This document shows, piece after piece, positions 1-64,000 of a stretch of 64,000 bases of DNA (positions are counted from its first letter, which is position 1; each line of letters begins with the position of its first letter). The stretch spans positions 118,077 to 182,076 of the forward strand of contig DASXUG010000001.1 of NCBI GenBank assembly GCA_036504995.1, read 5' to 3'. The notes beneath the pieces are model-generated. The model was given only the letters and a program-made list of their open reading frames with translations, searched no databases and was not told the origin of the DNA. A program made the position numbers and the translations under genes. Source of the DNA: Methylophilaceae bacterium (GTDB taxonomy: Bacteria > Pseudomonadota > Gammaproteobacteria > Burkholderiales > Methylophilaceae).

Positions 1-318
1 AAACCGCAACCGCGTATTCCCGATTGGCGTGCGACCATTGTGGGCGTCTATCATGTGAATGAAAAGTTATCGGTAAGTTTGGCGGGGCGCTATAGCGGTA
101 ATCAGGAGGTAAACTTGCTATATAACACGGTTAATCCTGATGCTTATGGCACAACGGTAAGTAACTATACTGTGTTTGACACCAAGTTAGTGTATAAGGC
201 TAGCGAGCGCTGGACGGGCTCTTTGGGCATCAATAATATTGGCAATGATAAGTATTATGTAAACCCAAACCCTTACCCGCAGCGCACGTTTTTTGCCAGT
301 GTAAAGTTTGATTATTAG
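1..318 (+). CDS. TonB-dependent outer-membrane receptor, C-terminal fragment (gene starts upstream of window)
   Basis: Frame 1 is open from base 1 (KPQPRIPDWRATIVG...) and joins the listed 40..318 ORF. The tail GINNIGNDKYYVNPNPYPQRTFFASVKFDY has the alternating strand pattern and terminal aromatic residue typical of TBDR barrels. Confidence 0.7.
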   Translation, partial: KPQPRIPDWRATIVGVYHVNEKLSVSLAGRYSGNQEVNLLYNTVNPDAYGTTVSNYTVFDTKLVYKASERWTGSLGINNIGNDKYYVNPNPYPQRTFFASVKFDY

Positions 319-343
319 TAAGAAGAAAACAGAGGTGGTTTTG

Positions 344-1555
344 ATGAAAAATGCAATTGTTTGGCTTTGCCTGTGCTGTATTCCCTTGCTTACGCAGGCG
401 CATGAAGGTCATGACCATGGCGCACCGTTAGCCGTGTCGGTGGCGTTTGATGCTAAAGGCGTGCTTTGGCGTGTTTCTGCCAAAGATGGTTTTGTGCTGG
501 TGGATGCTTCTAACGATCTTGCCAAGACTTTTTCGTCACCTATTGCGATCAATAGCGAGCCACAGAAAATCGGCTTGGATGGCGATGCTCGACCTAAAAT
601 TGCCATCGCGCCCAATGGCAATATTTATCTGACGTGGACACAAGCTTTGCCCAAGCCATATACAGGTTATATTTGGTTTGCGCGCTCCGCAAATGGGGGC
701 AAAAGCTTTGACAAGCCCTACGTGGTACATACTGATCGTGCTGAGATTACGCATCGATTTGATGCGCTTGCAGTAGCTAATACTGGACGCATCTACGTGG
801 CATGGGTAGATAAGCGTGATCTAGAATCCGCTAAGATAAGCAAGGCCAAATATGATGGTGCGGCGATTTATACTGCAATTTCAGATGATCAAGGTGCGAG
901 TTTTAAGTCTGAGCAAAAGCTGGCAGACAACAGTTGTGAGTGTTGCCGTATTGCCTTAGGTACCACGCAAGACGGTCAAGCAGTAGCCATGTGGCGGCAC
1001 TTGTTTGAGGGTGGTGTGCGTGACCATGCCATGATGCAGTTTGGTGGGAGCTCAACCTCCAACTCAATCACAAGCTCAGGCATTCATCGCGCCAGTTTTG
1101 GTCAATGGAAAATAGATGCGTGCCCTCACCATGGTCCAGCGATTGCGCGAGGTGATCAAAATGGCAATACCTGGGGCTGGCATATGGCATGGTTTGATGG
1201 CGCTTCTGATACCAGTAAAACTGGCTTGTACTATGCGCGTATGGATAGCGAAGCTTGGGTTTCTTCCCCAGCCAAACGGTTTGGGGATGCTAATCAGCAA
1301 GCGGGACACCCTGCGTTACTGAGTCAGGGTGAGCAAGTTTGGTTGGCGTGGAAAGAGTTAACGGATACGGCTAGCGTTATCAAATTAGCGTATTCAAGTG
1401 ACGGCGGACGTAACTGGGCGCCGACTCGTGATGTTACCCAAACGGCGGGTCGAGCCGATTATCCGCAATTGTTAGCTAAGCAAAATCAAACCTTTCTGGC
1501 TTGGGCCACAGAAAAAGAAGGCTTACAGCTATTGAATGTGAGTGAGGTACCATGA
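344..1555 (+). CDS. secreted BNR/Asp-box repeat (sialidase-like beta-propeller) protein with His-rich mature N-terminus
   Basis: ORF 308..1555, with the start moved to ATG 344 (signal peptide MKNAIVWLCLCCIPLLTQA). Asp-box-like motifs SANGGKSF, SDDQGASF, SSDGGRNW. HEGHDHG follows directly after the predicted cleavage site. Confidence 0.6.
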   Translation: MKNAIVWLCLCCIPLLTQAHEGHDHGAPLAVSVAFDAKGVLWRVSAKDGFVLVDASNDLAKTFSSPIAINSEPQKIGLDGDARPKIAIAPNGNIYLTWTQALPKPYTGYIWFARSANGGKSFDKPYVVHTDRAEITHRFDALAVANTGRIYVAWVDKRDLESAKISKAKYDGAAIYTAISDDQGASFKSEQKLADNSCECCRIALGTTQDGQAVAMWRHLFEGGVRDHAMMQFGGSSTSNSITSSGIHRASFGQWKIDACPHHGPAIARGDQNGNTWGWHMAWFDGASDTSKTGLYYARMDSEAWVSSPAKRFGDANQQAGHPALLSQGEQVWLAWKELTDTASVIKLAYSSDGGRNWAPTRDVTQTAGRADYPQLLAKQNQTFLAWATEKEGLQLLNVSEVP

Positions 1556-2031
1556 GGCTATATTTAAAGGTTTTTTTTCTATTTTTATGCGTAGGGTTCA
1601 GTGTTAATGCTAATGCGGAAAATTTCAAAGCATTTAACAGTAATAGTCGTAGCCAAATTGAGCAAAGTAACCAAAGTAAGGCCTTTGTGCTGGCATTCTG
1701 GTCGGTAGATTGTCCATACTGCATCGAAGAAATGCAGTCATTGGGAGATGTGCTACGCAAGCATCCGCAAGTTAAACTGATTACCGTGTGCACAGATACA
1801 ACAGGACATGAAGTAGATATCAGTAAAACTTTAGATCAAGCGCATTTGCCAGCGCATGAGCGCTGGCAATTTGCGGAGGTTGATGAAGATAGACTACGCT
1901 ACAACATTGATAAAAACTGGGGGGGCGAACTGCCGCGAACCTATTTTTATGACGCAAAACATCAAGTACGAGCAATTAGCGGCAGACCAACGATGACCTG
2001 GCTAACAGATTGGTTTTTGCAAGCCAAGTAA
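1552..2031 (+). CDS. periplasmic thioredoxin-fold protein (TlpA/DsbE-like thiol:disulfide oxidoreductase)
   Basis: Signal peptide MRLYLKVFFLFLCVGFSVNANA. CxxC motif WSVDCPYC. ATGA start/stop overlap with the upstream gene. Confidence 0.6.
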   Translation: MRLYLKVFFLFLCVGFSVNANAENFKAFNSNSRSQIEQSNQSKAFVLAFWSVDCPYCIEEMQSLGDVLRKHPQVKLITVCTDTTGHEVDISKTLDQAHLPAHERWQFAEVDEDRLRYNIDKNWGGELPRTYFYDAKHQVRAISGRPTMTWLTDWFLQAK

Positions 2032-2048
2032 CTAATAGCGCCAAAGCT

Positions 2049-3353
2049 TTAGGCGGTGATAGGGTCTTGGTCTACATAAAAACTTACGCGTTTTCTTGGG
2101 TTGAGGTATTCCAATGCATCTTTAGGCAGCTGGGTAGGGCGCATACAAATGCTAATGCTGACGCTTGGATCTTCTCGTAAATCTAAAATTTGTGGCGCTT
2201 CACGTTTCACGGTGGGATCATGCAATAACACGTAGGGGCGTAACGGTGCGCTAGGATTCACCGAGATGACAATGCCGTGAACACCGTTGGTAAGTTGCAC
2301 AATACTACCAGGTGGGTAAACACCTAAAAATTTAATCATACGTTTGAGCAAGGACTGGTCATATTTGTTACGATTTTGTGTGAACATATGCACCAGTGAC
2401 TCATAGGGTGTTTTTGCCAAGTATGGGTTGCTCGGATTACATAAATTATCGTAACTATTCACCATGGCAACAATGCGCGAGAGTGGTCCTAGCTCGTCGC
2501 CTTTTTTGCCCGCTGGGTAGCCTGAGCCATCAATAAATTCATGATGATCTAGAATAATATTGGCAATGCGGTCAGATAAGCCCACTTTTTTTGCCATGCG
2601 CATACCGAATTCACAATGCAGTTCGAGAAAAGATTGTTCAGCAGGATTGAGCGGCTCTTTTTTCATACGTACTTTGTCAGGTATTTCTGCTTTACCGATG
2701 TCATGGAATAAAGCAGCAACCCCTAATATGCGAGTTTCCTCTTCTGAAATGCTTAATGCTTTTGCCATAATCATCGAAAGCACCGAGACGTTAAGGCTAT
2801 GCAAAAAGTTATTGTCGCTTGAGCGATTGCCGTTGATGGCGTGAATCACAATATCACTTTCTGATAAGGTCGATTCGACCATTTCGTTGACAAGGTCAGC
2901 GGCGCGCTCGACGCATTGCACTGAATTAACGAGTATATCGCGCGTGCATTCTTGGGCGATATTTCGCGCCGTAATAAATTTTTTCTCACTCTCATCCAGC
3001 GCAAAATGTAATTGCTTGAGTCGCTCACTTCGATCAATTATTTTTACGGTTTCTGTCGCCTTCGCCATATTGATAATATCTTCGGCACTTACAATTTTTT
3101 GCGATGACTTAAGAATCTGATTGCTCGCCATTGGGTCATAATCGCTACGGCTTGGGTCGTAGCGCAGTCTTTTTATGCCAATCTTTTTGATCGTGGCAAT
3201 TTGCCCTAGATCTTCAACTTTGAAGTTGCTGGTGGCAAAAGGATGATTCATCCAGCCAAGGTCGAGGTGAATAAAGAGACCTACTTTTAACTGATCAATA
3301 TCAATATAAAAGTCTTGGGTGGTGACGCTGCTATCTAGGGCGCTAGTGATCAT
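2049..3353 (-). CDS. HD-GYP domain protein (c-di-GMP phosphodiesterase type)
   Basis: AALFHDIGK (HD) and HHEFIDGSGYP (GYP) motifs in the C-terminal half. 4-nt overlap with the upstream GGDEF-EAL gene. Confidence 0.85.
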   Translation of the reverse strand: MITSALDSSVTTQDFYIDIDQLKVGLFIHLDLGWMNHPFATSNFKVEDLGQIATIKKIGIKRLRYDPSRSDYDPMASNQILKSSQKIVSAEDIINMAKATETVKIIDRSERLKQLHFALDESEKKFITARNIAQECTRDILVNSVQCVERAADLVNEMVESTLSESDIVIHAINGNRSSDNNFLHSLNVSVLSMIMAKALSISEEETRILGVAALFHDIGKAEIPDKVRMKKEPLNPAEQSFLELHCEFGMRMAKKVGLSDRIANIILDHHEFIDGSGYPAGKKGDELGPLSRIVAMVNSYDNLCNPSNPYLAKTPYESLVHMFTQNRNKYDQSLLKRMIKFLGVYPPGSIVQLTNGVHGIVISVNPSAPLRPYVLLHDPTVKREAPQILDLREDPSVSISICMRPTQLPKDALEYLNPRKRVSFYVDQDPITA

Positions 3354-6300
3354 GTTGAGGCCTCTTGTTGACGGGCGGTTTGTCTTTGTTTGTTGTTCAA
3401 TAGAAGTTTGCTGAACTCGATAGCGGTCACAGGTTTGCTATACAAATAGCCTTGCGCTTCCGTGCAACCCATATTTCTTAAAAAGTTGGCTTGTGCTTCT
3501 GTCTCCACGCCTTCGGCAATCACGCTAAAACCTAAGCTGCTTGCCATTGCGTAAATGGCATTGGCGATGGCGGCATCATCTTGATCATCAGGTAAATCGC
3601 GTACAAATGACTGGTCGATTTTAATTTTATCAAGCGGTAGGCGTTTTAAGTTGGATAGTGATGAGTAGCCTGTCCCGAAGTCATCAATCGCTAAACTTAC
3701 GCCCATACTTTTTATGCGATCAAAAGTTTCAATCACAAATTGCGTATTTTGCATGACAGTACTCTCGGTAATCTCAAGCTCTAATATGGATGGATCGCAA
3801 TCTGTTTCAATGATTAAGCCATAAACCGTATCTGCAAAATTGCTGCGTAAAATTTGCACGCCTGATACATTCACTGACACGCGTTTAAAGTTGTAGCCTT
3901 GCGCTTTCCATTGGCCCGCATGCAATGCGGCTTGGCGTATCACCCACTCACCTATTTGCATAATTAAGCCTGTGTCTTCAGCCACAGGGATAAACTTGGC
4001 TGGAGAAACAATCCCCAACTCAGGGTGGTGCCAACGTAATAATGCTTCTGCACCAATAATATCGCCGCTGATTAAACAAACCTGAGGTTGGTAGTACACT
4101 TCAAACTGTTCTCGCTCTAAGGCGCGGCGAAGATGAGTTTCCATATTAAAACGTTCAAGCGCGTTTTCACTCAACTCGCTGGAGTAAAAACAGAAATTGT
4201 TTTTACCCGAGTTTTTAACTTGATACATGGCAATATCGGCCGCCTTGATCAGCCCATCTACTTCATTGCTGTCATTCGGGTAGACTGAAATGCCAACGCT
4301 AGCCCCAATGAAAATTTCTTTACCTTGGATAATGAATTCAGTTTGTATCGCATGGATAATTTTTTTTGCGACAATGGCTGCATCTTCAATTTCATCCAGA
4401 CGATCCATCACCACCATAAACTCATCACCGCCCAGACGTGCGACGACATCGCTGGTGCGAATCGATTGTTTAATGCGACGCGATACTTCTAGTAATAATT
4501 GGTCACCCAATTGATGGCCTAGTGAATCATTGACTGTTTTAAAGCGATCTAAGTCAATAAAGAGCACGGCGATTTTATAGCCTTTGCGCCCAGCGACTTT
4601 GATGGCTTGGTCGAGCAACTCGATGAGTAAACGTCTATTGGGTAAGCCTGTGAGGGCATCCTGATTGACCAATTGATGTAATTGTTTTTGCGATTGTACA
4701 ATTTCTGTAATATCGGCAAACACACCAACGTAATTGGCGACTTTCCCAAGATCATCTTTGACTACAGTTAGCGTTAGCCATTCTTGATAGGATTCGCCGT
4801 TTTTACGATAGTTGGCAACTTCGCCATGCCATTTCTCTTTAGTTCTAAGGCTTTCCCACACCTTATTATCCGCTGTTTGGAAAATCTTAGGGGTAAAGCC
4901 GAGTGCTTCCTCTTCGGTAAAGCCAGTGATCGCGGTAAAGCCTTGGTTAACCCCAATGACTTGTGCATTCACATCCAAAATCATGATGCCTTCAGTGGCA
5001 GAATCAAAAGCGATTTTGGCTTGTTGTAAGCGTTTTTCAGTCGACTGTCTTTGAATGGCCGCACTTAAGGCGCGGCTGATTGCCATCACCGCCCCCAGTT
5101 CCTGCGGGTAAAGCGGTTGTGATGACAGGCTGCGCTCTATCATCAGCGTTCCCCACAGCTTCATATTCACGAACAGGGGCATGATCAAGATTGATTGTAT
5201 ATTGTGCTTTTTTAAAAAGCGCTGCTCATTGAGTGGTAGCTCTTTAACCTCGCTAAAAATTGGGTTGCCTTGCTGTAAAGTGGCTAGCCAACGCTCACAA
5301 TCTTCTGCTTGATAATCTATGGTTTTGAGCGATTGTCCTAGTTTAGGTTGGCCAAGCCCCTGCCATTGATAAATGACTTCCCCTTTGATGGACTTTTGAT
5401 TGGCTTCTGAAGTGGCTTTGTTAGAAACACCACTGTGTATCGTCGAATTGATATGCGTTTTACCATGTTTAAATATGGAGCCACGGTTAAAGCGTGCGGC
5501 TAGGCATAGCTGTTCTAATACTTTATCCGCAATAGTGTGCCAATTTTCACTGGAGTGTAGTAACCAGTCACATGAAATCAGTGCGTCCAGCATCGCGCTG
5601 CGATTTTGCAAATGGCTTTCAGCTAACTTGCGCTCGGTGATGTCACGACTCAAGGTGACTAAACCTTCGCGGCTACCATCATCATGAAATAAGGGCACTT
5701 TCACAACATCAAATACTTTTGCCCCACCATGCGGAAGCGGGATGGTTTGTTCTTCGTGATACGGTTTCTCTTTTGCCCAAGCCTTTTCGTCAGACTGTTT
5801 AATTTGCTTAAAAGCTTCTTTTTGTGAGGGGTGGGCGAAGCTGGCAAGCTCACTATCTGTTCTATATTGATATTGATCGGTGGGGATCTGGAATAAGTCT
5901 AAGCCGCTTTGATTGGCTTCTAACCAGCGACCTTTATGATCCTTAAAGCAAATGAAATCTGGGCTAGCCTCAATTAAGCTGCGTAGCAATTTTTCTGTAC
6001 CGCGTAATTGGTATTCCGTCAGAACGCGGTCGGTGATGTCGTGCATATGCAAAACATAACCATGGGCTTGATGTGCTGTCGCAGGGGTGGTTGATGCGAA
6101 CACCTTCAATGTGCGTACGCTATCGCCAACAGAGTATTGTAGAGTAAAGTCTGAGCTCGATTGCTTTAATGCTGATATGACGCGCTTGTGTATAGAGGGC
6201 GAGAGCCTAGCTTTGCCCTCTAGTAATGCATGATGAGCCAGTGCAAATATCTCGCAAGCGTAATGATTTGCATAGTGGATATTAAGTTTATGATCGCAGG

Positions 6301-6472
6301 CTAAAATAGCGACACCATGAAGCGTGTTGACTAAAGTGTCTACCAGCGCTTCATTTTCAGGTTTTGAGTTTTGCTCAGTATCGGCGGCTGTTTCAAATAA
6401 ATGTGACTGTATCCCTGGCTGTTTAAAAGCAGGATATTGTCCCATTTCAGTCGATACGCTTTTATTTGGCAT
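3350..6472 (-). CDS. multidomain c-di-GMP signalling protein (PAS/GAF-like sensor modules + GGDEF + EAL)
   Basis: 1040 aa. RLGGDEFMVV (GGDEF), EALLRW and DDFGTGYSSL (EAL blocks). PAS-like repeats in the N-terminal ~600 aa. Confidence 0.9.
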   Translation of the reverse strand: MPNKSVSTEMGQYPAFKQPGIQSHLFETAADTEQNSKPENEALVDTLVNTLHGVAILACDHKLNIHYANHYACEIFALAHHALLEGKARLSPSIHKRVISALKQSSSDFTLQYSVGDSVRTLKVFASTTPATAHQAHGYVLHMHDITDRVLTEYQLRGTEKLLRSLIEASPDFICFKDHKGRWLEANQSGLDLFQIPTDQYQYRTDSELASFAHPSQKEAFKQIKQSDEKAWAKEKPYHEEQTIPLPHGGAKVFDVVKVPLFHDDGSREGLVTLSRDITERKLAESHLQNRSAMLDALISCDWLLHSSENWHTIADKVLEQLCLAARFNRGSIFKHGKTHINSTIHSGVSNKATSEANQKSIKGEVIYQWQGLGQPKLGQSLKTIDYQAEDCERWLATLQQGNPIFSEVKELPLNEQRFLKKHNIQSILIMPLFVNMKLWGTLMIERSLSSQPLYPQELGAVMAISRALSAAIQRQSTEKRLQQAKIAFDSATEGIMILDVNAQVIGVNQGFTAITGFTEEEALGFTPKIFQTADNKVWESLRTKEKWHGEVANYRKNGESYQEWLTLTVVKDDLGKVANYVGVFADITEIVQSQKQLHQLVNQDALTGLPNRRLLIELLDQAIKVAGRKGYKIAVLFIDLDRFKTVNDSLGHQLGDQLLLEVSRRIKQSIRTSDVVARLGGDEFMVVMDRLDEIEDAAIVAKKIIHAIQTEFIIQGKEIFIGASVGISVYPNDSNEVDGLIKAADIAMYQVKNSGKNNFCFYSSELSENALERFNMETHLRRALEREQFEVYYQPQVCLISGDIIGAEALLRWHHPELGIVSPAKFIPVAEDTGLIMQIGEWVIRQAALHAGQWKAQGYNFKRVSVNVSGVQILRSNFADTVYGLIIETDCDPSILELEITESTVMQNTQFVIETFDRIKSMGVSLAIDDFGTGYSSLSNLKRLPLDKIKIDQSFVRDLPDDQDDAAIANAIYAMASSLGFSVIAEGVETEAQANFLRNMGCTEAQGYLYSKPVTAIEFSKLLLNNKQRQTARQQEAST

Positions 6473-6553
6473 TGCACACCTAAGATAATTATTTTTATAT
6501 TAAACATAAATTCATTAGGTCTATATCGTCACTGTATGGCGAAACTTGAAGTG

Positions 6554-6592
6554 AAGAGTTAGGTGACTAACAATGTTTGTCACCTAACTCTT
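6554..6592. promoter_or_regulatory. perfect 14-bp inverted repeat (AAGAGTTAGGTGAC-N11-GTCACCTAACTCTT) in a divergent promoter region
   Basis: Read directly from the sequence. No flanking T-run on either strand, so it is not a canonical intrinsic terminator. It lies ~20 nt upstream of the clpB -35 element. Confidence 0.3.
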
Positions 6593-6612
6593 GGCATGTG
6601 TCAGATATTGAT

Positions 6613-6640
6613 CTTGAATTTACGAGATATTGCCCCACCT
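6613..6640 (+). promoter_or_regulatory. sigma-32 (heat-shock) type promoter for clpB
   Basis: CTTGAA (6613-6618), 14-nt spacer, CCCCACCT (6633-6640). Compare the consensus CTTGAAA-N13-15-CCCCATnT. Located 38 nt upstream of the clpB ATG. Confidence 0.6.
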
Positions 6641-6677
6641 ACTAAATAACTAATTTGATGAAAAAGGGGCAAATACC

Positions 6678-9266
6678 ATGCGATTTGATAAATTAACGAC
6701 CAAATTTCAGCAAGCTTTAAATGACGCACAAAGCTTAGCGGTAGGGCACGACAATCCTAATATAGAAGCACAGCATTTATTATCTGCATTGATCAATCAA
6801 GAAGACGGCGGCACGGCTTCTATCCTAGGGCGCGCAGGCGTTAATATCGAGCCACTAAAGACCAGTTTGCAAACAGCGATTGCGAACTTGCCTAAGGTTA
6901 GTAGTGCCACAGGCGAGGTCAGTATTTCTCGCGATTTAAATAACTTACTCAACCTCACTGATAAATATGCGCAAAAACGTGGTGATAGCTATATTGCTAG
7001 CGAAATGTTTTTGCTGGCATTGGCGGATGACAAAGGTGAGACGACCAAACTACTTAAGCAAAATGGCATGAGTAAATCTGCGCTCGAAGCTGCGATTCAA
7101 GCCGTGCGTGGCAATGATCAAGTGAATAATCAAGAGTCTGAAAATAATCGTGAATCACTCAAAAAATATACAGTAGATTTAACCGAGCGTGCGCGTTCTG
7201 GCAAGCTGGACCCAGTGATTGGGCGAGATGATGAAATTCGCCGCGCCATTCAGGTGCTGCAACGTCGCACCAAAAATAACCCCGTGTTAATCGGTGAGCC
7301 AGGGGTTGGTAAAACTGCGATTGTTGAAGGTTTGGCACAACGCATTATCAATGGTGAAGTGCCAGAGTCACTCAAAAACAAACGCGTATTATCCCTTGAT
7401 ATGGCGAGCTTAATTGCAGGTGCGAAATACCGCGGCGAGTTTGAAGAGCGCTTGAAATCAGTTTTGAAAGAATTAGCACAAGATGAAGGCCAAACTATCG
7501 TATTTATTGATGAGCTACACACCATGGTGGGCGCGGGTAAGGCAGAAGGTGCCATGGATGCGGGCAACATGCTCAAGCCCGCTTTGGCGCGCGGTGAGTT
7601 GCACTGTGTGGGCGCTACTACCTTAGATGAATACCGCAAATACATCGAAAAAGATGCTGCTTTGGAGCGCCGCTTTCAAAAAGTATTGGTGGATGAACCG
7701 AGCGTGGAAGCTACCATCGCCATTTTGCGTGGATTACAAGAAAAGTACGAGCTACATCATGGTGTAGAAATTACTGACCCAGCGATTGTTGCTGCGGCAG
7801 AGCTTTCCCATCGCTATATTACTGACCGCTTTTTGCCAGATAAAGCGATTGATTTGATTGATGAAGCGGCTTCACGCATCAAAATGGAAATCGATTCCAA
7901 ACCAGAAGTGCTGGATAAAATGGATCGACGTTTAATTCAGCTCAAGATTGAACGTGAAGCCGTGAAGCGCGAAAAAGATGAAGCCTCACGCAAACGCCTA
8001 GATTTAATTGAAGAAGAAATTGGGCGCTTAGGCAAAGAGTACGCCGACATGGAAGATATTTGGAAGGCAGAAAAAGCTGCGGTTCAAGGCTCTGCACATA
8101 TCAAAGAAGCGATTGATAAAATTAAAGTGCAGATGGAAGAGGCGACACGCAAAGGTGACTGGCAGCGCGTGTCTGAGTTGCAATACGGCAAATTACCACA
8201 ATTGGAAGCGCAGCTTAAAAAGGCTGATAGTGAGGCATCTAAAGGCGCTGTGCAGCAGAATAAACTCTTGCGTACTGAAGTAGGTGCAGAAGAAATTGCG
8301 GAAGTAGTCAGTCGTGCGACAGGTATTCCTGTGTCCAAAATGATGACTGGCGAGCGTGAAAAATTGCTGACTATGGAGAGCAAGTTGCATGAGCGCGTGG
8401 TTGGACAAGATGAAGCGGTGCGCTTGGTGTCCGATGCTATTCGTCGTTCCCGTTCAGGCTTGAGCGACCCCAATCGCCCGTATGGTTCCTTCCTGTTTTT
8501 AGGACCAACTGGTGTGGGTAAAACGGAACTATGCAAAGCGTTGGCAGGCTTTTTGTTCGACTCAGAAGAGCACCTGATTCGTATCGACATGAGTGAGTTT
8601 ATGGAGAAACATTCTGTTTCACGCTTGATTGGTGCGCCTCCTGGCTATGTGGGCTATGAAGAGGGTGGTACCTTGACTGAGGCTGTGCGTCGCAAACCAT
8701 ACTCCGTGATTTTGTTGGACGAAGTAGAAAAAGCCCATCCAGACGTATTTAACGTGTTGCTACAGGTGTTAGATGATGGTCGTTTAACCGATGGGCAAGG
8801 GCGCACAGTAGACTTCAAAAATACGGTAGTGATTATGACCTCTAATCTCGGTAGCCATATGATACAAAGTATGAACGACCAAGATTACCAAGTGGTTAAA
8901 CTCGCAGTGATGGGCGAAGTGAAAACGCACTTCCGTCCAGAGTTTATTAACCGTATTGATGAAGTCGTGGTATTCCATAGTTTGGGTGAGGCGCAGGTAC
9001 GCTCGATTGCAAATATTCAGCTTGGCTTGTTGCAAAAACGCCTGAAAGCAATGGATATGCAGCTTGAAATGAGTGATGAAGCTTTAGCTGAAATTGCCAC
9101 CGCAGGGTTTGACGCTATTTATGGCGCAAGACCACTCAAGCGTGCCATTCAGAGTGAGGTGGAAAATCCACTTGCCCGTGAAATCTTGGCAGGTACTTTC
9201 GCCGCTAAAGATACCATTATGGTCAACTTTACAGGCGGAAAAATGGTGTTCAGTAAACCACATTAA
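6678..9266 (+). CDS. clpB: ATP-dependent chaperone/disaggregase ClpB
   Basis: 862 aa. Two AAA+ modules (GEPGVGKT and GPTGVGKT Walker A motifs) separated by a long coiled-coil middle domain. Clp N-terminal repeats. Confidence 0.97.
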
Positions 9267-9338
9267 TTTAGGTGCGTTATTGAATCTCTTCGCGTTATAG
9301 TAGTCGAAGTTCAATGTCGCATAACAGAAAGATTCATC

Positions 9339-9842
9339 ATGCCTAAATTCATATGGATATTAGTAGGCGCAGCCTTATCAATTACGGGCTGCGCCACTAC
9401 CCCAATGCAACAGCCCCCAGTGGCACGTATATCGCCCGAAGAGTTGGAGCACATCATGCCGAAGCCAGTACCCAATTTGAGTCTGGATGAAATTGTCGCG
9501 TTATCTAAAGCTAATACCCCTGCAGAGCAAATTATCGAAAAAATCAAAGTGAGCAACTCGCACTATGATTTAACGCCCTCGCAAGCTGTGGATCTGAGCA
9601 AGCGCGGAGTTGATGGCAAGGTGCTGGATTACATTTATCAGGCGCGGGAGCAAGCTTTGCGTGATGGCTTTGCCGATGAAATTAATAAGCGAGAAAAGGA
9701 TAAGGTGTTAGAGCAAGAAAAACTCAAGCGAGAATTACGCATGCGCTCTCAACCCTATTATTATGATCCGTTCTATGGTCCGTCACCCTATTGGTATCGC
9801 CGCCCTTACGGGCCAAGCATGTACTACCGGTTTGGTTGGTAA
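9339..9842 (+). CDS. lipoprotein of unknown function with Tyr/Pro-rich C-terminal tail
   Basis: Lipobox LSITGC near the N-terminus. The C-terminus is PYYYDPFYGPSPYWYRRPYGPSMYYRFGW. Confidence 0.55.
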   Translation: MPKFIWILVGAALSITGCATTPMQQPPVARISPEELEHIMPKPVPNLSLDEIVALSKANTPAEQIIEKIKVSNSHYDLTPSQAVDLSKRGVDGKVLDYIYQAREQALRDGFADEINKREKDKVLEQEKLKRELRMRSQPYYYDPFYGPSPYWYRRPYGPSMYYRFGW

Positions 9843-9884
9843 CGTTTCGTTTGTCTGGGTTGGAGTTTTAATTAGTTAACAGAT

Positions 9885-10304
9885 ATGTACCAGCTTACGC
9901 ATCAAATTTCACTCAAAACACAAGGTCGTCGTTTGTACGATATTACGCCAGAGGTTTATCAATGGGCCGCGCAAAGTGGTGTAAAAACTGGTTTGCTTAA
10001 CCTTTACATACAACACACCTCTGCCAGTTTACTGATTAATGAGAATTATGATTCAGATGTGCTGGTGGATATGGAAAGTTTTTTTGCAAGACTAGTGCCT
10101 GATGGCGACAAACTGTTTATTCATACAGCCGAAGGGCGTGATGATATGCCCGCACATATCCGTAGTGCACTCACACAAACTAGCCTGAACATCCCCGTGA
10201 TTGAAGGAAAGTTGGCTTTAGGCACATGGCAAGGTGTTTTTTTATATGAGCATCGTTTCGCCAGCCATCAACGTCGAGTATTGCTACATTTAATTGGTGA
10301 GTAG
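9885..10304 (+). CDS. YjbQ/UPF0047 family protein (secondary thiamine-phosphate synthase-like)
   Basis: 139 aa. Pattern LLNLYIQHTSASLLINENYDSDV...HIRSALTQTSLNIPV...GTWQGVFLYEHR is characteristic of the YjbQ family. Confidence 0.8.
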   Translation: MYQLTHQISLKTQGRRLYDITPEVYQWAAQSGVKTGLLNLYIQHTSASLLINENYDSDVLVDMESFFARLVPDGDKLFIHTAEGRDDMPAHIRSALTQTSLNIPVIEGKLALGTWQGVFLYEHRFASHQRRVLLHLIGE

Positions 10305-10740
10305 GCGCTTGTTTACTACAATTTTAAAGTCGCGCCAGATAACATTACTTGAGCTGGGTCGTCCATTAAGTGCGCTGGAGAGGCAGCGCTATCAAGCATA
10401 CTTTTCAGCACAATTGTTAAATCAGGTGCGCGTGGTTGAAGAGGGCGTTAAACAACCCAATGGTCGCTTGGGTAAAGTGCCCTTCTGGCTATTTAAGCGG
10501 ATGCATGGAGTAGTGCTAGGTCATGTCATTTATTTCCGCAAAGGCGCATATCAAGCAGAAACGCCTACAGGTATTGAGTTATTAGCGCACGAATTAACCC
10601 ATGTGCAGCAATTTTTCTCTGGTATGACGATCGCTAAATACTTGTGGCAATCTCGTAAGGGTTATCGTAACAACCCATATGAGCAAGAGGCATATGCCAA
10701 TGGCGCGAGAATTTTCTGTGCTCTGAAAATGACTGATTAA
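10294..10740 (+). CDS. small DUF4157-like putative zinc-metallopeptidase domain protein
   Basis: LGHVIYFRKGAYQAETPTGIELLAHELTHVQQ matches the DUF4157 layout (G..I.F..G.Y.P....G..LLAHELTHV.Q, an HExxH-type motif). TTG/GTG start overlapping the yjbQ stop; the exact start is uncertain. Confidence 0.6.
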   Translation: MVSRRLFTTILKSRQITLLELGRPLSALERQRYQAYFSAQLLNQVRVVEEGVKQPNGRLGKVPFWLFKRMHGVVLGHVIYFRKGAYQAETPTGIELLAHELTHVQQFFSGMTIAKYLWQSRKGYRNNPYEQEAYANGARIFCALKMTD

Positions 10741-10775
10741 ATAAAAAAGCCCTGAAGCATTTTAGGGCTTCAGGG
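10741..10775 (-). terminator. intrinsic terminator oriented for the minus strand
   Basis: Stem CCCTGAAGC/GCTTCAGGG (10750-10758 / 10767-10775). On the minus strand it is followed by TTTTTTAT (plus-strand A-run 10743-10748). There is no T-run on the plus-strand side. Confidence 0.55.
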
Positions 10776-10885
10776 AGACTCGCAAGTATCATCCCTTGAC
10801 TCTGGGGAGATGACCAAGGGTGGAAAAACCACTGAACATGTTGCTTGTAATGGCAACATGGCCTAGGTTCAGGGCTTTTCCATAG
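10741..10885 (-). ncRNA. candidate structured small RNA or long 3'UTR element ending at the 10741-10775 terminator
   Basis: Several hairpins (10789-10813, 10820-10832, 10837-10860). 12-bp long-range complementarity between 10745-10756 and 10868-10879. AT-rich promoter-like DNA at 10890-10960. No ORF. Confidence 0.3.
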
Positions 10886-11049
10886 ATACAAAGTTTATTC
10901 TGCAATTGTTATGCCTACCCATATATTTTAATTAAGTTTATGATTTTTAATATAAATATATTTTTTCTGTGGGGTGTGTTGGCTGAATCTAGCCAGTGTG
11001 GTTGTGGGAGTTGGTTGTAATCAGTAAGTCAATAGAGATGGTATAAATA

Positions 11050-11078
11050 ACAAAGCCCTCATTTGAGGACTTTGTTAT
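11050..11078 (-). terminator. hairpin downstream of the PepSY gene
   Basis: AACAAAGCCCTCA-N3-TGAGGACTTTGTT, a 13-bp stem with one G-U position, 33 nt after the stop codon of the minus-strand gene. Confidence 0.4.
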
Positions 11079-11110
11079 GATTGAAACTTTAGCGATGATA
11101 AGGCTTAAGC

Positions 11111-11632
11111 TTACTCTTTACCGATTTGGTAAATTTCTTTGCTATGCTCAACTACCTTGCCAGTTGTGGCGTCTACTTCGGTTTTAATTTCGCCATCTTT
11201 GGTTTTAATATCAAACTCATATGAAGCCGCGCCATCAGCCTCGATTTCATATTCAGTTTCTACAACTTCACCTGGGAAGGCAGCTAAAGCCGTTTTCTTG
11301 GCTTCTTCTTCCGTCACTTTAAGTTTTGCTTTAAACAGCGGATCATCCACATTTTTAACTTCTTGCTCAACTTCTGTGACTTTGCCAGTGAGTGTGCTGA
11401 CTTCAATATCCCACGCTTTACCATCAGGCGTTTCAATATCAAATTCGTAAACAGGCACTTTCCCTTCGATTTTAAGTTCGGCTTTTACAACGGTGCCAGC
11501 TTTTTCTTTAAGCGCAGCAGATAAGCATTTTTCAATGCCTACCTTAATTTTTGGCAAAGCCGTCTCTGCGGCTTGAGTGCTAGTGAAGGCAAAAGCACTG
11601 GCCAATACTGTGATGATTGCGAGTTGTTTCAT
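11111..11632 (-). CDS. periplasmic tandem PepSY-domain protein
   Basis: Signal peptide [21 protein letters not shown]. Two repeats of the PepSY-like pattern ([25 protein letters not shown] and [24 protein letters not shown]). Confidence 0.75.
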
Positions 11633-11865
11633 GAGTAATTCCTTTCTATGGTGACAATTAGTTTGGGCAACTAACTAAAGCCATCTACCTAGGCATAGGT
11701 GGACTGATGGTACCACAGGGGATTTCACTCACAAGTTAGCGAGTATCAGTTTTACAACTTAATACATTTAGTTACTTTTTTGAAAGAAATGCGATGATAA
11801 ATTAACGCACTTAGGCGTCTAGAGGTGATAGCACGCGAATATTAAGCTGCCACTCTATCCATAGT

Positions 11866-14800
11866 CTAATTTGTTTGCTTTTTCTCAAAACGCCCGAAAT
11901 GCAACATGATCGTTGGTAAAATAAGTAGGTTTAAAATAGTAGACGTGACTAAGCCGCCAACAATAATAGTTGCCATTGGCCCTTCAATTTCTCGTCCAGG
12001 TTGTCCGCTACCTGCGGCAAGTGGCAGCAAGCCTAGGGCGGTGACGAGCGCTGTCATTAGAATGGAAGGCAAGCGTTCTGAGGCGCCGCGAATCGCTGTT
12101 TCTAAGCCCCAAACCATATTTTCTTCTTCCACTAAATGCTGGTAATGCGAAACCAGCATAATGGAGTTGCGTAAGGTGATGCCAAACAGCGTAACAAACC
12201 CTACTAGTGAGCCAAGTGAAATCCAGCCACCTGTGAACATCACGGCCAACACGCCACCAATTAGTGCAAAGGGCAGGTTGGCAAAGGTGAGTAGTAAATT
12301 GCGTAAGCGCCCAAAAGCCACATATAACATAAGAAAAATGCCAACAATGGCAAGTATGGAGTGCACAATCAGATCTTCACGCGACTGGGCTTGCGCCTCC
12401 GCCTCGCCTGTGAATTCTAGGTAGTTGCCCGCCGCCAAATGCACTTCACTATGCATGCGTTTTTTCATTTCATCTGAGAAGCTTTGAATATCCCGCCCTA
12501 CCACATTGGCGGTGACCGTTTGAATGCGTTTTGCGCCTGCGTGTAAGATTTTTGAGCGGCCGTTTTCTTGCCGTATATCGGCGACCTCTGCTAAGGGTAT
12601 TAGTTTGCCCTCATTGTTCATTAAGGGGAGTTCCCCTATTGATTGCGTGTTGTTGCGCAGGGTTGGATCTAACGTCATGCTGACGCCAATGACGCGTCCA
12701 CTTTGATAGACTTGCGCGATAGGCAAGCTGTCGTAAGCGGCTCTAATATTGTCTAACACATCGACGGATGACAGCCCCCATTGCGCGAGTTTGTCTTGGC
12801 GTAAGCTAATCGTGAGTTGCGGTGTGCCTGGTGGGGATTGTACGAGCACATCACGTACCCCGTTGATGCTGGATAGTGTTGTCGCCACCGCTTGCGCATC
12901 GCGGTCTAGGGCATCTAGGTCACGTCCATAGATATTGATGACTTGTGATGAGGTATAGCCCGAAATGGTTTCTTCAATGCGCTCGGTTAGAAAGGTGTTG
13001 ATGGCAAAGTTCACGCCAACAAAGCCAGCTGGCTTAGGGCCATCTTCGTCATTGTCGATGTTTTCATCGTCTATGCCCGATAGCCGCTCGCGAATTTCCG
13101 ACAAAATACGGTTTTGCTCTTCGCCAGAAAGCGTGCCAATTTCAATTTCAAATTCGCTATAGTGTGTGCCAAAAGTGTCTGCTGCGTTCGGGGCGCGTCC
13201 GACCCATTGTGCAATCGAGCGTACCCCTTTGATTTGTCTAATGGATTCCGCTACTTTTTTGCCGATGCGTACCGACTCTTGCTCAGACGTGCCTGGTACC
13301 AAGGTCATATGCATAATGAAATGACCCTCGTGCAGATTGGGGATAAATTGTGTTTTGAATAAAGGCAGTAGCGCCAAGCCTAAGCTAATCAAAATCAAAC
13401 TGAGGGCGATAATCAGCTTGTGTTTCTTTTCAATATTAACCAGCAGCTTTACATAACCACGTTTAATGTTGCGGATGAGCGGGGAGTCTTCATCTTCTAA
13501 TTTTGCATGCCCAAGTAATAGATAGCACAGTGCTGGCGTCAGGGTGAGGGCAACGGCAAGCGAGGCTAAAATGGCCGTGATATAAGCAATGCCAAGCGGT
13601 GCAAACAATTTGCCAGCAACGCCGCTTAATGTGAGTAAGGGCATAAATACCAGCGCGACAATAAAAGTGGCATACACTACAGAGCTACGCACCTCAATCG
13701 ATGCGTTAAACACGACTAGATGCACTGGTACTGGGTTTGCCAGCGTACGGTTCTCACGTAGACGTCTAAAAATATTTTCGGTGTCGATAATGGCGTCATC
13801 AACCACTTCCCCCAAAGCAATCGCAAGCCCGCCCAATACCATGATATTGAGGCCCATACCAAAATAACCTAAAACTACGACAGCGGTAAGCAAAGACAGG
13901 GGAATTGCAGTGGTGGAAATAAAGGCAGTACGCGCATTAAATAAGAATAAAAACAACACAATAATCACTAGTATAGAGCCAACCAAAATGTCTTTTTGCA
14001 CCCCGCTAATGGCAGTTTCAATAAAGTTGGCAGGTCGAAACAACTTGCTGTTAAGTGTGACATGTTCGGCCGCTATGGTGGGCTCAAGGGCGGTAAGCGC
14101 CTTTTCCAAGTTTTGTGTGACGCCGTCAGTATTTGCACCTAATTGACTTTGTACTGATAAATAAATGCCATCTTTACCATTGATGATGGCGGCACTAATC
14201 GAAGGGGCGGGGGCTTCCGTGACATTGGCAACATCGCCCAAACGTATTGTTTGCCCGTTTTGGTGTAATAAAGTGCTTTGCGCTAATTGTGCAGGTGTGA
14301 GGGTTTGACCTTCGCTATTGATAATAATGCGTTGATTGTTGTTCTCAATAAAGCCTGCGCCACGAACACCAGTGGCTTTAGTGACGGCTTGACTCACCTG
14401 CTGCAGTGACAAGTTATAACGCGTTAATTTTGCAGGGTTGATTTGCACCTGTAATTGCCTAACTTCCCCACCAAATACATTGACATCGGCAACCCCTTTT
14501 ACAGCGAGCAAATGGGGGCGTATCGTCCAATCAACCAAAGTACGTAAATCCATCAAACTGCGGGTATTAGAGGTTAGCCCTATGCCTAAAACGGTGCTGG
14601 CGGAAGATGCTAACGGCGTAATGGTGGGGGTGATGCCGTTCGGCAACTGGTTATTGGCTGCGCTTAAGTGCTCAGCAATCAGTTGGCGACAACGGTAGAT
14701 GTCGGTACTTCCATCAAAAATCACCGTGACCACCGACAAGCCTGGAATGGATTGTGAACGCATGCTTGCAATGCCGACCGTTCCAGCAATGCTGTTTTCG

Positions 14801-15006
14801 ATAGGTTGTGTGACTAAGGACTCTACCAAGGCGGCAGACAATCCAGCCGATTCGGTTTGAATCACGACTTGCGTGGGTGAAAACTCTGGAAAAACATCTA
14901 AATTGCTACGTGTTAAGCTATAAATGCCATAGATGACGACCAAGCAGGCAAGGCCAATCATGACGCCACTATAACGAATGGCGAAACGTACCAAGGCCGA
15001 CATCAT
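11866..15006 (-). CDS. RND efflux permease, CzcA/CusA-like (heavy-metal efflux type)
   Basis: 1046 aa with the 12-TM RND architecture. N-terminal DVFPEFSPTQVVIQTE block. Gene order OMF-MFP-RND as in czcCBA. The substrate is not determinable from sequence. Confidence 0.85.
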   Translation of the reverse strand: MMSALVRFAIRYSGVMIGLACLVVIYGIYSLTRSNLDVFPEFSPTQVVIQTESAGLSAALVESLVTQPIENSIAGTVGIASMRSQSIPGLSVVTVIFDGSTDIYRCRQLIAEHLSAANNQLPNGITPTITPLASSASTVLGIGLTSNTRSLMDLRTLVDWTIRPHLLAVKGVADVNVFGGEVRQLQVQINPAKLTRYNLSLQQVSQAVTKATGVRGAGFIENNNQRIIINSEGQTLTPAQLAQSTLLHQNGQTIRLGDVANVTEAPAPSISAAIINGKDGIYLSVQSQLGANTDGVTQNLEKALTALEPTIAAEHVTLNSKLFRPANFIETAISGVQKDILVGSILVIIVLFLFLFNARTAFISTTAIPLSLLTAVVVLGYFGMGLNIMVLGGLAIALGEVVDDAIIDTENIFRRLRENRTLANPVPVHLVVFNASIEVRSSVVYATFIVALVFMPLLTLSGVAGKLFAPLGIAYITAILASLAVALTLTPALCYLLLGHAKLEDEDSPLIRNIKRGYVKLLVNIEKKHKLIIALSLILISLGLALLPLFKTQFIPNLHEGHFIMHMTLVPGTSEQESVRIGKKVAESIRQIKGVRSIAQWVGRAPNAADTFGTHYSEFEIEIGTLSGEEQNRILSEIRERLSGIDDENIDNDEDGPKPAGFVGVNFAINTFLTERIEETISGYTSSQVINIYGRDLDALDRDAQAVATTLSSINGVRDVLVQSPPGTPQLTISLRQDKLAQWGLSSVDVLDNIRAAYDSLPIAQVYQSGRVIGVSMTLDPTLRNNTQSIGELPLMNNEGKLIPLAEVADIRQENGRSKILHAGAKRIQTVTANVVGRDIQSFSDEMKKRMHSEVHLAAGNYLEFTGEAEAQAQSREDLIVHSILAIVGIFLMLYVAFGRLRNLLLTFANLPFALIGGVLAVMFTGGWISLGSLVGFVTLFGITLRNSIMLVSHYQHLVEEENMVWGLETAIRGASERLPSILMTALVTALGLLPLAAGSGQPGREIEGPMATIIVGGLVTSTILNLLILPTIMLHFGRFEKKQTN

Positions 15007-15019
15007 GCTAGCTGACCTT

Positions 15020-15182
15020 TAACTGTCGTTTTAGCGCTGACATAACGCGCTGCGCGCATTAGTATGCACTGAAACGCAGATGCTTTATGTGGGCTAATCT
15101 TCGTTTTGGCTCCGACATCACACGCTACGCGTATGAGTCTGCACCGAAACTCAGATGCTCTACCTGTTTTAATCTTCGTTTT
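15020..15182. repeat. tandem repeat, 75-nt period, two full copies plus a truncated third, spanning the MFP stop codon to the RND ribosome-binding site
   Basis: Units 15039-15107 and 15114-15182 match at 55 of 69 positions by hand alignment. The leading motif (minus strand) AAAACGAAGATTA recurs at 15170-15182 and 15095-15107, and as AAAACGACAGTTA at 15020-15032. Confidence 0.8.
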
Positions 15183-16245
15183 CATTTTTAATTTGGGATT
15201 TAAACTCTTCGGAAAGTAGCAGTTGCGCGCCACTCGTGACTATTTCATCATCGACTTTAAATTTAGCCCCATTCAGCCAACCACCATTCACCTCCTTGTT
15301 GGTTTCGATAGGTAGGCGCATAAATTTTTCAGTCGTTTGTTTTTGATAAACCCAAGCCTTACCGCCATACCACACCACTGCATTGTTGGGGATAATCACG
15401 CCTTGTGCATCTGCTTTTGATGGTTTGTTCGGTAATTGCACGCCAACCCGCATACCCGCACGCAGATTGCCAGCGGGTGCGCGATAAAAGTAGGTTTCGC
15501 CTTGTACCGTACCATCTGCTTTGGGTGCGCTTGAGACCAGTTTTGCTGGTATGCTGATATGCGTGTTCGATACGCTGGCAGGGAAAATAGACAGGGTGTC
15601 GGGTGCTGTGCCGCTGGTGTGGTCAAAAGGGATTACCACTTGCACTAGCAGTTCCTTGTGTTGCAACAAGGACTCAAAACTAGCGTTGGTGGAAGTTTGC
15701 GTGGCCAGTTGAGTTAGCGTTTCCCCCCATGTTTGACGCATATTGTTTTGTATATTGCTGGCTTGTGTTTCAGCGGCTTGCGCCTTGGCTTGGTCTGCCT
15801 TAAATGCTGCCTGAGCTGCAGCGACCACTCGGTCAGATACATTGCGATCATCTTGATTTAAGGCGCTGAGCCGTTGAAACTCTTGCTGGCTATTGGTCAA
15901 AGAGGCCCTTGCAATAGTGGCCTCAGCCTTTGCGTTCAAATATTGGCTGCGTAGCTCAATCAGTGTGTCAATGCTCAATACGTTGCCTAAAGACTTAAGG
16001 GTTTCTTGTGCCACGCCAGCTTGTAGTTTTGTGGTTTTTATTTCACTTTGTTGCTGCATAGCCGTGCTTAAAGTCACCACGGTTGCCCCTAGCTCAGTGC
16101 CAACACGACTAGGCGCTTCTATTTCCTCTGTTTGTTCTCTGGTGTAGGCTTCGTATTCGTCTTTGCCATAAAATACTAACACCCAAAACAAAATAACTAT
16201 CAGCAGGGCCTGTAAGCCAATAATAATGGCAAGTTTACGATTCAT
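15169..16245 (-). CDS. RND efflux periplasmic adaptor (membrane fusion protein, HlyD/CzcB family)
   Basis: 358 aa. N-terminal membrane anchor LAIIIGLQALLIVILFWVLVF, central coiled-coil hairpin, C-terminal beta domains. Positioned between the OMF and RND genes. Confidence 0.85.
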   Translation of the reverse strand: MNRKLAIIIGLQALLIVILFWVLVFYGKDEYEAYTREQTEEIEAPSRVGTELGATVVTLSTAMQQQSEIKTTKLQAGVAQETLKSLGNVLSIDTLIELRSQYLNAKAEATIARASLTNSQQEFQRLSALNQDDRNVSDRVVAAAQAAFKADQAKAQAAETQASNIQNNMRQTWGETLTQLATQTSTNASFESLLQHKELLVQVVIPFDHTSGTAPDTLSIFPASVSNTHISIPAKLVSSAPKADGTVQGETYFYRAPAGNLRAGMRVGVQLPNKPSKADAQGVIIPNNAVVWYGGKAWVYQKQTTEKFMRLPIETNKEVNGGWLNGAKFKVDDEIVTSGAQLLLSEEFKSQIKNENED

Positions 16246-16284
16246 GGCGGTCGCTTCTCATTCGGAAAATTTTAAATATCGCTT

Positions 16285-17772
16285 TCATTTGGGATTAATA
16301 GTGTTGCGATTCAATGACTGATCCTCAATGCTACTTGTGATGTCACGCGCACTATCCATTGGATATTGCATTGCGTCTTCTAATTCGGTAATAGCCAGCG
16401 CTAATTGATAAGCGCTAGTTAACACATTTTGTGTGGCGGAAATATTTTCTAACTGAGTATTTGCTAACTCTAAACGATCTATTTGGCCCGCATCGAACTG
16501 GCGTTGTGATTTCTGACTGCGGGCTTGCAGTGCTTGTGCGTAATCCTGTGCTTGTTGAAATGCAGCGTTCGCGGTCGCAATCATCGCCTTGCTTTGCGTA
16601 AGTTGGCTGATCACACTGGCTTGCAAGACCTCAAATTTAGCTGCTTCGACCTCACGCAAAGCACGCGCCTCTTCAATTAGCCCGCGATTTTTGTGAATGA
16701 GCGTGAGCAAGCTAGACAAGCCTAAAGACCATACATGGTCGTTTTGGTCAAAGGTGTAGCTCGGGCTAAGTACAATATTTGGATATTGCCTTGCAATTTC
16801 TATTCGCAATTTAGCCTCACTAGCGGCGTAACGGGCTAAGGCGGCACGAATATCTAAGCGGTTAAGTAGCGCGGTTTGTTGTAATTGCTCATTGTTAAAC
16901 AACGGCTCACTTTGAGTAAAAGCGCTCGTCGAGACCTCAATTTTTGCGATATTTAATTGACTGAAAGTAGACAGTGGTAAGCCAGCATCACTTGCCAGCT
17001 TGGCGCTAAGCTCAACAATCCGACCAGTGTTTTGTGACCACTGCTGTTGTGCTTTTTGTAAGCCCAAGCGTGCGTTTGTAACCTCAACACTCGAAGCTGC
17101 GCCTGCGGCTAAGCGCTTTTCCAGCATCGCTACAATCGATTTTCTTATGGCTAATTCTTTTTCCAAGGGTGCGGTTTGTAAGCTTGCATATTGAAACGCT
17201 AACCAGCTTTTTGTTAAGCGGCTACGTACTTGCCACGCTGTTTGTCCAATTTGTAAGCGCGCGGCTTCAGATAGCTGAATTGCGCGGTCAATACGAGCCT
17301 CACGCTTGCCTGCTGTTTCTATGGGTATGTCTATGCCAACGCCTAATGTCCACGGAGAAACATCCCCGTCGGTTTTGCTGTGATTGCCGATACCGCCAGA
17401 AACGCCAAGCTCCGCCCGTTGTGAGGCTGTGGATTGCTCCGCCATTGCCGCGCGCCACTCGGCACGTGATAAATTAAGGTCAGGATGAAAAAACAACGCA
17501 CACAGCGTAAGTTCTTTTATCCCCCATTGTGTAATCGGGAGCTGTGTTTCGCTGTAGTTCTGGCTGATTAAAAACTGCTTAAACCCTTCGCCATCAGGTG
17601 TGCGTGCAAGGTATTGTGATTGCTGTTGTTGAGGGTCTATCGGTTTTGCTTGGTAACGCTGAAAGCCGCAGGCTGTAGCAATGCTGGCGATTAAGCAGAC
17701 AACAACACACAGCTTAACGCTGCGATAGCCTCTGGATTGCGGAGTTTTATTTTTTATTGATATGCTAGACAT
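16285..17772 (-). CDS. outer-membrane efflux lipoprotein (TolC/NodT/CzcC family)
   Basis: 495 aa. Lipobox IATACG. Two long helical-repeat halves typical of outer membrane factor proteins. Confidence 0.85.
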   Translation of the reverse strand: MSSISIKNKTPQSRGYRSVKLCVVVCLIASIATACGFQRYQAKPIDPQQQQSQYLARTPDGEGFKQFLISQNYSETQLPITQWGIKELTLCALFFHPDLNLSRAEWRAAMAEQSTASQRAELGVSGGIGNHSKTDGDVSPWTLGVGIDIPIETAGKREARIDRAIQLSEAARLQIGQTAWQVRSRLTKSWLAFQYASLQTAPLEKELAIRKSIVAMLEKRLAAGAASSVEVTNARLGLQKAQQQWSQNTGRIVELSAKLASDAGLPLSTFSQLNIAKIEVSTSAFTQSEPLFNNEQLQQTALLNRLDIRAALARYAASEAKLRIEIARQYPNIVLSPSYTFDQNDHVWSLGLSSLLTLIHKNRGLIEEARALREVEAAKFEVLQASVISQLTQSKAMIATANAAFQQAQDYAQALQARSQKSQRQFDAGQIDRLELANTQLENISATQNVLTSAYQLALAITELEDAMQYPMDSARDITSSIEDQSLNRNTINPK

Positions 17773-17865
17773 GCTTCCTCACCTTGACCGAATATTACAT
17801 GCACGGCGGGTGAGGGGCAATTTTTACTTGCTACTTATATGGTATTGCAGGGGAGTTGAAAGGCT

Positions 17866-18114
17866 TTATTGAATGATTTCTGCGTGCACCGAGGCAAGCG
17901 CATCTTGCAGAGACTCCTCACTGAGCGAGTTGATGCTCGCAGCGAGTAATTCTGCCGCCTCTACAGTACCCTGAGGCAAGTCGTGACTATCTAACTCGGC
18001 AACCAAGCCAGCAGCGGCACCTGTTACTTTAAGCAGGGCGGTACGCTCTTTCATGAGCAGTTCAACTTCTGCGCGTAACATATTAATTTCGTCTTGATTG
18101 ATGGTGCTATGCAT
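17866..18114 (-). CDS. small acidic coiled-coil protein, unknown function
   Basis: 82-aa ORF 93 nt upstream of, and co-directional with, the efflux operon. No signal peptide. No family recognised. Confidence 0.4.
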   Translation of the reverse strand: MHSTINQDEINMLRAEVELLMKERTALLKVTGAAAGLVAELDSHDLPQGTVEAAELLAASINSLSEESLQDALASVHAEIIQ

Positions 18115-18450
18115 ATATGCTTTCTGATTTTGGTAATGTTCTTAAAATTTAATGCTTACAAATTTTAGCTATGTAATTGTTGCTAAACGAGCATCTTGCT
18201 ACTAGCGGCAGGTGGTGTCAATCTAAGGGTGGTGAATGTGGATTAATCTTGCCAAATTTAGAGACAAACAAACACTTTTAGTTGAAGAATGTTGGATTTC
18301 TAGTTTTCCTGACGCACAGAGTAAGTTACAATAGCATCGTTTTATCGATTTGAAGATCAAATAGGCATCTAAAGTGGTTTATAATGTTGGATTAATTTAC
18401 ATTGAAACCTTTAGTTAGGCCCACACAGACATATTATTTTATTGCAACCT

Positions 18451-18535
18451 GCGAAAGTGGCGAAATTGGTAGACGCACTGGATTTAGGTTCCAGCGCCGC
18501 AAGGCGTGAGAGTTCGAGTCTCTCCTTTCGCACCA
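18451..18535 (+). tRNA. tRNA-Leu (anticodon TAG)
   Basis: Acceptor GCGAAAG/CTTTCGC. Anticodon stem CTGGA/TCCAG with loop TTTAGGT. Long variable arm. T-arm GAGAG-TTCGAGT-CTCTC. Encoded CCA. Confidence 0.92.
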
Positions 18536-18564
18536 AACTCATTAAGTATTAAGGATTACAGCAC

Positions 18565-19869
18565 ATGGCAACTAATGTTGAAACCATCAGCAATCTAGAA
18601 CGTCGTATGACGATTGTTGTCCCTATGCAGCCTCTTGAAGAGGAGATGAATCAGCGCATTAATCGCATCTCACGTACCGCAAAAATTCCAGGCTTCCGCC
18701 CAGGCAAGGTGCCGTTGAAAATGGTTCAGCAGCAATATGGCGCGCAAGTGCGTGACGAAGTGTTGTCAAATGCAGTTGAGCGTTCATTTACTGAAGCTAT
18801 TGAGCAAAACAATCTGCGTGTGGCTGGTTTTCCTAATATTGAACATAAACCTTTTGAAGCGGCTGCTGGTCAATTTGAGTACATCGCCACTTTTGAAGTG
18901 TTTCCAGAAATTGCCATCGGTGACTTGTCAGGCGCTAAAGTCGAGCGCTCAGTGCTGGAAGTTGCTGATGCTGAAGTTAAAAAGACACTTGATGTATTAG
19001 TCAAGCAACGTGCGACTTACGAAGATGTTAAACGTGCAGCGAAAAAAGGAGACAAGGTGAACTTGTCTTTAACTGCTTCTATGGATGGCCAAGAAGTGGA
19101 AAGCACTGGCGCGCAAGGCATTGATTTGATTCTTGCTGATGGTGGACGTGTTGCTGAGTTTGACGAAAATGTTGTTGGTAGCAAAGCTGGAACTACAAAA
19201 ACATTTGAAATAACCTATCCTGCTGATCATAAGCCGGAACAAATAGCGGGTAAAACAGTCTCTTATCAAGTGACGGTGAATAGTGTTGCTCAGGCAAAAT
19301 TACCTGAAGTTGATGCGGATTTTGCACGTAGCCTAGGTGTGGAAGATGGCGATGTGGAAAAAATGAAAGCCGACATCAAGGAAAGTTTGAGTCAGGAAGT
19401 GCAAAAGCGTGTGCGTGCGAAATTAAAAGACCAAGTGTTTAATGCGCTGGTGGCTGCCGCACAATTTGAGTTGCCGAAAGCTATCGTGGCTGCGGAAACT
19501 AACCGTTTAATGCAAATGGCTCAGCAAAACTTGCAACAACGCGGGGTGGATTTAAGCAATGTACAGCTTGAGCCAGCGATGTTTGAAGAGCAAGCTGCGC
19601 GTAACGCGACTTTGCGTTTGATATTGAGTGACGTTGTGAATAAGAACTCGCTACAAGCCAATGCCGAGCAAGTGCGTGCAATGGTTGAGCAGTTCTCACA
19701 AAGCTTTGAGCATCCAGCTGATGTGGTTCGCTGGTACTACGAAGATCCAAAACGTTTGGATGAGCCTGCAAGTTTGGCAACCGAAGAGAATGTGGTTGCA
19801 TGGGTGATGAAAACTGCCCAAGTGACTGATGTTGAGGTTAAGTTTGATGATTTGATGGGAAATGCATAA
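18565..19869 (+). CDS. tig: trigger factor
   Basis: 434 aa. N-terminal ribosome-binding block [10 protein letters not shown]. Position immediately upstream of clpP-clpX. Confidence 0.95.
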
Positions 19870-20528
19870 TGTTTACACAAGGTCATTCTGAAGGACAAAA
19901 TCAGCTAGTTCAACCGTCATGGGATCCCCAAAGCTTGGGTTATATCCCAATGGTGATTGAGCAAAGCGGACGCGGTGAGCGTTCCTACGATATTTACTCG
20001 CGCTTATTAAAAGAGCGGGTGATATTCTTGGTTGGTCCAGTGAATGACATGAGTGCAAACTTGGTTGTCGCTCAGTTGCTGTTTTTAGAGGCTGAGAATC
20101 CAGATAAAGACATTTCACTTTACATTAACTCGCCAGGTGGTTCAGTGACTGCTGGGATGTCTATCTATGACACCATGCAATTCATTAAACCAGATGTAAG
20201 CACACTGTGTATCGGTCAAGCAGCGAGCATGGGTGCTTTCTTATTGGCGGCGGGTGAAAAAAACAAACGTTATAGTTTGCCAAATTCACGCATTATGATT
20301 CATCAGCCGTCTGGTGGTTTCCAAGGTCAGTCTTCTGATATTCAGATTCACGCCAAAGAAATTATGTATCTGCGTGAAAAATTGAACGGAATTTTGGCAC
20401 ATCACTCAGGCAGAACTTCAGAAGAGATTGACCGTGATACAGAACGTGATAACTTTATGAGTGCAGAGCAATCAGTCGCATATGGCTTGATTGACAAAGT
20501 GATTGCGAGTCGAACCGACGCGGCATGA
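19869..20528 (+). CDS. clpP: ATP-dependent Clp protease proteolytic subunit
   Basis: [29 protein letters not shown] and [11 protein letters not shown] (active-site Ser region). 1-nt overlap with the tig stop codon. Confidence 0.95.
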
Positions 20529-20604
20529 TATTTGCGTGATGTTGCAATGACAATGGAAAATGTTACAAAAGCAACACGCAACAAACAATAAATAGGAAAA
20601 ATTC

Positions 20605-21873
20605 ATGGTGACGAAAGCTGAAGGCGAAAAACTATTGTACTGTTCCTTTTGTGGGAAGAGTCAGCATGAAGTGAGAAAGCTGATCGCAGGCCCGTCAGTC
20701 TTTATTTGCGATGAATGCGTTGATTTGTGCAACGATATTATTCGCGAAGAAGTACAAGGCGATAGCAGTATCAAGCCGCGCGATGGCAACTTACCTAGCC
20801 CAAAAGAAATTTGCGAAATTCTCGACCAATACGTCATTGGTCAAACACAAGCTAAGAAAAGCTTGGCCGTTGCTGTTTACAATCACTACAAGCGTTTAGA
20901 CCAGCCATCAGCTAAAGATGATGTGGAAATTGCTAAAAGTAATATTTTAGTCATTGGGCCAACTGGCTCAGGTAAGACGCTACTTGCGCAAACGCTTGCT
21001 CGCTTGCTCGATGTGCCATTTGTGATGGCCGATGCCACCACCTTGACCGAAGCTGGTTATGTGGGTGAAGACGTTGAAAACATCATGCAAAAACTTTTGC
21101 AAAAGTGTGATTATGATGTTGAAAAAGCGCAGCGTGGAATTGTATATATTGATGAAATTGATAAGATTTCGCGCAAGTCAGACAATCCTTCTATTACCCG
21201 TGACGTGTCAGGCGAGGGCGTTCAACAAGCGTTGCTCAAGCTGATTGAGGGGACTATTGCCTCTGTGCCTCCACAAGGTGGCCGTAAACATCCAAATCAA
21301 GAGTTTGTACAACTCGATACCACGAATATCCTCTTTATTTGCGGCGGCGCATTTGACGGTCTAGATAAAGTGATTCGCAGGCGTTCAGAAAAAGGTGGTA
21401 TTGGTTTCGGCGCTGAAGTGAAAAGCAAAGAAGACGCACGTGCCATCGGTGAAGTATTGCGCGATGTAGAGCCAGAAGACTTGATTAAGTTTGGCTTAAT
21501 TCCAGAGTTTGTTGGTCGTTTACCAGCGATTGCTACTTTAGAGTCGCTTGATGAAGCGGCTTTAATGACTATCTTAGTTGAGCCTAAAAATGCACTCACT
21601 AAGCAATATGCTAAGCTGTTCAAAATGGAAGGCGTGGAGCTTGAGTTCCGTGAGGATGCTTTACGCGTAATCTCTAAAAAGGCGCTTGAGCGTAAAACGG
21701 GTGCGCGTGGTTTGCGCTCTATCATTGAACATGCGCTGCTCGAAATTATGTTTGATTTACCATCCATCACTAACTTAAGTAAAGTGGTGATAGATGAAGG
21801 TGTCATTACTGGTGAGAACCCACCTATTATGATTTACTCCGACGATAATCGTTTGGCGGAATCTGCGAGTTAA
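20605..21873 (+). CDS. clpX: ATP-dependent Clp protease ATP-binding subunit ClpX
   Basis: N-terminal zinc-binding domain CSFCGK...CDEC. Walker A GPTGSGKT. 422 aa. Confidence 0.97.
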
Positions 21874-21923
21874 ATTCTAATTAAGTAAATTTGCTAGCAT
21901 TTAATTTTTATTACTTGCTAGCA

Positions 21924-21950
21924 CTTGAAACAAGCATTGTTTGCCCCTAT
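21924..21950 (+). promoter_or_regulatory. sigma-32 (heat-shock) type promoter for lon
   Basis: CTTGAAA (21924-21930), 13-nt spacer, CCCCTAT (21944-21950), ~58 nt upstream of the lon ATG. Confidence 0.6.
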
Positions 21951-22007
21951 TTATACAACATACGCGTACAGTATGTGACTGTACGTGGCTTACATTGAAG
22001 GTTTCTC

Positions 22008-24455
22008 ATGACAGATAAAACTTTACCAGAATTTTCGGCTGACGCTGGCTTGTTGCCTTTGTTGCCACTGCGCGATGTTGTGGTTTATCCTCACCTCGTA
22101 ATCCCTCTGTTTGTTGGTCGTGCCAAGTCTGTGCGTGCTTTAGAGCTCGCCTCTGAGCACAATAAACAAATCTTCTTAGTTGCCCAGAAATCCCCCAATA
22201 ATGATGAGCCAGATGGATCTGACTTGTATGAAGTAGGTACGATTGCAACGGTATTACAAATGCTCAAACTGCCTGACGGTACCGTTAAGGTGCTGGTGGA
22301 AGGGGTGCATCGCGCCCGCGTAGTTGAGTTTGTGGATACTGTCGACTGCTTTGCTGCAAAAGTTGAGCAAATTGAAAATACCGTAGAAGATGAAAACGAA
22401 ACACAAGCATTAATGCGTACCGTGTTTACGCAGTTTGATCAGTACGTTAAGCTCAACAAAAAAATCCCGCCAGAAATTCTTACCTCTTTGGCTACCATTG
22501 ATGACGCTGGCCGCTTAGCAGATACCATCACAGCGCACCTCACACTAAAGCTCGAAGAAAAACAAAGCATTCTTGAAATGTTCAGCGTCACTGAGCGTCT
22601 TGAGCATTTACTTGGTTTACTTGAATCTGAAATTGACATTTTGCAAGTTGAAAAGCGCATCCGTGGGCGTGTCAAACGTCAAATGGAAAAGAGTCAGCGT
22701 GAGTACTATTTGAATGAGCAAGTCAAAGCTATTCAGAAAGAGCTGGGTGAGCAAGATGAAAGCGCGGATATTGAAGAGCTTGAAAAACGTATTTTAGATG
22801 CGAAAATGCCTAAAGATGCGCTGGCAAAAGCCCATGCTGAGATGAAGAAGCTCAAAATGATGTCGCCAATGTCTGCAGAGGCAAGCGTGGTACGCAACTA
22901 CATCGAAACGCTGGTGAATTTGCCTTGGAAGAAAAAAACCAAGATCAGCAAAGACTTGGCCGTAGCTGAAGACATTTTGAATCAAGACCACTACGGTTTA
23001 GATAAGGTAAAAGAGCGTATTGTAGAGTACCTCGCTGTTCAACAGCGTGTTGATAAGCTCAAGGCGCCAATTTTGTGTCTAGTCGGCCCGCCAGGCGTCG
23101 GTAAGACTTCACTTGGGCAAAGCATCGCTAAAGCGGTCAATCGCAAGTTTGTACGTGTCGCTTTAGGCGGCGTGCGTGACGAATCTGAGATTCGTGGGCA
23201 CAGACGTACCTATATTGGCTCTATGCCAGGCAAGATTCTACAAAGCATGACCAAAGTAGCTGTCAAGAACCCACTTTTCTTGCTCGATGAAGTCGACAAA
23301 ATGGGTCAAGATTTCCGTGGTGATCCATCTTCAGCCTTGCTGGAAGTATTAGACCCTGAGCAAAACCATACTTTCGTCGACCACTACGTCGAAGTTGAGT
23401 ATGACTTGTCTGATGTTATGTTTGTGGCCACTTCAAACTCGCTCAATATTCCTGCACCATTACTGGATCGTATGGAAGTGATTCGTCTTGCTGGCTATAC
23501 AGAAGATGAAAAAGTGAATATTGCAATGCGTTATTTATTGCCTAAGCAATTAAAAACACACGGCTTGAAAGAGCATGAAATTAACGTAGCAGAAGCGGCG
23601 GTTCGCGATATTGTACGTTATTACACACGTGAGGCTGGTGTACGTAGCTTGGACCGTGAAATCTCAAAGATTTGCCGTAAAGTGGTTAAAGAGTTGCTCA
23701 CGATGGTAACCAAAACCACAGGTAAGGGGATTAAAAAGGTCTCTGTAACTCCTAAAAACTTGGATAAATACCTAGGCGTACAACGTTTTGATTACGGTAT
23801 TGCTGCAAAATCCAATCAAATTGGACAAGTGACAGGCTTGGCTTGGACCGAGGTGGGCGGCGAATTGCTGACTATTGAGTCTGTGTTGCTTCCAGGTAAA
23901 GGCGTGGCCATTAAAACGGGTAAGCTTGGCGAGGTCATGCAGGAGTCTATTCAGGCTGCTATGAGCGTAGTGCGTAGCCGTGCTAAGCGTTTGGGTATTC
24001 CTGAAGACTTTTACGAGAAAAACGATATTCACATTCACTTCCCTGAAGGCGCTACGCCAAAAGATGGGCCAAGTGCGGGTATCGGTATTTGTACTGCTTT
24101 GGTATCAGTGCTCACTAAAATACCAGTTCGTGCTGATGTTGCCATGACGGGTGAAATTACTCTACGTGGCGAAGTGTTGCCAATCGGTGGTTTGAAAGAA
24201 AAACTATTGGCAGCTCATCGTGGTGGTATCAAAATAGTACTGATTCCTGATCAGAACGTGAAAGATTTAACTGAGATTCCAGAAAACATTAAAAGTGGTC
24301 TGGAAATCCATCCCGTTAAATGGATCGATGAGGTATTGGAATACGCGTTAGAGCGTAGCCCAACCCCTTTGGAGGAGTTGGTTGTAGCCCCTGATGTGGT
24401 GAATGCGGAGGTCGAAGCTAAAGAGCCTGAGATCGCTGTTGTCACTAAACATTAA
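22008..24455 (+). CDS. lon: ATP-dependent protease Lon (LonA type)
   Basis: 815 aa. LON N-domain, Walker [11 protein letters not shown]-terminal protease block PKDGPSAGI. Confidence 0.97.
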
Positions 24456-24484
24456 CGATATATTCAGCATTTCTGTGTAAATTT

Positions 24485-24525
24485 GTCACAAAGGCTTGAC
24501 ATAAGCTTTTGTGACTTGCTATAAA
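24485..24525 (+). promoter_or_regulatory. hairpin (possible lon terminator) overlapping a sigma-70-like hupB promoter
   Basis: GTCACAAAGGCTT-GACAT-AAGCTTTTGTGAC (13-bp stem, 1 mismatch, 24485-24515). TTGACA at 24496-24501 and TATAAA at 24520-24525 with an 18-nt spacer. Confidence 0.4.
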
Positions 24526-24579
24526 GCTACACACAGGGAGAAGCCTGCTTATATTAATAATGACGAAAGGGGATTACAA

Positions 24580-24852
24580 GTGAATAAATCAGATTTGATT
24601 GACCATATTGCTAAAGCCGCTGGAATTTCTAAAGCTGCTGCTGGCCGTTCTTTAGATGCTGCAACGTCTACTATCACCAAAGCCTTAAAAAAGGGTGATA
24701 CCGTAACATTAATTGGTTTTGGTACATTTTATGTAGGTGATCGTGCGGCTAGAAGTGGTCGTAATCCTCGCACTGGTGCAGAAATTAAAATCAAAGCTGC
24801 TAAATCTCCCAAATTTAGGGCTGGTAAAGCACTAAAAGATAGTGTAAACTAG
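24580..24852 (+). CDS. hupB: DNA-binding protein HU
   Basis: 90 aa from GTG 24580 ([15 protein letters not shown]...[27 protein letters not shown]). GGGGA Shine-Dalgarno sequence upstream. The 24511 start would add a non-homologous extension. Confidence 0.9.
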
Positions 24853-24872
24853 CGGTCTTCGTTGATGAAGAC

Positions 24873-24948
24873 GGGTGCTTAGCTCAGTTGGTAGAGCGTC
24901 GCCCTTACAAGGCGAATGTCAGCGGTTCGACCCCGTTAGCACCCACCA
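24873..24948 (+). tRNA. tRNA-Val (anticodon TAC)
   Basis: Acceptor GGGTGCT/AGCACCC. Anticodon stem TCGCC/GGCGA with loop CTTACAA. T-loop GGTTCGA. Encoded CCA. Confidence 0.92.
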
Positions 24949-25018
24949 GTCATCAACGTGCAATACCAGTAACTAACTGGCAACTACGTTGCAAGTGTTA
25001 TGGAATGCAACCAGTTTA

Positions 25019-25095
25019 GGAGCGGTAGTTCAGTTGGTTAGAATACCGGCCTGTCACGCCGGGGGTCGCGGGTTCGAGTCCCGTCCGCTCCGCCA
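25019..25095 (+). tRNA. tRNA-Asp (anticodon GTC)
   Basis: Acceptor GGAGCGG/CCGCTCC. Anticodon stem CCGGC/GCCGG with loop CTGTCAC. T-loop GGTTCGA. Encoded CCA. Confidence 0.92.
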
Positions 25096-25133
25096 CTAAT
25101 TAGCGTATGTTTCATGAAGCAGCGCAATTAAAT

Positions 25134-25165
25134 AAAAAGCCCCGAGAAATCGGGGCTTTTTATTT
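25134..25165. terminator. bidirectional intrinsic terminator (tRNA operon / leuA)
   Basis: AAAAA-GCCCCGA-GAAA-TCGGGGC-TTTTTATTTT. Confidence 0.8.
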
Positions 25166-25275
25166 TTCCATCTATCTTAATTGTTTAGGTTGGTCCTCAT
25201 TCCAAGTTTGAAAGAACCAAGGTGTTTGCCTATCAGGCAGCCTAATGAAAAGTCCGCCTGATAGGGTTTGAGGGG

Positions 25276-26826
25276 TTAGACTTGAGGATGCGCGCGTTCA
25301 GACTTGGCGCATATTTTATTTAAACCATTTAAATAGGCCTTAGCTGAAGCGATAACAATATCGGTATCTGCCCCCTGCCCGTTAACAATGCGACCTCCTT
25401 TGGCGAGACGTACTGTCACTTCACCCTGTGCATCAGTGCCGCTGGTAATATTGTTGACCGAATACAAAAGCAACTCTGCACCACTATTAACAATATTTTC
25501 TATCGCTTTAAAAGCAGCATCTACAGGGCCACCACCATCGGACTCGGCTTTTATCTCGGTCCCCGCATCGCTGATGGTCAATTGTGCATGGGGTACTTCG
25601 CCTGTTTGAGAGGTGACTTGTAAATAAACTAATTTATAGTTTTCCGCAGTTTCAGAGATAAATTCGTCGCTCACCAAAGCATGCAAGTCCTCATCAAAGA
25701 TTTCAGATTTTTTGTCCGCCAATATTTTGAAGCGAGCAAATGCCGCGTTTAATGATTCTTCACTTTCCAATTCTATGCCTAACTCTTTCAAGCGACTTCT
25801 AAATGCGTTGCGGCCTGACAATTTGCCCAACGTAAGCTTGTTGGCACCCCAGCCCACATCCTCTGCGCGCATGATTTCATAAGTTTCACGGTGTTTTAAT
25901 ACGCCATCTTGGTGTATGCCGCTTTCGTGCGAGAATGCATTGGCACCGACAACTGCTTTATTAGGCTGCACAGGATAGCCCGTAATGGTAGAAACCAACT
26001 TGGAGGCAGGGACGATTTGGGTGGTATCGATGCTGGTTTCTAAGTTAAATATGTCGCGGCGTGTTTTCACTGCCATGACTATTTCCTCTAAGCTTGCATT
26101 GCCAGCACGTTCACCTAAACCATTGATGGTGCATTCAACCTGGCGCGCGCCTGCCATGACAGCGGCTAAAGAGTTGGCAACTGCCATCCCTAAATCATTA
26201 TGGCAGTGGGTTGACCAAATCACTTTATCAGCGTTTTTGACGCGTGCAATTAATTGTTGCATGCGTTCGCCCCATAAAGCAGGGATTGAGTAACCCACTG
26301 TGTCTGGTACGTTAATCGTTTTTGCACCTGCTTCAATGACGGCATCAAATACCTGTACTAAGAAGTCAATATCAGAGCGCACCGCATCTTCTGCTGAGAA
26401 CTCAACATCATCCGTATATTCACGTGCCCATTTAACTGCTTGCACCGCACGCTCTAATACTTGTTCTGGTGTCATACGCAATTTATTTTGCATGTGAATG
26501 GGTGAGGTTGCAATAAACGTGTGAATGCGGCCTTTTTTGGCGGGTTTAATTGCTTCGCCGGCGCGGCGAATGTCATTCTCATTGGCACGTGCTAATGAGC
26601 ACACAGTAGACTCTTTAATCACTTCAGCTACTGCATGAATGGCATCAAAGTCACCTGGACTGGCAGCGGCAAAACCAGCTTCAATCACGTTAACGCCCAA
26701 TTTTTCTAATTGGCGTGCAATGCGAATTTTTTCTTCTTTAGTCATGGCAGCGCCAGGACTTTGTTCGCCATCGCGTAATGTTGTATCAAAAATAATTAAT
26801 TGATTGTTCTGAATGTTTTTCATCAT
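25276..26826 (-). CDS. leuA: 2-isopropylmalate synthase
   Basis: 516 aa. [14 protein letters not shown] and [16 protein letters not shown] blocks. C-terminal LeuA regulatory domain. Confidence 0.95.
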
Positions 26827-27110
26827 GTTCTTTCAACGGGCTTAATATCAAAGTTCAAGTTTTTGATATGTATAGATTATATCCATCATTCAATGATGAT
26901 GGCGTGCTTAATACATTGGGTATAACAAAAAAGTGGGATAGTTTGCGCGCTAGCGCAGTAGTGCTAGGCGTGACAATAGCGCATCGTTTAGGCTAAAGCC
27001 TAACAATGTGTCACGTGAAAATGATGTGAATTGAGAATTCATACTATAAATATAATCACTTTTTTAAGTTTTGGCAACTTTTATACACGTATTTACATAC
27101 TAACAGTGGA

Positions 27111-27902
27111 TTATATGGACGTTTTTTTCTTTTCCAGTTTACGCATCGCCCACAATATATAGCCTGAAATACCGTAGCCAAACGCAACCATAAATAAAAC
27201 TTCAGCAGGGCTATATGAAATTAATACAAATGCCAGCACGATGAGTAATATCACCACGAAAGGCACGCTGCTTTTTAAATTAATGTCTTTCCCGCTATAA
27301 AATTTAAGATCGCTGACCATAGTGAGTCCCGCAAATAGAGTAACGAACCATGCGACCCATTTGATTTGGAGCCAGTTAAAAAATACTTCATCGCCAGCAA
27401 TGCCATTATCATATGAAACCCAAATCAACCCAGCTAATAGTGCAGCCGCTGCAGGGCTTGGCAGACCTTGAAAATAACGCTTATCACCATCATCTAATTT
27501 TGTATTAAATCGGGCCAAGCGCAATGCGGCACATGCGCAATAAATGAAAGCAGCAATCCAGCCCAGTTTGTGCATGGGTTTTAATGCCCATACATACATC
27601 ACCAATGCAGGTGCGACACCAAAGGAGACCATGTCAGACAGGCTGTCATATTCAGCACCAAACGTACTTTGCGTGTTAGTCATACGGGCAACGCGACCAT
27701 CCAAGCCATCCATCACCATGGCTATAAAAATGGCAATCGCGGATTGCTCATAATTGCCACTCATGGCTTGTACGATAGCGTAGAACCCGCCAAATAAAGC
27801 TGCGGTAGTAAACAAGTTGGGGAGTAAGTAAATGCTACGTTCGCGCAAGTTAGGTTTTAACAGGTCTTGCCTTCTACGGTTGCGTGGCGCTGGTTCAGCC
27901 AT
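27111..27902 (-). CDS. pssA: CDP-diacylglycerol--serine O-phosphatidyltransferase
   Basis: 263 aa, multi-TM. CDP-alcohol phosphatidyltransferase motif DGLDGRVARMTNTQSTFGAEYDSLSD. Confidence 0.85.
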   Translation of the reverse strand: MAEPAPRNRRRQDLLKPNLRERSIYLLPNLFTTAALFGGFYAIVQAMSGNYEQSAIAIFIAMVMDGLDGRVARMTNTQSTFGAEYDSLSDMVSFGVAPALVMYVWALKPMHKLGWIAAFIYCACAALRLARFNTKLDDGDKRYFQGLPSPAAAALLAGLIWVSYDNGIAGDEVFFNWLQIKWVAWFVTLFAGLTMVSDLKFYSGKDINLKSSVPFVVILLIVLAFVLISYSPAEVLFMVAFGYGISGYILWAMRKLEKKKTSI

Positions 27903-28050
27903 GGTTCTTGTTGTTCCTTTTATTGTTGCATAGGAGTCGTGCTGTGACTGGGAAAAATATTACTAAAATATTGCGTAGTATAGCAAAGCTAGCAAGATTG
28001 ACTATGATAGTATCGCGTCTTGATTCAATAAATGCTACTTAAATAATTAA

Positions 28051-29169
<1,119 letters not shown>

Positions 29170-29322
29170 AATGCTTTAATGTTGGATGATGTGTTAAAAT
29201 CCCGCACTTTATTGAAATAGCACAGGTTTTTCTGTGGTGTTTGTTTTTATGTTACTTGAATTTTGTGATACTTAAATTTGTATTATTTAAATTTTGAAAA
29301 GTTAAATTAGGAAAATTGAATT

Positions 29323-29640
29323 ATGTTGATTAGCTCTGCATACGCTGCTTCAGGCGCCGCAACTCAAGACTGGATGAGCCTTGCGCCTATGGTCGTTATT
29401 TTTGTATTGTTTTATTTTATGCTGATTCGTCCACAAATGAAGCAAGCTAAAGAAACTAAAGCGATGATTGAAGCTTTGCAAAAAGGCGATGAAGTGGTCA
29501 CTACAGGCGGTATTGTTGGCCGAGTTGCCAAGGTCAGCAATGATTTTGTTGTGCTTGAAATTACCGACAGTGTCTCCATTAATGTACAAAAGCAAGCGGT
29601 ACAAACCTTGTTGCCCAAGGGTACTATTAAGGCCATTTAA
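29323..29640 (+). CDS. yajC: preprotein translocase subunit YajC
   Basis: 105 aa. LIRPQMKQAKE...LQKGDEVVTTGGIVGRV pattern. Upstream of secDF. Confidence 0.9.
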   Translation: MLISSAYAASGAATQDWMSLAPMVVIFVLFYFMLIRPQMKQAKETKAMIEALQKGDEVVTTGGIVGRVAKVSNDFVVLEITDSVSINVQKQAVQTLLPKGTIKAI

Positions 29641-29657
29641 TCCTTCATTAAACAACT

Positions 29658-29690
29658 AAATGCCCAGTTAGCAACACTAAGTGGGCATTT
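29658..29690 (+). other. stem-loop between yajC and secD
   Basis: AAATGCCCA-N15-TGGGCATTT (9-bp stem, inner TTAG/CTAA pairing). No T-run, so it is probably a processing or stability element rather than a terminator. Confidence 0.3.
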
Positions 29691-29711
29691 AAATAAAACA
29701 CGAGCCGCGTT

Positions 29712-31541
29712 ATGAACCGTTATCCGATGTGGAAGTATCTTTTAGTTCTCACTATCCTTATTTTGGGCTTGGTGTACTCACTCCCGAATATGTTTGGCGA
29801 GTCTCCTGCTGTGCAAATTACGGCTGCAAAAAACAGTAGTATGCTAGACCCAGCCTTGCTCGGTCAGGTAGAAAGCGTGCTGAAAGATGAAAAGATTCAA
29901 TATGAACGCGTGTTTGTAGATAAAAACAGTATTAAAGCAACGTTTGCCAATGTGGACGTGCAAGGGCGAGCAAAAGACGTACTGCTGGCTAAGTTGGGTA
30001 AAGATTACGTCGTTGCGTTAAATCTGCTTTCCCGCTCACCGGCTTGGCTGACTAGCATTGGTGCCCTGCCTATGTACTTGGGCTTGGATTTGCGTGGTGG
30101 CGTGCACTTCTTGTTGCAAGTGGATATGAAGGCTGCTTTAGATAAAGCTGCAGATCGTTACGTGGGCGATTTCCGTACTGCTTTACGTAAAGAGCGCGTG
30201 GAGTACTTGGGTGTTTCTCGTGAAGGACAAACCGTTCAATTGCGCTTTAGCAACCCTGCGGAAATGTCAAAAGCCTATAAAATCCTTGCCAAAGAATATC
30301 CAGACTTAACACTTAAAGAAACCGATAACGGGACTGATAAGTTGTTAATCGCCAGCTTAAATCCAGAGTCACAAAAACGCATTCAAGACTTTGCGTTGAA
30401 GCAAAATATTCAAACGCTACATAACCGTATTAATGAGCTTGGTGTTGCCGAGCCGATTATTCAGCAACAAGGCGCTGACCGTATCGTGGTGCAATTGCCA
30501 GGGGTGCAGGATACGGCTAAAGCAAAAGAGATTTTGGGGCGCACGGCTACGCTTGAAATCCGTATGGTGGACGAAGAGAAGAGTGATGCCGTCACCCTAG
30601 AGAACGCCAGCAAGGGGCAGGTGCCGTTTGGGGATGAGTATTTTGTAGATCGCGGTCAACAGCCTATTTTGGTGAAAAAAGCGGTGATGCTGACAGGCGA
30701 TTATATTACGGACGCGGGCCCAGGCATGGACCAGCAAAGTGGTCGTTCTGTAGTGCATGTCACCTTAGATGGTCGTGGCGCGCGCATTTTTAAACAGGTG
30801 ACTAAAGAAAACGTTGGCAAACGCATGGCCATCTTGTTGGTTGAAAAAGGTCAGGCAGAAGTGATTACTGCGCCAGTCATTAATGAAGAGATTGGCGGCG
30901 GTCGTGTGCAGATTTCTGGTATGGCGAATACGCAAGAAGCCACGGATATTTCATTGCTGCTACGTGCAGGTGCGTTAGCTGCGCCTATGGATATTGTCGA
31001 AGAGCGTACTGTTGGCCCAAGCATGGGTGAAGAAAACATCAAGCGTGGTATGCATTCAACGCTCTGGGGTTTTGCGGCGATTGCGATATTTATGATGATT
31101 TACTACTTAGTATTTGGTGGTATTTCAGTCGTTGCTTTAGGCATCAACTTGTTATTGTTGCTAGCCTTGCTCTCATTGTTACAAGCGACACTTACCTTGC
31201 CAGGCCTCGCCGCGATCGCGTTGACCTTGGGGATGGCGATTGACGCTAACGTACTTGTGAATGAGCGTATCCGCGAAGAGTTGCGTAATGGTAATACACC
31301 GCAAGCTGCGATTCATGCGGGCTATGATCGTGCTTTTGATACGATTTTAGACTCCAACGTAACGACATTTATTGTGGGTATGATGTTGTTCAGCTTTGGC
31401 TCGGGTCCGATTAAAGGTTTTGCCGTGGTGCATATGTTAGGTATTTTGACTTCAATGTTCAGTGCCGTGGTGGTGTCACGTGTGTTAGTGAATTTAATGT
31501 ACGGTTATCGCCGTAAAATCAGTAAATTAGCCATTGGTTAA
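29712..31541 (+). CDS. secD: protein translocase subunit SecD
   Basis: 609 aa. Large periplasmic domain followed by six C-terminal TM helices. Confidence 0.95.
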   Translation: MNRYPMWKYLLVLTILILGLVYSLPNMFGESPAVQITAAKNSSMLDPALLGQVESVLKDEKIQYERVFVDKNSIKATFANVDVQGRAKDVLLAKLGKDYVVALNLLSRSPAWLTSIGALPMYLGLDLRGGVHFLLQVDMKAALDKAADRYVGDFRTALRKERVEYLGVSREGQTVQLRFSNPAEMSKAYKILAKEYPDLTLKETDNGTDKLLIASLNPESQKRIQDFALKQNIQTLHNRINELGVAEPIIQQQGADRIVVQLPGVQDTAKAKEILGRTATLEIRMVDEEKSDAVTLENASKGQVPFGDEYFVDRGQQPILVKKAVMLTGDYITDAGPGMDQQSGRSVVHVTLDGRGARIFKQVTKENVGKRMAILLVEKGQAEVITAPVINEEIGGGRVQISGMANTQEATDISLLLRAGALAAPMDIVEERTVGPSMGEENIKRGMHSTLWGFAAIAIFMMIYYLVFGGISVVALGINLLLLLALLSLLQATLTLPGLAAIALTLGMAIDANVLVNERIREELRNGNTPQAAIHAGYDRAFDTILDSNVTTFIVGMMLFSFGSGPIKGFAVVHMLGILTSMFSAVVVSRVLVNLMYGYRRKISKLAIG

Positions 31542-31595
31542 CACTGACATAACTAAATGCATCATTTGATAGATTGAAAATTAAGAGCAAATTCT

Positions 31596-32534
31596 ATGGA
31601 AATTTTTAAAATAAAGCGTGACATTCCGTTTATGAGTTATGGCCGTATTACCACCGCCATTTCACTGATTACGTTTGTATTGGCCGTGTTTTTTCTTGTA
31701 CAAAAAGGGCTTAACCTAGGTGTTGATTTCACTGGCGGCACCTTGATGGAAGTAAGTTATCCGCAAGCCGCCGATGTACAAAAAATCCGTGAAGCGGTTG
31801 ATGCTATTGGTCTGCAAGACGCGACAGTGCAAAACTTCGGTACTAGTCATGATGTGTTGATTCGTTTGCCATTGAAGCCTAAATTGTCGATTTCACAGCT
31901 TTCTGAGCAAGTGTTAACGGCCCTACAAAAAGCAGATCCTAGCGTCAAAATGAGTCGCGTAGAATCTGTAGGCGCCCAAGTCGGGCAAGAGCTATATGAA
32001 AATGGCGCGCTGGCTTTATTGCTGGTGTCATTCGGGATTGTCGCGTATTTGGCCTTGCGATTTGAGTGGCGTTTTGCGGTAGCTGCAATTCTTGCCAATA
32101 TGCATGACGTGGTCATTATTCTTGGCTTCTTTGCCTTCTTTCAATGGGAATTTAACCTTACCGTGCTAGCCGCAATTTTGGCGGTGTTAGGTTACTCAGT
32201 GAACGAGTCCGTGGTGGTGTTTGACAGAGTGCGCGAAAACTTCCGTAAAATGCGTAAAGCCAGCGTGACGCATGTGATTGATAACGCGATTACCCGCACC
32301 ATGTCACGTACCGTGATTACCCACTTCTGTACGCAATTAATGGTGCTTTCGATGTTTTTGTTTGGCGGCGAAGTGTTACATAACTTCTCATTAGCACTTA
32401 CCATCGGTATTTTGTTCGGTATTTATTCTTCAGTGTTGGTTGCTTGCCCAATCGCTATGTATTTGGGTGTTTCACGTGCCAATTTGATGAGTGGCGCTGA
32501 GAAAAAGCCTGAAGATATTGACGGCAACCCTTAA
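31596..32534 (+). CDS. secF: protein translocase subunit SecF
   Basis: 312 aa. GVDFTGGT block and the SecF TM core. Confidence 0.95.
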   Translation: MEIFKIKRDIPFMSYGRITTAISLITFVLAVFFLVQKGLNLGVDFTGGTLMEVSYPQAADVQKIREAVDAIGLQDATVQNFGTSHDVLIRLPLKPKLSISQLSEQVLTALQKADPSVKMSRVESVGAQVGQELYENGALALLLVSFGIVAYLALRFEWRFAVAAILANMHDVVIILGFFAFFQWEFNLTVLAAILAVLGYSVNESVVVFDRVRENFRKMRKASVTHVIDNAITRTMSRTVITHFCTQLMVLSMFLFGGEVLHNFSLALTIGILFGIYSSVLVACPIAMYLGVSRANLMSGAEKKPEDIDGNP

Positions 32535-32578
32535 CCCCTATCTTTTACAGCAATTAGCCCTTAAAAACTTGACAACCT

Positions 32579-32612
32579 AATGAGATAACGCAGAAACTAG
32601 CGTTATCTCATT
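32579..32612 (+). terminator. 13-bp perfect stem-loop after secF
   Basis: AATGAGATAACGC-N8-GCGTTATCTCATT. The T-run is poor, so it may be a terminator or a 5'UTR structure of the next gene. Confidence 0.35.
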
Positions 32613-32627
32613 CACTATCGAACTTAA

Positions 32628-33887
32628 TTGGATTCCATTCCCGTACCCCTGCAGTTTGGTATTTTGATACTACTGCTCTCGATTTCTGCTTTCTTTTCAA
32701 TCGCCGAAACCAGCCTAATGTCGCTTAACCGTTATCGGATGCGGCATTTAGCTAATGAAGGTCATCGTGGCGCAAAACTAGCGCGCAAACTCCTGTCACA
32801 AACAGATAAGTTGCTGGGCGTGATTTTACTTGGCAATACCTTGTGTATCGCGGCCTCATCAACCATCGTCACCGTGCTTACCGTACAGCTTTTTGGCGAG
32901 GGGGAATGGATATTGATGATAGGTACACTAGCGATTACTTTTGCTATTCTGGTATTTAGTGAGATTTCGCCCAAAGTGATTGCGGCTGCTTATCCAGAAA
33001 AAATTGGCTTTGCTTGTAGTTATTTGCTTTATCCCCTGTTGTGGCTGTTTAACCCAGTGGTTACCTTTGTAAATTTATTTGTCAGTGCGTTCGTACGCCT
33101 GTTGGGTATTAAGCTCAACTTTAGTGAGAGCATGCATGCTGTCACTACAGAAGAGCTCAAAAGTATTGTGACAGAAGCGGGTAGTTATATTCCTAAAAAG
33201 AATCGGACAATTCTGCTTAATCTGTTTGATTTAGAGAGCGCTACCGTCGACGATGTGATGACCGCACACACACAAATTGAAGCGATTGATTTAGATCAGC
33301 CGATTGAGGAAATGGTACAAAAGCTAAGTACTAGCAACCATACGCGCTTACCCGTACGCAGAAGTAGTGGTGAGGAGATTGTGGGTATCCTACATCTAAG
33401 AAAAATTATGACGCGTTTGCGTGATGGAGATCTCACGGTAGAAGATATAGAAGAGGTGATGAAAGAGCCCTACTTTATCCCTGCCAGCACACCGCTGTAC
33501 ACACAGATGCAACAGTTCCAAGAGCATCGCCGTCGCATCGCTTTGGTGGTTGATGAGTATGGTGAACTAAAAGGCTTAATCACTATCGAAGATATATTGG
33601 AAGAAATTATTGGTGACTTTACCGCCCAATCCCCGTTAAGACACGGTAGCTATCGTCAAGAAGAAGACGGCAGCTGGATTGTGGATGGCAGTGCTAGTTT
33701 GCGCGATCTCAATAAAAAACTCGGCTTTGAATTCCCTTTAGATGGTCCTAAGACCATGAATGGTCTGGTGTTAGAGCACTTTGAAGATATCCCTGAGCCT
33801 AACACTAGTTTTAAAATAGGAATACATGCGCTTGAGGTCTTGCAGACTCAGGATCGGGTTGTGAAAAGCGTAAGAATATACGCCTAA
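32628..33887 (+). CDS. HlyC/CorC family transporter (DUF21-CBS pair-CorC_HlyC)
   Basis: 419 aa. N-terminal 4-TM DUF21 region, CBS-pair region, C-terminal transporter-associated domain. TTG start. Confidence 0.85.
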   Translation: MDSIPVPLQFGILILLLSISAFFSIAETSLMSLNRYRMRHLANEGHRGAKLARKLLSQTDKLLGVILLGNTLCIAASSTIVTVLTVQLFGEGEWILMIGTLAITFAILVFSEISPKVIAAAYPEKIGFACSYLLYPLLWLFNPVVTFVNLFVSAFVRLLGIKLNFSESMHAVTTEELKSIVTEAGSYIPKKNRTILLNLFDLESATVDDVMTAHTQIEAIDLDQPIEEMVQKLSTSNHTRLPVRRSSGEEIVGILHLRKIMTRLRDGDLTVEDIEEVMKEPYFIPASTPLYTQMQQFQEHRRRIALVVDEYGELKGLITIEDILEEIIGDFTAQSPLRHGSYRQEEDGSWIVDGSASLRDLNKKLGFEFPLDGPKTMNGLVLEHFEDIPEPNTSFKIGIHALEVLQTQDRVVKSVRIYA

Positions 33888-33970
33888 AACAAACTTTCAG
33901 AAAAAACACCAATAACTAGGCTTAATTGGGGCTTGAAATTTTTAGAATTAGGCTCACAATAGATATAAAT

Positions 33971-34282
33971 ATGGCAAGTACTCGGCATCAAGAAAATATA
34001 CTGGAGAAATCCAAGGCGGAAAAAATTAAACCTCCGTCTATGTATAAAGTTATGCTTTTTAATGACGATTACACACCTATGGAGTTTGTTGTTGATGTGA
34101 TTCAGCGATTCTTTCTTAAGAGCCGCGAACAAGCGACGCAAATTATGTTGAAGGTGCATACTGAGGGTATGGGCGTATGTGGCGTTTATCCGCGAGATAT
34201 TGCCGACACCAAAGTAAATCAAGTAATGAGCTATGCCCAAGAACATCAACACCCACTCCAATGTGGCATGGAAGAAGTTTAG
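33971..34282 (+). CDS. clpS: ATP-dependent Clp protease adaptor ClpS
   Basis: 103 aa from ATG 33971. [28 protein letters not shown] is the signature ClpS core. Confidence 0.93.
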
Positions 34283-34418
34283 TTTATAGATCTGTGCTTT
34301 GTTGCATGGAATTAAAATTGCTTCTGATTATCCAAGCTGAATAGAACGTACTTTTATTTTCCTCTGGTTTTTAGTTGTGGGAAAAAGTAGTAATTTTGAT
34401 CTTACCAAGGTGTACAAA

Positions 34419-36704
34419 ATGATTGCTCAAGAACTCGAAGTATCACTACATATGGCCTTTATGGATGCGCGCCAAAAGCGCCATGAACTTATCACGGTTG
34501 AGCACTTGCTGCTTGCGATGATAGATAACCCGACTGCGGCTGATGTTCTGCGCTCTTGCGGTGCAAATCTTGATAATTTGCGCTCGGAGTTAGTGAGCTA
34601 TATTGAGGAGCATACTCCGACAGTAGACGGTACAGACGAGGTGGATACACAGCCCACACTCGGCTTTCAACGCGTGATTCAACGCGCCATTTTACATGTA
34701 CAGTCCTCAGGTAAAAAAGAAGTGACTGGTGCCAACGTATTGGTTGCCATTTACGGCGAAAAAGACTCTCATGCAGTATTTTTCTTGCACCAACAAGGGG
34801 TAACACGCCTCGATGTGGTGAACTTTATCTCTCATGGTGTAGCGAAAGTTGCAGACAACAATGCGACGAAACGTGTAGAGAGTGAGCAGGAAACAGAATC
34901 TGAACCAGTGCCAGCGGGTGCGCTCGAAAACTTTACTGAGAATTTAAATCAACAAGTGTTGGCGGGCAAAATTGACCCGTTGATCGGACGCGATCAGGAA
35001 TTGGAGCGGGTCATTCAAACCTTGTGCCGTCGCCGCAAAAACAACCCATTGCTGGTGGGTGAGGCTGGTGTAGGTAAAACTGCCATCGCGGAGGGCTTGG
35101 CACGTCGTATTGTTGAAGGTAACGTGCCAGATGTGTTATCAAAAGCCGTGATTTACTCACTTGATATGGGCGCTTTATTGGCAGGTACCAAGTATCGTGG
35201 CGATTTCGAGCAACGCTTAAAAGCCGTGATGAAAAAACTATCAGAGCAGCCAGATGCTGTATTGTTTATTGACGAGATTCACACGCTGATTGGTGCTGGC
35301 GCTGCAAGTGGTGGCACGTTAGATGCGTCTAATTTGCTTAAACCAGCGCTTTCAAACGGCTCACTAAAATGCATTGGTGCAACGACTTACCAAGAGTATC
35401 GCGGTATCTTCGAAAAAGATCACGCGCTTTCACGTCGCTTCCAAAAAGTGGATGTGGTTGAACCTAGCATTGCTGAAACCATTGAAATACTAAAGGGCTT
35501 GAAGTCTCGCTTTGAGAAACACCATAGCGTGAAATACACCGCATCTGCATTAAGTACTGCGGTAGAGCTTTCAGCCAAGTATATTAACGACCGCCATTTA
35601 CCTGATAAGGCGATTGATATCATTGATGAAGCTGGTGCAGCGCAACGCATTTTGCCTAAATCAAAACAGAAAAAAGTAATTGGCAATAAGGAGATTGAAG
35701 ACATTATTGCTAAAGTAGCGCGCATTCCGCCTAAAAATATCACAGCTGATGACCGCAGTGCGCTCAAAACGCTTGATCGTGACCTGAAGGCTACTGTGTT
35801 CGGCCAAGATAAGGCAATTGATGCCTTAGCTTCAGCCATTAAGATGGCGCGTAGTGGTTTAGGTAGTTCAACTAAACCGATAGGCTCATTCTTGTTCTCA
35901 GGCCCGACTGGCGTAGGTAAAACGGAAGTGGCTCGCCAATTGGCTTATACGCTAGGCATTGAGTTGATTCGTTTTGATATGTCTGAATATATGGAGCGTC
36001 ATGCAGTTTCACGCTTAATCGGTGCACCTCCAGGTTATGTGGGTTTTGAGCAAGGTGGTTTGTTGACTGAAGCCATTACTAAACATCCCTATTGCGTATT
36101 ATTGCTGGATGAAATTGAAAAGGCGCATCCTGATATTTTTAATATCTTGTTGCAAGTGATGGATCACGGTACTTTGACGGATAATAATGGTCGTAAAGCG
36201 GATTTCCGTAACGTGACGATTATTATGACGACGAACGCAGGTGCGGAAGCCATTTCTAAAACCAGCATAGGCTTTACCCTTGGTAAGCATGAGGGTGATG
36301 AAATGGCGGATATTAAACGTATGTTTACACCAGAGTTCCGTAATCGTCTGGATGCAACGGTATCATTTGCACCGTTGTCTGAAGAAGTCATCATGCGCGT
36401 AGTGGATAAATTCCTGATGCAGCTTGAAGACCAATTGCACGAGAAAAAAGTAGAGGCCACCTTCACCAATAAGCTTAAAGCTTACCTTGGTAAAAAAGGC
36501 TTCGATCCACTTATGGGTGCGCGCCCCATGTCTCGTTTGATTCAAGATACGATTCGTCGTGCCTTGGCAGATGAGCTATTATTTGGGCGTTTAGCCAATG
36601 GCGGTAACGTGAAGGTCGATGTGAATGATAAAGACGAAATCACGTTAATCTTTGATGAGACTGGCATCAGTGCTGAAAAGCCTTTAGCTGCAGACGTGGT
36701 TTAA
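34419..36704 (+). CDS. clpA: ATP-dependent Clp protease ATP-binding subunit ClpA
   Basis: 761 aa from ATG 34419 ([14 protein letters not shown]). Two AAA+ modules ([16 protein letters not shown]) without a long middle domain. Follows clpS. Confidence 0.96.
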
Positions 36705-36752
36705 CTTAACTTTAGTTTTAGCTTAGCGCTAGTCTTAACAGTAGTCAGAAAT

Positions 36753-36782
36753 AAAAAAGGTGAACTTAGGTTCACCTTTTTT
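36753..36782. terminator. bidirectional intrinsic terminator between clpA and the GST gene
   Basis: AAAAAA-GGTGAAC-TTAG-GTTCACC-TTTTTT. Confidence 0.8.
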
Positions 36783-36810
36783 ATTGGGGCTTGTTTATAT
36801 AATCTCAAAT

Positions 36811-37437
36811 TTATTCGGTCCAAGTTGGATATTTTTCCATCACGCTTGTAAATAAATCTGACGCTACCAGAGTTGCCAGCCAAGCACGTAGTTTTGGATA
36901 GGGGCTAAGCTCAAACCACGCGGCGTCCACTGCTGCAAATTGGCGGATAAACGGAAAAATTGCCACATCTGCAAGACTTAAACGGTCACCCAATAAAAAT
37001 GTTTCTGCGTTTAGACGGTCCTCAAGTAGCTGTAAAAATACCTCACCTTGCGCTCGATACTCTGCTTGCGACTGCTCTGGGAAACGGTCAGGATATTTAT
37101 ATCGATCTAACGCGCGTTTAAATGCACCGTCATTTTCGACTATTAGCCCATCAATGAGTTGCTGAAGTGCTGGTTGCTTAAGCCGCTGCCAGTCAGCTGA
37201 GTCTTGCTGCTGCAATGCCCAGCGCATGATATGTAGGCTTTCTTCCAACACCATGCCGTTTTGTAACACCAGTACAGGCACTGTGCCTTTGGGAGATGCC
37301 TGTAACATAGCGGAGGGTTTGTCACGCAAAGATATTTCACGTATTTCCACTTCTACGTTTGCATAACGTAAAGCCATGCGTGCGCGCATAGCGTAAGGAC
37401 AGCGTCGATAAGAATAAAGGATGTGATGGTTTGGCAT
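36811..37437 (-). CDS. glutathione S-transferase family protein (thioredoxin-like N-domain with CPYA motif)
   Basis: 208 aa. ILYSYRRCPYAMRARMAL...VPVLV N-terminal GST/Grx-like fold plus a helical C-domain. Confidence 0.7.
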   Translation of the reverse strand: MPNHHILYSYRRCPYAMRARMALRYANVEVEIREISLRDKPSAMLQASPKGTVPVLVLQNGMVLEESLHIMRWALQQQDSADWQRLKQPALQQLIDGLIVENDGAFKRALDRYKYPDRFPEQSQAEYRAQGEVFLQLLEDRLNAETFLLGDRLSLADVAIFPFIRQFAAVDAAWFELSPYPKLRAWLATLVASDLFTSVMEKYPTWTE

Positions 37438-37535
37438 AAAAGAGTGTTTATGCTACCACGCCAAAAACTGTAGTGGCATGTGACCGCCGCTTGGCCATGC
37501 AAAATATGTAAATTATCGTTGACAGTTTAAAATTA

Positions 37536-37587
37536 ATGGATTTAAAATGGATTCTTAATGTATTATTTATGGATTTTAAAATACCAT
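37536..37587 (+). promoter_or_regulatory. cluster of ATGGATT repeats, including the imperfect palindrome ATGGATTTTAAAATACCAT, upstream of the LuxR-type gene
   Basis: ATGGATT at 37536, 37547 and 37569. 15-mer ATGGATTTAAAATGG at 37536-37550. Near-palindrome at 37569-37587. Confidence 0.3.
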
Positions 37588-37663
37588 CTAACTGATATAA
37601 ATTATTGGTCTATGGTCAGTTGTTTATTGGGTAATTCGTGGTTTTTTTCTTAGGGGAGCAGAA

Positions 37664-37732
37664 ATGCAACTGATTCGTGTGGGCTTAAGCGCTCCAACTC
37701 AGTTTGTAAGCCAAAACAGTGGATTAACTTAA
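37664..37732 (+). CDS. 22-codon mini-ORF (MQLIRVGLSAPTQFVSQNSGLT), possible leader or small peptide
   Basis: GGGGAG Shine-Dalgarno-like sequence 7 nt upstream of the ATG. The TAA stop (37730-37732) overlaps the AAGGAG Shine-Dalgarno sequence of the next gene. Below the ORF-track length cutoff. Confidence 0.25.
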   Translation: MQLIRVGLSAPTQFVSQNSGLT

Positions 37733-37742
37733 GGAGAATATC

Positions 37743-37970
37743 ATGTGTAACAGCCCATTAACGCCTGCATTACGAAAGTTAATGCATACATGCCAAATTT
37801 TAAAGACAACAGAAGCCAAAGTATTGGCTGCACACCTCAATAAATCACCCGCTACCGTACGTACTGAGTTTCAACGCATTATGACGCTGATGAATGTGAA
37901 TTGTCGTTATGCAGCACTAAAAACGGCTGAGGAAAATGGTTGGATAGAGGATGGTTCGCTTTATCATTAA
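37743..37970 (+). CDS. stand-alone LuxR/GerE-type helix-turn-helix transcription regulator
   Basis: 75 aa. LTPALRKLMH...TTEAKVLAAHLNKSPATVRTEFQRIMTLMNVNCRYAALKTAEENGWI fits the LuxR C-terminal HTH layout. AAGGAG Shine-Dalgarno sequence 6 nt upstream. Confidence 0.65.
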   Translation: MCNSPLTPALRKLMHTCQILKTTEAKVLAAHLNKSPATVRTEFQRIMTLMNVNCRYAALKTAEENGWIEDGSLYH

Positions 37971-37997
37971 TGCGCACTAAATGTATGCATTTGCAGT

Positions 37998-38012
37998 ATG
38001 GATTTTTAATGG
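37998..38012 (+). promoter_or_regulatory. second copy of the ATGGATTTnnAATGG motif, upstream of the 431-aa gene
   Basis: ATGGATTTTTAATGG matches ATGGATTTAAAATGG (37536-37550) at 13 of 15 positions. It lies 62 nt upstream of ATG 38074. Confidence 0.3.
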
Positions 38013-38073
38013 TATCTAACTTAATCTGAAGGTGTTGGGTATATCCCACATATAAACTATTAAGGAGAGAACC

Positions 38074-39369
38074 ATGGACGAACATCAGTCAAAAATCCCT
38101 TGTTGCCCAGAACTCATAGAGGACAATCATTGTGATATTTTCAATTTTACTCGGGTACTCACTTACCCGACCAATGTAGAGTCACGCAATGGGCAGCAAG
38201 TGAGTGTGGAGGTGATTCTACATTTTAAATTTTCACGTTGTACCTTAGGCCTTACGCTTGGCGATCCTGCGTACAGCACCACATTACTCCCTGGCGAAAA
38301 AGTGCGCTTGAGCACCACCGATAGGAGAAGTCGTTTTAGCTTTGATAGTGAGAGCACGTTAAGCTATCGCAGCGAGCAAATCTCTGAAGATCAGTATTTT
38401 ATGACGGCTGCGCAGAAATATATGGCAGACGGTTCTGCCGCCCAGTCAGGACATGCGAGCAGTACATCCGCGAGTAATTGGGATTTTCATGGAGACGCCA
38501 GTGGTAGTATTGGCATACTTTCATTAAGCGCAGATGCCAGCACCAACGCTAGTGGTCATCATAATAGCAGCTCGGTTGCTGATTATTTAAATCAACAAAG
38601 TACCCATATGCAAAGTGCGTCTGCACAAGCTGTTAGCGCTACGCATAAGGCGCACTCAGTTTCTATTGGTGAGGTCTCAAGCCGCACTCACATGCAGGGA
38701 GAGTCAGAAGATCACTATGAGGCATCATCGCGCGAGTTTAGTAATTTAAATAAATGCCACGCAGTGACTTATACCTTTTACCGAATTAATAAAAAACAGA
38801 AAGTTAAATTCGAGCTGCTGGCTATTGAAAAGCGTGTCCTTGATGACAATGCTCCTATTGGCGGTATTCTGCAAACACCCGCCACTAAGCCACTACCCAT
38901 TGCATTGGTGCCGCAAGATATCGCCGCAACTGCAGTGATCAAGCGTAGCACAGCGGCTGGTAATGTGGCAGGTGCAAATCTTGAATCCGCAGCCTCATTA
39001 GCCGCCACACCCAATTTGCTACGTAGCAATTTGTTAATTAATGCTGATTTTAAAACGCCTATCGATAATGCAATTCGAGAAAAAGCCCTTAACTTTGTGA
39101 GCGAGCAATTGGTCGCAAAAAATCTTATTGGTAAAGATGGCAAAGTGACCAAAGAGATTAAGCAAAGTGTTGAATTCGAGTCAGAGTTCTCTCTGCCAAC
39201 CCCAGGCGTCATCGTGAAAGGTTGTTTAGATGAGTGTGATGTTTGTGAGCCGCTACTCAAAGAGCGTATGCAGTTAGAAAACGATTTGCTACGCAAACAA
39301 ATCGAGTTGTTAGATAAGTCACAAGAGTATCGCTGCTGTACTGTCCCCGCAGTGGAGCCGTGCCCTTAG
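38074..39369 (+). CDS. hypothetical 431-aa protein, no family recognised (terminal Cys clusters, S/A/H-rich core, C-terminal coiled coil)
   Basis: Long ORF with a consensus AAGGAGA Shine-Dalgarno sequence 6 nt upstream. No signal peptide or TM segment seen. See findings. Confidence 0.75.
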   Translation: MDEHQSKIPCCPELIEDNHCDIFNFTRVLTYPTNVESRNGQQVSVEVILHFKFSRCTLGLTLGDPAYSTTLLPGEKVRLSTTDRRSRFSFDSESTLSYRSEQISEDQYFMTAAQKYMADGSAAQSGHASSTSASNWDFHGDASGSIGILSLSADASTNASGHHNSSSVADYLNQQSTHMQSASAQAVSATHKAHSVSIGEVSSRTHMQGESEDHYEASSREFSNLNKCHAVTYTFYRINKKQKVKFELLAIEKRVLDDNAPIGGILQTPATKPLPIALVPQDIAATAVIKRSTAAGNVAGANLESAASLAATPNLLRSNLLINADFKTPIDNAIREKALNFVSEQLVAKNLIGKDGKVTKEIKQSVEFESEFSLPTPGVIVKGCLDECDVCEPLLKERMQLENDLLRKQIELLDKSQEYRCCTVPAVEPCP

Positions 39370-39457
39370 GCAGTGTCAAGATAAGGCGTGATGGTGTTCT
39401 AACATCATTGCTATTAATCACTCAATTTAATGAGGCTAAAGAAAAGGAGTCAATCTT

Positions 39458-39739
39458 ATGAACAATAAATTATGGTCATTCACTGTAGGTATAACACTGT
39501 GTATGATTTTAAGCTCACCTGTTTTTGGTAAAGGTGGCTCAGACGCCGCAGAAGGCAAAGTAGTGGGTGGCGACAATCCAGACAAGCTCACCTCAGATAT
39601 TGTGGACTCACATGAAGAGGTGCCACCACCTAGCCATAGCCAAATCAGCAGTTCGGATATTCAAGAACGTAAAGCCGTGCTGAGATGCAAAAAATTAAAG
39701 CCAGCGTTGCAGCAAAAGTGTTTGGATAATTTACCTTAA
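39458..39739 (+). CDS. small secreted protein, unknown function
   Basis: 93 aa. AAGGAG Shine-Dalgarno sequence. Signal peptide MNNKLWSFTVGITLCMILSSPVFG. Acidic middle, basic C-terminus with two Cys. Confidence 0.55.
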   Translation: MNNKLWSFTVGITLCMILSSPVFGKGGSDAAEGKVVGGDNPDKLTSDIVDSHEEVPPPSHSQISSSDIQERKAVLRCKKLKPALQQKCLDNLP

Positions 39740-39766
39740 GATCATCCAAACGGGTGCGCTAAAAAG

Positions 39767-39796
39767 TGTGAGCAACGCTGTAATAGGTTGCTCACA
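39767..39796. terminator. stem-loop terminator between convergent genes
   Basis: TGTGAGCAAC-N10-GTTGCTCACA, a perfect 10-bp stem. AAAAAG on one flank and a T-rich sequence (TTCGGTGTTCT) on the other. Confidence 0.6.
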
Positions 39797-39833
39797 TTCG
39801 GTGTTCTCGTGAGTGCTTGGCTCAGTATTTTCT

Positions 39834-41523
<1,690 letters not shown>

Positions 41524-41696
41524 AAATATTTACCTTATAAAAAAGTGTTAAAATTCAATCATCAAGCTCAAATGAGCGGAATTTACACATTGCCTAAAAT
41601 GCGAATTTATGCGATTTTATCACTCTAGCAAAAATCACTCACAAAATAAGTCAAAATAGATACTAGGCTCGCAATCACTTTAGCTTAAAAAACACT

Positions 41697-44300
41697 TTGA
41701 AAATTCGATTAATCACACTGACTATCGGCTTGTTGCCGTTTAATATTTCGCAATTAAGTGCAGCAGAGCTTAACTCTGTTGCCCATGATGTTGTGCAAGA
41801 AAATGGTGAGCCAGTACGCTTAATACTGGATTGGACCTTGCTTGCTGAAAATATGAGTGTGGTGCCGCAAGCTGAAGCGGGGACAGTTGAGCAGAAGAAA
41901 AAGACAAAAGTCGACAAGCGTCAAAGTGTTGCGATTGAAAACACCCCAATTCAGAAGATCAAGCTAAGAATGAGCCCTGCGATTGCCAATTTTGAGCCAC
42001 TAAATGAAACAGTCGAGGATGCAGCCAATGTAAGCGAAAACAATACGCCAGTTTCACCTGATGCCATTGTGATTCAGGGCGATAAAATGCAGATTTATCA
42101 AGACCGTCAATACACCACCACAGGTAACGCTGCCTTACTTAAGCAAGGGCAAAACATCTATGGAGACACGATTAACTACGATGTTGAAAATGGCCAGCTT
42201 AATGTAGTAGGTAACAGTAAGATTGTGGCGCAAGAAAGCGTGGTTGATGGCTCAGAACTTCATATGCGCTTAGACGATAACGTGGGTGAGATGAAAGACT
42301 CCAGTTTTACCATGAGCACTCCAGGTCGAGGCTTGACCCGCTCTGCACAGCCCCAAACACCCACGCTTTACAATGATATTGCGGAAAATAATCAATCTTA
42401 CACCCAACAAAATATTGATGATAACTCCTCCGTTAACACTCCGCTCGATGGGGCGGTGAAGTCGCGTGGCGATGCGGATACGATTCTATTTGAAGGCCAA
42501 AATAGAAAGCGCTTAAAAAATGCGCGTATTACCACCTGTGAAGTGGGCAATAATGACTGGTATATAAAGTCTAGTGACTTAGAGTTGGATGACTATACCA
42601 AAACGGGTACTGGTCGTAACGCCCGCGTTGAGTTCAAAGATGTGCCTATCTTATACACACCTTGGATACGCTTTCCCTATTCTAATGAGCGTAAATCTGG
42701 CTTTCTCGCACCTACTATAGGAACTACTTCAAAAAGTGGTTTGGAAATGGTGGCGCCGTATTATTGGAACATTTCTCCTAATATGGATGCCACTTTAGCA
42801 GCGCGGTATTTATCTAAACGCGGTATTCAGTTGCAAGGTGAGTTTAGATATCTGGATGAGCATTATTCAGGTATTAATAATATTGAATATTTAAATAATG
42901 ATGACTCGACCGATAAAACGCGTTTTTATATCAAACTTAAGCACCAGCAGACCTTAAGCAATGGCGTTTCATTTAATTATGATTATTCCAAAGTGTCAGA
43001 TAATGCATATTTCTCGGATATGACCTCGCGCATTATTACCACCAGTTTGGTCAATCTGCCGCAACAGGCTTCTGTCAGTTATAGCTATGGCGGTTGGGGC
43101 TTTAATGCACTAGTGCAAAAATATCAAACACTCGATAATGTTTCATTTCCTTACGAGCGTTTGCCACAAATCACTGCTACAACCGATCAAGACTTTGGAC
43201 CGTTCAATTTTAAAATGAATAACCAGTTTGTGCGCTTTGATACAGATTTGAGCGCTCCACAAACTTTGGTAAAAGGTAATCGCTTTTCTACCTACCCAAG
43301 CATAAGCCTACCCTATGCGGTGCCTTTTGGTTATATTACGCCTAAGCTTGGTGTGAGCTATACCAATTACGACTTAACTAATTTTGCGCCAACTGGCTTG
43401 GATGCAAACTCTACGCGCACACTGCCGATTTTCAGTTTAGATACAGGCGTGTTTTTTGACCGTAAAACCAAAATTGGCAAAAATAGTTACACGCAAACGT
43501 TAGAGCCGCGTTTGTTCTATGTTTATATTCCGTACCAAGATCAATCCAAGATGCCTGTGTTTGATTCGGCGCTGGCTGATTTAAATTTGGGTACGTTGTT
43601 TCTTGAAAATCAATACGTGGGCGGTGATCGTGTCAACAATGCAAACCAGTTGAGCATGGCGGTAACCAGTCGCTTATTTGATGCGAATACGGGGGTACAG
43701 CGCTTGGCCGCTACCTTGGGGCAGCGCTTCTATTTTACCGAGCAAAAAGTAGGCTTGCCAAGTGAAACATTACGCACTAGTGATAGTTCGGACATCGTGG
43801 CTGCTATTACAGCGCGTTTGCGTAATAATTGGGCTTTAGACTCAGCCTTACAATACAACACTTCGGGTAATGATATTGTAAAGGCCAATATTGGCACGCG
43901 TTACAATCCAGAACCAGGCAAAGTGCTTAACCTGAGTTATCGCTATACCCAAGCGCAAGCATCGTCTGCTGTAGGGGCACTGAATCAGGTCAACGTGTCT
44001 GGACAGTGGCCGTTAGGTAAGGGGTATTATGGCGTAGGGCGTTATAATTACTCATTAGAAGATAAACAGCCTATTGAAGTGCTAGCAGGTATCGAATATG
44101 ATGCGAGTTGCTGGAAGACGCGTGCTGTGATGCAACGCCTGACCACTACCACTGGTGATGCTAACTATGCCTTCTTTTTACAACTTGAGTTAGATGGTTT
44201 AGCCTCTGTGGGCTCAAACCCCATGACTTTATTAAGCCGTGAAATCCCTGGATATTCTAAAAACATTCCCGATGCATATCGACAAGAAAACCGTGAGTAA
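41697..44300 (+). CDS. lptD: LPS-assembly outer-membrane protein LptD
   Basis: 867 aa, signal peptide, large beta-barrel. Followed by surA-pdxA-rsmA. TTG start; the exact start is uncertain. Confidence 0.92.
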   Translation: MKIRLITLTIGLLPFNISQLSAAELNSVAHDVVQENGEPVRLILDWTLLAENMSVVPQAEAGTVEQKKKTKVDKRQSVAIENTPIQKIKLRMSPAIANFEPLNETVEDAANVSENNTPVSPDAIVIQGDKMQIYQDRQYTTTGNAALLKQGQNIYGDTINYDVENGQLNVVGNSKIVAQESVVDGSELHMRLDDNVGEMKDSSFTMSTPGRGLTRSAQPQTPTLYNDIAENNQSYTQQNIDDNSSVNTPLDGAVKSRGDADTILFEGQNRKRLKNARITTCEVGNNDWYIKSSDLELDDYTKTGTGRNARVEFKDVPILYTPWIRFPYSNERKSGFLAPTIGTTSKSGLEMVAPYYWNISPNMDATLAARYLSKRGIQLQGEFRYLDEHYSGINNIEYLNNDDSTDKTRFYIKLKHQQTLSNGVSFNYDYSKVSDNAYFSDMTSRIITTSLVNLPQQASVSYSYGGWGFNALVQKYQTLDNVSFPYERLPQITATTDQDFGPFNFKMNNQFVRFDTDLSAPQTLVKGNRFSTYPSISLPYAVPFGYITPKLGVSYTNYDLTNFAPTGLDANSTRTLPIFSLDTGVFFDRKTKIGKNSYTQTLEPRLFYVYIPYQDQSKMPVFDSALADLNLGTLFLENQYVGGDRVNNANQLSMAVTSRLFDANTGVQRLAATLGQRFYFTEQKVGLPSETLRTSDSSDIVAAITARLRNNWALDSALQYNTSGNDIVKANIGTRYNPEPGKVLNLSYRYTQAQASSAVGALNQVNVSGQWPLGKGYYGVGRYNYSLEDKQPIEVLAGIEYDASCWKTRAVMQRLTTTTGDANYAFFLQLELDGLASVGSNPMTLLSREIPGYSKNIPDAYRQENRE

Positions 44301-44301
44301 A

Positions 44302-45666
44302 ATGCCACACATCGTTAAATTTATGACTAAACCCTTTTCGTTTTTAGGTAAGCAATCTGTTAGATTGTGCAGTTTTCTACTCGTCATGCTGTTTGCTTTC
44401 AGCTTACCACTTCAGTCGCTCGCTAAAGAGGCGGTCGAAGTGGTCAAGATGGATCGTATTGTTGCCGTGGTTGACCAAGGCGTTATCACCGAACATGAGT
44501 TGGATGACCGCATTCGCACCGTAACGGCACAATTAGAGAAGCAGGGTGGTGAGTTGCCGCCTGAGAATATTTTACAAAAGCAAATTTTAGAGCGCTTGAT
44601 TAATGACCGTTTGCAGACGCAACTGGCAGCACAAACAGGCCTGCGCGTCGACGATGCGCAGCTCGATAAAACCATTGAGCGTATCGCTAATCAAAACAAG
44701 ATGGATGTGCCACAATTTAAAAAAGCGCTGGCAGATGATGGGATTGTTTATCGTAAATTTCGTGAAGATATTCGTAACGAAATTTTAATCGCACGCTTAC
44801 GTGAGCGCGAAGTGGATAACAAAATCAATATTACAGAGGCTGAAATTGATAACTATTTAACTACACAAGCAGCAGGTGGTGCCGCTCAAGATGAATATGA
44901 GATTTCACATATTTTGATTCGCTCTCCTGAAAACAGTGATGCCGAAACGCTTAAAAAACTCAAAGAGAAAGCGTCACAAGCTTATTTACAGCTAAAGTCA
45001 GGTGTTGATTTTTCTAAAGTATCGGCCAGCATGTCAGATGCGCCTAATGCGCTAGAGGGTGGCAAGCTGGGTTGGAAGCAAGCTGGGCAAATCCCCGCTA
45101 TGTTTGCCGCAGCACTTAAAACCATGCAAGTGGGAGAGCTTACGCCGATTTTACAAAGCCCGAATGGCTTCCATATTCTAAAGCTGACGAATCGCCGCGG
45201 TGGTTCATCCCCGTTGATGGTGGATCAAACCCATGTGCGTCATATTTTGCTCAAACTCAATGAGGTGATGACAGATAATGATGCTAAGAAAAAAATGGAA
45301 GCGATTAAGCAGCGTTTGGACAGCGGTGAAGATTTTGCGCTTGTGGCAAAACAAGTGTCTGAGGATGGCTCAGCGAGCAATGGTGGGGATTTAGGCTGGG
45401 TTAATCCAGGTGAGACCGTGCCACAATTTGAACAAGCCATGAATTTGCTGGCGATTAAAGAAATTAGTGAGCCGATTCGCAGCCCATTTGGTTGGCACAT
45501 TATGCAAGTGCTAGAGCGTCGTAAACAGGATATGACCAACGAGGCTGCCCGCCTTAAAGCGCGTCAAGAGATTCGTGCACGCAAGGCTGATGAGGCTTAT
45601 CAAGACTGGTTGCGTGAGTTACGTGATCGCGCCTATGTTGAGCTACGCTTAGAAGATAAATACTAA
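44302..45666 (+). CDS. surA: periplasmic chaperone / peptidyl-prolyl isomerase SurA
   Basis: Start set to ATG 44302, 1 nt after the lptD stop (MPHIVKF... with a signal peptide). Two parvulin domains (FHILK..., GWHIMQV). Confidence 0.92.
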   Translation: MPHIVKFMTKPFSFLGKQSVRLCSFLLVMLFAFSLPLQSLAKEAVEVVKMDRIVAVVDQGVITEHELDDRIRTVTAQLEKQGGELPPENILQKQILERLINDRLQTQLAAQTGLRVDDAQLDKTIERIANQNKMDVPQFKKALADDGIVYRKFREDIRNEILIARLREREVDNKINITEAEIDNYLTTQAAGGAAQDEYEISHILIRSPENSDAETLKKLKEKASQAYLQLKSGVDFSKVSASMSDAPNALEGGKLGWKQAGQIPAMFAAALKTMQVGELTPILQSPNGFHILKLTNRRGGSSPLMVDQTHVRHILLKLNEVMTDNDAKKKMEAIKQRLDSGEDFALVAKQVSEDGSASNGGDLGWVNPGETVPQFEQAMNLLAIKEISEPIRSPFGWHIMQVLERRKQDMTNEAARLKARQEIRARKADEAYQDWLRELRDRAYVELRLEDKY

Positions 45667-45733
45667 GCTTATTAACTCAATTATCCAAACCTTGACTAGC
45701 TACTAGCCAAGCACCTAGGACAACTTTAACTCA

Positions 45734-46732
45734 GTGACACAAGCCATACCCTCCATCGTCATTACCTCAGGCGAGCCTGCTGGCATTGGCTTAGACCTTT
45801 GCGCCATGCTCGCCCATCACGCTTTGCCCGCCAAACTGACAGTGATTGCCGATAAAACAGCACTTACGGCACGCGCACAGGCTCTGGGGATTGCTCTGCA
45901 TCTGCAAGATTATGCGCCGCAAGCGCAGCTTGCGCATACTGGTGATGGCACGCTGGAAGTGCTTCATCTCGCTGCATCTCAACCAGTGTTGGCAGGTCAA
46001 CTCAATGTGGCTAATAGCCACTATGTGCTGAACACCTTGGTACGTGCAACAGATGGTTGCCTAAGTGGAGAGTTTGGCGCCATGGTGACCGCGCCTGTGC
46101 ATAAAGGCATCATCAATGATGCGGGCATTGTCTTCACCGGGCACACTGAGTTTATTCAAGAGCACACTCATACCGACGAAGTGGTGATGATGCTGGTCGG
46201 TGGCGGTATGCGCGTAGCACTAGCTTCACGTCATTTGCCGCTTACACAAGTAGCGGGTGCAATCACACAAGCTGGTTTAGAAAAAACCATACGTATTATT
46301 CATGCCGATTTAATCCAAAAGTTCGGTATTCTCAAGCCGCGTATTCTAGTGGCAGGCTTAAACCCACACGCAGGAGAAGGTGGTTATTTAGGCACAGAAG
46401 AAATCACCACGATTAACCCAGTGCTTGAAAAGCTGCGTTTGGAAGGCATGGATTTGGTTGGTGCGTTACCAGCAGATACCATGTTTTCACAAAAGAATAT
46501 GAAGATTGCAGATGCATTTCTCGCCATGTACCACGACCAAGGCTTGGCGGTACTCAAGCACGCCAGTTTTGGCGAGGGGGTGAATATTACATTGGGTTTA
46601 CCGATTGTTCGTACCTCCGTAGATCACGGTACCGCGCTTGATTTAGCAGGCTCAGGCAAGGCCGAGATTGGCAGTTTGATGGCAGCCATCTATTTGGCCA
46701 TTGAGCTTGCCGCCAAGAAAGCCAACATATAA
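45734..46732 (+). CDS. pdxA: 4-hydroxythreonine-4-phosphate dehydrogenase
   Basis: 332 aa. [18 protein letters not shown] and SVDHGTA blocks. GTG start. Confidence 0.93.
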
Positions 46733-47500
46733 GTGATGAAACATTTAGCCAAGAAAAGGTTTGGGCAAAACTTTTTAACTGATCAAGCCATTATCAGTAG
46801 TTTAGTCGATGCTATTTCCCCGCAAGCGAATGACTTAATGGTGGAAATTGGCCCAGGATTAGGTGCGCTTACACAACCATTACTCAAGCAGCTCAATCAT
46901 TTGCATGTGGTAGAAATTGATCGGGACATTATTGCGTGGATGCAAAGTTACTATCCTAAAGATAAAGTGACAATACATAACTCCGATGTGTTGAAGTTTG
47001 ATTTTGCAACGATTGGCGAGCGTATTCGCGTGGTGGGCAATCTACCATACAATATTTCCAGCCCTATTTTATTCAAGCTACTCGAAAATACCCATCAAAT
47101 TATTGATATGCACTTTATGTTGCAAAAAGAAGTGGTCGAACGCATGGTTGCCGCCCCTTCAACCTCAGAATATGGGCGCTTGTCGGTCATGTTGCAATAC
47201 CGTTTGCAAATGGAGTATTTGATTACCGTGCCGCCAGAGGCCTTTGAACCAGCCCCCAAAGTAGAGTCTGCATTCGTGCGCTGCGTACCACATACGACAC
47301 TGCCGTATCCAGCTAAAGATGAGACTATATTTGCTAAAGTGGTACAAAGTGCTTTTGGGCAACGCCGTAAAACTTTACGTAATACCCTTAAAGGTTTGCT
47401 CGACGATACAGGATTTGAGCAATTGGGCATAGATTCACAATTGCGCGCAGAAAATCTTGGTTTGCAAGATTTTGTCGCAATTGCAAATCACTTGTCCTGA
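46733..47500 (+). CDS. rsmA: 16S rRNA (adenine1518/1519-N6)-dimethyltransferase
   Basis: 255 aa. KKRFGQNFL and VEIGPGLGALT SAM-binding blocks. Alternative ATG at 46736. Confidence 0.95.
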   Translation: MMKHLAKKRFGQNFLTDQAIISSLVDAISPQANDLMVEIGPGLGALTQPLLKQLNHLHVVEIDRDIIAWMQSYYPKDKVTIHNSDVLKFDFATIGERIRVVGNLPYNISSPILFKLLENTHQIIDMHFMLQKEVVERMVAAPSTSEYGRLSVMLQYRLQMEYLITVPPEAFEPAPKVESAFVRCVPHTTLPYPAKDETIFAKVVQSAFGQRRKTLRNTLKGLLDDTGFEQLGIDSQLRAENLGLQDFVAIANHLS

Positions 47501-47569
47501 TATAATTCTGAAAAACTGTTGGTTTAAGTACAAACATTAAAGTATTTGATATAAGCACTAAATTGATAA

Positions 47570-48244
<675 letters not shown>

Positions 48245-48425
48245 TAATATTAGGGATAAAGGCATTAGTCCGAATGGACTATTGCTGGTGTGGAAACAGG
48301 TCGTTATTATGGCAGCCTACCAAGGTATACACTTATGGTATTGGTGCAAATGAATTTTTCGGTTGAGAACTTTCAAAGCTAGAGACTGCATTTGCAATAT
48401 TAATTTACTTATAAAAAAGGAAGCA

Positions 48426-48932
48426 ATGATGAACGTAGTTAAAACGTTAGCATTGGTAGGCGCCTTATTTGCAGCGCAATCTGCAATGGCAGGTACTTAC
48501 GATTTTGGCTTGATGGGGCCTCCAGATTCAAAGACAATTACTGCTACTTCTGATTCAATTTTTGTAGCTGATAGTGACACATTTACATTTAGTATTAATG
48601 CTGACGCTAATGTAGCTGGCAGCGCACCAAACGTACCTTTGGCCATTTCATGGTTTAAAGTAACAGGTGTTGCAGTTTGGAGTGTTGCGTTACTTGACTC
48701 AACCAATACACAAATTGGCGCAACAGACTACACTACAGATAACTTCTCATTCGCTAATCTTAGCGCTGGTGCTTACTCTTTGGTAGTTAAAACATCTGGT
48801 AATACAAATTACAGCGTAACTTTAACAACTGCGCCTGTTGCAACAGCAGTTCCAGAGCCAGAAGCTTACGCAATGATGTTAGCTGGTTTAGGTTTAGTAG
48901 GTTTTGCGGCACGTCGTAAATTCTCAGCTTAA
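48426..48932 (+). CDS. PEP-CTERM sorting-domain secreted protein
   Basis: Start moved to MMNVVKTLALVGALFAAQSAMA (signal peptide). C-terminal VPEPEAYAMMLAGLGLVGFAARRK matches PEP motif + TM + basic tail. Confidence 0.8.
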   Translation: MMNVVKTLALVGALFAAQSAMAGTYDFGLMGPPDSKTITATSDSIFVADSDTFTFSINADANVAGSAPNVPLAISWFKVTGVAVWSVALLDSTNTQIGATDYTTDNFSFANLSAGAYSLVVKTSGNTNYSVTLTTAPVATAVPEPEAYAMMLAGLGLVGFAARRKFSA

Positions 48933-48955
48933 TCAGATTTTGCATTAAATAAAAT

Positions 48956-48984
48956 AAAAACCCGCTTCGGCGGGTTTTTATTTT
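48956..48984 (+). terminator. intrinsic terminator
   Basis: AAAAA-CCCGC-TTCG-GCGGG-TTTTTATTTT. Confidence 0.8.
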
Positions 48985-49023
48985 ATGCTCTTAAAAGTAT
49001 TAATCATTTTATAAAGTATTGTT

Positions 49024-49365
49024 ATGACTCAATTACCCCCATGCCCTCAATGTCAATCTGAATACACCTATGAAGATGGTGATAATTATGTATGCCCTGA
49101 GTGTGCTCACGAGTGGAGCAAAACTACTAGTGCAGAGTCCGGCGAAGCTAATAAAGTGATACGTGATGCAAATGGTAATGTGCTTCAAGATGGCGACACT
49201 ATTACCGTGATTAAAGACTTGAAAGTGAAAGGCTCTTCTTCGTTGGTGAAGGTTGGCACCAAGGTGAAAAATATCCGTTTAGTCGATGGTGATCACGACA
49301 TTGATTGCAAGATAGACGGTTTTGGTGCGATGAAACTGAAGTCTGAGTTTGTGAAAAAGGCTTAA
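49024..49365 (+). CDS. zinc-ribbon protein YjdM/PhnA family
   Basis: 113 aa. CPQC...CPEC N-terminal zinc ribbon and a C-terminal SH3-like PhnA domain ([32 protein letters not shown]). Confidence 0.85.
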
Positions 49366-49416
49366 GCCTTTTAGCATTCCTATTTTTGCGTGGATATTTA
49401 GCAATATGATATTTCG

Positions 49417-51351
49417 CTAAATATCTGCCTTATCAAAAAACTTAACCACTTGCGGTTGTGGTAGTTGCAAAATGTTTTTTCTTACTTTGCCCATTACGTG
49501 CATTTCACAGGGTTTGCAGTCAAATTTAAGCGTATAGCGGTCATTGCCGCTAATCAGCGTCATAGGCTCTGCCGTTACCGTACCTTGCACACCGATCACG
49601 CCCTTGGCCTCTTTGGGGCACAAGCCGTGGCTGTAGCGTAGGCAATGTTTGGTAATCATCACAGGCACTTCGCCCAACTCTTCATTGGATTCATAAGCTT
49701 TTGCGATGATTTTTACGCCATGTTTTTGGTAAAAAGCGCGCGCTTGCTGGTTATAAACATTGGCAAGATAAGTGAGCGTATCTTCTGGATAGGTCGCAGG
49801 AGGCTCAATGGCAGCGCGCCTAGTTGGTCGGTCGTAGCCCAATGCGCGGACCTGCATCAGTTGATCAATGGCTTCACGCCGTAAGTTGTTAACTACGGAG
49901 GCTGGCAAAAACCAAGCTTGGCTGATTTCTAAATGGACCGCTTTTATAATAAAGTCGGTGCTGCCTAATTTGCTTAAATTGTCTTTTAGGTTGGTCTCGG
50001 CTTTGTGGCTATCGTTGGCGACTTGTTTTTCTGCAACACATTGTGCGGTGGTGCTAAACCCATGTTCATCTGTGAGGGTAAGTGCAAAACCTTCACGTGT
50101 TTCGTAAAGTGTCATCTCGACAGCGATTTTTCGGCTGGCGGATTCTTTCTCCAGCAGGCGCATAAAAGCGTGGTCGCGGTTGCGATAAATCATGGTGTTG
50201 TTGCGAATATCAACAGGCATTTCGTTCGGGTACAGTCTTTGACTTTGTTTGGAGCTGCTTTGAACAGTATTCACACGCAAGCCAACTAGCGCTTTATGCA
50301 CATCAAAAAAACATACGCCATCACCATTATGCAGATCAATATCGGTGGCAACTTCAATAAAATCCTTGCCCACTTTTGTGACTTTGCCTAGTTCTTCGCC
50401 TGCAAATTTGGGGGTATCAAATGCACCGATGTCGGCTTGGCGACCGTTGGCGAAATAATCTGTAGCACTACGGTTAAAGGTTTTTTCTGGCTGTGGGGTA
50501 AAGGTGTAAGTCGCGTATCCTGCGGATGTTTTCGCATATTCTGGCATATCTAACAAAATGTCATCCAACAACTGGCGATAATGTGCAGTGGCATTTTTTA
50601 CATAGGGTAAATCTTTGTAGCGACCTTCAATTTTAAAGCTACTGATCCCTGCATCAATTAATGCGCGTAAGTTGGCACTTTGATCGTTATCTTTCATGGA
50701 CAGATAGTGTTTGTCTTTGCCGATGATGCGGCCTTTTTGGTCTTCTAAAGTATAAGGCAGGCGACACTCTTGTGAACATTCGCCACGGTTAGCGCTACGC
50801 CCTGTATGTGCGTGGCTGATAAAACATTGACCGCTAAATGCGACACATAATGCACCGTGGATAAAATATTCCAAATTGGCCGTGGTCGCATCTGCAATTT
50901 GCTTGACGGTACGAATATCCAGTTCACGTGCCAGCACCAGTTGACTAAAGCCGACTTGGTCTAAAAATTGTGCTTTTTCGACGGTACGAATATCGGTTTG
51001 TGTGCTTGCATGTAGTTGAATGGGCGGTAAATCCATTTCCAATAAGCCCATGTCTTGTACGATCAGTGCGTCCACACCGGCTTCGTACAACTGATGTACC
51101 AATTGGCGCACACCCTCAAGCTCGTTGTCATGAAAAATGGTATTGAGTGCTACGAAAACTTCGGCATGATAGCGATGTGCGTGTTTAGCTAAGCGTGCAA
51201 TATCCATTACTGAGTTAGGCGCCTTGGCGCGCGCACCAAAGGCAGGGCCACCAATATAGACTGCATCCGCACCATGGTTGATGGCTTCAATGCCGAAATC
51301 GGCATTTTTAGCAGGGGCGAGGAGTTCGAGGTGGCGACGGGAGAGCTTCAT
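49417..51351 (-). CDS. peptidase U32 family protein, long form with C-terminal extension
   Basis: 644 aa. ELLAPAKN...GADAVYIG N-terminus and E..HGA.C...SG.C block typical of U32 (collagenase-like / RNA or quinone hydroxylation-associated) proteins. Confidence 0.8.
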   Translation of the reverse strand: MKLSRRHLELLAPAKNADFGIEAINHGADAVYIGGPAFGARAKAPNSVMDIARLAKHAHRYHAEVFVALNTIFHDNELEGVRQLVHQLYEAGVDALIVQDMGLLEMDLPPIQLHASTQTDIRTVEKAQFLDQVGFSQLVLARELDIRTVKQIADATTANLEYFIHGALCVAFSGQCFISHAHTGRSANRGECSQECRLPYTLEDQKGRIIGKDKHYLSMKDNDQSANLRALIDAGISSFKIEGRYKDLPYVKNATAHYRQLLDDILLDMPEYAKTSAGYATYTFTPQPEKTFNRSATDYFANGRQADIGAFDTPKFAGEELGKVTKVGKDFIEVATDIDLHNGDGVCFFDVHKALVGLRVNTVQSSSKQSQRLYPNEMPVDIRNNTMIYRNRDHAFMRLLEKESASRKIAVEMTLYETREGFALTLTDEHGFSTTAQCVAEKQVANDSHKAETNLKDNLSKLGSTDFIIKAVHLEISQAWFLPASVVNNLRREAIDQLMQVRALGYDRPTRRAAIEPPATYPEDTLTYLANVYNQQARAFYQKHGVKIIAKAYESNEELGEVPVMITKHCLRYSHGLCPKEAKGVIGVQGTVTAEPMTLISGNDRYTLKFDCKPCEMHVMGKVRKNILQLPQPQVVKFFDKADI

Positions 51352-51624
51352 GTTGAACGGGGCTAACGGATAATTTAAAACTATAACATTTTCTATCCAA
51401 GATTAGGGTGGTCAGTGAAATGATGCATGATTGATTTCTGTATAGACTTAATTTTTGGATAGATACTTCAGAATAAATGGATTAAAAATTTGAATGCTAG
51501 TGTACAAGCCTTAAGACTTGGATATACTTGATATTGCAAGCCTAACGAATATATAAAGATTGGGTGTCTATCAGTAACTGCTTATTGATAACAACCCAGT
51601 GACGAAATCGGGTAAATTTGAGCC

Positions 51625-53232
51625 ATGAGTTTTTTTAAGAATTTATTATCACAATGGCGCAGCAGCCTAATCTTTAAAGCGATTATCAAGATTGCATTAA
51701 TCGGTCTTGGTGTGCTTTTCATTTTTTCTATTATTAGCTTTTACGCAGTCAAGCAACTGGAGTCTAGTCATGCACAAGACCACGTTGCGCAACTAATACC
51801 TACTGTAGAAAGTACAGTGCGTATTGCTTGTTATTTAAAAGATCAGCGTTTAGCCAATGAAATTGCTAAAGGGTTAATGAGCAATTTATCTGTAGCTGGC
51901 GTGCGAATTACGGCGTATGGCAAAGTTTTGGCCGAGGTTAAAAACAACTATATCGATATTGACCAAGTTAACCCAAGCCAGCGCATAAGTAAAAAAGTAA
52001 GTTCGATTATTGATAGTGAAGTCAATATCGGGGAAATTATCATTGTTTCAGACAAGGCTTATATACAGGCTCAAGCTAGTAGTTATTCATCATTGGTGGC
52101 GCTTATTTTGTGTATTGCCGTAGTTTTATCTACAGCACTGATTGCTTTTATTGTATTGCGCAATATCTTGCAACCTATCAAGCTGTTTGCCAGCAATTTA
52201 CACAGATTTGATCCGCAATCTATGCAGCGATTAGAACCGCCTGCTGAGCATAAAGCGGACGAGTTAGGCAGCCTTGCCGATGACTTTAATAGCCTGATTG
52301 ATCGCGCTGCCGTGATACAAAAGCGAGAGCGCTTTTTAACAAAGCAGATTGAGCAGAACGATCGGAAATTTAGGGTGCTGGTAGAGAACTCGGTGATTGG
52401 TTTGTTTGAAGTCAACGAAGCAGGGGAGTTATTAAGTGCTAATAGTGCTTTTTATACCATTTTTAATATTCCAGAAGATAGAAAAGATGAGCCACACACC
52501 CTCAATCTAAAGCAGTTATTGCCAAGTGATGCTAATCGTATTGCTAAGATGGTTAATCGCGTATCTCTGGATAAAATACAGCAAAAGCAAGAGTTTGAGA
52601 TGATCTCTCGCCTAAGTAAAACCAGCTCATGGCTACAAATGATATTGGAATATGGTGAGAATGGTGCAATTCAAGGCTTGGTACATGATGTGACTGACCA
52701 TAAAAAGAAAGCGCTGGAAACGCAATCAATGTTGGAACGTGACACGCTGACGGGCGCCTATAATCGACGCGGGATGTATGCAAGACTGGATGCCGTATAT
52801 GAGGCTTTTGTATCTGATAACAACCATGGCTTTACCATTATGCTGGTTGACTTAGATTGGTTTAAACAGGTTAATGATACCTATGGGCACGAAGCGGGTG
52901 ATATAGTGCTTACTATCGTTACGCGTCGCTTAGAGTCTATATTGCGTGATGATGACACGATTGCGCGGCTGGGTGGTGATGAGTTCTTGTTGATACTGCC
53001 TACGCTCAAAATACGGGAGTGGGCAACGCATTTGGGTGAGCGTATTATCGGTTCGCTCATGAGCGAAATTAATATCGGTGAAGGCCGTATTGTAAAAATT
53101 GGCGCGAGTATTGGCGTAGCCACTAGCCACGCCAAAGACACCAGTATGGATATGCTGCTTAAACGCGCGGATGCTGCAATGTACAGTGCTAAGCGTGCAG
53201 GTAAGTGCCAACTTTACTATTCAGATTATTAG
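51625..53232 (+). CDS. membrane-anchored diguanylate cyclase (TM-HAMP-like-PAS-GGDEF)
   Basis: 535 aa. Two TM segments, a PAS-like region, and DLDWFKQVND...RLGGDEFLL GGDEF blocks. Confidence 0.88.
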   Translation: MSFFKNLLSQWRSSLIFKAIIKIALIGLGVLFIFSIISFYAVKQLESSHAQDHVAQLIPTVESTVRIACYLKDQRLANEIAKGLMSNLSVAGVRITAYGKVLAEVKNNYIDIDQVNPSQRISKKVSSIIDSEVNIGEIIIVSDKAYIQAQASSYSSLVALILCIAVVLSTALIAFIVLRNILQPIKLFASNLHRFDPQSMQRLEPPAEHKADELGSLADDFNSLIDRAAVIQKRERFLTKQIEQNDRKFRVLVENSVIGLFEVNEAGELLSANSAFYTIFNIPEDRKDEPHTLNLKQLLPSDANRIAKMVNRVSLDKIQQKQEFEMISRLSKTSSWLQMILEYGENGAIQGLVHDVTDHKKKALETQSMLERDTLTGAYNRRGMYARLDAVYEAFVSDNNHGFTIMLVDLDWFKQVNDTYGHEAGDIVLTIVTRRLESILRDDDTIARLGGDEFLLILPTLKIREWATHLGERIIGSLMSEINIGEGRIVKIGASIGVATSHAKDTSMDMLLKRADAAMYSAKRAGKCQLYYSDY

Positions 53233-53307
53233 TGCGCTCTGAATAGTAAAGTTTAGTCAAAAACCAGACAACAGACTCACTCACGGTGGCCTAGTTGAGC
53301 TGTATTA

Positions 53308-54546
53308 CTATAATCCAGCTTTTGCTTGCTCCTCTAACACACCTTCTTCCACACCTGCGGCTTCGGTGAGTTTTGCTACATTATCTTTGGTAAAGAAACC
53401 ATCAAAGTCGCCATAGCGCTGCACGTACTCAATAATGAGTGAGGAGTGCTCTGAAGCGTTTGAGAAAATTTGTTTCAAGCCTTCTTCACGTGAGCCAATC
53501 ACATCAAGTAAGAAGCCTTTGCCTTGGTTGGCAATTTGTTTCACAATAAATTCAATGTTTTCTAGACCATCTCGCTCACCATCTTTCACTGCAATTGCGA
53601 TGTGGTGCAGGCGAGGGCCGTAGTTACGTACAAATGTTTCCGTTGGCGAGGGCAGTTGTTCTAAGTGGTTCACAAAGTAGGGCGTATTGTTCGCCGTAAA
53701 AACCTTGGCTGGGCTCTTTGATTCTGGAAACTGGTGCACACTCTTAGTGACGTTGGTGGAGGAGTTTTGATCCCAGATATTATAAGCGCCCCAGAAATAA
53801 TAGCTCGACCATGATAGATATTCCAAAATCGCCACCTCGCGGTTTTGGCTGTAAACCCGTGTCGCCAAATGATCTACTGGAAGCAGTAAGTCATCAATAC
53901 GCAGTTTTGTTTGTGCTTCTTTCGCGGCTAAGTAGGCTTCCTGTACGTCTGGGCGAATGACGCTCATGCCCAGTGCGTATACGCGTAGCTCGTTGGGCTG
54001 GCGCTCTAAGTAACCGACAATGTTGTGTGTGTAAGGCGATGGTTTGCTAATCGCTACGTTACCTGGCAATTCTAATTTGCGCACTTCATCTTGAGAGAAA
54101 AAGCGAAATTCGCGTTCCTCCTGTAAACGTACCACATCATGCATATTGCTTACCCGAATAATCTCGCCCATGTAACGGCTATTGGGTTTCTTGGCGCCCA
54201 CTGGGTAAATCTCATTTAACGCACGGAAGATGCCACGGAAATTGGGGTCCTTCACTTCGCGAATGATTAAATCGGGTGAGTTAAGGTCTATGCGTAGAAT
54301 ATGTGTCCAATGCTTTTCACTCTCGAGTGTAACCAAGTAGTGGTAAGGAGTCATCAAGGACATTTCTGCGATATATTGGATGGAGTGATCTGGATCCACT
54401 GTAATCATGAGCGCATCAATCTCGTGAATCATCGCGGTGAGGCCCATGCGATCACGCTCTTCTAATAGTTTGACTAGGTATTCTTCAAAGAATGCGGAGT
54501 TTTCTTTGTCGCCATGGCGAGCATAATTGAGGGAGTTATAGTGCAT
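53308..54546 (-). CDS. two-module VOC-superfamily protein resembling 4-hydroxyphenylpyruvate dioxygenase
   Basis: 412 aa. VDHLATRV and PRLHHIAIAV metal-ligand-like His motifs. C-terminal IIEYVQRYGDFDGFFTKDNVAKLTEA resembles the HPPD tail (IEIIQR..GFG.GNF.ALFE). Confidence 0.55.
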   Translation of the reverse strand: MHYNSLNYARHGDKENSAFFEEYLVKLLEERDRMGLTAMIHEIDALMITVDPDHSIQYIAEMSLMTPYHYLVTLESEKHWTHILRIDLNSPDLIIREVKDPNFRGIFRALNEIYPVGAKKPNSRYMGEIIRVSNMHDVVRLQEEREFRFFSQDEVRKLELPGNVAISKPSPYTHNIVGYLERQPNELRVYALGMSVIRPDVQEAYLAAKEAQTKLRIDDLLLPVDHLATRVYSQNREVAILEYLSWSSYYFWGAYNIWDQNSSTNVTKSVHQFPESKSPAKVFTANNTPYFVNHLEQLPSPTETFVRNYGPRLHHIAIAVKDGERDGLENIEFIVKQIANQGKGFLLDVIGSREEGLKQIFSNASEHSSLIIEYVQRYGDFDGFFTKDNVAKLTEAAGVEEGVLEEQAKAGL

Positions 54547-54585
54547 GTTTGAGTGACCTGTTGCTAAAATGAAAAAAGAAAGGGA

Positions 54586-55392
54586 CTATTGTTGTGATTG
54601 TTGCTGGATTTGTTCTACTTGTACACTGACTTTCATGGCTTCATCCCCGCCGCCTACGCGCATGCCGCTGACGGGGGAAGCCTCACGGTAATCCAAGCCT
54701 ACGGCAAGGCGTACATGTTTACCATTGGTTTTACATTGATTTAATACATCAAAACTTTGCCAGCCTAAGCCCTCGAGCCATATATCTGCCCATGCATGAC
54801 TTTCCATTTGGCGAGCATCATCAGTAAATAGATAGCCACTGACGTAACGTGCTGGTATGCCAATTTCACGACAACACGCAAGTAAAACGTGCGTTTGATC
54901 TTGGCAAACGCCCTCGCCCAAAGCAAAGGCTTGTGCGGCCGTGGTTTTAACCTCAGTGCTACCTTTGACATAAGCAATTTTTGCTTTGATTTGTTTCATC
55001 ATCAATAAAATCAATTCGGCACTTTTAGCTTGTTTGGCAAATGTTGCGGCAAACGCTTTAACCGCGTTATCAGGTTGTGTCAGTGGGGTTTGCCGCAAAT
55101 AAATGGGTAACGGGATAGTTTCTAGCATGGCTGTTTCAACGATATTGGTTTCAACTTCGCCAAAAGCAGTGATGCTGACTTCTTGGTGCGGGTTATCTAT
55201 CACCAAGGTTTGTGTGACGTTACCATGTGCATCTTCAAATGTGTGTAAATTGCCGTTGACGCGCACATCCCAATGTAACAAACGCTGCCCATGTGCGTTT
55301 TGAGGAGTTAACCGCAATTGCTGTATGGTGTAATCCACTACTTCACTATAGGCATAATGCGTTTTATGTTCTATTTTGAGTAACATAATCAA
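54586..55392 (-). CDS. transglutaminase-like cysteine peptidase family protein
   Basis: 268 aa. GEGVCQDQTHVLLACCREIGIPARYVSGY...HAWADIW forms a Cys-His-Asp transglutaminase-core pattern. Confidence 0.85.
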   Translation of the reverse strand: MIMLLKIEHKTHYAYSEVVDYTIQQLRLTPQNAHGQRLLHWDVRVNGNLHTFEDAHGNVTQTLVIDNPHQEVSITAFGEVETNIVETAMLETIPLPIYLRQTPLTQPDNAVKAFAATFAKQAKSAELILLMMKQIKAKIAYVKGSTEVKTTAAQAFALGEGVCQDQTHVLLACCREIGIPARYVSGYLFTDDARQMESHAWADIWLEGLGWQSFDVLNQCKTNGKHVRLAVGLDYREASPVSGMRVGGGDEAMKVSVQVEQIQQQSQQ

Positions 55393-55463
55393 ACAGCCTG
55401 TTTAGATAGAAAATTGATCAATGGTGTAGGGTTTGAGCACATGTCCTGAGCTTGGTTCTGCAA

Positions 55464-56405
55464 TTAATGCGCGTTAATAAAGCTCCGCTGCATTTCTATC
55501 CCCAATTGATTATTGGCGCGTATAAATGCCCCCAAAAACTCGTGCAAACCTTCTTTGTAGATTTCGCTCATTTTTCCGTAGTGCATTCTAGCGTGTAACT
55601 CACCTGCCAGTCGTCGGCACTCGTTGTCACGACGCCCTACTAGTTGATCTAAAATAGTGGTAATTTCACCATAACACGCATGTAGCGAGCGTGGCATATC
55701 TTCACGTAAAATTAATAATTCGGCAACACGCGCAGGCTCAATACTGTCACTAAACACCTTTTGATAGGCCTGAAAGGCGGAAACCGAGCGTAACAAGGCA
55801 CTCCACTCATAGTAATCTACAGTAGAAGTCACTTCCTCACCATCAGTTAGCAGCAAATGGTATTTCACATCGAGAATACGCGCAGTGTTGTCGGCTCTCT
55901 CCATAAAAGTACCCAGCCGAACGAAGCGGAATGCATCGTCGCGCAACATCGTGCCAAAGCTAACGCCGCGAAATAAGTGTGAACGAGATTTCACCCAGTC
56001 ACAAAACTCGTGTAAGCCACCTTTTGAGAAGTCTTTGCCAAAAAATTGGCTAAATTCTAACCATAGTGTATTGATGTTTTCCCATGTTTCAGTAGTCAGC
56101 GCCACTCTTACCGAGCGCGCGTTTTCACGGGCATGGTATAGACAATTATAGATGCTGGAGGGATTTTTTTCGCCCATAGCCAGAAACTGAATCACGTTAC
56201 TGGCAGTGTACTCATCGTATTCGGCTTCAAACACATCAATCGTGCCCGAAATCTCCAATGCTGGCGTCCATAACGCAGCTTCGCTATCAGCGGCATTGGG
56301 CACGAGTGACATGTTATGAGTCACATCTAAGATACGTGCCATGTTTTCTGCACGTTCAATGTATCGCGCCATCCAATATAAATGATCTGCGGTGCGACTT
56401 AACAA
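55464..56405 (-). CDS. alpha-E domain protein (DUF403)
   Basis: 313 aa. MLSRTADHLYWMARYIERAENMARILDV is the typical alpha-E N-terminus. TTG start. Confidence 0.85.
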   Translation of the reverse strand: MLSRTADHLYWMARYIERAENMARILDVTHNMSLVPNAADSEAALWTPALEISGTIDVFEAEYDEYTASNVIQFLAMGEKNPSSIYNCLYHARENARSVRVALTTETWENINTLWLEFSQFFGKDFSKGGLHEFCDWVKSRSHLFRGVSFGTMLRDDAFRFVRLGTFMERADNTARILDVKYHLLLTDGEEVTSTVDYYEWSALLRSVSAFQAYQKVFSDSIEPARVAELLILREDMPRSLHACYGEITTILDQLVGRRDNECRRLAGELHARMHYGKMSEIYKEGLHEFLGAFIRANNQLGIEMQRSFINAH

Positions 56406-56481
56406 ATTAAATCTCCTTGTGTACCCATTTTAGAAATAATCTATTTTGTAATTGGTATTGTAGTTTAGCGCCTAAAGATTG

Positions 56482-57903
<1,422 letters not shown>

Positions 57904-58182
57904 GTCTCTATCCACGCAAAGCCTGTGCCAGTTTATGAAAGTTATTTAAAGTCATTAGCTTACATTTTATATTGGGGAGATTATTCCACTTTCGCACCAT
58001 AATAGTGCCATTTTCAAAATACCCTGCCTTAGATTGAGGCTTTTATTCAAAATTAACAAAGCCTGCTCGATGGAGTGAGGTTACCCGTATTTCGGCTTGA
58101 ATTGACAATTATTTGCAAATTGATTGAATTTCAATGAGTTAAAGGTTTACAAAAACAAGCAAAGTCTTTTAGAATCGGGTCT

Positions 58183-58743
58183 ATGAGAAAGTTACTACCG
58201 CAATTTTGTTTATTTTTTGGCTTGTGCATGGTTTGTATCAGCAGTTTTGCTGATGAGGCATCAGCTGGCAACGAGCCGCAACTAAGCGCTGAAAGCAGCG
58301 CTACGTGGTCAAGTACCGTACAAGAAGTTATGCTGAGCGCGATCAGCTTAAGTGGTATCAAATACAAATATGGCGGTGTAACTCCAGAAACTGGTTTTGA
58401 TTGCAGTGGTTTTGTGCGCTATGTGTTTCAGCAAGCGGCCAATTTAACTTTACCTCATGGCGCGCGTGCGTTAAGTCAATTGGGTCAAACGGTGGCGCAG
58501 GATAATCTGCAACCAGGGGATTTGGTATTTTTCAATACATTAAAGTCTTCGTTCTCACATGTGGGCATTTATTTAGGCAATAATCGATTTATTCACTCAC
58601 CTAGTCCCGGCCAATCTGTATCGATTATGAGTATGAATGATAGCTATTGGTCCAAGCGCTTTAATGGTGCAAGGCGTATTACATCATCTCAGAGTGGGAC
58701 CCTGTCAATTAAAGAGCTCACTCAGCCTACGCCTGCTGAATAG
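58183..58743 (+). CDS. NlpC/P60 (C40) family peptidoglycan endopeptidase
   Basis: Signal peptide. GFDCSGFVRYVF (catalytic Cys) and HVGIYLGNNRFIHSP (His) blocks. Confidence 0.88.
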   Translation: MRKLLPQFCLFFGLCMVCISSFADEASAGNEPQLSAESSATWSSTVQEVMLSAISLSGIKYKYGGVTPETGFDCSGFVRYVFQQAANLTLPHGARALSQLGQTVAQDNLQPGDLVFFNTLKSSFSHVGIYLGNNRFIHSPSPGQSVSIMSMNDSYWSKRFNGARRITSSQSGTLSIKELTQPTPAE

Positions 58744-58746
58744 ACT

Positions 58747-59031
58747 TTAATCTTTTTTTACATCGCTGTGCCCAAGTGGGCGTAGTGGGTCAATTACATC
58801 GCGAATCAATTGTTTTAACTCTTTGGACTCAGGAAATCTTTCTGCCTGCTTGCGCGAAAATAAGATTTCATTATTTAATCGTACTTCGAAAATACCCCCT
58901 GTGCCAGGTTTGAGTGTGAGCGCAGCAATATCGCCCTCAAACGTGGTGAGCAGCTCTTGCGCCATCCATGCAGCGCGTAGCAGCCATCGACACTGGGTAC
59001 AGTATTCAATTTCTACATGATGATTTGACAT
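58747..59031 (-). CDS. SelW/SelT/Rdx family redox protein (Cys form)
   Basis: 94 aa. IEYCTQCRW CxxC motif and GGIFEV block. Confidence 0.75.
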   Translation of the reverse strand: MSNHHVEIEYCTQCRWLLRAAWMAQELLTTFEGDIAALTLKPGTGGIFEVRLNNEILFSRKQAERFPESKELKQLIRDVIDPLRPLGHSDVKKD

Positions 59032-59277
59032 GGCTAAACTTTCTTAACATAGGCAATTGCGACATAACTTATACAATGTTGTCCGATATAAGTCTTCAAT
59101 CGCCTTTGCAACTATATTTTAACTAGTGGAAAATGAAACTATTGTTATAATCTTTGTCTTAGATTCATTCGTTAGTTTTAATGCAATAAACAAACAAAAC
59201 CTTTATAAGCAGCAACTTTAACCCAAGTAGACAACTCAAGTAAACTTAGCCGTCATCCCTCTAGGAATCATTATTAC

Positions 59278-60702
59278 ATGCGCACAAAATTCGAAAAAAT
59301 TGGCTTAGTCACTGTTGGCGCAGTGTTAGGCGTTATGCTGAGCTTTAATTACTCTGCAATTGCAGAAAAAGCTGGGCTCGCTGAAAAAGAAGTCACAAAA
59401 ACACAATTACCTATTGATGAGTTACGCGCGTTTTCTGAAATTTTTGCCAAAATTAAAAGTGATTATGTCGAGCCAGTTGAGGACAAAAAGCTGCTTAACG
59501 ATGCCATCAATGGCATGGTGACTGGTCTTGACCCGCACTCTTCTTATTTGGATGTGGATGGATTTAAAGATTTGCAGGCTGGCACACAAGGCGAATTTGG
59601 TGGTTTAGGTATTGAAGTTGGTATGGAAGATGGTTTTGTAAAAGTGGTTTCACCTATTGAAGATACGCCAGCCTATAAAGCAGGGATCAAGAGTGGTGAC
59701 TTCATTATTCAGTTAGATGACACCCCAGTGAAGGGCATGGCTTTAAACGATGCGGTGAAGCGCATGCGTGGTAAAGCCAATACGCCGATTAAGCTTACGA
59801 TTTTACGCAAGGGCGAGGCTAAGCCATTAGTATTTACCTTGATGCGTGCCGTGATTAAAACGCAAAGTGTTAAATATAAGCTAACAGAAAATGGCTATCC
59901 TTATGTACGTATTACCCAGTTCCAAGAGCACACGGGCGAAGATTTAGCCAAAGCACTTAAAGATTTGCGCGAGCAGAACAAAGCGCCATTTAAAGGCATT
60001 ATTTTAGATCTGCGTAACAATCCGGGTGGGTTGCTGAATGCGGCGGTAGGGGTTTCGGCGACATTTTTACCTAAAGACAGCCTTGTGGTCTACACAGAAG
60101 GTCGTACTGAAGACGCAAAAATGCACTTAACTGCAAACCCAGAAAATTATTTGCGTGGGCCAAACAGTGTGGACTACCTTAAAGATATTCCAGCTGAGTT
60201 AAAAACCATTCCTATGGTGGTGCTTGTGAATGGTGGGTCTGCTTCTGCCTCTGAAATTGTATCGGGCGCACTGCAAGATTTAAAACGTGCCGTGATTATG
60301 GGTACGCAAAGCTTTGGTAAAGGTTCTGTACAAACCATTCTTCCACTTAATAATGGTACGGCGATTAAACTTACTACCGCACGTTATTTTACGCCGAATG
60401 GTCGTTCAATTCAGGCTAAAGGGATAGTGCCGGATATTGTAGTGGAAGAGGGTACGGTGAACACGATTGACCAAAGTGGTGGTTTGCGTGAAGCCGATTT
60501 AACTGGACATTTGTCTAATCCTAAAGATAGTGAAGCCCCCGCCAAGCGTGTGGTTGATGAGTCTAAAGATAAAGCATCTGATAAAGCAGATGACAAAAAA
60601 ACTGACGATAAAAAACCAACTGAGCCAGGCTCAAAAAATGATTATCAGTTTAATCAAGCGCTGAACTTACTCAAAGGCCTGCAAATTCTGCAGCAGAAGT
60701 AA
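59278..60702 (+). CDS. ctpA: carboxy-terminal processing protease (S41A) with PDZ domain
   Basis: 474 aa. GGLGIEV PDZ region, [18 protein letters not shown] (catalytic Ser) and GKGSVQT blocks. Confidence 0.9.
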
Positions 60703-60713
60703 TAGGAGTCATC

Positions 60714-61334
60714 ATGTTAGACCGTCTGATTATTGAGTTTGATAAAGGCTTGCGTACCGTGGGTGCGCAAGCACACAGTCGCCGTGCGCATCCTGATGCG
60801 ACGATACAAGACTCAGCACTTGAGCCTGCCGATAAACGCCATATCGCAGCGTTAATGCGCATTAATCATTGTGGCGAGGTATGCGCACAGGCTTTATATA
60901 ACGGACAGTCTTTCACTTCGCGTAACCCAGCTACCGTTGCGGCTTTGCAGCAGGCCTCAGCCGAAGAAACAGAGCATCTAGCGTGGTGCGAAAAGCGTAT
61001 TGCAGAGTTGGGTGGCAGAAAAAGTGTGTTAAATCCATTATGGTATGCAGGCTCATTTGCACTAGGCTCGGTTGCAGGGGCTTTGGGGGATAAGTGGAAT
61101 TTGGGCTTTTTAGCTGAAACAGAGCGTCAAGTCGGTAAGCATCTGAAAAGTCATTTAGATCAACTCCCCGAGCAGGATAACAAAAGTCGTGCAATTTTGG
61201 AGCAAATGTACGTGGATGAAACGCATCACGCTGAAACGGCTATTCAGCATGGCGGTGCTGATTTGCCCAAGCCTGTCAAAGCCATCATGGCGCTCATGTC
61301 TAAAGTAATGACAAGCACTGCTTATCGCATTTAA
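60714..61334 (+). CDS. coq7: demethoxyubiquinone hydroxylase (di-iron Coq7 family)
   Basis: 206 aa. [15 protein letters not shown]...EETEHLAW...DETHH di-iron carboxylate motifs. Confidence 0.9.
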
Positions 61335-61427
61335 TCTAAGCTAGTTCAAGCGCTCGTCCAAGATCGGCTGCTTAAGCCGTCGCCGATTGAGCACCCTATT
61401 TTAACCACTCGTAAATTAAAAAACTGT

Positions 61428-61745
61428 ATGAAAAAATTTAATGAAATTCTGCCAACACTCGAAACTGTTGATCATGTAAAGGCATTAGAGCTTGTAGATG
61501 CTCAGGGTAAGGTTGTTGCTTTAATCGAGAATAAACCAGGCAGCGCGGGCTCTGTGCGCGTGTATTATCATCTGTTGCAGCAATTTGGTGCTATTAATGT
61601 AACGGCAGCAAACGCAGGTTTAGCACTTTATGCGGAACATACAGAAGACGCAAAACTTAACCTAGGTAAACATCCTAATATCGATCGCTTGTTTGAGGTG
61701 GTTGAGTCTGGCGCAGCGCTTGGCGTTAAGGTGCTGGCTAGTTAA
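61428..61745 (+). CDS. hypothetical 105-aa protein
   Basis: An ORF of plausible composition. No motif recognised. Confidence 0.45.
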   Translation: MKKFNEILPTLETVDHVKALELVDAQGKVVALIENKPGSAGSVRVYYHLLQQFGAINVTAANAGLALYAEHTEDAKLNLGKHPNIDRLFEVVESGAALGVKVLAS

Positions 61746-61767
61746 CTACAGCATCAATAGCGCTCAT

Positions 61768-62343
61768 TTACTGCTGTATTTCAGTTGGCTGTAGTGTTTG
61801 AGCGCTAGGCTCTCCATCTTGTGGCGGGCTTGCCAGTGAGTTCGCGTTGTTAGGACTAAATACAAACTTCCAGCTTGAGTAGGTTTTTGCATCACCATCA
61901 GCGCTCGCGTCTAACGCAAAACGAGTGTCTTCTTGCGTCATCATCGGAGCGTCTTGAGAAAGGCTATAAACACCACTTATCTGGCCTTGCCCATCACGCA
62001 GCAAGCCCCATTCGTCAGTTTCAGTGATCGGGTCACGATACAGCTTACGTAGATGGTGTTGTACGCTGAGTGAACGTTTATCCTCTAATAAATCCTCAAG
62101 TTTTAAGGGTAGTTGTTTAATGCCGTTGGGGGACTTTTGATAATAGCTGGCGATAGCATTACGGTATTGCTGCCCTACAAATAGTAACTCTGCCTCGCGT
62201 TCGCGTTGTATCGTAGTGGCGATATTTTCCGAGGCGATGGTGAGGCTAAGCAGTAAAGCGAATACAAATCCCAATACCAGCAAATAGGTGAAGCCTGCTT
62301 GCTTGCAATTGGTGTGTTTACCAGACGTTGTAGGGCGTACCAT
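61768..62343 (-). CDS. pseudopilin-like protein with prepilin-type N-terminus lacking Glu5
   Basis: Leader MVRPTTSGKHTNCKQAG followed by FTYLLVLGFVFALLLSL. 26-nt overlap with the upstream pseudopilin gene. Confidence 0.6.
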   Translation of the reverse strand: MVRPTTSGKHTNCKQAGFTYLLVLGFVFALLLSLTIASENIATTIQREREAELLFVGQQYRNAIASYYQKSPNGIKQLPLKLEDLLEDKRSLSVQHHLRKLYRDPITETDEWGLLRDGQGQISGVYSLSQDAPMMTQEDTRFALDASADGDAKTYSSWKFVFSPNNANSLASPPQDGEPSAQTLQPTEIQQ

Positions 62344-62722
62344 CGCTGGCGATTTCGTTTGAGCCGCTGTGTAAATCGTACACGCGTTGTGAATAGTCTG
62401 GTGGAGTGATAATCAGCCATGTATCCGCGCGCTCTGTGATGGGGTCAACAGGAATGGCGCGCAGGTAACGATAACTCACCAAATCATCCAAACTGGCTGG
62501 ATACATGCCCTTATCTGCATGGAAATGATCAATAGCGGTGCGCATGGTGGCGAGGTCTTCATGTAACACGGCTTCTTTAGCGCGCTTTAAGCCATCGAAG
62601 TAGCGCGGCAGGGCGATGGAAAGCAGCAGTGATAAGATTGCCATCACGACAGCGAGCTCAATAAAGGTAAAGCCTTTTGCTTGCGCTTTGTTGGGTTTAC
62701 CAGAGCTTATAGGGGATGCCAT
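62318..62722 (-). CDS. type II secretion GspG-like major pseudopilin
   Basis: KGFTFIELAVVMAILSLLLSIALPRY... prepilin cleavage/methylation motif with Glu5. 134 aa. Confidence 0.8.
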   Translation of the reverse strand: MASPISSGKPNKAQAKGFTFIELAVVMAILSLLLSIALPRYFDGLKRAKEAVLHEDLATMRTAIDHFHADKGMYPASLDDLVSYRYLRAIPVDPITERADTWLIITPPDYSQRVYDLHSGSNEIASDGTPYNVW

Positions 62723-63179
62723 TTAAGCCTTTCTCATTGCTCGTGGAAAACACATCAAACACATCCGCGCCTTCGCGTGGGTTATCTGGTTCGCTGTCAT
62801 AGCTGCGTTTTCCCCAAGTATCCTCGGGTTTGTCAGCTGAACCTTGGTACATGGGGTCAGCGGGGATTTTGCGCATAAAATACATTTTCTTCTTTTGTGG
62901 ATCAGTATCATCGGGGATGCCGACAATCAAATCTTCTAGTTTTTTTGGGTAGCCTGAATCCCCAGCAATTTGTAGGATGCGACCCTCATCATAGGCTTTC
63001 TTATAAGCATCTATACCCGTGCGGATTTCACGCAGATTTCTGTGTAATTCCATTTCTTTTTGGCGGGTAATGGTGTTTTCTAAATAAGGGCTGGCCGCTG
63101 TGGCGAGTAAGGCCAAAATCGCCACCGAAATCACGAGCTCAATATAAGAAAACCCTAGCTGCAAAAAGCGTGACCGCAC
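62697..63179 (-). CDS. type II secretion GspG-like pseudopilin (second paralog)
   Basis: LGFSYIELVISVAILALLATAASPY motif. 160 aa. GTG start. Confidence 0.75.
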   Translation of the reverse strand: MRSRFLQLGFSYIELVISVAILALLATAASPYLENTITRQKEMELHRNLREIRTGIDAYKKAYDEGRILQIAGDSGYPKKLEDLIVGIPDDTDPQKKKMYFMRKIPADPMYQGSADKPEDTWGKRSYDSEPDNPREGADVFDVFSTSNEKGLNGIPYKLW

Positions 63180-63188
63180 GTTTAATGC

Positions 63189-64000
63189 CTATTGCTCATC
63201 AGATTTTTTTGCAGGAGTATCACCACCCAAGCCATTGCCTAGAGAAAACCCTGGGGGAATTGGCACATTGAGGCTTTGCGGTTTGCTGTCTTGGTTACTT
63301 GGTGCAGCTGCTGGCGCTGGTTTGGGTACAAAGAATGGCACCCCTCCTGCGCCAAAGTTGGGGGTGACCGAGCGTTTACCCGTTTGTGACTCGCTGCCTA
63401 TCCAATATTCAGTTTGGCTGGCGTTATTTGTCTTACGCTCTCTAATAATATGCGGGGTAATGGAGAGTACGATTTCCGTTTTAGATTTGTCATCTTTTTG
63501 TTTGGAGAATAGTTTGCCAAGTAAGGGCAAGCTACTAATCCCTGGAATTTTATCGACATTTTTGCGATCTTGGTCATCAATCAAACCCGCTAAAATCTGG
63601 GTCTCCCCATCATGCAAACGTAGTTGTGTGCTGGCACTGCGGGTGCCCACTCTGAATGCGGTGCTTTGTCCGTTGGTAATGGCATCGCCAATCGATCCAA
63701 CATTCAGATTAATCTTGATGGTGACATCCCCGCTTGCGCTGATGTTAGGTTCTGCCTCTAGCTTCAACCCTGCATCAATATACTGGATGGTTTGCGACGA
63801 TACCCCAGTGGATGAAATATTGGCAGTAAAGACTGGCACTCTTTCGCCAATATGAATTTTTGCTATATCTTTGTTTTTAACGCGAATGCGTGGATTAGCC
63901 AGTAAATTCACATCTGAATTATTAGCGCTAAAACTCAAGCCTAACTGGCTGTTAATCACCGCTGGCGTATTGTTGAGCTGGCTGAAGGTGATGCCGCCAG
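63189..64000 (-). CDS. secretin (GspD/PilQ family), C-terminal part; gene continues beyond window end
   Basis: The frame stays open through base 64000 (..GGITFSQLNNTPAVINSQLG..). Secretin-domain blocks LANPRIRVKN, VQYIDAGLKLEAEP-like, KIPGISSLPLLGKLF and SITPHII. Confidence 0.85.
   Translation of the reverse strand, partial: GGITFSQLNNTPAVINSQLGLSFSANNSDVNLLANPRIRVKNKDIAKIHIGERVPVFTANISSTGVSSQTIQYIDAGLKLEAEPNISASGDVTIKINLNVGSIGDAITNGQSTAFRVGTRSASTQLRLHDGETQILAGLIDDQDRKNVDKIPGISSLPLLGKLFSKQKDDKSKTEIVLSITPHIIRERKTNNASQTEYWIGSESQTGKRSVTPNFGAGGVPFFVPKPAPAAAPSNQDSKPQSLNVPIPPGFSLGNGLGGDTPAKKSDEQ

Follow-up and report, generated by a model that had tools for sequence, protein, structure and literature searches.

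Several described systems resemble parts of the locus analysed here. GerE and the "LuxR solo" regulators (PF00196) are small DNA-binding proteins, and GerE of Bacillus subtilis is 74 aa long. Operons for encapsulin shell and cargo, for gas vesicles and for R-bodies offer a second comparison, one of analogy, not of homology. Beta-pore-forming toxins and gasdermin-protease pairs, and the large families of proteins annotated as "hypothetical protein", provide the others. The module described below lies in a stretch of 64,000 nt from a Methylophilaceae bacterium (the window) and is probably a horizontally acquired, chromosomally settled accessory cassette in which one cargo gene is joined to a portable unit of regulator and operator.

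The preliminary description of this module, made from the letters alone, had listed four co-directional plus-strand elements and presented them as an orphan, self-contained cassette closed by a terminator. The coordinates of all four ORFs stand (Table 1); the mini-ORF as a gene, the ownership of the terminator and the word "orphan" do not. The evidence supports an accessory cassette that is self-contained and carries a regulator of its own, but not three genes that travel as a unit. The AAGGAG ribosome-binding sites proposed for the three larger genes are present at 37731-36, 38062-67 and 39445-50, 6-7 nt 5' of the start codons, and the upstream DNA is AT-rich and repeat-bearing as had been noted, with a GC content of 0.36 over 37400-37799 and ATGGAT at the three positions given in Table 1 and at 37998. 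The flanking genes do lie on the minus strand: a GST gene at 36811-37437, and a murU-like NTP_transferase gene at 39834-40559 followed by an APH/amgK-like gene. By their dN/dS values, the 75-aa (0.06-0.15), 431-aa (0.02-0.05, strong purifying selection) and 93-aa (0.07) ORFs are real genes. The 22-codon mini-ORF is not conserved, its ATG being replaced by ATA in L031, a relative with a 95% identical 431-aa protein, and L033 and L001 having no equivalent ORF; it is probably not a gene.

Table 1. Features of the module, with positions in the window.
Feature	Position	Strand	Details
Sigma-70-like promoter of the 75-aa gene (TTGACA, 18 nt, TAAAAT)	37519..37548	+	11/12 consensus positions
ATGGAT repeat block (37536, 37547, 37569), overlapping the -10 and start region	37536..37580	+	repeat families D1, D18, I7
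22-codon mini-ORF	37664..37732	+	no family match
75-aa stand-alone LuxR/NarL-type HTH, HEY3299273.1 (annotated "DNA-binding response regulator")	37743..37970	+	family profile match
24-nt cis-element TAAATGTATGCATTTGCAGTATGG, core TGCA-TT-TGCA at 37986-37995	37978..38001	+	unique in the window; 0 chance matches expected
431-aa protein HEY3299274.1 ("hypothetical protein"), uncharacterized cross-phylum family	38074..39369	+	conserved Cys/His, two disordered linkers, C-terminal helix
93-aa lineage-specific small protein	39458..39739	+	Sec-type N-terminal signal sequence; C-terminal C-x10-C
Stem-loop between the convergent 93-aa and murU genes	39766..39797		11-nt arms 39766-39776 and 39787-39797; 10-nt loop

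The 75-aa protein had been taken for a stand-alone HTH protein of the LuxR/GerE type, and this assignment can be kept with modest confidence: a profile of 25 family sequences matches the C-terminal HTH of DesR (4ldz residues 154-203, E = 4.3e-4) and, more weakly, NarL/FixJ proteins including 4zmr, 4hye, ChrA and NarL, although the match of the protein itself to Pfam GerE (PF00196; 13.2 bits, E = 0.07) is below the cutoff of 23.5. The only PADLOC-DB v2 match is a weak one to CARF-HTH (E = 0.003). A two-component response regulator, as implied by the public annotation, was rejected: the 75 residues hold the HTH alone, the REC domain is absent, and no upstream ORF could supply one. The protein resembles GerE and the LuxR solos in its size, in having neither a receiver nor a ligand domain, in a family profile that aligns with NarL/FixJ regulators over their C-terminal HTH and dimerisation helices, and in the dyad-like TGCA-NN-TGCA site that adjoins its gene. 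It differs from them in falling under the Pfam threshold, in belonging to a small, taxonomically narrow family, and in the position of the candidate operator directly 3' of the regulator gene, the pair moving jointly before unrelated cargo. The family counts 95 clusters, with an invariant RTEFQR helix; its named sources are all Proteobacteria, and its taxonomically named members are without exception methylotrophic or nitrifying Beta- and Gammaproteobacteria.

Two conserved DNA elements accompany the regulator gene. Both hexamers of its promoter are invariant in L001, L031 and L033, and the intergenic DNA around them diverges. The ATGGAT block is invariant in four lineages, and an exact 19-mer of it occurs only in the clade with the gst-murU site; it is a candidate autoregulatory operator, through which the 75-aa protein would probably control its own gene. 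The second element, 24 nt long and invariant in the alignment, contains the motif ATGTATGCA-NN-TGCAG. In 9 of 10 contexts, whose cargo genes are unrelated, this motif follows the stop codon of the HTH gene; its background density is 0.11 per kb. In L031-35, L036-38 and L119/120 an exact 22-mer lies in the gap that separates the HTH gene from the first cargo gene, and L001 has two copies; three different loci in three genera are represented. Since the motif stays 3' of the HTH gene whatever cargo comes next, regulator and site form a portable unit. Elsewhere, members of the HTH family precede quite different cargo genes, among them one for a di-heme protein in a Methylococcaceae MAG. These patterns make the 24-nt element a candidate operator or activator site for the promoter of the 431-aa gene, and a dimer of the 75-aa protein may bind the motif and control that promoter; instead of an operator, the conserved site could also be part of a promoter or a feature of the RNA. 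In a cultured relative the HTH-operator-cargo unit is transcribed, M301_0563 and M301_0564 being expressed under three conditions (PMC3728764 Tables S5-S7).

Relatives of the window carry a larger cassette, in which the HTH gene is followed by a gene for a partner of ~711 aa composed of an Ig-like array, then by the 431-aa gene and sometimes by a DUF6345 gene; the layout of the first three genes is retained in L001, L002 and L003. This partner (~710-760 aa), the usual companion of the 431-aa family, is encoded next to it in most Bacteroidota-like and Methylophilaceae loci, and one member of the 431-aa family has an N-terminal domain in common with the C30 partner (49% identity, E = 4e-32). In the window the partner is missing. 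The notion that the 75-, 431- and 93-aa genes travel together was thus not upheld, because the 93-aa gene is confined to a narrow clade, the HTH family precedes other cargo and the usual companion is absent here.

Three different chromosomal sites hold the cassette in Methylophilaceae. It lies between gst and murU in the window, L001 and L031-35; between a 191-aa gene and yjbQ in Methylotenera, where L002/L003 have the HTH, 711- and 432-aa genes; and between rnhB and a ferredoxin gene in Methylophilus. The Methylotenera site holds only the HTH and 702-aa genes in M. versatilis 301 and is empty in a sister species, M. mobilis JLW8 (gene order, PMC3728764 Tables S2-S7). The 431-aa protein is 65-78% identical to Bacteroidota copies versus 42-43% to those of Thiobacillus, which indicates inter-phylum transfer of the gene, and in the protein tree the Methylophilaceae and Methylomonas copies are nested in a Chitinophagaceae clade. 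A lineage-specific core gene pair of the Methylophilaceae clade, comprising a conserved hypothetical gene and a local regulator and neither accessory nor transferred, would share its position between the window and the sampled relatives, have the GC content of the flanking DNA and lack an integrase, tRNA or flanking repeat, as is seen at this site. Such a pair is nevertheless quite improbable given the same cassette at two other loci in sister genera, one of them empty in M. mobilis JLW8, the variable cassette content (711-aa gene present or absent; 533-aa or 93-aa gene) and the incongruence of the protein tree with taxonomy. A phage, plasmid or integrative mobile element was also rejected: the 431-aa family has no tblastn match in 72,556 plasmids or 50,697 phages and is absent from IMG/VR, no tRNA or flanking repeats are present, and the GC content is that of the flanks.

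The transferred cassette would in its ancestral form have comprised the HTH, ~711-aa and 431-aa genes. The window aligns to L001 on either side of the 711-aa gene, and the two alignments overlap exactly at the 24-nt repeat; the gene was apparently lost in the window's clade by recombination between the two 24-nt copies that flank it in L001, a loss that parsimony favours over a gain in L001. The clade would also have gained the small, probably secreted 93-aa protein, and one sub-lineage would have lost the gene again. Could the module be what is left of the larger cassette as it decays, its 431-aa gene functionless and on the way to being lost without the 711-aa partner? Genes are missing: those for the partner and DUF6345 in the window, the 93-aa gene, which is being lost in L031, and the 431-aa gene in M. 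versatilis 301; the partners in L003 and L007 are split or fragmentary. However, intact ORFs are kept by the window, L031-32 and L033-35, three lineages without the partner between which the pairwise dN/dS of the 431-aa gene is 0.03-0.05 at dS 0.5-1.7, and the promoter, the ribosome-binding site and the candidate operator are all conserved. The 431-aa family is also solo in most loci of other phyla and of a metagenome group of ~50% identity. Decay, already disfavoured, is hardly credible on these grounds, and strong purifying selection without the partner, together with the solo occurrence in most other phyla, argues that the 431-aa protein works alone.

At the 3' end of the module, the 93-aa protein has no match in Pfam, NCBIfam, PADLOC or PHROGs. 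It is 77% identical to the L033 copy, and signal cleavage is predicted, read by eye from the sequence, between VFG and K in the window and between AFA and M in L033. In L031 the gene is mostly deleted, leaving a 3' remnant; L001 and every other locus lack it. The hairpin said to close the module is present as placed: the 94-nt intergenic region 39740-39833 that holds it folds at -33.5 kcal/mol (z = -4.1), and its stem is kept through compensatory changes in L033; the consensus scan omitted it for its loop of 10 nt. It has no T-tract on the plus strand but a T5 run on the minus strand (A5 at plus 39761-39765), which argues for an intrinsic terminator at least of the minus-strand murU-amgK genes and possibly a bidirectional one.

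The label "orphan" does not fit the 431-aa gene, whose product has homologs in more than 2,110 clusters at 90% identity (a lower bound; 463 representatives at 50% clustering) from at least six phyla. That the protein could not be placed in any family was correct: it has no match in Pfam (2025 copy), NCBIfam (June 2026), PADLOC, PHROGs, PDB sequences or PDB folds, and the family is not mentioned in the literature searched. The listed homologs, none of which has a Pfam domain or name, are all unnamed or "hypothetical protein". Although this is typical of large unannotated families, the 431-aa family is unusual among them in its size, in the ~70% identity between phyla, in its recurring neighbourhood and in the dedicated regulator-operator unit that it has in Proteobacteria.

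The AF2 model of the 431-aa protein, computed from a 25-sequence alignment, has a pLDDT of 66.6 (core 80-90) and a pTM of 0.57. It predicts strands of 25-30 residues (42-71 and 231-255), a 29-residue, coiled-coil-like C-terminal helix and disordered linker over ~25% of the protein. A giant-virus homolog, predicted independently, has the same fold (E = 8e-18). Foldseek found no fold match in the PDB (best E = 0.054, probability 0.07, TM-score below 0.1); the absence of a known fold and the long strands both carry the uncertainty of a model of middling quality. The protein has no transmembrane segment and no signal peptide. Cys/His motifs are PCCP near the N-terminus, N-x-C-H at 226-229, CxxxCxxC at 384-391 and YRCC at 419-422; near-invariant positions are C10, E75, R84, E210, E216, R220, N224, N226, C228-H229, C388 and E392.

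On balance we lean, by a little, towards the view that the 431-aa protein is the protomer of a large homo-oligomeric assembly, which very long beta-hairpins and a coiled coil at the C-terminus would build up and conserved Cys and His residues would stabilise through metal or disulfide. The near-invariant polar and Cys/His positions, the CxxxCxxC motif and the di-heme protein encoded behind the same HTH family in a Methylococcaceae MAG would also suit a metal-binding enzyme or a redox or stress protein; this is improbable, as C384 and C391 are not invariant, no enzyme family or fold is matched, and the disordered linker and coiled-coil-like helix speak against it. A radical SAM enzyme in particular was rejected, the motif being C-terminal, C384 and C391 not invariant and a Pfam match lacking.

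The assembly may, tentatively, be a structural scaffold or compartment, either in the cytoplasm or associated with the envelope. Like the encapsulin, gas-vesicle and R-body operons, the system shows a patchy distribution by horizontal transfer and a strongly conserved main subunit with variable partners and no signal peptides, and its predicted long beta-hairpins and coiled coil would need partners for stability. Unlike them, it has no HK97 or other known shell or filament fold, and its partner is an Ig-like array and not an enzyme cargo. With slightly lower probability, the assembly may be a membrane-acting toxin or defence effector. With beta-pore-forming toxins and gasdermin-protease pairs the protein shares the predicted long hairpins, a cytoplasmic location without signal peptide and conserved Cys residues close to the N-terminus, and with the gasdermin pairs a putative protease neighbour, DUF6345, seen in L001 only. 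The fold comparison gave no significant match to MACPF/CDC, aerolysin, haemolysin or gasdermin, and the known pore-forming folds were rejected as candidates; a gasdermin system was rejected too, with no gasdermin among the 50 PDB fold matches listed and no protease in the window. No known anti-phage defence system was recognised, as PADLOC-DB v2 has no significant match for the 431-aa protein, the 93-aa protein or any partner.

We also consider it unlikely that the 431-aa protein is made in the cytoplasm as an effector that forms pores or damages membranes (toxin, bacteriocin or abortive infection) and is held off by the HTH; in that case the Ig-like partner would target or sense, the DUF1360 membrane protein of full cassettes would act in holin-like release, and the small protein or DUF6345 would be immunity or activating protease. 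The long hairpins and the patchy, transfer-shaped distribution suit such an effector, and the top, insignificant PDB matches are pore or prepore states (pleurotolysin, OlyA/PlyB, NetF, leukocidin, monalysin, perforin-2). The 431-aa protein and its partner both lack signal peptides, though the domains of the partner are typical of extracellular proteins; DUF1360 matches the phage family phrog_781, and the DUF6345 gene that adjoins the 431-aa gene in L001 has an H-G...C pattern. Against it stand the Foldseek probabilities of at most 0.07, a beta hydrophobic moment of ~1.0 in the Ser/Gly-rich linker, which is not above that of the rest of the protein and gives no clear sign of an amphipathic transmembrane hairpin, the absence of the family from 72k plasmids, 50k phages and IMG/VR, neighbours that are housekeeping genes and not defence islands, a conservation (dN/dS 0.03, 70% identity across phyla) that is unusual among toxins and defence proteins, and the frequent solo occurrence of the gene with no candidate immunity gene.

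With due reserve, the 431-aa protein may found a new class of highly constrained bacterial protein that assembles with itself and whose fold is related to no solved structure. The class would be spread over Bacteroidota, Proteobacteria, other phyla and a giant virus, would usually work with a small membrane protein and an adaptor made of an Ig-like array, would form a new cellular structure or effector, and in methylotrophs would have been captured by a portable mini-regulator and its operator. By "new" we mean that the protein can be assigned to nothing known. The family, which has been transferred repeatedly and is under very strong purifying selection, is an obvious place to look for a new protein fold and, probably, a new cellular function. 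Cultured carriers of the family include Methylomonas defluvii OY6, M. albis and Niabella species, and the HTH-partner unit is carried by Methylotenera versatilis 301 and Methylophilus. The 75-aa regulator and its candidate site form a compact unit that illustrates how regulation can evolve in modules and might serve as a genetic part in methylotrophs.

All three of the larger genes in the module are under selection. When the window was compared by the Nei-Gojobori method with its syntenic relatives L031, L033 and L001, the 431-aa gene had a dN/dS of 0.02-0.05, the 75-aa gene one of 0.06-0.15 and the 93-aa gene one of 0.07; ratios this low identify all three as real and constrained genes and contradict a reading of the module as a decaying remnant. 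The 431-aa protein is 95% identical to the window copy in L031, 90% in L033 and 87% in L001. The layout given in the preliminary description was recovered: four plus-strand ORFs at the positions assigned to them, AAGGAG 6-7 nt 5' of the start codon of each of the three larger ones, AT-rich and repeat-bearing DNA upstream, and flanks comprising a minus-strand GST gene on one side and, on the other, a gene for a murU-like nucleotidyltransferase, one for an APH/amgK-like kinase and then lptD-surA-pdxA. Public records HEY3299273.1 to HEY3299275.1, from a Methylophilaceae MAG, hold the exact module proteins, the first labelled “DNA-binding response regulator” and the other two “hypothetical protein”. 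The 22-codon mini-ORF is probably not a gene, its ATG being ATA in L031 and no equivalent ORF being present in L033 or L001; as the ORF is not conserved, a role as leader peptide or attenuator was rejected. In the leader of the 75-aa gene, a TTTTTTTCTTAGGGGA block is largely kept across the four syntenic lineages, unlike the mini-ORF 3' of it, and may be a feature of a leader RNA or of the transcription start; an Rfam scan of the module leader gave no match. An antisense ORF of 172 aa lies within the 431-aa gene, with a similar one of 202 aa in the Methylotenera locus L003, and probably reflects the composition of the sense frame, not a gene.

Features of the module in the window and of related loci discussed in the text
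Feature	Location	Position	Strand	Remark
AT-rich upstream DNA	window	37400-37799		GC 0.36
ATGGAT repeats	window	37536, 37547, 37569, 37998		
TTTTTTTCTTAGGGGA block	window	37642-37657		
22-codon mini-ORF	window	37664-37732	plus	
75-aa HTH gene	window	37743-37970	plus	
Inverted repeat AATGCATACAT / ATGTATGCATT	window	37781-37791 and 37981-37991		perfect, 11 nt
24-nt element	window	37978-38001		eight bases 3' of the 75-aa stop codon; unique in the window
431-aa gene	window	38074-39369	plus	
172-aa antisense ORF	window	38778-39296	minus	
93-aa gene	window	39458-39739	plus	
Intergenic stretch	window	39740-39833		94 nt
Stem-loop	window	39766-39776 and 39787-39797		arms of 11 nt each, within the intergenic stretch
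533-aa DUF6345 gene	L001	7355-8956		adjoins 431-family gene
Split partner gene	L003 (Methylotenera MAG)	3973-5917		76 + 568 aa
Fragmentary partner gene	L007 (Methylomonas defluvii)	7339-8140		158 + 108 aa
Cassette	L036 (M. versatilis 301, CP002056.1)	7648-11052		
Solo HTH gene	L121 (Nitrosomonas sp. Nm58)	6001-6252		
HTH gene, motif and secreted proteins	L123 (Methylococcaceae MAG)	6001-11122		

The assignment of the 75-aa protein to the LuxR/GerE-type HTH proteins stands in part: its Pfam GerE score of 13.2 bits is below the threshold of 23.5, but a profile of 25 family members matches the C-terminal HTH of NarL/FixJ regulators (DesR, E = 4.3e-4), and since the protein has no receiver domain it is described here as a GerE-like solo regulator. 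The family is small (95 clusters); all its members with a taxonomic name belong to Methylophilaceae, Methylococcaceae, Nitrosomonas or unclassified Proteobacteria, and its RTEFQR helix is invariant. The promoter of the gene, TTGACA-18-TAAAAT, agrees with the consensus at 11 of 12 positions, and neither its hexamers nor the ATGGAT repeats that overlap it vary in four lineages with nearly saturated synonymous sites. In the window's clade, an exact 22-mer of the 24-nt element lies 3' of the HTH gene and 5' of the first cargo gene; it is also present in Methylotenera versatilis 301 and Methylophilus; in L001 it occurs twice, once 5' of each large gene. The relaxed motif ATGTATGCA-NN-TGCAG was found 10-35 nt 3' of the HTH stop codon in nine of ten contexts, the background rate of TGCANNTGCA being 0.11 per kb. 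On this sequence evidence, the element is a candidate binding site of the 75-aa protein. A sigma-54 interpretation was rejected, as inspection by eye showed no GG at the spacing required. The 75-aa coding region and the conserved element are joined by a perfect 11-nt inverted repeat, which may be due to chance or to a regulatory or recombination logic.

In Methylococcaceae and other MAGs, the genes that follow the motif are unrelated: they encode four secreted proteins or a protein of 147 aa or 890 aa. The four secreted proteins are those of the Methylococcaceae locus L123, where one carries a pair of CxxCH haem motifs and another is beta-propeller-like; because this cargo is unrelated, the regulator-operator unit is not bound to the 431/711 cassette, and we infer that regulator and candidate site form a portable unit. 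In Nitrosomonas sp. Nm58, the HTH gene stands alone, lacking both a cargo gene in the same direction and the motif 3' of it, and is possibly a stranded remnant of such a unit. According to published RNA-seq tables for M. versatilis 301, transcription of M301_0563 and M301_0564 is low to moderate and does not change significantly over three conditions (PMC3728764 Tables S5-S7), and the HTH-site unit is thus transcribed in this organism.

The cassette occupies three chromosomal sites in Methylophilaceae. In L001, the gene of a 711-aa partner protein is flanked by copies of the 24-nt element, and the window-L001 alignments on its two sides overlap exactly at the element; the simplest reading of these sequences is that the 711-aa gene was deleted by recombination between the two copies. 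In Methylotenera (L036, L002 and L003), the cassette lies immediately 5' of a YjbQ/UPF0047 gene and a small eCIS_core (PF13699) gene, and consists of the HTH and 702-aa genes only in M. versatilis 301 and of the HTH, 711-aa and 432-aa genes in L002 and L003. The gene order of M. mobilis JLW8 indicates an apparently empty site between a conserved hypothetical gene and UPF0047/yjbQ (PMC3728764 Tables S2-S4). The site in the window bears no mark of recent insertion in the form of a GC shift, tRNA, integrase or flanking repeat, and no homologs of the 431-aa family were found on plasmids, in phages or in IMG/VR.

The 431-aa gene was called an orphan, a label that does not hold, given more than 2,110 homolog clusters at 90% identity (463 representatives at 50%), nearly all of about 430 aa and none with a Pfam domain or a name. 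Genome matches come from Pseudomonadota, Bacteroidota, Verrucomicrobiota, Actinomycetota, Chloroflexota and Acidobacteriota, and 478 further metagenome loci encode relatives. Cultured organisms that have the gene include Methylomonas defluvii OY6 and Niabella aurantiaca DSM 17617. The Methylophilaceae and Methylomonas copies are nested in a Chitinophagaceae clade at 65-78% identity and Thiobacillus copies reach only 42-43%, a sequence pattern that points to inter-phylum transfer. Among the conserved features are TLLPGEKVRL, a PCCP motif close to the N-terminus, N-x-C-H (226-229), CxxxCxxC (384-391) and, at the C-terminal end, YRCC. Longer members (up to 690 aa), considered as domain fusions, proved to be over-extended ORF calls, the sole genuine fusion being P0191. 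The preliminary description could place the protein in no family, and this was upheld by Pfam, NCBIfam, PADLOC and PHROGs, which gave no match even when 25 diverse members were scanned singly, and by a PDB sequence-profile search with the family. Literature searches gave nothing relevant on DUF6345, DUF1360, the signature peptides or Methylotenera combined with LuxR.

The AF2 model of the 431-aa protein (pLDDT 66.6 overall, 80-90 in the core) has four very long strands (20-36, 42-71, 231-255 and 368-385) and, besides two disordered linkers, long helices, one of which spans 29 residues at the C-terminus. Foldseek detected no significant fold match in PDB (best E = 0.05, TM < 0.1). A weak theme of beta-pore-formers runs through these insignificant matches and would suit an effector that forms pores, but it is not counted as evidence here, and the amphipathicity analysis does not back such a role, hydrophobic moments giving no signal of a membrane-insertion hairpin. 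The model and the degree of conservation suggest a protomer of a large beta-sheet/coiled-coil assembly, which may be structural or an effector, because a monomer could not stabilise strands of 25-30 residues and because such conservation is typical of self-assembling subunits. The sole real structural match, in BFVD, is an uncharacterized protein of Yasminevirus (E = 8e-18, 25% identity); this 642-aa homolog from a giant virus of amoebae (A0A5K0U6Q4, Yasminevirus sp. GU-2018) hints at an exchange of genes between giant viruses and bacteria.

The commonest arrangement in Bacteroidota-like loci, sometimes permuted, is the 431-family gene, a partner of about 710-760 aa (form C1 or C30), a DUF1360 membrane protein and a protein of about 85 aa; in Methylophilaceae it is HTH, 711-aa partner (form C5) and 431-aa gene. 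The partner, too, forms a large family without a name (more than 845 clusters), and its confident model (pLDDT 83.6) shows an array of Ig-like beta-sandwiches with generic Ig/MG-domain structure matches only. Searches with the 711-aa protein, C1, C30, DUF6345, C2 and C3 were uninformative except for DUF6345, DUF1360/phrog_781 and a borderline GEVED match. One 431-family member and the C30 partner have N-terminal domains that share 49% identity (E = 4e-32), a domain-shuffling link that supports functional coupling. Each large gene can persist alone, since the 431-aa gene is solo in most loci of other phyla, and M. versatilis 301 and Methylophilus have the HTH gene and the partner but lack the 431-aa gene. 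The partner gene is split in L003 and fragmentary in L007, next to intact 431-family genes, and seems to decay more readily than the latter.

The 93-aa gene is limited to the window's narrow clade: L033-35 have it intact, L031 retains a 3' remnant, and in L001 its place is taken by unrelated DNA with a 533-aa DUF6345 gene. In this closest full cassette, the DUF6345 protein, for which PDB and NCBIfam gave nothing, has an HSGHG...STCYS pattern that we take to resemble the His/Cys dyad of clan-CD cysteine peptidases. The intergenic stretch before murU folds at -33.5 kcal/mol (z = -4.1), and its stem is preserved in L033 through compensatory changes. The stem-loop said to close the module is present, but the only T-run 3' of the stem is on the minus strand, so that it terminates at least the convergent murU-amgK operon and is possibly bidirectional. 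Taken together, the module is a regulated accessory cassette that has been pared down from a larger one, and its 431-aa cargo, itself constrained, belongs to a large family uncharacterized in both sequence and structure.

Follow-up and report, generated by a model that had tools for sequence, protein, structure and literature searches.

Gene A and its immediate surroundings

The window, i.e. the complete stretch of 64,000 nucleotides that was analysed, contains an uninterrupted reading frame at 38074..39369 (stop codon included), here designated gene A; all coordinates refer to the forward (+) strand. Gene A codes for a protein of 431 amino acids from an unannotated family, and its delineation is based on the single open frame (stop codons are abundant on the opposite strand), homologues, the dN/dS ratio and an AlphaFold model. 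A Shine-Dalgarno sequence, AAGGAG, was read from the sequence 6 nt 5′ of the ATG start codon (38062..38067). The dN/dS ratio of gene A was found to be 0.03–0.05 at dS values of 0.5–1.7. This corresponds to strong purifying selection and shows that A is a real gene and not a chance open reading frame.

Cysteine accounts for 2.55% of the residues of protein A. The protein has neither a signal peptide nor a transmembrane helix (the highest Kyte-Doolittle score of a 19-mer is 1.03) and is thus made in the cytoplasm. The preliminary description of this DNA had already reported the lack of a transmembrane helix and of a catalytic motif, in line with this score and with the absence of any Pfam or NCBIfam domain match. 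The motifs quoted in it were all found in the translation, and most are conserved in the family.

Directly upstream of the gene module to which A belongs lies c19 (37743..37970), an HTH-like open reading frame of 75 amino acids with a weak GerE/LuxR-type match (GerE, E-value 0.07). Its dN/dS ratio is 0.06–0.15, and an AAGGAG context is also present 5′ of this frame. The frame was found in the window and in the loci L004, L005, L006, L011, L089 and L091, Methylophilaceae relatives conserving it upstream of the module. A GerE-domain gene was also observed upstream of an A homologue with 41% identity. In L005, L006 and L011, A is followed mainly by genes with housekeeping functions.

The 24-nt motif TAAATGTATGCATTTGCAGTATGG (37978..38001) is located between c19 and gene A. 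It is unique in the window, with 0 copies expected by chance, and occurs twice in L004, where the copies flank the partner gene B′. Compared to L004, precisely the 2.3 kb enclosed by these two copies is missing from the window. Judging from this sequence comparison, B′ was likely deleted in the window lineage by recombination at a repeat of 27 nt, while gene A was kept, and the motif is likely the scar of this deletion. The motif is also a candidate operator. Its reading as a sigma-54 promoter was rejected upon inspection by eye, as the GG/GC spacing is absent. Within the window, none of B′, the DUF6345 gene, c1 and c2 (see below) was found. The preliminary description had missed that a partner gene conserved elsewhere is lost here.

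Distribution of the family and database comparison

More than 2,100 homologues were found in at least 10 phyla, carried by ~360 reference species and represented by thousands of metagenomic sequences, and every copy is labelled "hypothetical". Between Bacteroidota and Proteobacteria the identity of A is ~70%. In a genome scan with an alignment of 16 sequences, the distribution across phyla is patchy, and the decay of partner genes is repeated, a combination typical of accessory or conflict genes.

Comparison of A with Pfam yielded best E-values of 0.12–0.16, under the gathering score. No matches were obtained in NCBIfam, PADLOC or PHROGs, nor among PDB sequences, either with the single sequence or with a profile. 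A profile of 69 sequences matched no named family, and 35 members scanned singly gave nothing consistent. A description of the A family was likewise not found in the literature on DUF6345, DUF1360, gasdermin-like and clostripain proteins and the family descriptors. The A module is missing from the PADLOC models, and its carriage by phages, plasmids or IMG/VR viruses was not detected.

Predicted structure of protein A

The AlphaFold model of A reached a pTM of 0.70, with 188 residues at a pLDDT of at least 90. It consists of an elongated beta sheet with very long strands (residues 20–36, 42–71, 229–256 and 368–389). Residues 105–193 are modelled as a helix, a disordered loop and a second helix inserted between long strands, so that the Ser/Ala/His-rich stretch formerly taken for the core of the protein is an insert and not the core. 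Seven histidines fall within residues 105–195; these insert histidines are not conserved across the family. Residues 120–195 contain 21.7% serine, 10.7% glycine and 12% alanine. The Ser/Gly/Ala-rich loop within them (residues 128–164, 38455..38565) has a pLDDT below 50, is constant in length across the family, displays a conserved amphipathic-beta alternation and is flanked by the aromatic positions W136 and H/Y/F163. Its beta hydrophobic moment is 1.0–1.5. The alternation corresponds to z = 1.71 compared to shuffled sequences (p < 0.05 in 43% of sequences); the linker of A and the helices on either side of the loop scored ~0, and a genuine amphipathic strand scored 2.0. Taken together, the constant length, aromatic flanks, beta moment and alternation make the loop a candidate insertion hairpin.

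The most conserved core block comprises residues 196–256 (38659..38841) and reads SVSIGEV...EGESED...N-x-N-x-C-H-A-V-T-Y, together with the long strand 229–256 (pLDDT 90–97). The positions S197, V201, E216, R220, N224, N226, H229 and F235 are nearly invariant. The subsequent linker (residues 263–330, 38860..39063) is disordered in the model (pLDDT 43–52), variable in length and shows the lowest conservation (0.31–0.42). In the model, the C-terminal helical/hairpin domain ends in an amphipathic helix of 28 residues (393–420, pLDDT 84–94) that is followed by the vicinal cysteines C421 and C422 (39250..39339). The heptad-like C-terminus noted earlier corresponds to this predicted helix. Conserved residues of the region are L401, N403 (nearly invariant), L406, I410, L413, Y419 and R420.

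A Foldseek search of the A model against the PDB yielded nothing significant. The top match, the pleurotolysin pore 4v2t, is sub-threshold with an E-value of 0.08, a probability of 0.02 and a TM score of 0.07. Beta-pore formers, namely the pleurotolysin pore, monalysin, NetF, Tpp80Aa1, leukocidin and the bacterial gasdermin pore, make up about one quarter of the 50 best PDB matches below threshold, which is a likeness of shape only. The sole significant structural match (Foldseek/BFVD, E-value 2.3e-15, probability 1.00) is A0A5K0U6Q4 of the giant virus Yasminevirus sp. GU-2018. This protein shares 29% identity with A in 286 aligned columns and is truly homologous to it, but differs from it in having 642 amino acids and extra regions; it is uncharacterised as well.

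Based on these results, A represents a large unannotated family whose fold matches no characterised structure. The preliminary description, which could name no family, had proposed a survey of homologues and of their cysteines as well as a search by AlphaFold and Foldseek, and had regarded a match to a known family, a lack of homologues with conserved cysteines or a frame that is not translated as evidence against its reading. Homologues with conserved cysteines were found, while Pfam, NCBIfam, PADLOC, PHROGs, PDB sequences and the Foldseek search of the PDB provided no family match; none of the three kinds of counter-evidence was encountered.

Conserved cysteines

Ten of the eleven cysteines of A are conserved at 84–96% across the family. 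The N-terminal P-C-C-P motif (residues 9–12, 38098..38109) contributes C10 (96%) and C11 (85%), followed by C20 and C56 (84% each). C228 (89%) is part of the N-x-N-x-C-H block, in which N224, N226 and H229 are nearly invariant. The C-x3-C-x2-C motif at the end of the beta hairpin 368–389 (39223..39246) lies within GCLDxCxVCEP and contains C384 (86%), C388 (95%) and C391 (87%), and the RCC motif adds C421 (95%) and C422 (91%). C430 is conserved in 5% of homologues only. The CC-x7-C cluster described earlier is therefore not a feature of the family, and of the ten terminal cysteines pointed out at the time, all except C430 are conserved. For the CC-x8-C cluster, the conservation of both the CC pair and C20 was borne out, but C20 co-varies with C56 and not with the N-terminal CC.

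Losses of cysteines in the family are paired (C11/C384, C20/C56 and C228/C391), and C11 and C384 were lost jointly in five homologues. In P0123, six cysteines are gone and C10, C388, C421 and C422 are retained, whereas the subfamily of P0182 and P0186 has lost all conserved cysteines. The covarying pairs bridge the termini and the core, which does not fully agree with the mirrored terminal clusters assumed in the preliminary description. Based on this pairwise covariation, the cysteines look like an intramolecular staple by which the N-terminal peptide and the core are joined to the hairpin and tail at the C-terminus, rather than like two independent terminal metal sites.

Partners of A

Gene A belongs to a module that has spread horizontally and in which it is the constant element. 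The module further includes B or B′ and often c1 and c2; a gene for a clostripain-type protease or a GerE-type regulator is occasionally present. B and B′ are two unannotated proteins of ~700–760 amino acids, one of which adjoins A in 51 of 69 well-flanked loci (74%); the pairing holds down to 28–41% identity of A. In P0191 and P0401, the N-terminal domain of B is fused to A (E-value 1e-24), and a domain of ~110 amino acids is common to B and long A homologues. A LecB-type (PA-IIL) lectin was considered for this domain because of its D-x-D-[FY]-N-D-L motif and was rejected after neither a Pfam match at E ≤ 10 nor a LecB PDB chain was obtained. Searches with B and B′ in Pfam, NCBIfam, PADLOC, PHROGs and the PDB sequences were empty. 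The AlphaFold model of B (pLDDT 81.5) is a chain of beta-sandwich domains. Foldseek returned generic multi-beta-sandwich proteins at TM scores of at most 0.16, with an S-layer protein among the weak neighbours, and no function follows from matches of this kind.

The small c1 protein (~105 amino acids, three transmembrane segments, DUF1360-like) is present in 47 loci, and c2, a CxC protein of 86 amino acids, is often part of the module. Conserved cysteine motifs were observed in every module member. A Peptidase_C11 (clostripain-type) gene neighbours A in five of 97 loci from two phyla, and a DUF6345 protein in one further locus (L004), so that a protease counted in this way adjoins A in ~6% of the loci. 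The protease reading of the DUF6345 protein, inferred from its dyad-like motif HSGHG...STC alone, is doubtful, as the protein showed no similarity to the C11 neighbour or to PDB chains. Neither the C11 nor the DUF6345 gene occurs in the window. Two further groups of neighbours were discarded: cluster c15 consists of antisense frames in high-GC genomes, and the supposed proteins of ~655 amino acids downstream of A in L069 and L076 turned out to be spurious frames rich in Arg, Gly and Pro.

Comparison with known systems

Like the aerolysin/ETX-MTX2-type toxins (monalysin, Tpp80Aa1, NetF), A is elongated, has very long beta strands and carries in its sheet an amphipathic, Ser/Thr/Gly-rich, length-conserved hairpin candidate, a resemblance that is not proof of insertion. 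However, matches to these toxins are not significant (E-values of 0.29–1.7; monalysin 0.29, Tpp80Aa1 1.1; TM scores of at most 0.13) and a Pfam match is lacking. A also differs from them in having no signal peptide, a candidate insert flanked by two long polar helices, what appears to be a cysteine staple, a C-terminal helical domain and an unusual degree of conservation.

In its layout, A resembles an autoinhibited effector of the kind found among gasdermins and other protease-gated latent pore formers (bGSDM, Pepco, EACC1): its beta domain at the N-terminus is connected by a variable, disordered linker to a C-terminal domain that packs back onto it. Clan-CD protease genes adjoin A in some loci. 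Bacterial gasdermins have a size of ~250 amino acids and are encoded next to a caspase-like or other protease, which removes an inhibitory C-terminal segment. Compared to the gasdermin pore 9a84_A, A yielded an E-value of 1.6, a probability of 0.01 and a TM score of 0.09, and there was no Pfam match. Pepco and EACC1 have ~115 amino acids and lie beside a sensor-fused protease (PMC12642450), whereas A has 431 amino acids and its usual neighbour, B or B′, is a non-protease beta-sandwich protein.

The gene logic, but not the sequence or fold, of the A module resembles that of pore-forming colicin operons: large proteins without signal peptide are combined with the small c1, domains are exchanged between A and B, and the spread of the module is patchy and horizontal. 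Colicin-type operons encode a toxin without signal peptide, which is released by lysis, and a small multi-transmembrane immunity protein; the colicin pore domains are helical. Unlike colicins, the A module is not plasmid-borne. A relationship to MACPF/CDC proteins, in whose fold two helical clusters refold into hairpins, is not indicated by the sub-threshold pleurotolysin match or by Pfam, in which no MACPF match was found. Radical SAM enzymes have a TIM-barrel domain and a CxxxCxxC motif near the N-terminus; in A, the C-x3-C-x2-C motif is found at residues 384–391, at the end of the C-terminal hairpin, and PF04055 was not matched. HK97-type capsid proteins and encapsulins were absent from the significant Foldseek matches of A (PDB, BFVD), and a PHROG match was not obtained.

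Interpretation

We tentatively propose, as a reading that may well not hold, that A oligomerises and inserts into membranes as a beta-protein, remains latent as long as its cysteine network holds it shut, and works in the manner of beta-pore-forming toxins or effectors. The loop 128–164 would be the hairpin entering the membrane, while the cysteine network and the C-terminal domain would keep A soluble until it is released by a redox change, proteolysis of the linker or binding of a partner. B or B′ would supply targeting or scaffolding, and c1 may confer immunity, serve as an anchor or mediate release. In the window lineage, A would persist alone with the small regulator c19 after deletion of B′. 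This reading draws on the fold without known counterpart, the covarying cysteines, the candidate hairpin and the likeness in shape to beta-pore formers. It also draws on the pairing and fusion of A with B, the three-transmembrane c1, the C11 neighbours in two phyla and the patchy spread with partner decay. A precedent is provided by prokaryotic pore formers that are latent and gated by proteases (PMC12642450). Several findings count against a pore-forming A. A shows no significant similarity, in structure or in sequence, to any family of pore formers, protease neighbours are confined to a minority of loci (five C11 and one DUF6345), and neither the PADLOC models nor phages, plasmids and IMG/VR contain the module. 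Purifying selection as strong and cross-phylum identity as high as in A are not usual in toxins or immune effectors. The window lineage has kept A in the absence of B′, c1 and c2, which is hard to reconcile with a toxin that depends on partners. In addition, an amphipathic beta loop could equally well mediate strand exchange between the subunits of an assembly. A second reading, which we regard as only slightly less likely than the first, is built on such an assembly: A would self-assemble with B into a lattice, cage or filament that is located inside the cell or associated with it, its cysteines cross-linking or locking subunits, the loop and the C-terminal helix forming contacts and c1 acting as membrane anchor. 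Constraint along the whole sequence and cross-phylum identity as observed here are within the range of shell or gas-vesicle proteins. The absence of a catalytic motif or domain, the elongated sheet with a coiled-coil-like helix, the beta-sandwich chain of B with its weak S-layer neighbour, the cysteine motifs throughout the module and the A–B domain fusion point in the same direction. On the other hand, A has no fold match to capsid, encapsulin, S-layer or shell proteins, conserved cargo or biogenesis genes were not found nearby, and the sparse, patchy spread with frequent partner loss and A alone is odd for an obligate two-component structure.

The cysteines could also coordinate Zn, Fe-S or Cu, as the preliminary description had suggested, making A a metal-binding or thiol redox-sensing protein that functions as a sensor or carrier instead of a membrane effector. 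Ten conserved cysteines in a cytoplasmic protein, the C-x3-C-x2-C motif, the His-rich insert and the persistence of the group C10, C388, C421 and C422 even where the other six are lost, as in P0123, would fit this. Yet cysteines are lost by twos in otherwise conserved proteins, and altogether in P0182 and P0186, a pattern better explained by structural pairs than by an essential metal centre. Since there is also no match to radical SAM, ferredoxin or other metal domains and the insert histidines vary, we consider a metal or redox function improbable. That gene A is a decaying, functionless remnant in the window genome is hardly credible: the partners are indeed missing from the window and have decayed in other genomes too, but A is intact with 431 codons' worth of protein, all ten conserved cysteines and a strong Shine-Dalgarno sequence, and three lineages without B′ keep it at a dN/dS of 0.03–0.05 (dS up to 1.7).

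In a broader form, the proposal is that A, B/B′, c1 and c2 constitute an unrecognised cross-phylum system on a new fold, being either a cysteine-latched pore-forming or membrane-remodelling class or a self-assembling intracellular structure. Horizontal transfer would have carried it into a giant virus as well as into at least 10 bacterial phyla. A would also be able to act alone. We judge this proposal to fall slightly short of evenly balanced.

Significance

The family is unannotated, as are its large partners B and B′, and A marks a new multi-gene system. Cultured carriers of A include Ferruginibacter paludis CECT 8366, Niabella aurantiaca DSM 17617, Terrimonas pollutisoli, Thiomonas delicata DSM 16361, Rhodanobacter spathiphylli B39, Anaerolinea thermolimosa IMO-1, Methylomonas defluvii and Methylomonas albis, and A is thus directly testable. 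The naturally partner-less A of the window lineage offers a comparison that separates autonomous from partner-dependent function. Should A prove to be a pore-forming or self-assembling protein of a new kind, it would represent a new structural class for bacterial cell biology or conflict systems, and engineering would also gain a compact module that can be switched by redox state or by a protease.

Gene A and its genomic surroundings

Gene A is located at window positions 38074–39369 (+) as a single open frame encoding 431 aa, with the opposite strand full of stop codons and an AAGGAG Shine-Dalgarno sequence 6 nt upstream of the start. Cysteine accounts for 2.55% of the residues. All motifs quoted in the preliminary description were found in the translation, and a maximum Kyte-Doolittle 19-mer value of 1.03 is in line with its statement that a transmembrane helix is lacking. 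A is a real conserved protein and is made in the cytoplasm, featuring neither a signal peptide nor a transmembrane helix.

The flanking genes, named by eye and from Pfam labels of syntenic relatives, are housekeeping genes: tgt, yajC, secDF, a CNNM protein gene, clpS, clpA and a GST gene upstream, and MurU-like and AmgK-like genes, lptD, surA, pdxA, rsmA and adk downstream. The sole Rfam/ARAGORN matches in the window are tRNA-Leu(tag) (18451–18535), tRNA-Val(tac) (24873–24948) and tRNA-Asp(gtc) (25019–25095). None of them is close to A, so the island lacks a tRNA-linked integration signature. Further downstream, a 189-aa ORF (48363–48932) ends in VPEPEAYAMMLAGLGLVGFAARRKFSA, a putative PEP-CTERM-type sorting signal, which suggests an exosortase system in the source organism.

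Family and distribution

A alone yielded no match in Pfam, NCBIfam, PADLOC, PHROGs or PDB sequences, and the same five libraries were empty for a 69-sequence profile and for 35 members searched individually. The earlier failure to name a family and the claim of novelty both hold against every library searched here. The survey of homologues that had been proposed returned more than 2,100 in 90% clusters (463 representatives at 50% identity); wherever a source gives a name, it is 'hypothetical protein'. Scanning one genome per species, about 360 carriers were found among 185,579 species. These include Methylophilaceae, Methylomonas, Thiomonas, Ideonella and Rhodanobacter, as well as many Chitinophagaceae, Chloroflexota, Actinomycetota and Acidobacteriota; more distant members come from Nitrospira, Zixibacteria and Ignavibacteria-type bins. 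A was not found in 50,697 phage genomes, 72,556 plasmids or IMG/VR. The only archaeal locus (L083, 52% identity) lies on a 9.9-kb contig of a Methanotrichaceae MAG with uninformative neighbours, and its placement could be a binning error or contamination.

Conservation and cysteine pairs

In a 69-sequence alignment reaching down to ~28% identity, residues 61–100, 201–240 and 381–420 are the best conserved. The terminal cysteines had been described as a set of ten. Ten of the 11 cysteines of A are 84–96% conserved, and all ten are retained in 130 of 150 near-full-length homologues; C430, found in 5%, falls outside the set. Certain cysteines are lost together: C11 and C384 in P0121, P0175, P0190, P0191 and P0202, C20 and C56 in P0123, P0152, P0161, P0165 and P0173, and C228 and C391 in P0123, P0124, P0165 and P0173. 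C10, C388, C421 and C422 are kept as a group, for example in P0123, and the P0182/P0186 subfamily has lost essentially all cysteines. Such correlated losses, with roughly 4–5 independent events behind each pair, are what would be expected if the cysteines work in pairs, as disulfides or as joint ligands. They provide good but not conclusive evidence that the pairs link the N-terminal peptide and the core to each other and to the C-terminal hairpin and tail.

Predicted structure

An AlphaFold2 model of A, based on the 69-sequence alignment, reached a pTM of 0.70, with pLDDT values of at least 90 for 188 residues. It features very long strands (residues 20–36, 42–71, 229–256 and 368–389), helices 105–125 and 165–193 on either side of a low-confidence loop (127–155), a disordered and poorly conserved linker (265–319), two helices (332–348 and 360–366) and a terminal helix (393–420). 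The proposed structure comparison gave a confident core and, in a Foldseek search of the PDB, no significant match (best E 0.08, probabilities ≤ 0.04, TM ≤ 0.13). Of the 50 best PDB matches below threshold, roughly one in four is a beta-pore former in the pore state (pleurotolysin, monalysin, NetF, Tpp80Aa1, leukocidin and a bacterial gasdermin pore); this is read here as no more than a common 'very long hairpin' shape. A BFVD search gave one significant match, a 642-aa protein of Yasminevirus (E 2.3e-15, 29% identity) that is itself uncharacterised; it is a homologue of A and carries no annotation. Family and fold are new.

The stretch previously described as low complexity is indeed rich in Ser, Ala and Gly (21.7%, 12% and 10.7% of residues 120–195 across the family), but its length is constant while the sequence drifts, and it shows amphipathic-beta alternation. 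It is bracketed by a conserved aromatic position (W136) and a Y/F/H position (163), with a short hydrophobic patch at the centre. In the window protein, residues 131–160 have a beta-type hydrophobic moment of 1.0–1.5 and a low alpha-type moment. Scored against composition-matched shuffles, loop 128–164 gave a median alternation z of 1.71 (p < 0.05 in 43% of 35 sequences), close to the value for amphipathic strand 42–71 (z 2.0), which is predicted with confidence; z was 0–0.5 for the helices on either side, for the linker and for the C-terminal helix. As the 35 sequences are non-independent, the test supports the amphipathic-beta character of the loop but does not settle it.

A showed no membership of the gasdermin, aerolysin/ETX-MTX2, MACPF/CDC, radical SAM, Pepco/EACC1 or HK97/encapsulin families. 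Pepco and EACC1 proteins (~115 aa; PMC12642450) are unrelated to it. The only aerolysin-like feature is the candidate amphipathic Ser/Gly-rich hairpin, a resemblance in possible working and no proof of membership. With the corrections to the cysteine set and the loop, the initial observation is confirmed.

Partner genes

ORFs were clustered in 83 loci, followed by a profile HMM search of 97 loci. Two large unannotated partners were found: B (~700–760 aa, 55 loci) and B′ (~711–760 aa with an internal domain duplication, 7 loci), without detectable relationship to each other. Smaller partners are c1 (~105 aa, three hydrophobic segments, an invariant DCFYC and a weak DUF1360 match; 47 loci) and c2 (~86 aa, N-terminal MCNCG or MSCCG; 48 loci). 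A Peptidase_C11 (clostripain-type) protein occurs in 5 loci of Chloroflexota and Pseudomonadota, and c19, a 75-aa HTH-like ORF, in the Methylophilaceae group.

B or B′ is present in 51 of the 69 loci (74%) with at least 3 kb on each side of A. The association extends to distant members: a 41%-identical A is preceded by a GerE-domain gene and followed after 13 nt by a B-like 760-aa gene, and members of only ~28–31% identity adjoin an unmistakable B (E 2e-134), an unmistakable B′ (E 2e-176) or a 689-aa protein that resembles B more remotely. In addition, residues 1–110 of the long homologues P0191 and P0401 form a domain 44% identical (E 1e-24) to the N-terminus of B (residues 1–113 of L095 8401–10470), a fusion that ties A to B independently. 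The A-B/B′ module is conserved. A LecB-type lectin was considered for the fused domain and rejected; the D-x-D-[FY]-N-D-L motif is suggestive but has no Pfam or PDB support.

In its AlphaFold model (pLDDT 81.5), B consists of beta-sandwich domains arranged in a chain. Eleven of its cysteines are invariant, as are many Trp residues. Its structural neighbours are generic (TM ≤ 0.16: alpha-2-macroglobulin, S-layer protein, complement C3/C5, arrestins). Methylomonas defluvii carries B broken into fragments of 158 and 108 aa (L022 7339–8141) beside an intact A, and Methylomonas albis (L001) has A and lacks B wholly; B decay is repeated and independent while A survives.

Two neighbours with protease-like motifs were also noted. 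A DUF6345 protein (L004 7355–8956) carries YHSGHG and, ~45 aa later, FWSTCYS, resembling the His-Gly / x-Cys dyad of clan CD (caspase/gingipain/clostripain-type); sequence searches gave no support for a protease, and it is the sole such neighbour found among the loci. In three Methylotenera-like loci (L005 7868–8251, L006 and L011), a ~125-aa zincin-like protein with GHELTHVSQ (HExxH) is encoded second downstream of A, after a YjbQ-like gene, and is probably unrelated to the module.

Loss of the partner in the window lineage

In the genome scan the closest match is L004, an uncultured Methylophilaceae MAG (87% identical), where the genes run GST, c19, B′, A, DUF6345 gene, MurU/AmgK. The window reads GST, c19, A, 93-aa ORF, MurU/AmgK and lacks exactly the 2.3 kb that holds B′ in L004. 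There, copies of a ~27-nt motif (3581–3601 and 5907–5927) bracket the B′ segment; the window keeps one copy (37978–38001; 24–27 nt, TAAATGTATGCATTTGCAGTATGG(AT)), its single occurrence, which fits B′ deletion by repeat recombination. The motif is likely the recombination site and may also be a candidate operator for the c19 protein, or a shared operator. B, B′, C11, c1 and c2 were found nowhere in the 64-kb window, and its two nearest relatives (95% and 90% identical) have the same B′-less layout. The window lineage has lost the usual partner of A.

In this trio, dN/dS is 0.03–0.05 for A (dS 0.48–1.67), indicating that selection preserves A even though its usual neighbour is gone; either its function is autonomous or its partners work from other sites in the genome. 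For c19 (37743–37970, +), dN/dS is 0.06–0.15, and the gene is conserved ahead of the module in every Methylophilaceae relative. It resembles GerE/LuxR-type HTH proteins weakly (Pfam E 0.07) and has its own near-consensus sigma-70-like promoter (37519–37548, TTGACA-18-TAAAAT). The 93-aa ORF (39458–39739) sits where L004 has the 533-aa DUF6345 gene. It has a signal-peptide-like N-terminus (MNNKLWSFTVGITLCMILSSPVFG) and no family match. Of the two nearest relatives, the 90%-identical one (L091) has this ORF and the 95%-identical one (L089) lacks it.

Possible function

The favoured, though tentative, reading is that A might be a latent beta-pore-forming or membrane-inserting protein; protease-gated latent pore formers are known in prokaryotes (PMC12642450). 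Loop 128–164 would then be the insertion hairpin, and the cysteine network and C-terminal domain would form a latch that opens on a redox change, on cleavage in the linker or on binding of a partner. Targeting or scaffolding would fall to B/B′, and c1 would serve as immunity, anchor or release factor. However, A does not significantly resemble any pore former, a protease neighbour occurs in just ~6% of loci, and the module is missing from defence-system models. Its conservation is also stronger than is usual in toxins or effectors, and it survives without partners.

That strong constraint would suit a self-assembling structural lattice or cage of A and B, as would the lack of catalytic motifs in A, the Cys-marked partners and the beta-sandwich nature of B, a rival that we regard as only slightly less likely. 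A metal, Fe-S or redox protein is unlikely, given that the cysteines are lost pairwise and that a cysteine-free subfamily exists. Selection on A excludes a decaying remnant almost entirely. The leftover probability goes to explanations not yet imagined.

Taken together, neither the family of A nor its fold nor its four-gene module has been characterised, and A represents well-defined, testable conserved 'dark matter' rather than a solved mechanism.
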